NCBI GenBank assembly: GCA_951406725.2
Contig: OX597817.1
Span: forward strand, 82,956,001 to 83,020,000
Length of the DNA stretch: 64,000 bases
DNA from: Octopus vulgaris
Lineage: Eukaryota
Direction of reading: 5' to 3'
Shown: positions 1 to 64,000 of the stretch, one piece after another
How the letters are laid out: every line of letters begins with the position of its first letter
How positions within the stretch are numbered: the stretch's first letter is position 1
The notes under the pieces: model-generated
The model's database searches: none
Seen by the model: the letters and a program-made list of their open reading frames with translations, nothing else
What the model was told of the DNA's origin: nothing
Translations under genes and position numbers: made by a program

Positions 1-638
1 AGGTATACGTATATATTGCATACATGAACACATAAACTCTTACACATATTGTTACGTTACGGAATTCTACGTGAGTTGCAGGACTATCTTTGGATTTTTC
101 GATTTCATTTCAATATTTTCTTTTCTCTTTATGTTCGGACATTTAAATATTCATGTAAATTTAATCGAATTAATTAAATTTGTACGGTGTTAAAGTTTTA
201 ATTAAAAAGTAGTACATTAATTTCTCTATTGTTCTACATGTATCCTGTTTTGTTTTTCTATACTCTCCGATTTACAATAGTATCATTAAAAGTAACAGTT
301 GAAAAAATGTAGTCAGTTAACACGAAAAGACTTCAACTAAAAATTAGAACGAAGTAAAAACAATATAACAACAGGTTTTAATTCATGCCAAGATAGATTT
401 ACAGGAATAACTACTTATAGCTATTTCAGTTTATTAGCCTCAGGTAAACTCGTCATTGACGAGACTATACTGTAATTTTTAATACCATGGATTGTAGCGT
501 CTAATTTCTCCTCTTTGTCACTACAGTGAATTGAGGGAATTTGTGTATTATTTCTAGCATTTGAAACAACATGGAAGAGTACATGTTGGCTCATATTTTG
601 CTCAAATCTATTATTCGATGCCTAGGAGTTTCATAGCC

Positions 639-925
<287 letters not shown>

Positions 926-1113
926 TCAGGGACCTTTTGAGCGGGATGGGCTACTCGACCTGAGGAAAATTCTATAGGCCATGGTCGTGCACATATGGTT
1001 GCGATGGATGGCCTTATGTACCCTTATCAGAGGGTTAGTCATGGTGAGTATATTGGGCTTCGTATATTTGTACCCCAGTGTTACTTTGTTGACATGCATT
1101 GCTCTCTCACCCA
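926..1113 (+). mobile_element. 3' fragment of a SINE/LINE-tail element between TAA runs
   Basis: ~190 nt non-repetitive block ending ...gcattgctctctcaccc followed by a (TAA)n tail; no ORF homology. Confidence 0.4.
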
Positions 1114-1131
1114 ATAATAATAATAATAATA

Positions 1132-3722
1132 ATAGAAAGAAATATGCTAAGTTAGAGAGGAAGTATAGGGTAAAGAGTAAGAAACCCAATGTCGTGACTG
1201 AGGAATTAAAACAGTGGTTGAAAGCTAAAGCAAATGAACTAAAGAGGTATGAACAGAGAATTGAGCAATACAGATTAAACAGACTTTTGGAACAAAATCA
1301 GTAACGAGTCTATAAGGAACTGGATGGGAAAGAAATAGGTGCAAAGCCGTGCCGGATGCTGAAGAAAGCAAAAGATTCTGGTCAAACATATGATCTCAGG
1401 AGAATCAACACGAAACTGAAGCAGTGTGGTTAACGACATTCAAAGTGGGGATTGGAGAGTATTAATAGGAGGATTTCAGAATAACCGAGGAGATCAGTGC
1501 AGGAAAATTCGTAACTGGAAAGTGCCTGGCCCAAATGGGCTTCAAGGCTTTTGGCTTAAAAACTTGACAGCTCTGCACAGGAGAATTACGAGACAGATGG
1601 ACGAAATACTGAGTAGTGGCATCTAAGTACCGGTCTGGATGACAAAAGGAAGAACGGTACTATGCCAGAAGGACCCAAGTAAAGGGAATGCAGTTGAAAA
1701 TTTCCGACCAATATCTTGTTTGCCACTGATGTGGAAACTGATGATGGGCATCATATCAAACAGCATCTATAAGTACCTAAATGAGAATGACCTACTACCA
1801 GTAGAACAAAAAGGGTGTAGATGTAAGAGCAGATGAACGACGGATCAATTACTAATCAACAAGACTACCCTGGTTGACTGAGAGAAGAGACACAAAAATT
1901 TAGTGATGGCGTGGATGAACTACAGAAAAGTATATGATGTGGTCTCGTATGTTACTGAATGCCTTAAACTGCTTAAGGTCTCCCACAATATCCTGAAGTT
2001 AATACAAAACTCAATGACAACATGGCGAACTAAACTCACTACATGGGGAGATAAGCTGGGAGAAGTAAATATCAAAAGAGGAATCTTTCAAGGGGTCAGT
2101 CTGTCGCCTCTCCTATTTGTTGCCTGCATACTGCCTCTAACGAACGTTTTAAGAAAGATGCGCTTGGGATATATGTTAGGCAGGGTGAAAGTAAACAAAC
2201 TGTGGTTTATGGATAACCTAAAACCATTCGCTAAGACTGAGAAAGGAATAGAGAATTAGACGGCAACTGTGCAGATGATTAGCAAATATATTGGCATGGA
2301 ATTTTGGATCGAGAAATGTGGTGTAATGATTCTCAAAAGGAAGAAAATCAGTAAAAGTCATGGGGTCAAGCTAGAAAGTGGTGAAACTATAAAGGGAGTT
2401 GGAGAGGAAGGCTATAAGTACCTGGGTATTATTGAAAGAGATAAGATAAATGAACACAAGATGAAAGAAATGTACAGGAAAGAGTATTTGAGAACACGGC
2501 TTGTATTCCAATCGAAACTAAATGGTCGCTATAAGATTAGAGCAATTAACACGTGGGCAGTTGCTTTGATGATATATGGGACAGCAATAGCATCTTGAAA
2601 GAAGCATGAATTACAAGAGATAGTTTGGAGAACACGTAAATTAATGACAATGAACAAGGAACTACACCTCAAGAGTGATGTGTCAGGATTGTATATAAAG
2701 AGGAAAGAAGGAAGACGGGGATTTGTGTGTTGTGAAGATTATGTAAGGGAAGAGGTGAATAGCCTGTCTTAGTATGTCAAGAGGAGTAAAGAATTAGTGA
2801 TTGAAGCAGTGAAAATGCAGGGAACCTTAAAAGTGAACGAGCCCTACATCCAACAGAATTTAAGAAAGATCAGAGAGAGCAGATGAAGAAAATTTGGCAG
2901 GAGAAGGAAATGTAGTCAGTTCTGGAAGTATAAAGATGAGATTGATTGGAATAGAACCTGGCAATGACTGCAGAAAGGAGACTTAGAAGAGCCCACTGAG
3001 GTATTATTGTGCAGCGCTCAAGAACAAGCTCTCAAAACAAACTACCCCAAATATCACATTCATTGATAAAAGCACTGACTCGCCAGTGTAGGATGGGCTC
3101 TGCGAAGGGAGAAAGTATAAGCCATATTGTTAGTGAGTTCTGAGAGCTTGCACCACGCGAATGCAAAAGGAGACACAAAAATGTGGCCAGATATGTCCAA
3201 CGGCTGTTGTGTAGCAAAGCAAACCTGGGGAGAGCCGAACAATGGTATGAACAGAAGCCAGTGGTAGTAATGGAAAATGAACGTTGCAAAATAATCTGGG
3301 ATTTTAACATGCAGTGCGACCAAGTCATCGAGGCGAGACGACTAGATATCGTGCTCATCCATAAAGATGGAAAAAAAAGATAAAAGATGTTGCAATACCA
3401 GGTGATTCAAAGTTGAAATATAAGTAAACAGAAAAGATTGAGAAACACCTACCACTGCGGGACGAGATAGGAAAGTGATAAGAGGAGCATTAGGAGCAGT
3501 TTACAAGGGCTTTGGAAAACATATTAAGAATATTGGAGCTGTTGTCAGGCTCGAAATGATCCAGAATACTGCATTGTTTGGTACAGCTCGCATTCTATGG
3601 AGATAATTGTCTCTTTGAATCATGGAGAAGGCACTACTGAAATCCTTTAGTAATTTGTTATTGCCTTCAAGTAAAAAAATAACCGGTACTTAAGAACTGT
3701 CCGAGTCTTCCATAATAGAAAA
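1132..3722 (+). mobile_element. 5'-truncated degenerate R4/Dong non-LTR retrotransposon (RT + CCHC + REL endonuclease)
   Basis: ORF pieces [43 protein letters not shown] (YxDD site decayed), YKYLG, KIIWDFNMQCDQVIEARRLDIV; many stops and frameshifts; flanked by TAA/CTA repeats. Confidence 0.93.
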
Positions 3723-4026
<304 letters not shown>

Positions 4027-4029
4027 CAA

Positions 4030-4753
4030 TATTCTTAACTGGACTCTAAATGAACAAATCAAAATAGACAGGAAAACAAGAACAATAACGACAGGATTTT
4101 GGATGCACCACCCAAAATCTAACACAGAAAGGCTATATATACAACGTATCGTCGGTGGTAGAAGCCTTATACAGCTAGAAAGCTATTACAAAATAACCAC
4201 TACAGGATTACACAAATACCTACTTCAGAAGCAAGGAAAACTAATACAAATAGCCACAAAACACGAATAAAACAAAAAACTGTTTTCAGCTGACAAATAC
4301 AAAAAAGATCTCATAGTACATAACAACTAGGAAGGAAAAGAAGAAACAACAGAAGCTGTAAAACGACTGAAATCCAAACTAAAACTGGAACAGCAACGGA
4401 TCATGATAAAACGATGGCAAGAAAAGCCCCTTCCTGCAAATATTGGGTTAAACTATACAGAAAAGAAACAGACAAAGCAAAATCCCAACAATGGTTGAAA
4501 CAATTTCTGTCATAGTAGGCGTATTAGGTATGATATAAAAAAACATTCAGATAAATACATAACAAAACATAAGGACTTACAAGTATATATAGCATACAGA
4601 GATTAGCACTACTAGGCACCGCACACATCCTTCATAAAACACTTTCGATGCAGTGAAAATAAGAGCAGCGCAACAAACCACAGCACATACCCAAAACACA
4701 CAGAGCTGCGCTCGGTGGTGAGTGAAGGCACGTGATAAAAATACGACTACTGA
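4030..4753 (+). mobile_element. R4/Dong fragment with internal deletion (same family as 6270-7541)
   Basis: Aligns by eye to 6270-6755 then jumps to ~7283-7541 (junction near 4500); shares the 3' UTR cacacagagctgcgctcggt. Confidence 0.9.
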
Positions 4754-4769
4754 ATAATGATAATAATAA

Positions 4770-6088
4770 CTCGGCTTTAACCCTGAATTAGATGAAGAAT
4801 CTGAAACCACTACCACTAAACAAGCAAAGCGGATCAAACACTGCAAAAAAAGAACAGACAGAAACAAATTGAGGAGCGGTGGAGCCAGAAGTCTCTGCAT
4901 GGACAGTATATTTATCGAAGCCGATATGCTTATGTAGACCAAGCAACAACCCAACAGTGGCTGTGAAGCACCGGTCTGAAAGCAGAGACTGAAGATTTCA
5001 TTTTAGCGGCGCAAGATGAAAGCTGGCTTGCCAAAAACGACCAGGTTAACGTTCTTCACAACGGCTCTGACCCTAACTGCAGATTCTGCAATAACTTTGA
5101 TGAAACAATAGACCATCACGTCTCGAGATATCCTGTGCTGAGACAAAATGAATGCAAAAATCTCCACAGTAGTGTAGGACAGTGTTTATATTAGAAAATA
5201 TGTAAACACTACAAAATAAGCACTCCTGCTTACTAGTATCAACATGATCCTGAGCCAGTCGTTGAAGGTAAAAATGTTACTGTCCTCTGGGATTTTCCAG
5301 TCAACATCGACAGGACGATCCAGGCTATTCGACCAGAGTCACTAAAGACGAGGAAGAAAATACTTGTAGACTAATAGATCTAAGTGTACCCACAGATAAA
5401 AATGTATCTGTAAAGTCATTTGACAGATTATGTAAATATAAGTACCTGGATATTGAAATATAAATATGTGGCATCGTAAAGCGACAACTGTTCCTGTTAT
5501 TGGAGGTGCCCTATGTATGATATGAAAGGGATGTCAGAAACATCTAGATAATATCCTAGGAGAAACCATGCCTCAGAGAATTCCAAAAGATTGTGCTGAC
5601 AGGTAGTGCCCACACCCTTAGAAAAACCTTCTCAGTTTAAATATATGTGTTGTATTAAATAAGTAAAAAAATAAATGCGCCCTTTCAAAGCCTAGCCAGG
5701 CTCATGGGCCCGGTTTCCCGGTTTCAATGGCGTATGTGTTCCCCAGCTGGACGGGACACCAGTCCATCACAGTGTTACTCATTTTCGCCAGCTAGGTGGA
5801 CTGGAGCAACGTGAAATGAAGTGTTTTGCTCAAGAACACAACGCGTCACCCGGTCCAGGAATCGAAACCAGAATCTTACGATCATGGTGCTGACACCCTT
5901 ATCACTAAGCCACGCGCCTCCCACTATGTGTTGTATAACATGAAGATATTTCGCTATTGCCCCTGCGACTCACCCACCCACAAAAGAACATTCAGTCATA
6001 CTGTAACATCTCTTATCCTTCACTAGCCCTATGACGCTGGGTGTGTCTCGGCAAGTAATTGTAACAAACATACAGATTAAAGGTAAAT
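4770..6088 (+). mobile_element. Degenerate R4/Dong 3' fragment (CCHC + REL, 3' UTR), interrupted by a SINE
   Basis: Decayed GLKAETE.FILAAQD, CRFC..FDETIDH, VTVLWDFPVNIDRTIQAIRP motifs; stop near 5640; UTR runs into (TAA)n. Confidence 0.85.
5656..5924 (-). mobile_element. tRNA-derived SINE with 12-bp target-site duplication
   Basis: Minus strand starts ggaggcgcgTGGCTTAGTGataagg (A box)...GGTTTCGATTCC (B box); TSD tatgtgttgtat at 5644-5655 and 5925-5936. Confidence 0.88.
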
Positions 6089-6112
6089 AATGATAATAAT
6101 AATGATAATAAC

Positions 6113-6198
<86 letters not shown>

Positions 6199-6208
6199 TA
6201 ACAATAAC

Positions 6209-6255
<47 letters not shown>

Positions 6256-6269
6256 TAATAATAATAATA
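6086..6269. repeat. (TAA)n microsatellite
   Basis: Direct reading. Confidence 0.97.
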
Positions 6270-7537
6270 TAACTGGACACGAAATGAACTGACCAAAATA
6301 GACAGGAAAACAAGAAAAATAATGACAGGATCTAGGATGCATCACCCAAAATCTGACATAGAAAGACTATATATACAACGTATAGAAGGTGGTAGAGGCC
6401 TTATACAGCTGGAAAACTACTATAAAATAACCACCATAGGACTGCAAAAATATCTACTTCAGAAGGAAGGAAAACTGATCCAGATAGCGGCAAAACACGA
6501 GCAAAACAAAAAACTGTTCTCAGTATTTAAGGAAGCTGACAAATACAAACAAGAAATCATACCACCTAATAAACATGAAGAAGAAGAAGAAGATGAAGAA
6601 ACAACAAAAGCTATAAAAAAAAATGAAATCCAAACTAAAAATAGAACAGCAACGAACCATGATAAAACGATGGCAAGAAAAGCCCCTTCATGGTAAATAC
6701 TGGACTAAACTAAACGCAAAAGAAATAGACAAAGAAAAATCCCAGCAATGGTTGAGAAGCTCAGGACTCAAAGCAGAGACAGAGGGATTTTTAATTGCAG
6801 CACAAGACCAAAGCCTCCCCACCAGAAATTACCAAAAACATGTAATGAAAAGAAATATTACAAGTAACTGCAGAATATGTGGAGATGGACAAGAAACAAT
6901 AAATCATATTATCTCTAGCTGCCCAGTCCTGGCTAAGAAGGAATATATTCACAGACATGACAGAGTTGGAACTTACATACATTGGAAGCTATGCCAACAT
7001 TATAGAATAACAACAGAAAAAAGATGGTATAGGCACACACCAGAAAAGGTCACAGAAAACGAGAAAGCAACCATACTCTGGGATATGCCGATACACACAG
7101 ATAGAGAAATTAAGGCCAACAGACCAGATATAGTTGTCAGAGACCATGAAGAAAAAAATGCTTTCTAATTGATGTATCAGTACCGGAAGATGACAACGTG
7201 TCTCTAAAAGAAATGGAGAAACTCTCAAAATACAAAGACCTGGAAATAGAGGTAACTAGAATGTGGAATCTGAAAACAGAAACAATTCCTATCATAGTAG
7301 GTGCATTAGGCATGATAAAAAAATATTCAGACAAATACATAACAAAAACACCAGGACTTACAAACACATATAACATACAGAAAATTGCACTACTAGGCAC
7401 TGCACACATCCTACGCAGAACACTTTCCATACAATAACCATCAGAGCATCACAACAAATCACAGCACATACCCAAGGCACACAGAGCTGCGCTCGGTAGT
7501 GAAGTGAAAGCACGCTATAAAAATAAAAATAAAACTA

Positions 7538-7541
<4 letters not shown>
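6270..7541 (+). mobile_element. Young 5'-truncated R4/Dong retrotransposon (C-terminal ORF + 3' UTR)
   Basis: ORFs 6322-6696, 6623-7168 and 7198-7437 join via two frameshifts in A-runs; motifs GGRGL, PLHGKY, AAQDQ, CRICG..ETINHIISSC, RHD, NRPDIV, EKLSKYKDL, PIIVGALG; followed by (TAA)n. Confidence 0.95.
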
Positions 7542-7607
<66 letters not shown>

Positions 7608-8097
7608 TTAATAATAATATCAACACTGCGTAAACGATAATGAGTTCTGAAGATAAAGGATAAAGAAATATAGACAATGAGAATGAAAATATAGCGTAAT
7701 AAAATGGATTGTTGCGAATAGATTATTTGAGAGTAGATATCTAGAACAAATAAGAGGTTTCCATTACACTGTAAAAACGAGAGTAAAATACAAAAATACG
7801 CAAAACATTTCACCGAAGAAGTTGTAAGTCAGACATCATTAAAAAGAACGTGAATGGCAATAGCAAAATAACTGTTATTACAGGTGGAGCAAAAGTAATC
7901 AACCACAATATAAATACAATGTATTTATATTATATATGATTATATATAATTCAGATACTGAGAGATTTAAGGAATTCCAAAATAAATTAGTGGCTACATA
8001 AACATACGCATGTAAATATTAGTGTCTATGTATAACATATATATATATATATACATATATAATATATACATATATATATATATATACATATTATTAG

Positions 8098-8663
8098 CAT
8101 TTGACGGATATTTGTCCTCATCTTGTTAACATATCCTCCAGCCTTCATTAGAAGTCTTGGTTCTCATTCCTAAGGTATTTTTCAAGGTTGCTGTTGTTGT
8201 TGTTGTTATTATTATTATTATTGTTGTTGTTATTGTTATTATTATTCAGATCACTGCTTGGAATCGAACTCGGAATCTTGGGGTGAGTAGCCCACGCTCT
8301 TAACCACTACGGCCATATGCCCGTAGACAATTATGAAGTGAATTTTAGGGCTTATAAATCTAATATTTTCCTATCCTTCCTTCATACCAGTTCCCATATG
8401 CTACTCATATCTGCTACTAAATCCAAGATTCCGATTTTCATTCCAAGCAGTGACCTGAATAATGATGATAATAATAATAATCATAATAACAATGACATCG
8501 AAAAATACCTTAGGAATGAGAACCCAGGTTCGAAATTTCCCCATGACACCGGATGAAGGCTGGAAGTTATATCACTGAAACGTTGTTTTATCAACAAATA
8601 AGATGACAAATATCCGTCAAATGTAAATAACGTACATAATTCCTCATCACTTAAATATAGCAC
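8098..8663. mobile_element. Inverted-repeat element with tRNA-like head and hammerhead (family copy 1)
   Basis: Minus arm ~8098-8382 (tRNA-like 8250-8323); plus arm ~8410-8663 with a mutated hammerhead core gacac-CGGATGA...GAAACGTT at 8545-8589. Confidence 0.8.
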
Positions 8664-8699
8664 TAATATATCTGCATTTATTTACATGCTCACAATTAT

Positions 8700-8905
<206 letters not shown>

Positions 8906-9039
8906 AGAATACACAAAAAGAAGACGAACAGGTGGCGTAGACAACAAACAGATGTATGTATTAATTTAACGTTCAGGAAATACACACACATACACACACA
9001 TAAATACGTATGTATATATATATATATATACTTCACCAA

Positions 9040-9243
9040 TCTTTTCTACTCTAGCTAAAGATCAGAAGTTTTGGGAGGCAGTCGATTAAATTGACTCCAG
9101 TACGTAACTGGTACTTAATTTATCGACCACAAATGGATGAAATGCAAAGTCGACCTCGGTGGAATTTGAACTCAAAACGTAAAGACAGACGAAATACCGC
9201 TCACCATGTCACCCGGTGTGCTGACATTTCTGCCAACTAGCCA
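9040..9243 (-). mobile_element. Abundant tRNA-derived SINE, family A
   Basis: Shared core gtcgacctcggNggaatttgaactca; B box GAGTTCAAATTC on the minus strand. Confidence 0.85.
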
Positions 9244-9342
9244 ATTTATATGTACTTCATTAATAAATCTGTAAAGACATCGCAAAATCTATTACTCAGA
9301 GTTTTACGTCCCCGTTCGTCGAACAGTTTTGTTAAAGAAACC

Positions 9343-9388
9343 AAAACTGTCTGACGAACGGAAGCGTGAAACTCTGAGTAACAGTTTT
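9343..9388 (+). ncRNA. Minimal type-I hammerhead ribozyme
   Basis: aaaactgt-CTGACGA-ACG gaag CGT-GAAA-CTCtGAG-TA-acagtttt: perfect 8-bp helix I, intact core, GUA cleavage triplet; decayed inverted copy at 9292-9330. Confidence 0.88.
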
Positions 9389-9456
9389 TGTGGTGACTCC
9401 GATATTCTAATACTAATTGTTCCAACTTCTTTCATTTTGATGTACTTACTCTGGTG

Positions 9457-9488
<32 letters not shown>

Positions 9489-9542
9489 TACATATATACA
9501 CATATATACATATGTATATATATATATATACATATTTCTTAC

Positions 9543-9583
<41 letters not shown>

Positions 9584-9768
9584 CTCAAATACTTGCACAC
9601 AGACACACACACACATACATATACTTAAATCTATATCAACATACCTATCTATGTACCTATATATATTTTATATTTATAAATGGATATCTATATATAAGTA
9701 TATATTTACGCATATATAGAACTCTCTCTATATATATACACATACACACTAGTGTGTTTATGTGTGTG

Positions 9769-9887
<119 letters not shown>

Positions 9888-10064
9888 ATATATATATATG
9901 TATGTATGTCAACCTATGTATTTGTGTCTGTACGTGTATAAATGTAGAATGTGTCAGCAGATCTACACGCACCCAGACAGACAAGCACATACACACACAA
10001 CCTTAAATGCGTAAACTTACACACACACACACACATATATATGCACCTACATGTGTGCGCATAT

Positions 10065-10095
<31 letters not shown>

Positions 10096-10594
10096 ATCTG
10101 TGAAGATTTTACTGATATACAAATATAAAAAGAAAAACAATCGATGTGTAAAACTGCTGAATCATAGAAACGGAAAAAAAAACAGAAAAAAATCTTTAAA
10201 ATTGTGTTGGAAACCCAATATATTTCAGTTGGCTTACAAACTGACGAAATAACATTTCGACTTCGAGCGCGCACATATACACACACGCACACACTCACAC
10301 GTACACACATAAATACTTAATGACATATGTATACATAAATGTGTTATATTGTTGAGAGTGTTAGTGTTTCAAATTTAGTGCAACATAATACTGCTGTCAT
10401 ATATATCTAATGGACACATACATCATAGCCATTTTCAGAACAAGTTATACACGGTGTATTATATCAGTCAAGACTTCCCTTGAACCTATATCATCTACAT
10501 CATCTCATATTATAATCTACCATTGCACCATTAATATTCTAAGTCAAGCCATCTGACTAAAAGTAGAGTTACAATGGTCTTTTCTTACTGTCTG

Positions 10595-10855
10595 TAGGCA
10601 CGCTGTATCCAAATAGTTAAGACGTTCGCTTCATTTTCTATAACCTCTGTTCAACCTATTTTCAGTGGCTGGATTTACCTGAAATTTCACATGTTCTTCT
10701 TTGTCGCACGTTGCATCCCGCTGATTCTTTTCAGAAGTAACGTTAAGAGTACACATGTCACTGGAATATTCAGCCACTAGAGCATAAATTTAAGTTGATC
10801 AGACAACTTAAGTCTCAACAATGTCGAGCTGCGGACAACTGCCACCCGCCATTAA
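10595..10855 (+). mobile_element. Old degenerate SINE-like repeat
   Basis: Eroded tRNA-like start (ggcacgctgtatccaaatagttaagacgttcgc) and SINE-like body. Confidence 0.35.
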
Positions 10856-11214
10856 ATTCATAGATAATCATATTAAATCTATATGAAAAAATATACGGAT
10901 GTATGATGGAGTGTTATAATACTATAAAATCAACAAATGTATTAATATAAAATGCCGAGTCTTTTCCGAAATAAGAATAGCATATTGAGAGTAGAAGTGT
11001 TATGTGTGTGTGTGTGTGTGTAGTATAAAAAGTATAAAAACCTCACACCCTGCCAACTCGTGTCGATACAGTATAGTAGAGTAGGTTCATAAAAGCAGTA
11101 TGATCTGAAGCTCAAATTCCTGGCCTCCACATCAGACCATATCTGGTGGAGACAATACACTGATGCTTTCTTCCGACAATGGATTGATCATAGGCAATGC
11201 AATCCAGTCTGTTA

Positions 11215-11323
<109 letters not shown>

Positions 11324-11404
11324 GGAATAATTATTATTCCAACCTTAGAAGTAAAATTCAGTATAATAATATTAGACAGAATTTCGTAATATATGATATA
11401 TAAT

Positions 11405-11930
11405 ATATGCATATAACTAATTCAGAAATGATCCACCATTCCACAACTCAGTCAATGAAGAACCAGTCAAAAACCATTATGTGAGACATATACCATACAA
11501 AATACTAAGCTAAAATTTTAATCATATATCATATTGAACAGTAAGGTTATTACAATCATATAATATATAAGAGCAACTACTTTTAAAATCACAGCGAATA
11601 CCATACAGAGAAATATTCATAATAAAAATATTAATCTAAAATCAAATAAAGTATAAATTGAACAATAAAAATTAATACAATAATATAATGTATAAAAGTT
11701 AGTACTTGTACATTGACTACGCACGTTTCATGGCTGAATTAGGACTATATAAAATCATATAAGAAACCATATCCAAGTTCATTAGAACGGAAAGATGATT
11801 TTACTCCCCAAAACATTCACTCTTCAGTTCAAATTCCTAAAAAAACCTAAAAATAAAACTCACCTCATAATATGATAAGGAATAGAAAAAAAATAATATA
11901 ATAAAATAATAAGAAAATAATAAGGAATAA

Positions 11931-11986
<56 letters not shown>

Positions 11987-12888
11987 AAACAAAACCTGTA
12001 ATATAATCCCTAAGTAAAAGGCATTAATATTATTAAAAGTTAAGAATTAAAAAATTCGAATAGAGTATTATTGTGATTAATTCATTATGGAGAATATAAA
12101 TAAATGTAAATACGTGTTAGTGTATAAAGTTAATAAAAGACGTATGTCGATATTGTTTAGAATAAATTTTGAAAACATGATTTATCTGTCGGCAAATTAC
12201 TGTAGATTAAACCGAAATAAGTGTACTTTAGCATTTATACTGAAAAGTCACGTGTTAAATATGGCGTCCATTACTCAGAGATAAATACTTATTATATTTA
12301 CCATACTAAAAACGAAATTATCGAGAAATAAGGTCTACCTAACATATTATTTATTGAAGTAATTCGCCGGCAGATAAGTCATGTTTTTAAAATGTATTCT
12401 AAACAATATCGACATACGTCTTTTATTAACTTTATACACTAACACGTATCTACATTTATTTACATCCTCCATAATGAATTAATCATGTTCACAATAATAC
12501 TGTATTTGAATTTTTAATTCGTAACTTTTAATAATATTAATGGCTTTAACTTAGGGATTACATTACAGGTTTTGTTTCTTTGTATATATTTTTTTATTCC
12601 TTATTATATTATGAGGTGAGTTAAACTTATTGTTCAATTTATACTTTATTTGATTTTAAATTGATATTTTTATGATGAATGTTTCTTTGTATGGTATTCG
12701 CTGTGATTTTAAAAGTATTTGCTCTTATATATTATATGATTGTAATAACCTTACTGTTCAATATGATATAGTATTAAAATTTTAAATTAGTATTTTGTAT
12801 GGTATGTCTCACAGAATGGTTTTGGACGGGTTCTTTATTGACTGAGTTGTGGAATGGTGGTTCGTCTCTGAATTAGTTATATATGCAT

Positions 12889-12889
<1 letters not shown>
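11405..12889. mobile_element. Long inverted-repeat non-autonomous element (Penelope pseudo-LTR-like)
   Basis: Arms ~11405-12200 and ~12365-12889 are diverged reverse complements; the right arm lacks the ~11670-11855 segment. Confidence 0.8.
11713..11832 (-). ncRNA. Type-I hammerhead motif with long helix II
   Basis: Minus: ttgaa-CTGAAGA-GTG...(~85 nt)...CAT-GAAA-CGTGCG-TA-gtcaa; one mismatch next to the core in helix I. Confidence 0.6.
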
Positions 12890-12943
<54 letters not shown>

Positions 12944-12982
12944 TTTATATATACATATATATATATATATATACATATATAG

Positions 12983-13019
<37 letters not shown>

Positions 13020-13034
13020 CAAATATATACATAC

Positions 13035-13117
<83 letters not shown>

Positions 13118-13229
13118 CATAGCTATAAGCTGTGTTATGAGTATTTAAAGAACACGCATCCTATAGAATCCCAACAAACAATTAATTAAAGATGGAAAAG
13201 AGAAGATGTTAAACATTAAAAATAATTTA

Positions 13230-13348
13230 TTCCATGCATACGATCGTTTCGAACGGTAATATTAACATGTAAATAACATGGAAGAAATTAGAAATTAATT
13301 TAATTATAATTAAATTAAATATATATTACTATCCTCCTCAGTGCGGAA
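13230..13348 (-). ncRNA. Type-I hammerhead motif with extended helix II
   Basis: Minus: ttccgca-CTGAGGA-GGATAGTAATAT...ATATTACCGTTC-GAAA-CGATCG-TA-tgcatggaa; palindromic helix III. Confidence 0.75.
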
Positions 13349-13622
13349 AGAATACATCAGAAGGATATTATATTGTTACAGAAGACTAGATAGTTTGAGT
13401 GTCACATGACATATTCGGATATGCACGATAAATGAAGGATAAAAAACATGTTACGGTAGTTTTGAGTCTAGTTCTGTATCAACTATAACTGGTGCGGCTA
13501 ACAGCTGTTTGAAAATACAAGTGAAAAATGTTTCAGAACCGTTCTCTCTATACGAAGGTAATTACGTGATATACATGGCATATAAAACATTTATCACTAG
13601 AAGTAAAATATAATATAATATA

Positions 13623-13660
<38 letters not shown>

Positions 13661-13743
13661 GGTCCCGGGTTGATTCGGGGTTAACCACAGTAAATAAGGT
13701 ACTCAATACATAGCAGAGTAAAATTAATTTATTATATAGAAGG

Positions 13744-13794
13744 AGCTTCTACAGGACTAGAACTGTTTCATTCAAGAGAAATCTTCAGGAAGCT
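13744..13794 (-). ncRNA. Type-I hammerhead motif
   Basis: Minus: agcttc-CTGAAGA-tTTC tctt GAAt-GAAA-CAG..CTG-TA-gaagct. Confidence 0.75.
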
Positions 13795-14395
13795 AGTTAA
13801 CAAGAATTGTATTGGCATTTATACATTTAGGCAGGTTTAAAGGGGTGTTGGTGGGGGACTTTTTGGGGGTAGGCATAGCGCAAAATATCATACTTGGGGG
13901 TGTGGTCAGGGAGTCAGTGTTAAATTAGATAGAGGAATAAATAAAAAAAAAAAAAATATATATATAAAAAAATATATATATAGAAAAAATGGGGGAGTAG
14001 AGTGTTAGGTAAATAAGGAGATTCTCACTTATACCTATGCACATATGTATACATATATACACACACATACAAACATATATACATATACATACACACATAC
14101 ATACACACACATATATATACATATATATACACTTACACATACATATACATATCTACACATACACATATATGTATACATACACACACTCACATGCATACAC
14201 GTATACACACATGTATATATACACACACGACCACACATACATATACACACAGAAAAATATATATACACATACACACACATACTCACATACACGCATACAC
14301 ACACATATCCACACACACACATGCACACACAGCACACTAGTCCCTATATACACATATATACACATACACACATATATACATACACACACATACAT

Positions 14396-14435
<40 letters not shown>

Positions 14436-14846
14436 GTGTACCTATGCATACCTACACATACACACATATATATATATACACATACAAATACAGACCCATT
14501 CCCTAATTTTAATTTTATTATCTTCGTTTATTACTTTTGTTATCTTTGGCCGCTTGGTCACAAACATCTTGGCTATGACAGCCAGTCCATATATCTGTCT
14601 ACTGGAAAACAAGCACTCATTCACTCACGCACACTCTTTAGCACGTACACTCACTCATTCGTACACTCATACACATACACGCACGCACGCGTTATATTCA
14701 TACATACATACATCTACATACATTCACGTATATACACATACGTACGCGTACCTACAGATTCATGTCTACACTCTTAGAAGGCTAGTCTATACATATACAC
14801 CAATAAATATAAATTCACACACATACATATACACCTACATACAAAT

Positions 14847-14889
<43 letters not shown>

Positions 14890-15085
14890 CATATATATAC
14901 ACATATATATATATATATATACACATATATACACACATACACACATATACATATATATACACACATACACATACATACATATACACACATACACATACAT
15001 ACGTATACATACATACATACATCCATACATCCATACATACATACATTTATACACATACACACACCCAGATACATACATATATATA

Positions 15086-15132
<47 letters not shown>

Positions 15133-15134
<2 letters not shown>

Positions 15135-15303
15135 CACAAGGGACCAAAGCCATCCGAACATGGCTAGGGACAGGGCAGGGCGGTGGGGGTGTCACTGTTG
15201 CACCTAGCCCCAGGCGAACATCGACGGGGCCAAATGCAACAGTAACACCCCACCACCCCGCCCCGTCCCCAGCCACACTCAGATGGCCCCAGTCCCCTAT
15301 GTT
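15133..15303 (-). other. GC-rich ~78-bp hairpin, G·U-only mismatches on the minus strand
   Basis: Arms 15133-15211 and 15226-15303; 18 mismatches plus 1 bulge by hand alignment. Confidence 0.9.
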
Positions 15304-15347
15304 GTCGAGCAGTTACTGTCTATATCTCTTTTAGAGAATTATTATTG

Positions 15348-15401
<54 letters not shown>

Positions 15402-15780
15402 TCATACACACACATACATATACATACATACATATACAAATATACGCACACACATACATACATACTCATATACACATACACGCACATACACATGTACATG
15501 CGTACCCATACACACACACACACACGCGCGCATCCATATATAGACATAAGTACACACATGCGTAAAAGTATACATATATCTATGCTTACACATACACACA
15601 CACACACGCGCGCCTCCTTATATTCATACTTACATGCATACTCAAAAAATAAGTAAATAGTAAAATATATATACGCGCAGTTATTCATACATGCATACTC
15701 AAAAAATAAATAATAAATATTAATTATATGTACGTGCAGTTACCTATTATATAGACGGATACATACATATAAATAAACTT

Positions 15781-15823
<43 letters not shown>

Positions 15824-16122
15824 CATATATACACATATATATACATATACATATATACACATATATATATACACACACACATACACATATATATATATAC
15901 ATACTTACACACATGTACAAATATATACACACATAGATAACTCTACGTACCTACATATACATAAACACACGAGCGTACGCGTATATGTACATATACACAT
16001 ACACATACACACGCATATATATACATACATACATACACATACACACATATATATACACACACACATACACACATATATACACACACACACATATACACAT
16101 ATATATATATATATATATATAC

Positions 16123-16176
<54 letters not shown>

Positions 16177-16700
16177 ACACATATACATGTGTGCAAACAT
16201 ACATACATACTCATACAAGCACACACACTTACATTTACATATATACACACACTTACACACATATATACATACACATATACATACATACATACATACATAC
16301 ATATATGCATACATACACACACACATATATATATATACATACATACACATACACATACCTATACATATATATACACACATATATATACACATGCACATAC
16401 TTATATCGCTACATACTCGCATATACATATATATATATATATATATATACATATACACACACATACATATACCTATATACATGTATATATACACTTACAT
16501 ATATATACACATCTACAATTTGTATCTACACTCACATACATGCACATACACATAACTCTACATACCTACATATACATCGACATACTCGCGTACACTCATA
16601 TATATACACATATATACATATACACACACACATACATATACATATACATATATATATACATAAATATATACATATATAATACACATATACACACACATAC

Positions 16701-16769
<69 letters not shown>

Positions 16770-16911
16770 CATACATACATACACATATACATACATGTAC
16801 ATATATATATACACACACATATATATATACACACACATACATATATCAACAATTGAGGGTAAAGTTAATTAGTTATTAATCAATTTCACCAAGTATTCAG
16901 TATGTAATATG

Positions 16912-16964
<53 letters not shown>

Positions 16965-16974
16965 CTGTGTGTGA

Positions 16975-17043
<69 letters not shown>

Positions 17044-17158
17044 CTCGTCCAATGACACAGCATAACTATATTCAAAATTATGATTTGAGTGGTATACAAT
17101 GAAAATAAATGAAAATATATTATGGTGTATATTAAAAGATATAAAATATATATATATA

Positions 17159-17205
<47 letters not shown>

Positions 17206-17280
17206 ATATATATATCTTACATATTAAAACTGAAAATATCTGTGTGAGTGTGTGTGTGTATATATATGTATGTATATATA

Positions 17281-17998
17281 GGATGAGTTCCTGGATCTTA
17301 AGAACTTTCCGGTCCAGAGAACAAGGTGTCATCATACCACTTTCTTCCTCCTTTGTACGGCCACACCTTGAATACTGCTGCCCACTGTGGTCTCCTCACA
17401 CAAGACAAAACATCTCCAGAATTGAGTCACCCCAGAGGGCTCTCACTAAGCAAATTGAAGGCATGGCTGCTCTCGATTATTGGGATCGCCTTAAAGCCTT
17501 GAAACTTTACTCCCTCCAGCGTCGCCGTGAGCGGTACATCATTTGTACGATGTGGAAAATATACCGCCAACTTTGCCCAAACGACCTAAACATTAGCTTC
17601 AAGGTTCATCCAAGACTTGGACCACGGGCTATACGTCCACTGCCAAATTCAAGATCACAACATACAAGTACACTGCAACATAATTTCTTTTCCTCAACAG
17701 GCCCTGCCCTATTTAACATTGTCCCGAGGGAGATCAAAGAGGAAAAGGATCCCGTCAACTTTAAACAGAGTCTGGATAGATTCCTTCAAAGAATACCAGA
17801 TAAGCCACCCATAATTGGATACAACTCACCCAACAAGAACTCACCACTTGAACAAAACTGGATACAACTCACCCAACAAGAACCCACTACTTGAACAAAA
17901 CTTGACTTAAACAGGATTCGAATAATCCTATCAGGTGGTGCTATTAAGTTAGACATGGCCTGGACCAATCTCTGGTCGAAACATATCTAAGTTTTCTA

Positions 17999-18002
<4 letters not shown>
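17281..18002 (+). mobile_element. CR1-group LINE 3' fragment
   Basis: ORF 17244..17894: FVRPHLEYCCPLWSPH..IESPQRALTK..YWDRLKALKLYSLQRRRER..LFNIVP..FKQSLDRFL; 3' end ctaagttttctaagttt; inserted in (TA)n; ~42-bp tandem duplication near 17817-17902. Confidence 0.92.
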
Positions 18003-18077
<75 letters not shown>

Positions 18078-18104
18078 GTATATGTATATGTATATGTATA
18101 TATG

Positions 18105-18143
<39 letters not shown>

Positions 18144-18145
<2 letters not shown>

Positions 18146-18425
18146 TTATTATATAGAAGGAGCTTCTACAGGACTAGTACTGTTTCATTCAAGAGAAATC
18201 TTCAGGAAGCTATTTAACAAGAATTGTATTAGCATTTATACATTTAGGCAGGTTTAAAGGAGTGGTGGTGGGGGACTTTTTTGGGGTAGGCATAGCGCAA
18301 AATATCATACTTGGGGAGTGGTCAAGGAGTCAGTGGTAAGTTAGATGAAAGAATAGATAAATAAAAAAATAGATAAATAAAAAAATAAAAAAATAAAAAA
18401 ATAAAAAAATAAAAAAATATATATA

Positions 18426-18473
<48 letters not shown>

Positions 18474-18932
18474 AAAATAATAAAATAATAAAAAAATAAA
18501 AAAATAATAAAATAATAAAATAATAAAATAATAAAATAATAATATATGTATATATATATATATGTATATAATATATGTATAATAATATATGTATATATAT
18601 ATATATGTATATATATGTATATATATGTATATATATATATATATATATATGAGTGCGTGTGTGTATGTATGCATATATGTATGTATGCATGTATATGTGT
18701 ATGTATATATATGTGTGTAAGTGTGTGCATATATGTATTTGTAAGTATGTGTGCGCGTATGAGTATGTATGTATGCTTGCACACGTGTATATATATATGT
18801 GTGTGTGTGTATATATATGGATGCGCGTGCGTGTGTGCACGTGTATGGGTACGCATGTATATGTGTATGTGCGTGTATGCGTATACGTGTATGTATGTAT
18901 GTGTGTGCGTAGATTTGTATATGTATGTGTGA

Positions 18933-18964
<32 letters not shown>

Positions 18965-19151
18965 GCATATATATAGATGGGTGTGTGTATGCGTATAAAT
19001 GCATGTAAGTATGGATGTATGGATGTATGTATGTATGTATACGTATGTATGTGTGTATGTGTGTATGTATATATATGTGTGTGTATATATGTTTGTGTAT
19101 GTATATATATGTGTATGTACGTGTGTGTATATGTATGTGTGTAGGTGTATG

Positions 19152-19196
<45 letters not shown>

Positions 19197-19646
19197 AGGT
19201 ATGTATCTGTCTTTAGGTGTAGATATGTGTGTGTGTGTATGTATGTGGGTATATATATATATATATATATGTATATTTATTGGTGTATATGTATAGACTA
19301 GCCTCCTAAAGTGTAGACACGAATCTGTAGGTACGAGTACGTATGTGTATATACGTGAACGTATGTAGATGTTTGTATGTATGAATATAACGCGTGTGTA
19401 CGTGTATGTGTATGAGTGGGTGAATGTACGTGCTAATGAGTGTGCGTGCGGGAATGAGTACTTGCCTTCTAGTAGACAGACAAATGGACAGGCAGCCACT
19501 GCCAGGATTCTTAGCCCTAGCGATCAAAGATAACAAAAGTAATAAATGAAGATAATAAAATTAAAATTAGGGAATGGGCCTGTATTGGATTGTATATATA
19601 TATATGTATATGTAAATTTGTATGTATGTATGTGTGTATGTGTAGG

Positions 19647-19693
<47 letters not shown>

Positions 19694-20241
19694 ATATATA
19701 TGTGTATGTGTGTATGTGTGTGTAGATACGTATACATGTGTGTATAGGTATAAGTGAGAATCTCCTTATTTACCTATAACTCTATCCCCCTTTTTTTATA
19801 TATATATTTTTTTATATATATATTTTATATATATATTTTTTTTATATATATTTTTTATATTTTTTATTTTTTTATTCTTTTATTTTATCTTTTTATTTTT
19901 CATTTTTATTTTATTTTTTTATTTTTTTATTTTTTTATTTATCTATTTTTTTATTTATCTATTCTTTCATCTAACTTACCACTGACTCCTTGACCACTCC
20001 CCCAAGTATGATATTTTGCGCTATGCCTACCCCAAAAAAGTCCCCCACCTCCACTCCTTTAAACCTGCCTAAATGTATAAATGCTAATACAATTCTTGTT
20101 AAATAGCTTCCTGAAGATTTCTCTTGAATGAAACAGTACTAGTCCTGTAGAAGCTCCTTCTATATAATAAATTAATTTTACTCTGCTATGTATTGAGTAC
20201 CTTACTTACTGTGGTTAACCCCGAATCAACCCGGGACCTAC
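18144..20241 (+). mobile_element. Non-autonomous hammerhead-bearing element (copy B) with inverted 5' repeat and 3' tail
   Basis: 18144-~18420 is the reverse complement of ~19900-20172; 20173-20241 is an unpaired extension; hammerheads at 18161-18211 (-) and 20105-20155 (+). Confidence 0.82.
20105..20155 (+). ncRNA. Type-I hammerhead motif
   Basis: agcttc-CTGAAGA-tTTCtcttGAAt-GAAA-CAGtactagtcCTG-TA-gaagct; 6-bp helix I, GUA triplet; helix II opens with a T-T mismatch. Confidence 0.78.
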
Positions 20242-20280
20242 ACATATATATATATATATATATATATATCTAATATATAT

Positions 20281-20698
20281 ATGCTTTCGGTGTAAATGGT
20301 TTTGTTATACAACGCCGTATTTTACAATCCTGTAAATAATAATAATGGTATTTTTATATAAGCTTAAAATTCATGGCGTTCACCGTGCAATGACTAAGGA
20401 AAATATTCTAATAACGGGACATATAAGACCGCGACAGAAAAAGGAATGCTATCCCATCCGCGTGTAAGGGTACCACGCTTAGTCATATTAATAAAGGAAT
20501 GTGGGCTCGCCTCCCACGCAGATGAGAAATCCTTCTTTTTTCCGTCGAGTGCTTATATGCCCTGTTATTAGTCTCTTTTCCTTAGTCTTTACACGATGAA
20601 TGGCATAAGCTTTAAGCTTATATAAAAATACCATTAATATTATTTAGAGGATTGTATAATACGGCACTCTATAATAAAGCCATTCACACCGAAAGCAT
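20281..20698. mobile_element. Foldback/MITE-like element in (TA)n
   Basis: Ends atgctttcggtgt...acaccgaaagcat; ~190-bp imperfect inverted arms; non-coding. Confidence 0.8.
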
Positions 20699-21315
20699 AT
20701 ATATATATATATATATATATATATGCTTATTATAGCATACACACACACACATATATATATATATTATTGATATGTATACATATATTCTATTATGTTAAGG
20801 GCATTACTACACGTAAATTCCTCACGCTATGAAGGACTCTTAAAGTCAAAACTACCATAATAAATATACAGTGTACCGACAGCGAGGAAATGCAACTTGG
20901 AAGCCGTCCTTTAAAAACAGATTCTGCTGGAAATCATATGATTTCATAGTTAGTGTACATAATCCACTTTCTAATCGTCAGTGAAGGCATAATCAAGACA
21001 CATAAAAATTAACTAACATACCAAACATACCAAACGATCACCAAATGTATCCAACATAACACATAGAAATGTTCACACTTATATATCTATGTAAAAGGCA
21101 AGTTTTTCAAATTACATCTCGGTACACGTGTATATTCCGATATTCCGAATATATTCAGTACTGAACATATTCCGGTTAAATTTTAAATTAATTACAGGAT
21201 AAGATCTATATAATTTATCAAGGAGTCAGCGTGAAAATGAAATAAGGGTAAACTTTATAATTATTCCCTTTAAATACATATTAAAGGCATTACTACACAT
21301 ACACACACACACGCG

Positions 21316-21367
<52 letters not shown>

Positions 21368-21368
<1 letters not shown>

Positions 21369-21778
21369 TTTTTTTTTCTAAAAAATTTTATCCTACATTA
21401 GATGTAAATTTAATAGTGTTCACTTGCGGACTCTCTCAATCTGTGAAAGTTTCTAGTTCGAATCACACATGTCTCGAGATGTGCTGAAGATTTTCTATTT
21501 TGGATATATTTGTGGTACTTAGGTCTGCTCGGGACTTAGTGCTTGCTTTTTCCATGAGTATGAATAAGTATTTCATTTATGTCTTTCGTATTTATCGCTG
21601 ACGAGGAGAAAATTCTTATGAATTAACTCTGAAATTGGGACCAATACGGTAATGACGGAATTTTTTAGAAATTTCTATCGACGTGCTTCGAGACGCATAA
21701 ATTATAATGGTTATTGACAATTTGTCTATTTTCGGCATATTTGGTATTAGAATTTTTCTTTTGCCCTTATTTTATAAG

Positions 21779-21780
<2 letters not shown>
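21368..21780 (+). mobile_element. Hammerhead-bearing short element (same family as 47794-48600)
   Basis: Collinear with 48200-48600; flanked by (TA)n. Confidence 0.8.
21592..21652 (+). ncRNA. Type-I hammerhead ribozyme
   Basis: ttatcg-CTGACGA-GGAG..CTCT-GAAA-TTGGgaCCAA-TA-cggtaa. Confidence 0.82.
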
Positions 21781-21852
<72 letters not shown>

Positions 21853-22387
21853 CTGACACCATTACAATTTATAAACAATTGAGAGAAATGGAATAATTTC
21901 AGAATTGTTTGCCTTGTACACTCAGGAGGAAGAGAGATATCCTTAGGCTGAATTTTTGTACCATGTGGTGGTATTAAACCAGGTGACAGATTGCTGAGGA
22001 TTCCAAAACTCATAAGATTATTGAAGCATCACGGAAAACGTAGCTTTTCTGCAGTATATTTCGGGAAGATCAAATTGCCACAACCCAACCCACTAGAAGA
22101 TATAAACTTAGGGAAATTTGATTACAACTCTAGAAATATAACGAAACTTAGAAATCTTACGATGCTACTATAACTGGTGTGTATGTGTATTTCTCCGGTC
22201 CTACAATAATTATTTACAATTTAGTACCATCCAATTATTTTCAACATGGCAACTGCACTGATTCAGGAAAAATATAATGTTCGGTATAATCTGGATAAAA
22301 ATGGCTGATAACAGACTAAGAGTCACCGACACCTGTTTATTGTGTAATAATCTATCGGCATTTACATCCTCAGTATTAGAAATATTC

Positions 22388-22592
22388 TGTTTTACTCTAG
22401 GCACAAGGCCCGTAATTTTGGGGAAGGGAGTCAGTTGATTAGATCGACCGCAGTACGTAACTGATACTTAATTCATCGTCCCAGAAAAGATGAAGGGATA
22501 AGTTGACCTTGGAGGAATTTGAACTCAGAGCGTAAGACAGACAAAATACCGCTAAGCCCAGCTTGCTAACGTTTCTGCCAGCTCGTCGCCTT
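22388..22592 (-). mobile_element. tRNA-derived SINE, family A
   Basis: Minus begins ggcgacgagcTGGCAGAAACG...GAGTTCAAATTCC; tail ...gggccttgtgcctagagta. Confidence 0.9.
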
Positions 22593-23904
22593 AGTATTAC
22601 GAGCGAATAGTTATTAAGATACACTTAAAGAGGAAGGATTAGTTATCAATCCAGGAGAAAAATCGAACAAGAGTACTATTTACATTCAGATTAAGTAAAA
22701 TAATGTGAACTATTCAATATCTACCAAAGTAATCGATCCACTTTACCTTCGATTAAATTTCAATAAAATGAAAATTTATTACATTGATATACATATAAAT
22801 AAAATATCAAGGAAATACTGAGCTCTATGGATATAGTAGAGCACGAAAGAGAAAGTCAGATTGAAATTATCAGAGTAGGGAAAGTTCTGTGGGGTGGGAA
22901 TAATAAAACATGGTGTCAGACTTTGTATGCTGGTAAATATAGCTATTCATTATACTAATAACATATCTTTAAATGCATATCTCCCTATGTATGTATGTAT
23001 GTATGTATGTATGTATGTATGTATGTATGTATGTATGTATGTATGTATGTATGTATGTATGTATGTATGTCAGAATATGTAATCTCTTAATTGATTATTA
23101 ATTTTGCAGACTAAGGAAATCAAATGTATTAAATTTAGTTTCATTAGTACATGAATATTTCAATTACTTTAATTAGGAACTGCTAACTTCCTTCAGTGTT
23201 TCTTTTATCTCCATTTAGTTTCATATTGTTCCGTGTGATTAAACATTTTGCGGTAATGTAAAGTATATTATATCTTATTCTGTTATGAATGGAAATTAAG
23301 TTTTTTTTAATATACTTTTTCAATTAGGTTTTCAAATATTCGATGATCGAATATCGTTTTCAGGAATATCTTTAAAATTCAATTTTCACATTACACAGCT
23401 CAAGTTATATTGTTTAATGTTAAGTTAGGATACAGACATTTTTAGTTTCTGTATGAAGGGGATTACATGTCACCTGACTTAGTAGGGGTGTTTCTTGTAG
23501 CAGTTTATTAACAACATATTGATATCTAAAAATTAAACATTGAATTATAACTTTGACAAAAGGTCATCTATTCGTAGCGAAACAGTATATAGTCAACTTT
23601 ATCGATATATTTATAGTCCACTTTTTTTTTATCGATATCGTCAAAAAAGGAACGAAAGATGAAACGAATTACGCAGAGATTTGGCGTCAGAGTGCAAAAG
23701 GCATAAAGTAAATGAATGAATTTCCATTAATTTCGAAAATGAATATTCAATTTTACAGTTCAGCTGAACTGCTAGTTCATTGCATAAGCATCAAAGCTAC
23801 TGAGCCTGTTATAGATGCACTCCATTTAATGAGCTCCCACACAATTTTCAACCAAACCTCACTTAAAATCATCAGTGGAAATGGTAAATGTAATTTCTTT
23901 AAAA

Positions 23905-23978
23905 TAACCCACAGCTGGAGTGAAACCGGGATCCCATTATTAAAAAGCGGACACCTCAACGATTCAGCCACGCTGCCT
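23905..23978 (-). mobile_element. Degenerate tRNA-like SINE head
   Basis: Minus ggcagcgTGGCTGAATCGttgagg...cccGGTTTCACTCC. Confidence 0.45.
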
Positions 23979-25121
23979 TACAAAGTTTTGCCACTAAATA
24001 CTGCAACACCTTCATGCCTATACTCCACTATTACGGCAGCTCGTTATTAGATGTTGTTTTAACGAAATGTAATCACTACTGTATTATCATGCATCATCGT
24101 ATTACTGACTGCCGAAAGTGGAACCTGCACACTTTTTCTGCTAATTTATATTACATACATTTAGCAAAGTTGAATTACGTTATGGTATGTCTAAGCGTTT
24201 GAACTTGCATTACGTTTACATGGTATGGAATGTCCATATCATTTAAATTATAACTGCGATGTGTTCTGCCGAAATATCTGCAAACTGTCAGCTTCGTCTT
24301 TACTCCATTACGGCTTTTGCTAAATTTATAACAAAAAACAAAACAAAACATGATTTGCATAAATATGTAAACACTATGTTTCCAAATAGCACATATATGA
24401 AGTTTTGATATGTTTGCCTATATATATATTTCATGAAAGTTACGAATCAACATCACAATATTTTCCTCCTCAAGTTTCTAAGGAGAATTTCAATTGACTC
24501 TCAAATGCCATTTTAATAACAAGTTTTCAAGAATGTTGGCAAAGCCTAGTTATTAAAAATATGAAATCACAGAGAATTGGTATTGCAGGGTAATTTTCGA
24601 AAAAAAGATTTGCTTTGAAAGTACATGGAGATATTTTTACTAAAATATTGATACATAAAGAACGCCTACAATCATAAATACACGATTTGTGACTTACTGG
24701 GAGAGTCGCTATGTAATCACATGATTCGCTTGAAATAGCAATCAAAATCTCTCTGAAATTGTATTTTACTATCTTGAATAAATAAAAATTTAAAAACGAA
24801 AAAAGAAAGAATTATGCAATGATAATAATATACTAAAATTACAATAATGTAGGACAGTTATGGCTTCCTCTCCTATAAATGTCTCCCAGCTTCTGGAATG
24901 CGCTTCGTTGGTTTGAAATAGCCCACTTTGATTATGTAAATTATGGGTACGACTACCACCAGACGGACGCCATACACTACTACGAAGAAATCTATGTGTA
25001 TATACTATAAACGCCTACGCATTTATATACAATATATGCATTTATATATGTATCAATATTTATGTATATATATATATATATATACATACATACACACATA
25101 TAAATATATAGATATATACAT

Positions 25122-25170
<49 letters not shown>

Positions 25171-25247
25171 TAAATAAAACACATGCATATATATATATAC
25201 ACATATATGTACGTACCTACATATACATGTATATATACACGCATATA

Positions 25248-25704
25248 TGAGTACAGGACACCAAAAAAACGTCGAACACAATGAGAAACGAAAACATAGA
25301 CACAAACCCAAGGAACTGGACATTTTTCTTAAACAACAAAAAAATAGAGTACAGGACAAATAACACAAGGAAAAAACCCCTTCTTCAGTCGCCATGGTTT
25401 CATCTACTCTACGTTTCGAAGGTGAAGGCGAGACGTATCTTCGATAGAAACTTTCTTTCCTGCGAAAAGCAATCAAATAAAATTTGTGATCTTTTTGCAG
25501 AGGGGTAAGAATGGTAACAAAAACTGGACAGTAACGACAGTACAAAATATGAGCAGTAAAAGACAGGACAAGGAAAATAACAAGACAAGAAGGGCTGTTA
25601 AGCCGAACGAAAAAAACGTATTACGAATGCTATTTCTGTGAACGGCGAAGGGAGCAAAGAAAATTGCCGTCCACACCTCAAGAAGGTCAGGCGAGAAAGA
25701 AGGT

Positions 25705-25708
<4 letters not shown>
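25248..25708 (-). mobile_element. Interspersed repeat in (TA)n with hammerhead-like fragments
   Basis: Discrete non-coding block between microsatellites; minus strand has ccttc-GAAACGTA and CTGAAGA-agggg but no closable helix I. Confidence 0.4.
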
Positions 25709-25746
<38 letters not shown>

Positions 25747-25833
25747 CAAATATATATATATATATATATATAGATATAAATACATACAAATATATATACA
25801 TACAAATACATATATATATATATATATACAAAT

Positions 25834-25923
<90 letters not shown>

Positions 25924-26334
25924 CGTGGAAGAGAAATGCATTCGTTTCATATAGTTTAATAGCTTTTTATAAATATATATACATATATGGATTTCGTGAA
26001 ATCCAACCGGTTTTCGCCGTTTAAATTAGCTTTTCAATGGACATGTGCAGAATAAATTCTTGTGACAGAGAGGTCTCGTCATTTTGGATGTTTGAAAAAT
26101 AAGAATGAGTCTAGAGAGTGAACCGATTTTCTATATTTGATTAATTATGAAAATAATTTCAAATTCAACCATGACAATGTTAACACCACTATTTGAATTG
26201 TACTTTATATTATCGGCCCGGGGAGATGAAAAGCAAAGCTGACGTCGGTGTTATTTGAACTCGGAATGTAAATAACCGGAAGTAATGCCACTAATTATTT
26301 TGTACTTCTCGTTAGGATTTCTTCCTCTGTATTT

Positions 26335-26548
26335 GTTTCAAAATTTGGCACAAGGCTAACAATTTCGGAGAAGGGAGTAAGTCGATTACATCTACTCCAG
26401 TGCTTAACTTGTACTCATTTTATAGACACTGGAATGATGAAAAGGCAAAACCGACCTCGGCAGAATTTAAACTCAGAATATAAATACAGACGAAATGCTG
26501 CTAAGCATTTTGCCAAATGTGCTAACGATTCTGCCAGGTCACCGCCGT
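26335..26548 (-). mobile_element. tRNA-derived SINE, family A (a partial copy also at ~26210-26300)
   Basis: Same core and A/B boxes as 22388-22592. Confidence 0.85.
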
Positions 26549-26584
26549 AATTCTACTACTATATTAATGAAAATAATCTTATAT

Positions 26585-27465
26585 TCTCAAAAATGTATGC
26601 AACTGAAAGGTATTAAAACAGTTTCGAATTATCTCACCGGAATGATATTATGTAGTTATTGATAAAAAAGAATGAGGATTTTAAACACGGGTGCAGATGC
26701 ATTTAGATGAGTTTCTGAAATGAGTCAGATTCTCGATTAGAGACGTTTCTTTTCACTTATGCTTCCGATGTCTTGGAAAGAATTATGAACGTTGTAATAA
26801 TCTATTTCTCGTTACACCGTGTTCTTCGCTTCTGTAGAATAAGAGAATTTTCTCCTAGGAACCGAGCCGAAGTTCAGAAGGTGGTGTTTTAATTTTTGGT
26901 TGAAACTATTCCAGCACCCTTTACATCGCTAACTCATTTATAAATACCTGATCCTTCTAACCTCTCATTTCTGTCTCGTAGATCTTGTTCTTAGGTTTGA
27001 GCAGGCAATCAATACCGTATGTATTATCCTTGTTCAATTACTGTAGGTTCGTAATAGCAATATCATGTGAATTCAGTTAATTTAAATGTTTGGCTCCTAT
27101 CCTAAAATCTTATAAATACTCTGAAAAGAAACCAATGCATTTTCATTCACGTTTCTAATATAGTCAAACAGAAGGAAAGCCAGTGAATGAAAGGCGTCAA
27201 GGAACGTGTTAGTGTTAATAATAGCTATACATGCCGGATTGTATTTGGAAAATAAAATCTCGTCAGTAGTATTCAACTTCATTTTGCTCATGGCTTCCTT
27301 CAGAACCCGGATTACATCTGACCTGACATAGACGCTATCAGTTGAAAATATTTTCCAAATTGCAATGCTTGTTAATTGCTGCCAGGTCGTACAAAAATGA
27401 AATATTTGTAAATACCTTATAAAAACATCCATTCTATACTGGTACAGCTTTGTTTTATAAAACAA
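26585..27465 (-). mobile_element. Ancient CR1/L2-like RT remnant
   Basis: ORF 27097..27465 and downstream frames resemble RT segments (AFLLFDYIRNV ~ PLLF..YINDL; LQ*LNK..GIDCLLK ~ LQ.DLN..W..DWLL); heavily decayed. Confidence 0.4.
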
Positions 27466-29299
27466 TCTTCTATTAAAAAAGTGTACAGCTTATAAGGTAA
27501 CTTGAAGAATTTATTTTACAGTCGATTTAAAATAAAATTTAATAGAAACTTAAAATACATAGTAACAATATTATTAGGACTGTCATTTTATGTAGGGTAA
27601 CATGTGTGGCGGATGCAAACCAGAAATTTTCTCAATATCTCGTGACAGGTTTTCGTGACAAACGAATTTTACCCCTCCATGTAATATCAAGTATATTCAT
27701 AAATTAACCTAGTTAATACAATATCTATCAACCATGCTGTTATTGTTAACTACAGTCACAAGATATTAGTATGTCACCCAAATAAGGACAAATTCAATGA
27801 GTTGATAAACTGAAAATGCAATAGACTTTTCTGAAAATGCAGTAGACATTTCGTTGAGAAGTTGTAACATTTTTGTAATAGTTCGCTATCTTTCCATTTA
27901 CTATGGCTGCCATGTTAATCATCGTACAGCCCAGCGTCGATAGTAACAAAGAAAGGAGAGCGCAATAACTCAGAAACCACACACACGCACACATAAGTAT
28001 ACTCATACATGTATAGATACATACGTACGTACATGCATATATTCATAGGCACAATCATACATGGGTATATGTTTTCTTGTAATACTCGACTTTGGTATTC
28101 TTTTATTTATGAATATTTTGTATTTTCTTCTACAACCAGTTTGGATCAATAAACATCACGGAAACATTGAATAGAAGTTTAGGAACATTATTGTTCCAAA
28201 ATAATAGTAAAAGAGGAGCATATAAAAACACAAAATATCTAAAATAAAAAAAAAATTAAACTGAGGCACAGTTAGCTATTTATTTATTAGTTCCTCTTAT
28301 ATATATATATATATATATATATATCGGATGAATGTATATTCCTTCTTTAATTGAATTTTTTTCCTTAGATTTCTAATGTCTTTTCCTCATACTTTCGAAA
28401 TATTTTTGAAATTCGTATATGAATAAAAGCTTGTATAGAAGTAAACAGTATATGACTTACCTTATTAAACAAAGTTCAATAAATTTATTCATATTTATGA
28501 AATGAAGGAGATTGGATGTTAAAATGGATTTAAGATTTTATTTTCACATTCCTGTACAATTGTTTTTCACAAATGGAGCAAGTTATTCATAAGTAGAACA
28601 TTGTAATGGTTAAATTTGTATTCTTAAGCAGGTGATATTTAAAGGAAAATAAGAATGAACAAAAAGACGTTTAAAATATACATAGACATTTTTCTTAGTT
28701 ATCATTTTAGGGGATTTATATATTCATTCTTCCAGTCACGCTTATTTGAATCTAGATTTCCAGATTCTGTTGAGATGATTTGGAACCATAATACCTAATA
28801 AACTAACGGTATGTCTATTCTACTCCTCTCATGAGATTTTGCCTCACACAAGGATTTGATTATTGTAATTTTAATCTTTGGATAAAGTTGAAACAGATGT
28901 AAGGGAATATGTTGGATTTTTGCAGTTAATAAATTAAGTATATTAATGCTACGTCTCCATTTTCCGAATTTTATTTGAGTATTTATAAACCAAGATTTAT
29001 ACTTAGACTTATTATTTTATGAATATCACTATTCACAAAAATTACTAGGTAATGAGCCAGCAATTCATTGGATATGTTTATTTCTTAATGAGGCTATTTT
29101 AACCTCTAACTATATATATATACGTATATATCTTTATATCTTGAGTCTCATACTAGATGGTTGTCTAAGAACGGTGATAGCTTACTCAACTTAAAGGTGA
29201 AATGAGTTTTAGACATACGAATCATATTTTGTTCAAACCCAAATCGTCAAAATGAGCGAAAGTTTGCAATTATTTCAAGACAGTCACTTCCTTGCTCTT

Positions 29300-29620
29300 T
29301 GGGTAGTAACAAATATGACAGACAAATTGTGATCGTGCTGCGATTTATCGCCATGAGAGTTCCCTACAGACGTTATAACACAGTATGACAAAAATATCGT
29401 AAAAAGAAATATCAAGATGGATTCTTCAAACCGAGGGAAATGATAGGTGACCTAGGGGTAGACCAAAAGAGTGATCATTGATAATATCTGTAGTTTCAGC
29501 TAGACACGATTGGAATCCAGCCGGAAAGTGAACGAGGATGGTTCTGATAGCACCCAATGAAGGATGTTCTTGAGAACACAAATCCAAAGACTCTCCCGGA
29601 AATGGTGAGTGGAGACAATG
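29300..29620 (+). mobile_element. Degenerate RTE-like LINE 3' end
   Basis: Decayed 'P.G.R(P)RGRPK..(W).DNI' C-terminal signature near 29430-29490. Confidence 0.45.
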
Positions 29621-30243
29621 GCTGAATGAATCGTTAAATTCTATATTACTGAATCTACGACTTTGCTGAAATACATAAATTAAGTCATTGTGAAGAGTGA
29701 AGAAGTGAACGTTAAGACACAAAATTCTTGTACTGAGTTTAAAAATTTGGTGTGTTGAAATGATAGTTGTCATAAAACGGTATCTAACTTCCTGTATTTG
29801 GTTAGGGTCAGAGGCCTTGGGTGAAATGAGTATGCGACGATTTAACTCAGGCTTTTGTTTCTATAACAAAATTTGTTCAAACATTTTGTTTCATGCTTAG
29901 AACTTAGAAGAGAAAGAGATAGATAGATAGAAAGAGATTGAGAGAGAGAGAGAAAGAGAGGGTGAGGAAGAGAGGATGAGAGGTTATATGGATACCCAGG
30001 CCACGACGGTTTAGACAGAAACATTATGGAAAGAATGCACTAGGCAATATAACTATATTTTATAATAAACCACTAAAGTCAGAGTGAACGAATAACAATC
30101 ACTTTTAATTTTATATGTATCCGTGTGTATATTGTATATTTGTGTGTATATATAGTTCTATATATGTATATATACATGTATATATACATATATATGTGTA
30201 TGTATGTAAGTGTATGTATGTATGTTTGTATGTGTGCGTATTT

Positions 30244-30313
<70 letters not shown>

Positions 30314-30642
30314 TGCTGTACAGTGCAATATTGGAGATTTCTATGCGAAATACTTGAGAGGACTGTCGCAAAGATATTGAAGCAAAAATGTATGCATAGT
30401 TGACGTCATTCATTAAAATAACAGTCCAGTAAGAAATTGGATGTAGACAGCCTTTTCTTATCTGAATCATTCTGACATTTGATTTCGAGCAGAAAAAGTA
30501 CATATCATATATATTTATTTGCAATTACATTTGCTTTTAGAAAAACAGTAGGCAGAATCGAAAAGGAAGCCACTTATAAAACAGCTATGGAATTCTGAAC
30601 ATTTGATAATCAATGATAAGTAGCGCTATGAAAATAGCAAAC

Positions 30643-30682
<40 letters not shown>

Positions 30683-30730
30683 ATGTATGTATGTATAAAT
30701 AGGTATTATTCTTTAACAAGAATAATATTA

Positions 30731-31170
30731 ACGGTGACTTCGAAGTTTCGGCCAGCAAATCATCATCGACTGGGATGCATTAAATTAATATCTCTTCAGG
30801 GTCTTGGGGGCTCAGTTGAATGGTAATTAGCTTGAAGGGTAAGGTGTGAAATAGAGGTGTTGTGAAGAATTTTTATAGACTAAATTTCGGGTAATTGTTT
30901 TAGTTCAGAATTAATTCAAGCTTGTAGAACTTTGTAAAACGATAGGAATATTTAAGGTCGACAGCTTCAGGTTGTGAGAATGTTTTTCAGTTATCCACCA
31001 AAAGGAAGTAGGTATAGAGAAGAAGTTGATGTCATTAGTTTTAGTTATTTTCGGTTCTGAAAAGTGGGTTCAATGAAATGCAGACTTTACCTACTCAAAT
31101 TCCCGGACAAGAACGTCTTGCACCCTTCTTTCTAAGAAGTGGTCTCACCCGGTCACGAGTAGACTTCCAC
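30731..31170 (-). mobile_element. Probable decayed Penelope-like 3' end with hammerhead remnant
   Basis: Minus strand ends ...gATGATGA-tttgctggcc-GAAA-CTTCGAAG-TC; upstream has weak GIY-YIG-like translation (GET motif). Confidence 0.4.
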
Positions 31171-31217
31171 TGTATGTGTGTGTGTATTTGTGTATGTGTG
31201 TTTTATGGCGTGTCCAT

Positions 31218-33654
31218 TAGGGATACAACTTTTTTATTTCTTTTCCTCAAAAACAATTTTCTGTATCATATTTAGATAAGCTTTTATGCATAAGTAACTA
31301 TTGTGAACTCACTTTTGGGCCACCTTTAAAAAAAGTTCACCCATGAATCCATTTTTGTATTCTTATGCAAAATTTGTTTGAAAATGGGCAAGGTTGCATA
31401 GCACTCTTGGCTTTCAATAGATTCTCAGCATTTATAAGACTTCAGTGGTGATTAAGATTATATTGTTCAGTCATTATGCTTAGTCATGAAGCAAATAATT
31501 AAGTTCTTCTTTCACGTTAACTCTTGTTTTTTCGGTTTCAGTGTGAGCACTGCATGACTATTAGCGGTATGTCATTCAAAAGAAGCTTCGAAGTTGCTCA
31601 GAAGAACAAGGAGAAATGGAGGAAAAATTTGCTGCAATTCCATTCCCCTTCATCTAGGGGTTATGTACATGTAGAAGAAGCCTCACTGGCTAGCAGAAGC
31701 CGAATGCCTCTCAAGAAGTATATTTTTGGTCAGTACCAGTTTCTTGGGAAATCAATTAAAGTCTGAAAGGAGAGAGTGGCGGAATTATCAAGAGAGGTGA
31801 CACTACAGTGGAGGGATAAACTGAAATTTTCAATCATTTCCGAGCAAGCAATATAGTCCAAGCTCGAAAATGTGCTTCATTTGTATGACAAATTCGCCCA
31901 GAAAGGAAAATTTGAGCCATTAGAAGAAATGTTCGATATCACCAAAGTACACGGTGAATGGTTCAATACTGATGACAAAAAGCTGTACTCCATCCAATTC
32001 TAAAGCAAGTGCAAAGTGAGCTATTCGACAGGCAAAGCTGCAAGGAAGCACACTCCATGCTTTAAAGAAGATGCTCTGATGCTGAAGCCTGCCATTCTTT
32101 ATCAAACCCAACAACCCTGGTACTGACAGTGACTCTGAAGAAGAAGCGATTGAATACTACATTTATGGTGAAGGTGACAGAGTTGATCAAAATGATAGTG
32201 ATAGCGATGGCACTTATTCCTCCACAAGAAGGCACAACAAATCTGCAATTGGAACGAGACTTGTAATTGGAACAAATATCTCTAAAAACGTGTCAAAACT
32301 GCAAAACTCTTCAAACAGTTGTCAGAGGAGGGCATTGATATCCCAGTACCTAGTCAGCCAGACCTTTACAAGGCACTCTTCAAGAAAGCTGATGAAATGA
32401 AGAAACACTTGACTGATACGCTACGCAATCAGAAATGGAGCCTGCCTTTCGATGGTAAACATATTGACGGGAATGAATATTAAGCGGTTGTCATCAAGAA
32501 TGACACAAGTGAAATCAAGTTGGCTGCCCGGAAGTTGTATGATGACAAGGCTGAAACCATTGCAGAGGACTGAAAAACGTCTTAGACAAATTTCACTTGT
32601 TGGTCGCAATCTCAATGATTATTGCTGATGAGACTAATGTGAATACAGGACGAAAGTGTGCAGTAGTAGTTAGACCGAAGAAAATGTTCTTGCGCAAGTG
32701 CTACGACAAGACACAATTCATGTGTTGCCAACACCAATCCTGCGCATTGTTATAGACGAGGAGCTAGCAGGCGCAAGCAATTCGCTCAACATCGAATTTT
32801 TTTTTTGTCCAAAACTCATGACAAGTTATGAAGAACTCCAAAGCTCCTTCCATAAGGGAACTCATCTCACTGAAGATCAGGCTTGCTGAAGAGATATGAA
32901 ATTTCTGTTCCACTTAACACGTGCCTTCAGGTTCTTCCATGAAAACGGAGATCTACTTTTCATCAAGTTTCAAAAAATTCTGAACATCAGTAATGTCAGA
33001 TGGAATTCACGAGCAACCTTTGCACTTCTTGCATTTTTCCTTATGCAACATGTGAGAGAAAGATTACCAGCTCATCTCATATGCCTGGGTGGACCACTGG
33101 TTCAGTGACCAAATGTACAGTGCTGAAGATTATGCAAGAGCTATCGCTAGCCTCAGTACCCTACAAGACTGGTCTGAAGTGCTTCACAGATCACTGGAAA
33201 CAAGAGCCATCAAAACTAAACATCAGTAGAAGCAATCAATGCCATGAGAGGGGCAATTAAGGTCATGCAAGAACTATACACCACATGGAAGAACAAAGCC
33301 AGCCTGCCGTTACGCTTCATTCTCTTTAATGACTTGCTGCAACTTGACTATTGAACAATTTGACGTTATATGACTTAAGTTCTTTTTATTGTTCTGGAAT
33401 GCAGAATACGATTCTTTTAATAGTTATGGATTAATCATTTTGGATATTTCCCCTCTTTTGTTTATCACTAAACTAGGGTTCTAGTTTTTGGAAATTCATC
33501 CAAATGCAACCGAGTATAAAACATTCCAAAATTAGTCATGGGTTAACCTTTTTGATCAAATATAAGAAAACAAACATTGATTTCCATTGTCTTTCAGCAA
33601 AAGCTCATCAGAATATGATACAGGACTACAGAGTTGCAAAAAGTTGTATCCTTA
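31218..33654 (+). mobile_element. Decayed hAT-superfamily (hATm-like) DNA transposon
   Basis: 17-bp TIRs tagggatacaacttttt / aaaaagttgtatcctta (1 mismatch); eroded 8-bp TSD gtgtccat/gtgtttct; transposase motifs FDGKHIDG, IIADETNVNTG, DMKFLFHL, ISNVRWNSRA, RSNQCHER. Confidence 0.85.
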
Positions 33655-34103
33655 GTGTTTCTGTTTTTGGCAAACGTGTGCTTTTTGTGTTTTCCATACA
33701 GTATTGCGATTGTTTGTTTACTTATCTACGATACACTACGTATTTTCTTTTAATGTATTTTAATTAATGTGTTATAGAGTGCAGTACAGTACTGTATTTT
33801 TATTTATTAACTCATTAATGCTTAGGCATGAAAATGCTTATTCTACAACATAATTAATTAAAATCTAAAAAATATATATATACCTATCGGCTGCAAAAAC
33901 ACGCGATATATTGAGAAGTCCGCGATATCAGCTTAGATATATTACTCAGAAAAATCCACGATGTACTGAGAGCATGATAGGTGAACCCACAATATGGAGA
34001 GTGATTAGTATATATATATATATAGGGGAGTGGAGACAAACCAAGATAAACGGCAGTCAACCTATTTATTAGACTTTACATGTATCATTTAGATAATAAT
34101 AAT

Positions 34104-34316
34104 CCTTTCTACAATAGGCACAAGGCCTGAAATTTGGAGGAGAGAACTAGTCCATTACATCGACCCCAGTATTTCACTGGTATTTAATTTATGGACCCCG
34201 AAATGATGAAAGGCAAAGTCGACTTCACCAAGATTTGAACTCAAAGCGGACCGACAGGCGAAGTACCACTAAGCATTTGGTCCAGCGTGCTTATGATTCT
34301 GCCATCTCACCGCCTT
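34104..34316 (-). mobile_element. tRNA-derived SINE, family A
   Basis: Same core and tail as 22388-22592. Confidence 0.88.
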
Positions 34317-34402
34317 AATAAATAATAATATTATTAATTATAACAGCATTAATAATAATGATAATAATAATAATAATAATAGTAATAATAATAATAATAA
34401 TA

Positions 34403-34444
<42 letters not shown>

Positions 34445-34499
34445 GTTGTTGTTGCTGTTGTTGTTGTTGTCATTATTATTATTATTATTATTATTGTTA

Positions 34500-34534
<35 letters not shown>
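34317..34534. repeat. Self-complementary (TAA)n-(TTA/TTG)n microsatellite
   Basis: Polarity switch at ~34403. Confidence 0.95.
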
Positions 34535-34536
<2 letters not shown>

Positions 34537-35760
34537 ACTGGCTTCAAAGCTGAATGCCAGAGACATAAATTCGTCAATAAATACGCGCACAGTCTCAGTA
34601 GTTTGTTATGGCACTAAAATCCTGAAGTGGACAGGAGGAGATAATGGAGATGGACAGGAAGTCAAGAAAGCTCCTAAAGAGACATGGAGCTCATCGTTCA
34701 CATGCAGACACTGATCACCTATACTTGACATCAAGAGAGCAACTGTAGGAAATGGACTGATATGTATGGAAGACTGCATACGTATCGAACTCGAGAGCCT
34801 AATGAGATATCTAGCCTAAACTAAGGAAGCATTGCTAATGTCAGTTAGGAACGATGGAGTATTGAAAACAGAGAAAAAAACCAAAACCGAAGGAGGGGTG
34901 CAAAAAGGACACGAAGAAGAATTACGCAAAAAACGACTACACAATCAATTCCATGTCACCACAACAGAATTTGCTGGAAAAAATAGGTTGGATTAGCTGA
35001 AGGAAGGAACACTAAATAAAGAGAATGAGAGTACTATACTGGCAGTGCTAGACCAAGCTTTGGCTGCGAACTGGTGAGTCAACCTTTGGAATGAGCAAGT
35101 GTCTTCACTGTGCCGCAAATGTAATAGAGTGTATGAAACAGATGCCAATATCACAACCGAATGCCCTAGATTTGCCCAAAGCCACTGCAGGTTGTGGCTA
35201 CATGATCAAATAGCGAAAGTGCTACATTGAAAACTGTGCGTAAAGTGGAGGCTAGAGAGAGGCAAGACGTGGTATAAGTACAAACCGCAGAGAGTGGCGA
35301 AGTTGGAGACTAACAAAATCCTCTGGTATTTCCCAATCCAAACAGATGCTGGAGCATAACATACCGGACCTAGAGGTGGTTGACAAGATGCACCACAAAT
35401 GCTATATAGTTGATGTTGCATGCCCCTTTGACCCATAAATAGACAAGAAGGAAGGCGAGAAAATAGATAAATTCATCCCTCTTAAGTACAAAATAGCCCG
35501 GCTATGGAAAATGAAGGTGGCGAAGATAGTGCCAATTATTGTTGGATACTTGGGGACAGTATCAGAAGGCATCAAGAGTATATCAAGGAAATTGGAACAG
35601 AGTGCCTAGCAGAAATGAACAAAAGTTTTGCCTCCTTGGCACGGCCAGAATAATCAGGAAAGTATTAGATAGCCGAAAAGAACGGATAGCATGGTACCGT
35701 AGACTGCAGGTAGCAAGCCCACTACGCATGTAAGACTCCAGGAGTTCCAACAAAAGAGGA
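34535..35760 (+). mobile_element. Degenerate R4/Dong 3' fragment
   Basis: ILASKLNA..INTRTVSVVCYG..LKWT; CRKC..ET; KILWYFPIQTD..RPDL; LLGTARIIRKVLD; ends in (TAA)n. Confidence 0.88.
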
Positions 35761-35782
35761 ATAATAATAATAATTATTATTA

Positions 35783-36808
35783 TCTCTCTATATATAAACG
35801 GCAGTTTGCCTGTCTGTGTGTCTGTGTGTCTGTCAGGTTGTACCTTCACCCTGACCACAGCTTTCAACCGATTCTGATGAAACTTGACATACACATAGCC
35901 CATGTCATGATTCAAAACTAACGCATCGACATTTTTGAAAAGTTCCCCCAGTTCTGAAAAAAATTGATAAATTCGACATGGGGTCGAGAATCTAAGCTTT
36001 TTATATGCAACACATTTTCTGTTGTAGTTTTCGCAACTTGCAATCGATTTTCATCAAACTCATGGTGAAGCTTAATGTTACCCTAACAAACTTAATTTGA
36101 CGTTAGTTTTCCATGCAATACCTTACCATCAGAAAAAATCGATAAAGTCATGCCATTTTGGGAAATCGCGTTCAAATTCAAGATGACATATTTTCGACAA
36201 TATCTTTCACAAATTGGCAGGAATTTTTAAAAAAATTCACAGCGAGCACCATGTCTGCTCCAAGGAGCTATATGGCCCTTTTTATTCCGAAAGGATACTT
36301 TATTACTGGAAAAAATCGTTTAATTAAATCATATGTGGCACACATAGCAAACCGATTTGTGTATTAAACACAAACCACAGACTGTCTAGGGGACGCAACT
36401 CGACCTTTTTAACTCTCGGAACACGTGGGGTAAGTATCCCAAAATGTGTAAAAACGTACAAAAACGGCAAAAAGCGGGCAGCAATGTGAGTGACAACAAC
36501 GAAAAGTCAAAAGTGACCAAACAGAACAAACGAATGGAAAAGGTTTTTTGGTGCACACGACAAAAGCGGTTTATAATAAACAGCTATTAACAGAAGTTGG
36601 GGGTAAAGTCTCGAATGTAATTTCTTCCTGGTAGGAATTGGTTGGGTTGAATTATCGATAGCTGTTTGATAGTTATTTGGGAGTGAAGAGAAGGCATTGC
36701 AACCTACACATGCACCTTCGTTCCCTAGAGGGAAAGGACTAGATTGGGATTAGTCGTTGCCTACTAGGGGCTCTTACATACCCGGGCAACGCCGAGCTAT
36801 GCTGCTAG
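35783..36808 (+). mobile_element. Non-autonomous Helitron
   Basis: 5' TC (tctctctatatataaa) preceded by A; subterminal hairpin cccgggcaacgccgag; 3' CTAG followed by T; no TSD. Confidence 0.85.
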
Positions 36809-37431
36809 TTATATATATATGAATAAATGCATGTACATTGATTTGTATGCAGATATTTGCGCGTGTTAAATGCTTAACAGGATATTCTAATTGAAATAAA
36901 ACACTATAACTGGATGAAGAGAAAGATAATTTAAAATGTAATTAATCTCTCCAACGGTCTATGTTCACCAATCTGAGCAAATAATAAGCAGTATTGTAAG
37001 TAAAGTTAATACTACGTGGAAAATAGAAGGAAAAAACAGTAGAATGGGTAAGTTAATGATAATAGCTGATTCAAGAGAAAATTATCTCTATTATGATTAT
37101 AATCACGCCAGAGGCTTGTGTTAGCTTGAAGCGACATCACGTTATCGTTGTTTTAGAATTTAACTGAAAGTTCCTGATAAAGTTCGATAAAAGTAATAGT
37201 ATATAATATTCATAATTGTATTTATTTGTCTAACAGTCATAGAGAAATTACAAGTGGAATGTAATTACAAATCACTACTAAATTGTGTACTCGGGTGATC
37301 ATTAACACGAACGGTGATTAGATTTACATTACAATACAATCTAATGAAGTTAGTATAAACACTAGAATTTAAAGACAATGGTGCGCATTTGGTCGAGCCA
37401 ATGCCAAGAGTGAAGTTTGTTGGTATATATA

Positions 37432-37662
37432 TTTCTTTACTACAGACAAGGGGCTAAACATAGAGGGGACAAACAAGGACAGACAAAGGGATTAAGTCAA
37501 TTACATCGATCCCAGTGCGAAACTGATGCTTTATTTATCGACCTCGAAAGGATGAAAGGCAACGTCGACCTCGGCGGAATTTGAACTCAGAACGTAATGG
37601 CAGACGAAATACGGCTACGCATTTCTCCCGGCCTGCTAACGATTCTGCCAGCTCGCCGCCTT
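37432..37662 (-). mobile_element. tRNA-derived SINE, family A head with alternative tail
   Basis: Minus ggcggcgagcTGGCAGAATCG...GAGTTCAAATTCC; tail differs from other copies. Confidence 0.9.
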
Positions 37663-37784
37663 AACAACAACAATAATAACAGACCATCTTTCAACCTTTA
37701 ACAGAAACAGTATCTTGAAGTAAGTAATATATATATACCTGCATACAAGCACACATATGTTTGTATAATAGATATTTATATCTA

Positions 37785-37827
<43 letters not shown>

Positions 37828-37994
37828 CACATATCTTTCATATGTACATATATGTGTACATTTGTATTTGTATACATGTATGCATATATTAAATATATAC
37901 ATATATACGTATGTATTTTGATATATATCTATACGCACACACATTATATATATGAGTGTGTGTGTGCGTATATACACATACACTTTATATTTCA

Positions 37995-39150
37995 GACAAT
38001 TGGCAAATGATAAATAAACTGATCTATTAAAACGTTGGTTTCTAAGGGACAACTTACAGCTGTTTGTAATTGAGGCAATTTCAGCGAGCAAATCATAATT
38101 TTTCGAAAATATACGCGCAAAGAAAAACACACTAGTTTGGCCTCTGGACATGAACCATTTGAAAGAAATTATGACCAGAATTAGTGACCCATATTCTCTG
38201 AGGAAGTCTCTACAAATAACTTCTATTCTCCCAAGGAAAGTTTTGTGAACTCTCATTCTAAACTTAATTAGTTCATTTTCTCTGGAGGACTGCATTAAGA
38301 GAAAATATAACAATTTTGATGAGAAGGAAATACCCTAAATACATAAGATTTGTATTTGAAAAGATTCTCAGAAGAACTTTAGAGAATTTTAAGTTTCCAT
38401 TCGTTTATTTGGTCATTTCTCTGAGATGTGCTTTTCAGTTGTAATTGAGTTTATCATAAGATGTTAATATCAGTTCTTTGTTTAAGAATCAAATCATACT
38501 GATGTTGATTCGATTATCTGTTTAATGATAGAATATAACTGTAACGCAAGCATAGATCGTTGAACAACGAAAGCCTAATCTCTGTTGACATCATTTCACC
38601 TTATTAAATAATTTCTGCTGAAATAATTTAATGTTATTCATTTGTCCTGAGAAAATAATGAACCTCACTGCTTCTCACTTTTTTAAAAGACTGAATTCGA
38701 ATACAAATGCTCTAGTAGAACAGTCAACTATCTTTTGCGTATGCATGATGTCGCATTGTACACAGCAGGTGATAAACAATTAGACGGTATATATATTTAC
38801 CAGAGAAATATATATAAGTTTCGGATTAGAAAATCAAAAGATTAATTAAGAATAAAGTTTACTTAAGGACAATACTATCTTTATAGATAAAGAAATTGAG
38901 ATAAGAGAATTGTCGCAGGCACAGACGTTCGATTACTTAAATGGCAAAGAAGTACACTGCGTACAAGACACATAAATCAAAGAAAAGATTAAGTAGGATT
39001 ATTATAGATGCGTTAGATTAATAGTTAAAACAGAGCTAATACAAATAAAGTAGATGATAGTCATCAATATACTCTTTTCCTCTCAACCAATAAATAATTG
39101 TTATATTCTTAACTAGAAGCTAAATGAATTAGCAAGGGCTTTCAGAAAAG
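37995..39150 (+). mobile_element. Ancient R4/Dong RT remnant
   Basis: Plus frames give LQLFVIEAI..ENIRAKK (~DQLLINKAI), SDPYSLRKSLQI (~SVPHSWI.KSL), IRELSQAQTFDYL..IKEKIK*DYYRCVRLIVKTEL. Confidence 0.65.
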
Positions 39151-39313
39151 AAATTAAATATATAAATATAAAACATTTTTTAAATATACAACCTGATTAA
39201 ACTACCATGATTATCTGTAAGGTGAATACAGAAAGTTTGGATTATTATGCATCTAGAAATATTCACTGCAAGACTTCACAAATATCAAAAAATAAATCAT
39301 GGTAAGACCTAGA

Positions 39314-39661
39314 CACGGGATTCTCAACCAATTTTCATCTATGGACCCCTTTCATTACTATTTTATTCTGGTGGAGCTCCATAGCCATTCGATGTTTAAA
39401 ACTTGTTTTATAGAAACTTCTTTCAAAATTCTTATCTTGCTTTTTGCACATTAACTTGTGTAGGTTGAACTATGTAAAATGTTAGAGAAAGAAACCTAGA
39501 TGGTTCTTGCAATACACACCAATATATACAGCTAAAGCAAACTTTTTCCAGGGGCCCTTAAAATACTATAGTGGATACCCAATTTACTATTTCGCTGTGT
39601 AACCCCCCAAAATCTTATATGGACATTTAGGAGCCATATTAACCCCGGTTGTGAACCACTG
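39314..39661. mobile_element. hAT-type MITE
   Basis: TIR-like ends cacgggattctcaacc / ggttgtgaaccactg; TSD not recognisable. Confidence 0.65.
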
Positions 39662-39689
39662 ATTGAAACGAATAATTACAAAACAGAAA

Positions 39690-40055
39690 ACACCAACAGT
39701 TTTCTGTTTACAAGAAAACTAAATAGTAAAAAAAATAGAGATTAGGTTTAGGGTTAGGGGTGGGGAAAGGGTATCTTTTTTCTTCACAAATGTAAATAAA
39801 CCCAGTCTGTTTCTTAAAGGAGGGACATATTCATACAGCACGGAATGTTGTTTACCTAAATGGACTCTAGCGATTGGTTAAAATTGCCGAAATGCTCGAA
39901 ATTTCAGACGAAATATGTTACAACCTATAGAATTTTCTCAATAAAGCCAAGAAAAAATGATGTTTTATAAACACATTCTACCAGTATATGAAGTTTAAAA
40001 GTGTTTAGTTAACTAGAAATTGTGTTGAAAAGTGCCGTTCAAAAGGAAAAGATCC
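39690..40055. mobile_element. MITE-like repeat with a TTAGGG-like patch
   Basis: Right end aaagtgccgttcaaaaggaaaagatcc; left end eroded; internal ttaggtttagggttagggg. Confidence 0.4.
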
Positions 40056-40634
40056 CCTTTTTTTTCGATGCGCTAATAACTATGTCAATCCACACCCTTG
40101 AAGTGCTTCTAACTTAGATATAAGGCACCGGCAGTGTTAAGAGGTGAGAGGCTTGTTGATCACTTGGGCCTCTGTATTTGAATATTACTGTGTTTTATTG
40201 TCTTTAAACGGATAAAATTCAAAGTTAACTGCGATGGTACTTGAATTCAGCACGTAAAACTCTGCAATAAATACCACAATGCATTTTACCCAGCCCCCGA
40301 AATTCCTGTCAACTCACTGCCTTTAATAAAATTGTTAAGATAGGTACAAGCCTAGCTGTTTTGACGGGTGGGATTATTATTCGAGGTCCTCAACCGTGGT
40401 AGTTGCCTGATGCTTTATTTGGTACAAAAATAAATTAAAATATACGAACATCAGGCAAGAAAAAATCCCAAAAAAACAACAACGTGCATTAGGTTGACGC
40501 ACAGGTGCATTAGGTTACACATTTAAAAAATAAAAAGTTTAGATACAGGCACAATGATAGCTAATTTGATGTTTTGAGGTATCAACCCAAGTATTTGAAA
40601 ATTACTCTATTTTATCGGCTGCACGAGACGTTAC

Positions 40635-40880
40635 CATGCTGGATAAAATTGCTAGCAGCTTTTTATCCGTCTTACGTTCTGAGTTCAAATTCTGCCTAGG
40701 TCGACTTTGCATTTTAGCTTTCCGGATCGATAAAATAAGTATCAGTTAAGCAAGTGATTCGACGTTACTGCCTACCCACAAATTACAAGCCTTCTGCCAA
40801 TAGCAGAACGAACGGTTTTATTGACTCTAAATGGATGAAAGGCAAAGCTGACATCGGTGGGATTTGAAATTAGAACTGTA
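40635..40880. mobile_element. Family-A SINE (+) followed by a partial inverted copy (-)
   Basis: cttacgttctGAGTTCAAATTCtgcctaggtcgactttgc on +; ggatgaaaggcaaagctgac at ~40830-40850. Confidence 0.75.
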
Positions 40881-41975
40881 AATATAGCTAAATAATATAA
40901 TATATATTTTATATGTCGTTTCAAATTCCACCCCCTCTAAGAATCTTATTGATGCATTAAATGGCATTTTGCATAATTACCCTTTCGCTTACATTTTTAT
41001 AACTTATCAATTCACTCTTTACAAAAAACCGGCCAATATTTATTCTTTATACGGGGATGTGGCAGATGGTTTGCCATTTTGTATAAGATAAAATATATAA
41101 TAAAAACTTTGTGAACGGATGTAATATTATTTTCCAAGCCTAAAAATCTGAGATTATTTGCTTTTAATAAAACTCTAGAATGAGATATCTGTCTGCTTGA
41201 TGTGTCACATGTTTATTTTCAGTATATAAATGCAGTATCAGTCATCTTCGTAGAGTGGAAGTAAATAGGAAATATTGATCCGCGAGCGTCACAAGGTTAT
41301 ATTTAACTATCGTTAATTAGAATTTCTTGTCCGAATATTATTATTTGTGTGAAAATGTTGTGTCTGACTTTCACTTACCGTGCTGATAAAGCTGTTATAA
41401 TAATAAACTTGAATAAAAACAAAAAAGAAAAGTAACTTCCCAACGTACAATGTGGCGTGCTTCATATTCTGACTCGTGGATTATTGAAGATATTTTCAAA
41501 CTATCATTTTGCTACCGTGTTAGAGTTTTTGCTGAAATGATGGGGGAAAAAATCAGCAAGTGAATTACGTAGTTCGAGCGGTTAAGAGTCTTAAACATTA
41601 TTCAGCAGATCATTATTGTATTGATTTTCATTGGTTGTGGATAAATAACATCCTGTTGTTGATGGGTAAGTCTTTTATACTAAGGATTATTGGTATATAC
41701 TATTGTTGGACCTGTCTGGAATGCACGGGATTTCAGTTAATATATTTCAAACTTAAAGTGTTTGCACAAACGACGAAACTAAAGAAGATAAGCTGAGCTC
41801 AGTGGTAGAAGAAATCTTTACAATGATAGTTGTGTTGACCTAAGAGACAAGACAATATGTAGACGGTCCATCAATCTGAGTTAACAGCTGAATGTAAATA
41901 TAAGTAGCGGAGCAATTTAAACAAATCAAGACGGAAAACATGTGCGCATGTCAGCTGATGATACAAATACACCGA

Positions 41976-42035
<60 letters not shown>

Positions 42036-42648
42036 AATCCTATATCAAATTAGGCGAATTATAATGGCTTGTTTCGTAACAGTATTTCAGTTTGCAAATA
42101 TGCAACTATTGGTGAAGGTGGGCATCATTGACTAATTTCAATAAGATAAAAATAGGTCAGAAGCTGTCTCTAGCTTGCTACCAAAGATATTTCGCTTGGA
42201 GCAGGAAAAGTGAAATTCATTCTGAATTTCTTCAAATTAAGTCAGCCGTACTTCGAAAGTCACCCGTAATTTCTTATTGATTTTTCTGTTTTTGTTTCTC
42301 TGATTAGCAGGTAAATTTCAATTAATCGATAATTATTTGGTTAGGTAATTCTAGCCTACGATTGAAAAAAAATGGTGTAAATAATTATATGATCATTAAA
42401 ATGGATTTTAAATCGCTAAAATAAGATCTTTTATATTAAAAGCATATACAATGTATAAATATATATGCGAATGCATACGTTCAGACATATATATCGAATT
42501 TGGGTAAATGAGTATAAAATAATATATCAATTGAATAAAGTTAGATGATCTGGTTTAAACATTTTTCATTATTGTATATTAGAAATTGTTTTTACAACGT
42601 TCAAGTGTGTTAAACATTAAACAATATTTCGTAATGTTTATAAAGTTC

Positions 42649-42687
42649 AATTAGCGCTTTCATACGTTCGTAATAATCATCAGATTT
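42649..42687 (-). ncRNA. Minimal hammerhead motif in the Penelope 3' repeat
   Basis: Minus: aat-CTGATGA-ttatTACGaaCGTAt-GAAA-GCGC-TA-att; palindromic helix III, short helix I. Confidence 0.65.
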
Positions 42688-45242
42688 CAAAAAATATTTA
42701 ACTGATAGTTGAGTTCTTGTCAACTGTAGCAAAATGACTGACTTCCTTTTTATATCTTTTAGTACGCTCCAAGAAGCTGAATTATTTGAATACGGTTTTG
42801 ACCAACCACCATGCAGCTTAAACATCACGGTTCGCCGGGCGCACCGATATTACTAGCAAAGATCCTGCCTTTATTTCAACCAATTAGCTTGTGGTTCATA
42901 TGTAATGGTTTCATGAGTGAGCATAGTTGCCATCGGGAAATTTTTTTGTAATTTGTTTATATTCATATGTTAAAGATATTTTTTAATACACATCATTAAC
43001 TGGTTGTTATACTATTGCTATTATTTCCGTTAAGAACAGATTTGAGCATTTTAATAATTTATCTTTCTCTCGAAAGCATTTATCTTTCTCTCAACCTCAC
43101 TTGTGTCATGTAGTTTGTGGAAAGGAACAAGTAGAAACATTTTTTGACCACATGTTTCTGTATGTTCTCCCAATGGAATTTAGCGAACATTAGTGTTCCG
43201 GATTTGTTGTCTGTGGACTCGTGGGCGTTGCAATAATGCATTCCCTGTCTTTGTAATATATAGTTCCTCGCAATTAGGGCATTTAATGCAGTAGATCAAA
43301 TTTCTGCTATTGCAGTTCATATCTGCGTTTGTGAAAATTTGTCCATTTTTTGTTCTTATAGATCTAACATTATACATGTATTGGCACATTCCACATCTGT
43401 TATCATTACACTTGGATACTGTGAATGTTTTACCCTGTTTGCTCATATTGAATTTCGTCTTTGTTAGTAGTTTCATTAGGTTATGTGGTAGCCTTTTGCT
43501 AATGACAAGTGTTTGATTAGTCATGAAGTTTTTAGAATTTTTCACTGTTTCATGATTGGCAAATTAGTTCTGATAAAGTTTAAAATGTTTTGATAATGCG
43601 GTTTGCATGTTACTAGAAATGGTATTGTGTTCCGTTTATGAATTCGTCTTTCTCGTGTTGCCCTAAGTTGTTCTATAGGTTTCTCTTTTGCTCGTTGTAT
43701 GCTATTTTCTATAAGTAGACGAGAGTATTTTTGCTTGAGCAGGAATCTTTTGAGATCTATATGTTTTATGTTCCTGATATTTGGTTCATCTACTGTAGTA
43801 CAAAATGTCCTGGCTAGAGAGTACGGGATGTTTTGTATGTGTTGGGTGGCATGATTTGAAATTTAGGAACTGGTGTACATTAAAGCTTTTGTAATAGATA
43901 CCAGTTGTACTTGTGGTGTTGTTTTTAATTACTGTTATGTCAAGAAATTCTAATTATGTGTTGTTCATTTTTCTTGTGAATTTAAGACTAGGGCGTTGAT
44001 TATTGAGGAGGGTGCTAAATTCTTCCAGGTTTGGTTGAAACTAGGAAACAGTCATCCAGGTATCTTTTCCATGTGTCCTCTATATGTCTTCTAAAAGCCA
44101 TGCCATAGCTTTCTTCAATTTTTTATATAGGTTTTGTTCCAAGTATCCCAAAACTGAGTTCGATAAAACTGGAGCAAATAGCGTCCCCATAGCTGTGTCT
44201 CGAATTTGGAGGTAGTTTCTTTTTCCATTGACCACGTCTAGTATGAAGGTTACAGTAAATCTACTGGGGATCACTTCTCTATGTTTCTCGACCCAATATG
44301 TTATGGCAGTAATTTCAAAATCGTGTCGAATATTTGTATATAAGATTGTTAATCAAATTTAACAGTGAATTGGAATCTGTTGTTTGGGCAGATATGACAG
44401 GAAATCGATGTCATCCCGAATGAAACTGGTTATGGGACTACATAGTAGTTTTAGGATAATGTCAATGAAGTTCCTCAGATGATGTGTACGACAGGCTGGA
44501 GCAGCTATAATGGGACTTAGTTTAAGGTATTTTGGTTGTAGTAGTTTTATTTATTCACTGCCTTGTTCCTTTGCATTTCTTTTGAGTTTTGTATTTTAGA
44601 TAAGATATAGAAGTTGCTGAATTTCGACTCACAATTGGTAATATAGTCCCTTTCATTAAAAATGAGGGAGTAATGTTTTAAGACTAAATAATTGGGGTTT
44701 CTTCATGATGCGGTGGTCAATGTTTGAGGGTATTTCACAGTAGAATGTTGTATCCTTCAGATGATCTTCTTCAATTAGATCCCAGTAATATTCCGTATCC
44801 GCTTATTTAATGATAATTGTGTTGTCAATTTTAAGATGTATAGGGGCAGACTTTTCTAGTTTTGAAATGTTTGGTCTGACGTTAATGTTATGACTCAGTG
44901 GAAATCTGTAGAGGATATCAATGAACTGATCGAGTTGTGTATTTCGTCCTTTTGGCGGATTACATTTTGATTTGTTTTTCGCCAAGGGTACATCATCCTC
45001 ATTTTTGTATCAGTATAAAAACTCCACAAGTCGTAGTTTCCGACAAAAGTATTGGATATCTTCCTCCAGTTCCGGATTGTTGTCTGTAGGTGTGAATTTT
45101 AGTCCTTTCATCAATAATCAATGTTCCCCACTGTCTATATTTCTTTTTGACAGATTAATAATTTTAGGGTCTACCCTATCAGTAGATCTACAGTTGTTTT
45201 TCTTGTCCTGTTTGCTGTCCTGATCCTAAAAATCAGATTCTC

Positions 45243-45353
45243 TTTGGTCTATTATTCTGAATACATTCTTTTTTGTCTATTCTGTTATTTTTGTCTATTA
45301 TTCTGAATAGTTTTTTTTTTGTCTATTCTATTATTTTTGCCTATTATTCTGAA
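45243..45353. repeat. Short tandem repeat (tttgtctatt[att]ctg) in the Penelope 5' region
   Basis: About six imperfect copies read directly. Confidence 0.7.
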
Positions 45354-46385
45354 CGAAAATATCAATAATAATATAACAACCAATTAATGATGTTGATTAA
45401 AAAAACATCTTTAGCATACGAATATAAACAAATTACAGAAGACTCCGACCGACTAAAATAAAAAAGGTCGAAGCCAACTAAGCTTTCTCACTCATAAAAC
45501 TATTACATGTAACCGTAACCTAATATGTTGAAATGAAGGCGGTATCTATGCCAGTAATATCGCTGCGCCCGGCGAACCGTGAGATTCAAGCTGCATGCTG
45601 ATTGGTCAAAACCGTATTCGAGTAATTCAGCTTGTTGGAACGTTCTAAAAGGTATAAAAAGAAAGAAGTCAGTCACTTCACGACAATTGTTATTGTGGGT
45701 CGACGCACAATAACATGATTCTTTAAATTTATAAAAATATTTAGCAGAATAAACATCAATACATGCGGGAGTGATAAAGAAACGAGGAAGGTTGTCTTTG
45801 GATGTGCTGGAAACAACAGTCAAATCGCCCTTAAATCCCTTTTCCCTCTGAAAATATTCACTATTAAATTTTTTTTACCGAGAATGCTCTTCCCATGGTT
45901 TTGAAGCGCAGAAAAAAGAAACTTTGAACAAAGTAGGTCCGGAGCGGGGTGATGAAGAAGGAGGGGGTTTGTAAAATAAGAGTTTTCAAAATTTTTTCCT
46001 ACAAAGATACCCCGCCAACCCCATCATTTCGAAGGGGAAACATTTTCCCCACAAATTTCTTTAAAATCTTAATTTATACCGTTTGAAAGGTATTTGTGTA
46101 GATTTTCATTAAAATAAACCCATTTTCCCGAAATTTATGACGGAAAAAAGCAGATCATGTGACTTTTCCAAAACTCCTCTCTCCAACACCTCAGAAAAAT
46201 TCTTTCCCATAAATGCTTATATACTCTGAAGCCATAACATCTAAGCGGGATTTGCAGAAAGTTTTATAAAAAAGCATCCATTTTGGGGGCGTATACATCT
46301 GTAGTAATTTATACGACATTTTATTTACACGACATTTTCATTTCATGTTTATTTCATCCATTGTTTGCAATGTAATCTTCCCCTC

Positions 46386-46422
<37 letters not shown>

Positions 46423-46711
46423 TCGCACACACACTGCAAAGCTTACAGATGGGCTGCTGAATTGTAATCTCTATGTTACTCTGAGAGGAAGGTCAAACTT
46501 TACAAATTGGTTCTCTCTCCGTTGCTGGCCTTCTGTAATTGTTTAAAAGAGAGAGATTATGACTGTGATAAAATAATGAAAGCAATATTTACTAAGCAAA
46601 TGTGCACTATTATACAAAGAAATAATTAAACGTCAAATCTAAAAATTATTAGAATTGAGAAAATATTATCAGGGGGCTAGCAGAAAACCGGCCGGAGGGT
46701 GGTCTTTCTGC

Positions 46712-46763
<52 letters not shown>

Positions 46764-46764
46764 A

Positions 46765-46798
<34 letters not shown>

Positions 46799-47760
46799 CT
46801 ATATGTATATATATATAGTAGAAATATGTTACAAAATGAAAATATAAAATACACGTGGAAATGTAAGGGTAAAATATGAAAAATCAACGAAAATGCACAT
46901 TGCAAATAAAAAAGGCTTTTTATGACAGGTAACGATAAATATATACATTTAGATGGACTGAGGTAGTAATAAAAGTCATAAAAGTCATTATTATGAGATG
47001 ATTATAAGATGATAATAAAGTAAGAGAACAAAGCGAACCATGGTTTCGGCAAATCTATTCATCGCTTTGAAAACACCGGCTAATACACGGTGTCAGGTCT
47101 AATAGTTCCTGAGAAAAAAAGATTATTTGTAAGGGAGGTAAGTAGTTCTGGATTTAGAGATGTGAGTGGTGTGGGAAGTGTATAGGGGTTAGTGGTTTAA
47201 ATTGAAGGGTTAGTGGTGTTCTGTATTGAGTTGTGTGTTCATATTTAGTTGGGGTGATATTTATTGAGGAAAAATGCCTCTTTATTCAACTTATAAAGTA
47301 GTCTCTATCATTATATATAATTTAACATTCACTATTGGTATCCCTACTCTTTCTGTTAGCTACTTATGACGTTATATCATATAACGTTTTTTTAAACAAT
47401 ATTAATAGCGTTCTGTCTATCGCTATACAAATCCATAATTTTTTGCTAAAATGTCATATTGACGAGTTTCGCTTTTTTCACTTTCCTGAGGATAAGATTG
47501 CATTGTTTATGCCATTTATTCTTTTGAATAGTATCAGTGGAATTTTCGAAACATGTGTCGAAAGTAAAAATATTTGATTACACCTGCGTTAAACTCCATT
47601 TATTTATTCATATATTATTCAAAATATTCAACGTAAACACGAAGTTTCTACCTTTATAAACAAGGAGTTACAACATCTTTACTTGTGTGATTTTTGCTAC
47701 CCTGGTAACTATTTATTTATTTTTTCCGTGTTAATTGTTAACAAGGTAAAAATACACTCA

Positions 47761-47793
<33 letters not shown>

Positions 47794-47795
<2 letters not shown>

Positions 47796-48594
47796 TGTAG
47801 GATAATTTTTTTTTTTTTCTTTTTCGAAAAAAATTTTATCTATGGCCAGCATATTAAAAAATACCTTTAAAGGCTAAATTTTTCTAATTCAATAATAATG
47901 GCAAACGAAAAAACTTCTAATGCCAAATATGCCGAAAAATTGGACATATTGTCCATTAACCATATACTTTTTTCACAATATGCACGCTACTTGAAAAATT
48001 ATTAGCATATTGGACCGATTTCAGGGTTAGCTCATAAGAGCCCTCCCTTCGTCAGTGATGAATGTGGTCAAAGAAATAAATGAGATACTTACTCATACCC
48101 ATGGAAGAAGTAAACACTAAGTCATGAGCACAGTTAAGTACCCCAAATACTTCCAAAATATTGTATGATTGGCCATTGATAAAATACTGGCCATTGATAA
48201 CATTTTTTTCGAAACAGAAAAAAATTTAATCCTACATTATCCGGACTCTCTCAGTTCAAATCGCACGTGTCTTGAATGGGCTGGAGTATTTCTATTTTGG
48301 ATGTATTTGAGGTACTAAATTGTGCTCATGACTTCGTGTTTGCTTCTTCCATGAGTATGAGTAAGTATCTCATTTATTTCTTTTACCACATTTATCACTG
48401 ACGAAGGTAGGGCTCTTATGAGCTAACCCTGAAATCGGTCCGATTTGGTAATAATGGAATTTTTTAGAAATTTCTGTCGACCTTTTTACAGGTAGCGTGC
48501 ATATTGTGAAAAAATTATATGGTTAATGGACAATATGTCCAATTTTTCGGCATATTTGGCATTAGAAATTTTTTCGTTTGCCCTTATTTATGAA

Positions 48595-48600
<6 letters not shown>
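47794..48600. mobile_element. Inverted, circularly permuted hammerhead-bearing element
   Basis: 47796-47853 pairs with 48185-48236; 47885-48150 pairs with 48300-48600; hammerheads at 48001-48060 (-) and 48392-48451 (+). Confidence 0.82.
48392..48451 (+). ncRNA. Type-I hammerhead ribozyme
   Basis: ttatca-CTGACGA-AGG..GCTCttatGAGC..CCT-GAAA-TCGGtCCGA-TT-tggtaa. Confidence 0.78.
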
Positions 48601-48630
<30 letters not shown>

Positions 48631-48633
<3 letters not shown>

Positions 48634-50015
48634 ATCAAGAGTCTATATAAGGTGATTCCACACAGCGAAGGAGTTTTTTGTACTTCTAGACACTTTCTAG
48701 ACCTTCGACCCAACCCCTAACCTGACACCGCCACACTTCTTCGTCTGGCCGAACTTGTTCTCTCCCTCAAATGCTTTTCGTTCGCGGGGGATTTTTACGA
48801 GCAGTATTCTGGAGTTACCATGGGAACGAGAATGGGCCCCAAATGTGCGAACCTGTTTCTTGGCTACGTTGACGACTAAATATTCTAACGATTCATGCTA
48901 CCACTCCCGAACTATACGTTCGTTATACTGATAAATGTATTGGTGTGACATCACTCTCTCGCGAACAAGTAGATTCCTTCATCACTTTTCTCCAATCCTT
49001 CTTTTCTGCCCTCGAATTCTCCTGCACTATTTCCAACATTTTCGTCGCATTTCTCGACATTTCTGTCAACATGAACCACTCAGCTCTCACTATCTCCGTC
49101 TGCGCACGCTCTGCAGTAACAACCATGGCTTTGAGATAGTCGCAACTCATAGCTCGCCACTTCAACCTTCGTGGATATCCCCTTACCAATCTCCACACTG
49201 GCCTTGCTACAACACGTTCCGTGGACCGTACCTTTGCTCTCTCTCCCCGCAGCCGCCCTATCATTTACCGTCTCCCGTTTCCTCTCACCAATCACCCCTC
49301 CACCTTGCCCCGCCTGGCGACTCCAGTCGGACTCCTCCACCTCGCACATCTTTGCTAATCTATCCCTTCTCCCCTTCAACCGAGCCCATAACCTGCGTAA
49401 CCTCCTGATCCACAGTTTCTTCCCTAAACCCACCTCTGAACCTGGCTCGTTCCCCTCCTCTTGCCCACGCTGCCGTAATTGCCCCACCTCCCCAACACCA
49501 ACATCCTCACACACACCCATCATCGTCCCTATTATATCACCGACTCCTTTACCTGCACTTCTAGGAACGTCATTTACTGCATCCCCTACTCTTTCTGCAC
49601 TTCTCTGTACATCGCTGAAACGGGACGCCACTTGGTTCGAGACATCAAACTCGGCAATAACACCCCGGTCTCGCGCCATTTCCGTTCTACTAGTCATTCA
49701 CTACAACACCTGTCTATGTTCAGATTGTATTTGCACAGGGGACATCCGAATTCCCGCTTTCTCCGTGAACAGAAATTAATCTTCTCTTTTCGCTCCTTTG
49801 CGCCACATGGCTCAAATCCCTCCTCTCTTCCGCTGACTCCCCTCCTCTCCTCTCTGCTTCTGACACCTGCTTCCTCTCTTCGTACCCTACATCCCCACCC
49901 TCACACCCTGCCTCCACATCCCCATACCACCCTCGCACGGACAGTCATGTTAAAGTGGCCACGAATATTACTTGTCAGTACATCTACTGCGTTGATCTCT
50001 TAGATTTTAGAACTA
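48631..50015 (+). mobile_element. 5'-truncated degenerate Penelope-like element (RT + GIY-YIG)
   Basis: LAELVLSL..FSF...YEQYSGVTMGTRMGPKCANLFLGYV, RYTD.CIG, VAFLDISV, RAHNLRNLL, DSFTCTSRNVIYCI..CTSLYIAETGR; C-rich sense strand. Confidence 0.92.
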
Positions 50016-50025
50016 GCGTATATAC

Positions 50026-50098
<73 letters not shown>

Positions 50099-52383
50099 TG
50101 AAAGAGAGAGAGAGAGAGAGAGAGCGCGAGAGAGAGAGAGAGAAATTTATAATAACATCGGAAAGTTAATATCTGACTTAGCAAATTTGAGATATAAGCT
50201 TGATAGTACACGTGATGCGATGTATTACAAACTTGTGCTCATATCAAATTAGTAGCTGTTTTGAGAATTTAAAAAATATTAGTAATCTTAGCGCAATCGA
50301 TACAATTAATCCTAGAGATAAAATATCATTAGCTTTAAAGGATAATTTCACAGATGATCAAACCCAAATATATGGCCAAACCATGAAAATAATTAAACGT
50401 CAAACATTTAAAAAACTGTAAATAATTAGATATCTCAAAAACAACAGTGCTACAGGTAATTATGTTGTGAGCCGTTTGCAAGGAAAACACCAATTGATTA
50501 ATTTCAATTGTTAAAAAAAATCATTAATTGCTGATACAGTTCTAATGTTTAGTTTTAACTTGTTTCATTATTTTTTCTCTCATTCATAGTTTCAGTTTGT
50601 TTTCATTTTGTATCGATCGATGTTTAAAGTTTAATTTTCAGATTGGTATCAAATTATTTTTTCAAATAGGTATTAAACCATTTTTTCTTGTTTTAACTAA
50701 AATGATTTTTTTCATTACATCTTAAATACTCTCTTGGAATTTTTCAATGGAAACGCCCGAATTTCTCGGATTTTTTATCAATTATGACCTTATAATCTAA
50801 CTGGCCTAGGCATATTCGTTGGATTAGCATGTTCGGTAGATTAGCGATTTTCTCATTTTATAAGTAACATATAATTGGATACTAACTCCCTCAATTGCAG
50901 AGACTTAATACATCCAATACGTTGAACGTGTATCATATCCGAGGAAATCTTTATGTGGCCGGATAGAAATGGCAGTCAAATATCCTTTATATTATACTAT
51001 TTGCAAAAAAGATGGGATGTTACGACTGGAAAATATTAAACATCAAGTTTCTCAGTAATGATTGACTTCGGCCTCAATAACAACAAAACAGAAATAATTA
51101 ATACGTAACATCGCATGTTGCATGAATAATCGGTTAGCTACAATGACAAATATACTGAAATTTAAATATTTCATTTGAGCAGAAGTTATGTACTATTTTA
51201 AAATCCAGTTCGCTTTGGGGAATAATAAAATAAATTTCCACTGAAAAGCGTAATTCCTGTTACACGTTCAAAAGCGAACCAAATTAGTTGTGCTGCAAAA
51301 TATAATAAAGTTTCAGGAATTTTGCTGTAGTCAGATATTCCTTTTATTTGAATATAATGCAAAAATTTAAAACCTGAATTTACAATAGACTGAAACCAAA
51401 ATTGGGTTATCCACAAGAATGCCACTCAAAAGCCTTCGCCAATCAGATTGCAATGTCATAATTGATGAAGCGTTCAGCTGATTCATATATTTTTTAAATA
51501 TCTTACACTGACATATCGATAATAATTATCATTCTATATATTTTACGTTCAGAATGATATTTACTTTGGCAATATAGCTGTAAGTTATCTAAAAGTTAGA
51601 GTTTATATTTTGCTTGTTTAGAGGGAGTATGAAAAGCTGTTTTATATAGACTTCTAGGATATCTGTACTTGCATAAGATCACATATTTTAGTAAGAAAAC
51701 TGTTGTTCGAACTATCAGTGTTGCTTTATAGAAAAGTGTTACGATGCGTAAGATTCGTTCTTATTTTTATTACATTAACTATACAAGAAAATAGGAAAAC
51801 TAAACCAAATATTTTGGCGCAACACTAAATATAAGTGATGGTTTGCAGGTTATTTGCATTTTAGACATTAGGCGAAGTACGCGAAGCCATCACGGGACGT
51901 CAATTATTATTATAGGATATTTAATATAATTACTTTTAAGGAACATTCAATAGTTATTTGTATGTCTGTCGAAAGTATGAATTCAATTAAATCAAATTTA
52001 ACGTTGTTTATAAAAGTTATATAAAATAGTACCTGAAGATTGATAAATAAATAAAGAAATTATAATGGTATACACAGTATTTTCAAATGAGTATATTGAT
52101 TTAATTCCAGCCTGGCCAGCTTTCGCTCAAATTGATAAGTGTTTTGCTTAGCGATTTCTATATCGGAATAAACATTTTCAGCTTAGAACAAATCAGGTAG
52201 AAATACCGTCAGTGGCAACCCACCAGCTTTCTCAGTGAGCCCCTGCATTTGTATATGCACAAGTTTCTTGGCAAAGTTTTTCTTTGACAAAATATTAAAG
52301 CAACATTCAATAATTATGTATATAAATAATTTTGTGTGTATGTATATATGTATTACACACACAGACACACACACACACACACA

Positions 52384-52480
<97 letters not shown>

Positions 52481-52490
52481 GGATATTGTG

Positions 52491-52780
52491 TGGAGGCGCA
52501 ATGGCCCAGTGGTTAGGGTAGCGGACTCGCGGTTGTAGGATCGTGGTTTCGATTCCAAGTGTTTATTGAACGAAAACACCTACAGCTCCACGAGGTTCCG
52601 GCAGGGAGCCGTGGCGATGCCTGCTTTACTCTTTCGCAACAACTTTCTCTCACTCTTCTGTTGGCCTGCTCGCTTAGCCAGCGGGGTGGCGTCATTTGAA
52701 GGCTAAAATAATGCGAAGTGCATTGTGACCAGCGATGTGTAGAAACATCTGATAGCCTGGTCGGTTACGGTGACCGCGGT
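52491..52780 (+). mobile_element. tRNA-derived SINE, family B
   Basis: ggaggcgcaaTGGCCCAGTGGttagg...GGTTTCGATTCC; second, deleted copy at 63686-63810. Confidence 0.88.
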
Positions 52781-52793
52781 GATTATAGTTATT

Positions 52794-53037
52794 ACATTTG
52801 ACGGATATTTGTCCTCATCTTGTTTGTTGTTAACACAACGTTTCGGCTGATATACCATCTAGCCATCATCAGGTGTCTTCGGGAAATTCCTAAGGTATTT
52901 TTCGATGTTATTATTATTATTCGGGTCACTGTCTAGAATCGAACTCGGAATAGTAGTTCGCACTCTTAACCACAACGCCATATGCAATTGTGGAGTGAAT
53001 TTTAGGGATTATAAATCTAATATTCTCCTATCCTTCT
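52794..53037 (-). mobile_element. tRNA-headed hammerhead element (family copy 2)
   Basis: Minus: tRNA-like head, (TAA)n, then gacac-CTGATGA-tGGCT..AGCC-GAAA-CG-TT-gtgtt at 52832-52877. Confidence 0.85.
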
Positions 53038-53197
53038 TTGCAACTGCTTCAGATGCCAACATATCTAAAATGTTAAAGTGTAGTACAATGGTTTTGCAAT
53101 GGAATGGAGAAACTATATTTTCGTTTTCCGAAAGAGCAAACCATTTTGAACTTACGACACTTTTGCATAACATCCACAATATATCTATGTATGTATG

Positions 53198-53234
<37 letters not shown>

Positions 53235-53965
53235 GTGTGTGTGTTAAAGTGAAATATCTTAGAAGCCAATGCCAGGGAGCATGAGGTTCCACCCATACAA
53301 ATAGTAAATATATATAATGTGTTAATGGATACACATTAACAATTAAATTACTTCAAATAAAACTCATAATTAGACAACAAATTAATATTTCCTTTATTTT
53401 CCGGCCTAAAAGTTGCACAGAAAATTTCAACTATTTTACATATGTATATTCCTTTTAACCGATTACAATTTTCAAAGATATAATCACTGTGAACCATAGT
53501 AAATTGAATGAAAAGATTTCATTGTTTAATAATATATACTAATAGGTTTCCAAATATTCAATGGAATACTTGTGTAGTTATGAATATTCACGATCACTGC
53601 GGGGAAATAATAGATTAATAAATTTAATCAGGGAAAAATATGAGAGCTTTTGTAAAATCCATAAATGAGTTACGAAAGAAATACAAAAATCAATTTAATT
53701 TTAATATCATTCTAGCAAGATTTCGCTTTTCCTGTAAAACGTAACGAATGTGAAGTTAACGGCGCTTTCCCACTATGGCGTGTCAATATGGATATCGTGT
53801 TTTGTCTGATTTGTGATTTTCATATTGTTCATAAACACTTTCTAGAAGGCCATATTATTTCGTGGTTCATATTTAGTTAATATTCAATGTAACATTAATA
53901 TTGCACAATGTTAAAGAGAAAAACACATTACGAGATCAATCTATATTTAAGTAAACAGATTTATC

Positions 53966-54003
<38 letters not shown>

Positions 54004-54009
<6 letters not shown>

Positions 54010-54409
54010 CTATAAAATGAATATTGATATTTATATGTGTATTCGTTTGTATATGTATGTATATTCTAGGATCATAATCGTATATATACATATCCCAGAG
54101 CTCTACATATATCTATTTATATATTATATACATATACATATTGAGAGAGACAGAGAGAAAGAGACAGACAGGCAGACATATAGCTAAATATATACATACA
54201 TATATATATATATGTATGTATATATTTAGCTATATGTCTGCCTGTCTGTCTCTTTCTCTCTGTCTCTCTCAATATGTATATGTATATAATATATAAATAG
54301 ATATATGTAGAGCTCTGGGATATGTATATATACGATTATGATCCTAGAATATACATACATATACAAACGAATACACATATAAATATCAATATTCATTTTA
54401 TAGATATGT
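54004..54409. repeat. 406-bp spacerless palindrome (inverted duplication)
   Basis: Symmetry axis 54206/54207 inside (TA)n; no mismatch seen by eye. Confidence 0.93.
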
Positions 54410-54766
54410 GTGCGCACGTTTGTGGATGTATGCCTGTGTGTTTGTGTAAATGGTATCTGCTGTTTACATTGACAGAATATATAATTTTGAAGGTACAACA
54501 CGTAGATCAATAACAGCTGTTGACATTGGAAGCCTAATACAAGTATGGAAATCGTTATGTTCTTTCTATATTACTCGAGCTTGTTGTTGAAACAGTTCCA
54601 TTGTATTTCAGATATATATATATAAACACATATATACATACATACATACATATACACATACATATATACATACATACATATATACATACATATATACATA
54701 CATATATACATACATATATACATACATGCATACATAAATACTTACGTACATACATACATACATACA

Positions 54767-54817
<51 letters not shown>

Positions 54818-55239
54818 GGATTACATCACTATATTCATTCGGAGTACGCCATTTCTGTATCTTTGATTGTGAATCATTATAATTTTCCGTTACTCTTCCC
54901 CTTCACTTCTCTTCCTTTGATTTTACTTAAGGTCTTCCAGTTTTCTTCCTTTTACCTACTCCTCGCCATCACCCACACCTATATCTACACGCAGGCCTTC
55001 TCACCATGTCTAACTTTCATTCTTCACTTACTTCAAAAATGTAACTGCATGTGATGGTTGGCGACTTTGTCCTCTTTCGTCTTGGACTTTCCAGTTTCTT
55101 CCTGTTTCCAAAGAAGACCTACTCTTTTCCTTGTCCGAGTGTCCTATTAATACGTTGGTTTTTCCATTTTCCACGTCCAAACGTTTCTTTTTTTTCCCCT
55201 TTTCTGTTCAGGAATTTATATATATATATATATATGAGT

Positions 55240-55408
55240 CAATATTCAAATGAATACCCGTAAATATATTATCATCATTATTCTTATCAGTGGAAAATCT
55301 AAATAATAGTTAATTCACAGTTATATTAGAGGGTACTCGAGGCACCAGCTTGCTAGAAAGTAGAAGTAAAATGCCCCAACTTAACCAACAATCTCACTGA
55401 AAATATGA
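55240..55408 (+). repeat. Direct repeat of ~57822-58100
   Basis: Shared atattcaaatgaatac..gtaaa and ttatattagagggta..ggcaccagcttgctagaaa..tctcactgaaaata. Confidence 0.75.
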
Positions 55409-57374
55409 AACGCACCAACACGAATCGGGCAGACATGTCGAATTAAATATACTATCTCAGAAATAATAATAATCCTTAGAATGAGGTAACAGATATACCT
55501 GCATCATCATTTCAAATTCTGACTAGAGCCTCACTTAAATCCTCATTTCAGCTAAGTTATCATTTATTATTACTTTTCTTTGAATAATTATTTTTATTAT
55601 TTTTATTTATTTTTAATTAAGCAAACTCTACTGTTTACTTAGATAAACATTTGTTTTAATGGTTGTTATTATAAATGTATATTTTAGTGATTATAAATGT
55701 ATATTTTGAAATAAGGAACAGAAGAGTGAAGTGAGTTCATATGAAGACTTGCACCATTCACCTTTGAGTGGGATGCTTCCTTTTCAAAATGATTTGATCT
55801 ACATATATATGCATATAAAAAATAGCAATATGTACACTTATATTTTATGCAATTAAATTATACAAGCTTATTTTATTTTATTAAATTTTAGTTTACTTTA
55901 TGTAATATATGTTATATCAATTGAACTAAAAATGGACAGCCCACTCATTTTGGGTAAAATTAAGCCATTTTAGACTGTTTAACTTTACCTTTCTGCCCAA
56001 TTAATGTATGTTGTATCCGTATTATTACTGATACTTTACTACTACTTTCTAATTTTAATTATATTTTACATTAATTATTATTTTAATCGTATTGATCTAA
56101 TTTTTTTGATAAAAATAATATTGCGCTGCAACTTTCAAAATAGAAATAATAAATTGAAATAGTTGCAAAGACTTAAATGAATTAATTATAATGTAAATGA
56201 AATAAAAAATAATAAATATTTTTATTACTGCTAATAATTTGCAATTAAAAATATTTTTTCTACTTGATAATTTCTATACATTATTGCAATTCTTAATCTT
56301 TGTTTGATCAAATGTCTTTGTCGTTTTGTTGTAACAGTTAGTCCCCATATCTTTTCTGCCTTAAAATATTCATTAGTTTTCTATATATTTAAAATTAAAA
56401 TTATAAATGATTTTAAATTTTAAAAAAAAGGGCAACAAATTGCGTTTTAGTACTTTTTTTTAAGAAATACTTTTAAGAAATATTAGTATTTTTTTAAAGA
56501 AATACCTACTTTTTTCTTTCGTTATAAAGTTTAATATTGGTTGATCTTTTTTCAATAGAGCATTTTGTTGAATTTATTTTTGTTTTTCAAGAAATTTTTT
56601 TCCTATAAAATTTCTTCCTTTAAAGCATTGAATTTTCGTCAAGAAAAAGCAAGTCCCAGTACCATCGTTTGCCCGTTATCATACGGTTTAAAAGTTTATA
56701 AACGAAATAATTTTAAATGCAAATTCTAAAAGAAACAACATAATTTCGGAAAAAATACATAAAAGTAAAAAAAATCTGATATTTAATCAAATATAAACTA
56801 TTTTTTTAAAAGAATTTGCGCTTAAAAGACATTCCAAAACATGTGATAGTGTCAGGGTTTCTGTGTTAGTTTTTATTTATAGTAGTATCAGTGTTTCTGT
56901 ATTACTTTTTATTATATTACTATTAATTATGACCTGCCGCGGGCCGGGCCGCAGTAATAACAATGAAAATCGATAGACCTCTTGCGTAATACAAAAAAGG
57001 CGTATTAGGTTTGAGTGGCTGAAAGAAAGTCAGAAATGTTAATATAAGTTTTGTTTTAATGTAATGGACTATTATATGAATTAATTAATTGATATACATA
57101 AATAATAGGGCCCGGGCGCGCATTAGGCATTTATAGACGAGCCGTCGTTCAAGTCTCTACATTTTGTTGAAACTCGCATTCAGCCATGCTCGTCTAATAT
57201 ATGCATGAGTGTGTATATGTTTGTGTGTCTGTGATTATCCACCAACATCGTAAGTACTAGGCAAGAGTATGTCCTGATGTCGATTTGCTCGATTACAGTC
57301 GGTGCTCCGATATAGCCGCAGTCAAATGACTGAAAGAAGTAAAAGAATAAAAGAATATATATACAAATAATATA

Positions 57375-57760
57375 TATACATTATTTATATTATTTACATT
57401 TGACTGATATTTGTCCTCATCTTGTTTGTTGTTACCACAACGTTTCGGCTGATATACCCTCCTGCCTTCATCAGGTGTCTTGGGGAAATTTCGAGCCTGG
57501 GTTCTCATTACTAAAGTATTTTTTGATGCTATTATTATTATTATTATTAATATTATTATTATTATTCAGGTCACTGCCCGGAATCGAACTCGAAATCTTG
57601 GGTTAGTAGCCCGCGCTCTTAACCACTACGCCATATGCCCACGGGAGGGTATATCAGCCGTGACGCTGTGTTAACAACAAACAAAATGAGGGCAAACATC
57701 CGTCAAATGTAAATAATGTAAATAATGTCCATAATTCCTCATCTCTTAAATATAGAACTG
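57375..57760. mobile_element. tRNA-headed hammerhead element with inverted arm (family copy 3)
   Basis: Minus arm to 57641 (A box TGGCGTAGTGG, B box GAGTTCGATTCC, hammerhead 57434-57479); plus arm 57644-57760 starts inside the hammerhead. Confidence 0.87.
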
Positions 57761-57850
57761 AAAGAATAACATATATATATATATACTTATATATATAGAT
57801 AGATAGATAGATAAATGAATGGATATTCAAATGAATACTCGTAAAGCTAT

Positions 57851-57925
<75 letters not shown>

Positions 57926-58272
57926 CATCAGCCGCAAATCTAAATAATTGATAATAATAACAACAATGGCATTAGTGGCAGCAAATGATATTAAACAACT
58001 CTACGATAAATTCAAATTATATTAGAGGGTATACGGGGCACCAGCTTGCTAGAAACTGGAAGTAAATCTGCCAACTTAACCACCGGTCTCACTGAAAATA
58101 GGCAACGAATTAACAGAAATCGAACACATTCTAATATAATTATGTATTGTATTGCTGCTTAAAGCTGATATCGCTGTCTGCTACTAATGTTATTTAAATT
58201 TGCCGCTGATATTAATAATAGTAATGATGGTGATGATGATGATGATAATGATGAAATATGATAATAATGATG

Positions 58273-58328
<56 letters not shown>

Positions 58329-58357
58329 TAAATATAATGATAATAATAGTAATAATA

Positions 58358-59377
58358 ATACCAGTCGTGACTTACATTTTCAATATCATTAACTGGTCAG
58401 TTACTGAAATATGTGATCTTGGCAGGAAAATTCGAAAATTGATGACAATGCATAAGATGCACCACCCTAAGGCAATTACCCAAAGTGAGCTATAGTGCCA
58501 ATGTTGACCAAGCCCTTACCCATCAATGATTCGTGGCTTCCGGTTTAAAATTAGAAACAGAATGTTTTATCATAGCAGTCCAAGATCAATGCCTACCTAC
58601 AAGAAGCTACCAGGCCAATATATTAAAGAACGGCAGCTGCCCAGCATGTCGTATATGTTAACAACAAAATGAAACCATTGAGCCAGTTGTCTACATGTGC
58701 ACTCTTCTTGTGCCTACAGAGTTTCTCAGCCGGCATAATAGAGCATCACATTATATTCACTTAGTAATTTGCAAAAACCGGGACCTGCAGTATGATAAAA
58801 ATTGGTGGGAACACAAACCAGCTCTAGTGCCCGAAAATGATTACATCTCACTCCTCTGGAACTTCACCATTCAAACTGGCAGAAAGATAGATGAGAATAG
58901 GCCAGACGTTATGTTAAAAGACGTTAGGCAAAAGTCCTGATTGATATGACTGTCCCAATCGATATGAATGTATCTGTCAAGACCTACAAAAAAAGTGAGA
59001 AGGTACAAAGATCTTGAAATAGAAATTCGCAAAATGTGGAACTTCAAGACTAAAACAATTCCTGTTGTCATAGGTGCCATAGGAATGATAGCAAATGGGG
59101 CTGATTGCTACCTAGCTCAGATACCAGGGAACACCAAAATGGCAGAAATTCAAAAGATAGTGATCATGAGAACTGCCCATATCCTACGTAAAATACTGGC
59201 TTTATAATCTCAAGTTTTAAAACAAACTCATAATTTTCTTGTTTTCATAAACATTATCTTGATCATTACTATGTGCAAAACCAAATATACGACACCATAG
59301 ACATAACACCAACATGAACTTCTAACTCTGGGTGAGACTTGGAGACAATTTGTACAAATACAAAGCAAAAGTCAAAC

Positions 59378-59380
<3 letters not shown>
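58358..59380 (+). mobile_element. Degenerate R4/Dong 3' fragment with internal deletion
   Basis: MHHPK, QDQCLPTRSYQ, CRIC..ETIE, LLWNFTIQT..RPDV, YKDLEIEI..W..PVVIGAIG; flanked by (TAA)n on both sides. Confidence 0.92.
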
Positions 59381-59467
<87 letters not shown>

Positions 59468-59945
59468 TAATAATAATAATAATAATAATAATACTAATAA
59501 TAGTAATAATAATGATAATAATGATAATAATTATAATAATGATAATAATAATAATAATAGTAATGATGATAATGACATCTTTACGAGTATACATTCGAAT
59601 ATTCACTCGTCTATGTGTGTGTGTGTATTATGCACTGAAATTGCTTTGAATTTGGTGCGAGACTATTCAAGACGTAATGGATTACAACGAAGTAAGATAG
59701 ATGATTTATTTGAGGTTCAGAAAGACCTGCTGAGGAGAACTGAGGCTCTAGCCAGAGTTCGATATCAGGATCCCGAAATATTTGTTACCTCATGATTTGG
59801 GTTTTTAGTTGATATAGTATGTTAAACTCTACGCGTTTGTCCTCTTTCTGTTGGTCCGTTGCATATTTTCAGTGAGATTAGTGGTTTGGTTGATGGTTTT
59901 TACTTCCACATTTCTAGCAACATGGAGCCTCTAATATAATTATTA

Positions 59946-59980
<35 letters not shown>

Positions 59981-60179
59981 TAATAATAATAAAACGTATA
60001 CATATATATATATATATACATTTATATATACTCATATATACATATATATATACATATATATACATATATATATTCATACATATATTTATACAAATATATA
60101 TATACATACATATATACACATACATATATATACACATATATATATATGTGTACATACATATATATATACATACACACAC

Positions 60180-60219
<40 letters not shown>

Positions 60220-60299
60220 CTGTGTATATACACATATCTCTATAAGTTTATATATTAGAGTTTAGATGTTACATGTGTTATGGTCTTTCGACTTGGCCT

Positions 60300-61120
60300 T
60301 TTGAAGAACAAATCCAATCATGAGAAACATTAAATATTAATTCGTTATTTAAATATCGTGAACAAATCTGTTATAATTTCAGTAATATTAATTGACTAAT
60401 ATGTCTAATCAGTAAACGAAGTTTGATATCCTTGACAAAATGTCAATATACTCAGGTATCAATGGCTAAAAACAAATAATTTAGTAAAATGTCATAAAAG
60501 CGCAATGGAACTAGTTCCATGAACAAGTAAATTTATAATTCTCTAAATTCAACCACAATACAATCACATATATGTTATATACTGGAAATCATGTACAAGG
60601 ACTCCTCCACAGTATTTATGCTACAGAAAATACATCAGCTAAAATACATTTTCTGAAAGTGTACCACTCCGGTACCTTAATACCTTTGATAATGACCCTC
60701 ATTGATTTTTCGGATAATGTATGTTTTGAATCAGTAAGATGAATTGCAATGTCTTTATATTGTCCGGACACTCCAGTTATTTTTATTTTTATTTTTAATA
60801 CAGTCTAAACATTTCCTCCAGAGGCATCCGATTCCATCGGTAATTTGTGTACAGAAGATCTTACAACATTTAAAAATTTGTCAATTTCTAAATCGCTATC
60901 TTCCATACATTTGACAACCATGACTGCACATCTTTTCCTTTCTTCTGTTAGAATTTTATCTGCTATGGGAGATCTGAAAGAAAAAACCCCATTTAATTGG
61001 CTGAAGAGAGTAATAGACTGATAATTATCTTCAAATACCACTCGTTCCCTGTATTGTTGGGAAAAAAATCCAAATAATATATAGAAAATTCTGGGAAAAG
61101 TCGTCTTAAAAATTATGAAG
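60300..61120 (-). mobile_element. Ancient R4/Dong pre-RT remnant
   Basis: QQYRERVVFEDN..LFSQLNG (compare EQYRLNRLLEQNQ in ORF 981..1304), VRSSVHKLP, IIKGIKVPEWYT (~VPEWMTKGRT); may extend to ~62650. Confidence 0.55.
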
Positions 61121-62938
61121 ACAATTAAAAAAGTACTATATCACTCTTTCAGATAAAAAATTATACATAAAACATAAACATGTGATTGTAGCTATAAGAA
61201 AAACAAGTAAGTGAAGCTTAATAATACGCTTTCATTTGATAAACAGTTTTAGTAATTGTTTAGTTCAAAATGATTGGTCTAACATCAAAGTATATTGCAG
61301 AGATGCACATCAAAGCGCCCCCTGGAGCTTTAATAATCAACTAGTTATTTCGAACCTCTAAACAAATATTGTTCGATGCTGCGATAAAGTTTTACGTCAC
61401 CAATAATTGTAAATTAGAGTAATTTTCGCCGTGCGTTGGCTACATTTTGTATTAAATAGAAATCCATGATAATTATATTAACTTGATTTATACCAAATAA
61501 ATAGCTAGTGAGGAAAGACCAAAATACACTTATCATTAATGATGATAGAAATGACGATACTTTTAAATATATACTTCGAACAACGTTAGGTTTCCTTGAG
61601 AAGCGATACCGAAAACTTATTTTACTTCCAAGTTGAAACTATTTCCCCTAACGTCAACAAAGTACAACAAAGTACTACGTAAATATTGTCATCATTGGTT
61701 TTTCTTTTGCGATCTCTTACGGAAATCAAGTTTCTTGAAGGTATAACATAAATAAATATCGATAGTCTTTCGCATGGAGTGAAAGTACACATTAATGGAG
61801 GATGTGTTGGAATATAATCCTAAAGTATTCATAATTTTTATCCCTGCTCTGCACTGCGTGCGTAGATAAGATTCTGAAAACTTATTTGACGATCTACCAT
61901 CCTTTAAAACAAATACTATGTTAAACATGTTTAGCACACAAATGGCATTATCAATACGCCATTCATGAAAGTATCTTTATACGTTAATGCTGAATTCAAG
62001 GCGGCTTTCTTTATATAATGTACCCATTTAAATAATGTTATTATCACTACTCCTTAATAAGATTTTGCATAAATGGGAAATCTTCCAAATATATGTACGT
62101 TTTTCCATTGGAAACATGTAGATATGGAGATAATGATGTTTCTTCCAAGAAGTAAATCCCATAAATAACCAACTATGATGTTGTTTAGTTTCTTGTGCTA
62201 TGCAGATGTATATTTTGTATGAAATTCAGTTCAGCGGAGTGAATGTGGTGATTCATGTGATAAGTGTCCGGAGAATTAGCAACTCTAAAGTAGCATGGAC
62301 AATTTAGGGATTGTTGAAATGGAAAAACTGCATTTTCCCATTTATTTCATTTTTAAGAAGGACACAAACATCGAAATTGAAATCATGTACAAGTGGAAAT
62401 ATAAACCACCCGGTGAACTTAATGTATTTGTATTCACCGAAGTGTCATTAACTTTGGAATATTTGAAAGTACAAAATGACAGATTGCGATATAAATGGTT
62501 ACAATAGTAATACAGTTTTTTTTTTAAGAATCGGATAAATGGAAACTTGCCAAACATCTTACGTTGACTATCATTCCATACACAACCAGATATAAACTTA
62601 ACGGAGCACCGCAAACGTATGAAGTTTGTATCCGTTCCGTCCAAAACTCAATTTCTAACAGCAATGCATTAGTAGATTTAATTGAGACGATGCATTATAT
62701 CTACGCCAATTAACACCAAGATATTTTAGAAAATCTTCTCAGATTAATAGCGTTTAGGTTTTTGATATAATTTGAAGATATAAACAAATAATATGGTGTC
62801 TAAGAAAAGATACAATTGAAAATTTAAGTTAAACATGAATCTACGTAGGCTGCTGATAGCTGGATAATATTACTTTCATTTTACAGTTAATATAACACAT
62901 AGAAGCATGCACCCAAACGTGCACACAGGCGTGAGCTC

Positions 62939-62995
<57 letters not shown>

Positions 62996-63391
62996 CAAAC
63001 ACACACCCACACATACACATATGCATAAAAATGCAAATCAGATTGTCTGCTGCTAATGCTTTCTTCAAGGTGCATTAACAGCGTGAAAACTATAAAATAG
63101 TTTACGGGGAATGGAAACATGGAGGTAGTTTAGGATTACCGTATGAAAAATAAGATTTGAATAAAAGCCTGATAAAAATGTATTCGAATGAATAAAAATA
63201 AAACAAATAATGACTAAACTTGCCACTTATCATGAATATTCGATTTCCCGCTGAATTCATTCCCGTTTGGTGTAATTACAGCAAGTTAGCCTAGTGAAAC
63301 CCAAAATGTGTGAAAAGGAAAATAAGAGACGAGAAAATAAGTTGCACATGCGATCACACACAAACACCAATTTACACACACACACGCACAC

Positions 63392-63448
<57 letters not shown>

Positions 63449-63685
63449 TATAATATAAAAAGATTGAATGAACAGGAGTTAATCCAGATCACTACGTTTC
63501 TGTGCATTAGCGCATTTGTATCAGTTTGCAATTGCTGAGTGTTTCGCATATTATACACATCATTGCGTGTAGCTGCATGTCTTCACCTTGGTGAGTTTGA
63601 GAGCAATGCTGGGTCACCAATAGTTTCTCATTGCTTTATCCCCATTTTACTTTTGAGTAAATAAATGATCGATATAACATTAAAT

Positions 63686-63810
63686 GGAGGCGCAATGGCC
63701 CAGTGGTTATTGAGCAAAAACACCTAAAGCTCCACGAGGCTCCGGCAGAGAGTGGTAGCGACCCCTGTTGTACTCTTTCGCTCCAACTTTCTCTCACTCG
63801 TTATTCCTGT
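63686..63810 (+). mobile_element. Family-B SINE, internally deleted
   Basis: ggaggcgcaatggcccagtggtt joined directly to attgagcaaaaacacctaaagctccacgagg. Confidence 0.8.
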
Positions 63811-64000
63811 TAGTTGTTAAAATGTAACCTCAGATTTTAGCAGTGCTTTCAAAGCTACTCACATGAAGACGTGCAGGAACACAGCTGTTGTTGGATAATA
63901 TTAATGTAATAATACGTATAATATGTAAAACCCTCGGAAGTTACCGCTCATACTAATGCACAGAACCAAGAATTAAAATTTGGATTAAAGCTTATTCATT

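Follow-up and report, generated by a model that had tools for sequence, protein, structure and literature searches.

A probable record of RNA editing in a hairpin nested in a Penelope-like element of Octopus vulgaris

How does a chromosomal hairpin come to carry eighteen mismatches of a single polarity? The question is raised by a 64,000-nt stretch of the Octopus vulgaris genome (GCA_951406725.2, contig OX597817.1, positions 82,956,001 to 83,020,000; hereafter the window), in which a first, sequence-only reading described a ~78-bp inverted repeat with one bulge and 18 mismatches, all of them G·U on the minus strand. It offered two explanations, namely that a hyper-edited RNA hairpin had been reverse-transcribed into the genome or that the locus is a structured RNA under strand-specific selection. 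The comparisons described below support the former and speak against the latter. They also confirm the described hairpin. What that reading had missed is the membership of the hairpin in a 360-nt hammerhead-like family and the identity of the repeat around it (its 'copy A') as the 3' end of a young Penelope-like element (PLE).

The hairpin, its family and the direction of its changes

Alignment of the arms (15133-15211 / 15226-15303) reproduces the described structure, with 60 Watson-Crick pairs, 18 mismatches and one bulge at 15185, where a run of G is 5 nt long in one arm and 4 nt in the other. The mismatches read 10 A·C and 8 C·A on the plus strand and G·U throughout on the minus strand. 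The fold energy is -153.0 kcal/mol for the minus and -101.3 for the plus strand, and the folding z for 15133-15350 is -15.6 versus -10.6.

Table 1. Coordinates of the features discussed (window positions, except for the second hairpin)
Feature	Position	Strand	Basis
Host: 5'-truncated 3' end of a young PLE with a long, microsatellite-rich 3' UTR	13657..16909	-	
Host PLE minimal type I hammerhead, canonical CUGAAGA / GAAA core	13744..13794	-	sequence reading
(TA)n target, left flank	15093..15132		
RNA stem 3' arm, monomer positions 79 to 1, family sense	15133..15211	-	arm alignment
A>G changes in the 3' arm (n = 8)	15137, 15145, 15155, 15159, 15181, 15193, 15203, 15204	-	
Loop, monomer positions ~93-80, single adenosine unaltered	15212..15225	-	
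Inversion junction of the hairpin	~15226		
RNA stem 5' arm, monomer positions 1-79, family antisense	15226..15303	-	
A>G changes in the 5' arm (n = 10)	15231, 15259, 15264, 15270, 15276, 15278, 15288, 15289, 15290, 15297	-	
Unpaired 46-nt PLE-type tail, monomer positions 315-360, 0/20 adenosines altered	15304..15349	-	
(TA)n target, right flank	15350..15398		
'Copy B': diverged inverted host-family insertion, hairpin missing	18140..20243		
Second hairpin	G000:C2:181524521-181524633, mirror 181526824-181526936 (L182 4505-4720, 6740-6954)		

The family to which the hairpin belongs consists of non-coding 360-nt units. A genome search gave at least 91 matches (best 40 scored of 2,432 candidates), and a tolerant pattern search found 3,144 monomer matches. 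Family insertions lie in (TA)n and mostly comprise two inverted arms, each a partial monomer or a tandem run of monomers (arrays of up to at least 15 units per arm), whose end lies either at monomer position 1 or, through an extension of 46 nt, at position 315. The window copy is composed of an arm of positions 1-94, an inverted arm of positions 79-1 and the tail; the ribozyme part is missing. In the full monomer, a minimal type I hammerhead-like fold can be drawn on the strand with the outward-facing 3' end; stems I-III, GAAA and GUC are present, and stem I shows a compensatory change. Its core departs from the canonical form at C3 or U4 in all 53 regular-expression matches (CCGACGA in 40, TTGACGA in 11 and TTGACAA in 2), and the youngest, most amplified lineages carry CCGACGA or TTGACGA; the canonical CTGACGA was found in one locus (L058). 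Rfam searches of three family loci returned sub-threshold miRNA-like hits and no ribozyme or hammerhead match. Within the long tandem arrays (L118, L119, L117 and L058), private variants are common to all units in both orientations, as would be expected of rolling-circle copying from one template, and in sequencing run X1, possibly one of RNA, a 361-nt contig of depth 24 corresponds to one unedited family monomer. The family appears to work like a non-LTR retrozyme, with a putative hammerhead whose core is mostly non-canonical.

Some relatives share further traits with the window copy. Fragments of related TA-targeting elements (L004, ~1330-1480) resemble it in the tail and also contain its short GCCAT..ATGGC stem-loop, which suggests that this stem-loop may be a shared recognition signal. 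The inversion junction of the window copy, 94|79, recurs only in L005/L032 (G000:C11:6026785-6027003), a hairpin of a different subfamily with the same architecture and no edits, be it through a hotspot or by coincidence. An unedited sister from the lineage of the window copy (L105) has a different junction, and a search for the exact junction pattern, which a copy with an indel would escape, turned up no unedited parent from that lineage; this counts against the editing route.

These relatives give the changes a direction. With L014, a natural monomer of the window copy's subfamily, as the reference for polarity, one arm of the window copy shows 8 T>C changes and the opposite arm 10 A>G changes, which is A>G on the minus strand throughout. 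In a tally of 343 monomer hits, the most frequent letter is A or T in each of the 18 columns. At 13 of these, the window letter is present in at most 3 of ~220-250 other monomer hits, and at the other five (monomer positions 23, 28, 45, 49 and 61) it occurs in other subfamilies as a minority variant. Among 65 control hairpins of the family, three (L029, L048 and L144) were dropped since their BLAST matches ran through the junction; in the remaining 62, the arms differ at 51 of 5,638 positions (16 plus-strand wobbles, 12 minus-strand wobbles and 23 transversions), as compared to 18 of 78 in the window hairpin (p = 3e-19). Since the relatives carry A or T where the window copy is altered, and their arms pair almost perfectly, the 18 changes are all private to it and A>G on the minus strand. 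Furthermore, private variants are common to both arms within single insertions (L105, L107 and L035), so that the arms start out alike and the asymmetry postdates the formation of the hairpin.

The sequence-only reading had expected an A/T consensus with copy-specific A>G changes if editing was the cause, and C>T changes or mismatches of both polarities if it was not. The alignment of copies yields the former pattern: the relatives hold A/T, and the direction is A>G. The one change that looks opposite, G15304, is common to 221 matches (220 besides the window copy) and is, on these counts, an inherited lineage variant, which leaves the window copy with a single polarity. C>T deamination and DNA editing by APOBEC (G>A) were rejected as explanations, as both run in the wrong direction.

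The comparison also bears on selection for a structured RNA in which G·U pairs are tolerated. The minus strand does fold into an almost unbroken stem, as this explanation would have it, but its G·U pairs occur in this one copy only, whereas the relatives are Watson-Crick paired with balanced polarity. Moreover, the window copy is truncated and very young, and an Rfam search of the hairpin gave sub-threshold, generic miRNA-like hits only, none at gathering level. We regard such selection as exceedingly improbable.

The altered adenosines

On the minus strand, 18 of the 38 stem adenosines are altered, compared to 0 of 21 in tail and loop (p = 7e-5), while the 38 stem thymines are all intact. The alterations depend on the neighbouring bases. 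On the 5' side, the altered fraction is 8/12 after U, 6/9 after A, 4/13 after C and 0/4 after G; on the 3' side, it is 8/10 before G, 5/10 before U, 4/9 before A and 1/9 before C. This agrees with the hand count of the first reading, in which no altered site had a 5' G (0/18), 8/18 had a 3' G and the four adenosines in GA context were all unaltered. By Fisher's test the 3'-G enrichment is significant (p = 0.027) and the 5'-G depletion alone is not (p = 0.11). Permutation gives p = 0.003 for each side and 4.5e-5 for a combined ordinal 5'+3' score, which we set from the known ADAR motif, depleted in 5' G and enriched in 3' G (PMC4365171). The neighbour rates in the hairpin match this motif.

Both arms are altered on the same chromosomal strand, which implies that the substrate was the hairpin as one RNA and not an ordinary transcript of the family; if both arms had been primed from ordinary family sense RNA, they would be expected to show opposite chromosomal polarities.

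Error-prone synthesis by polymerase eta has a WA>WG bias, and A or T is the 5' neighbour at 14 of the 18 sites, which fits a change at the DNA level. Another such process would be deamination by ADAR of the DNA in an RNA:DNA hybrid, where it can edit dA in vitro (PMC12925331). However, the changes stop at the stem ends, spare tail and loop and do not continue into the surrounding PLE, where 1,521 compared columns hold 5 private changes and 0 minus-strand A>G. Their density of 47% and the 3'-G preference likewise speak against synthesis errors or hybrid editing. The confinement to an intramolecular duplex largely refutes a DNA-level process, which we consider highly improbable. Whatever the route into the genome, the changes very probably stem from ADAR-edited RNA.

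The Penelope-like host, a second hairpin and the route into DNA

The repeat that surrounds the hairpin is found in many nearly identical copies; its segment 14495-14812 is 99-100% identical to the 39 other scored loci. Longer copies run into a single ORF in which reverse transcriptase motifs are followed by a Cys-rich linker and, at the end, a GIY-YIG-like part (motif reading, P0001), whose atlas neighbours at 0.96-0.98 (RVT_1, HTH_animal and GIY-YIG) provide a lead in the same direction; a Pfam scan gave one sub-threshold, unrelated hit and a PDB sequence search nothing useful. A PLE tail, inverted 5'-truncated copies and a hammerhead near the terminus are all present in the host family, which may be of the Neptune type, given the Cys-rich linker. 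Since the hammerhead and the ORF of the longer copies both lie on the strand that is minus in the window, the edited strand is the sense strand of the PLE and presumably the transcribed one.

All 24 near-identical host copies that were fetched are without the block at the corresponding site. As the sequence-only reading had stated, the block is also missing from the matching position of copy B, but the latter is diverged by ~6-11% (two unique segments compared) and appears to be an insertion of separate origin; because it is not an identical twin, the 24 near-identical copies are the better control. Between copies A and B, wobbles are skewed 15:5; editing of copy A was rejected as the reason, as this copy matches at least 33 siblings almost exactly. 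Between the two copies lies the 3' fragment of a LINE ORF (17290-17990, plus strand; frame 17160-17894), presumably CR1/L2-like, and elsewhere in the window a perfect 203-bp palindrome without spacer (54004-54409) is found beside a (TA)n run.

The PLE 3' UTR (window positions 13950-16850 and 18540-19750) extends over kilobases in which TA and TG dinucleotides are intermingled, the TG being on the sense strand, and the GC skew of the two host copies in these intervals is -0.51 and +0.48. One idea is that this mixture derives from old editing of (UA)n hairpins. Across host copies (L171-L190 and L196-L275), private sense-strand changes comprise 28 A>G and 52 T>C (p = 0.005), and thus no general A>G excess, which counts against the editing route; the T>C excess possibly reflects an error bias of the reverse transcriptase.

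Probes for multi-site A>G at the host terminus revealed a second case, a mini-hairpin that belongs to the host family and sits in a (TA)n of a host PLE 3' UTR. The events number only two and both come from probes made for the A>G pattern, which counts against the editing route. Its five mismatches are all sense-strand A>G, in the contexts UAG, AAG, UAU, UAC and UAG, its tail is clean, and its letters are present in 0-1 of 165 other host starts. In both hairpins, the changes are therefore A>G on a single strand when polarised against relatives (18/18 and 5/5). Only 5 of ~47 stem adenosines are altered in the second, which counts against it. One inverted host insertion carries the edited mini-hairpin in each of its arms, without any difference between them, and these arms have two otherwise private variants in common; the identical edits imply that the edited hairpin was already present at insertion. 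A scan of 361 inverted pairs, not all of them independent, gave balanced wobble polarities (554 versus 522), from which the window hairpin, the second hairpin and a weak 4:1 case (L043) stood out, and nothing else. Three further candidates, L070 with three one-polarity mismatches, L206 with a junction loop and L225, were inspected and rejected as edited. A short host-family fragment without partner arm (L195, G000:C5:82236980) carries 3 T>C and 2 transversions.

Could the assembly be at fault, either through a consensus error at the hairpin or through polishing with RNA reads that wrote edits into the sequence? The edited sequence is without read support: three WGS runs of ~0.7x each placed 0 reads on it, which counts as no test, and among the listed runs none matches more than 0.13 of its words and no RNA run contains it. 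The difference in homopolymer length between the arms would fit a consensus error, and RNA polishing would likewise track the PLE sense strand and could affect both arms of the second case. Yet other hairpins of the family, nested ones included, were assembled with near-perfect arms, and the window copy is the single multi-site edited one among 3,144 monomers; probes at positions 16-51 in both orientations, which miss diverged subfamilies, found no other. In addition, a mid-stem UAG (15165) is unaltered and a CAC (15181) is altered, which would resemble one molecule more than a majority vote. We consider an artefact unlikely.

A further alternative accepts the editing of RNA by ADAR but lets the product enter DNA without the host: the hairpin transcript may have been reinserted alone, or cDNA of the local transcript may have overwritten an unedited copy that was already there. 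Read on the minus strand, the hairpin RNA has the family 3' end followed by (TA)n, and the same (TA)n site has taken independent insertions in two sibling copies (L157 and L163), as would fit this alternative; conversion in place would account for the missing parent. Neither version predicts the nesting of the hairpin in one PLE family, given that 0/65 control hairpins lie inside the host PLE and the edited one does. A solo reinsertion does not predict the sense-strand polarity in 2/2 cases either, and the second hairpin occupies both arms of one insertion. We find entry without the host quite improbable. By comparison, the nested hairpins of host copies L178 and L244 have perfect or almost perfect stems, as expected of insertion after the host had landed.

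We consider it likely, instead, that ADAR edited the hairpin within the RNA of the PLE, and that the PLE reverse transcriptase copied it, together with its host, into the present site. Insertions of the family arise in (TA)n, with perfect inverted arms and the 46-nt tail, as the observed copies show. One of them may have landed in the (TA)n of the parent PLE 3' UTR, so that the PLE transcript would have carried the hairpin as a 78-bp perfect duplex. ADAR would then have deaminated about half of the duplex adenosines and spared the loop, the tail and the unpaired flanks. During reverse transcription inosine is taken for G, and the composite RNA would have been retrotransposed into the window site as a 5'-truncated PLE copy. 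The hairpin itself is probably functionless, a record of one edited RNA molecule.

Related systems and implications

The closest parallel comes from avian retroviruses, in whose DNA ADAR hyper-editing was preserved (Hajjar & Linial 1995; Felder 1994; both as cited in PMC12925331); there, an inverted repeat in retroelement RNA, with ~50% A to G, was also recovered as DNA. Our case, by contrast, concerns a natural chromosomal PLE copy of an invertebrate-type genome, in which the duplex is provided by another mobile element nested within the first, and two events occurred in one PLE family. The APOBEC-mediated DNA editing of LTR retroelements resembles our case as a clustered, strand-biased hypermutation in one direction, polarised against relatives (Knisbacher & Levanon, PMC4866542). 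It is described there as vertebrate-specific and absent from 19 invertebrates, in a main text with 0 occurrences of ADAR, and involves G>A on the cDNA, whereas the window hairpin shows A>G, limited to a duplex and in ADAR context.

As for the elements themselves, metazoan non-LTR retrozymes are described as tandem, non-coding units of ~170-400 nt (PMC7229834), which, like the 360-nt family, carry a type I hammerhead-like motif each and a PLE-like mobilisation (Cervera & de la Peña, PMC7229834; bioRxiv 10.64898/2026.07.22.740005). In contrast to these, the core of the 360-nt family is mostly non-canonical, its insertions are typically inverted with a 46-nt tail, and the window copy is without ribozyme. 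The host shares with EN+ PLEs of the Neptune type the reverse transcriptase, Cys-rich linker, C-terminal GIY-YIG and a hammerhead near the end (Craig et al., PMC8557442), as well as the tail, inverted 5'-truncated structures and AT-rich targets (PMC8557442; Frangieh et al., PMC11167929). According to the latter study, PLE insertion involves the extension of both target strands, and two reverse transcription start sites bound the tail (PMC11167929). The host differs in its 3' UTR, which exceeds 3 kb, is TA/CA-rich and collects nested insertions.

The chain from editing to reverse transcription is thus known from retroviral proviruses, while its occurrence in natural PLE copies is apparently new: in a search of mostly open literature, we found no report of ADAR footprints in natural genomic PLE or retrozyme copies. 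The window hairpin is a real feature of the assembly and very likely an ADAR record. The feedback of A-to-I editing into DNA has been debated through the statistical overlap of edited sites with A/G polymorphisms (PMC10209271). A dense cluster that is restricted by strand and structure, with ~3,000 unedited relatives as controls, provides a concrete, PCR-testable case, and the one in the window also names the enzyme route, the PLE reverse transcriptase.

Such edited insertions look rare, and there is an even chance, in our estimate, that they represent a recurrent route, in which PLE 3' UTRs capture hairpins, ADAR edits the germ-line RNA and the PLE reverse transcriptase writes it into heritable DNA. 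If the preferred account is true, a simple genome-wide screen would be to look for hairpins with one wobble polarity, and the edits could serve as single-molecule barcodes with which to trace how inverted PLE insertions originate; the identical edits in both arms of the second case would mean that a single RNA molecule is the template for both inverted arms of a PLE. It would also mean that ADAR acts on retroelement RNA in cells that pass their DNA on.
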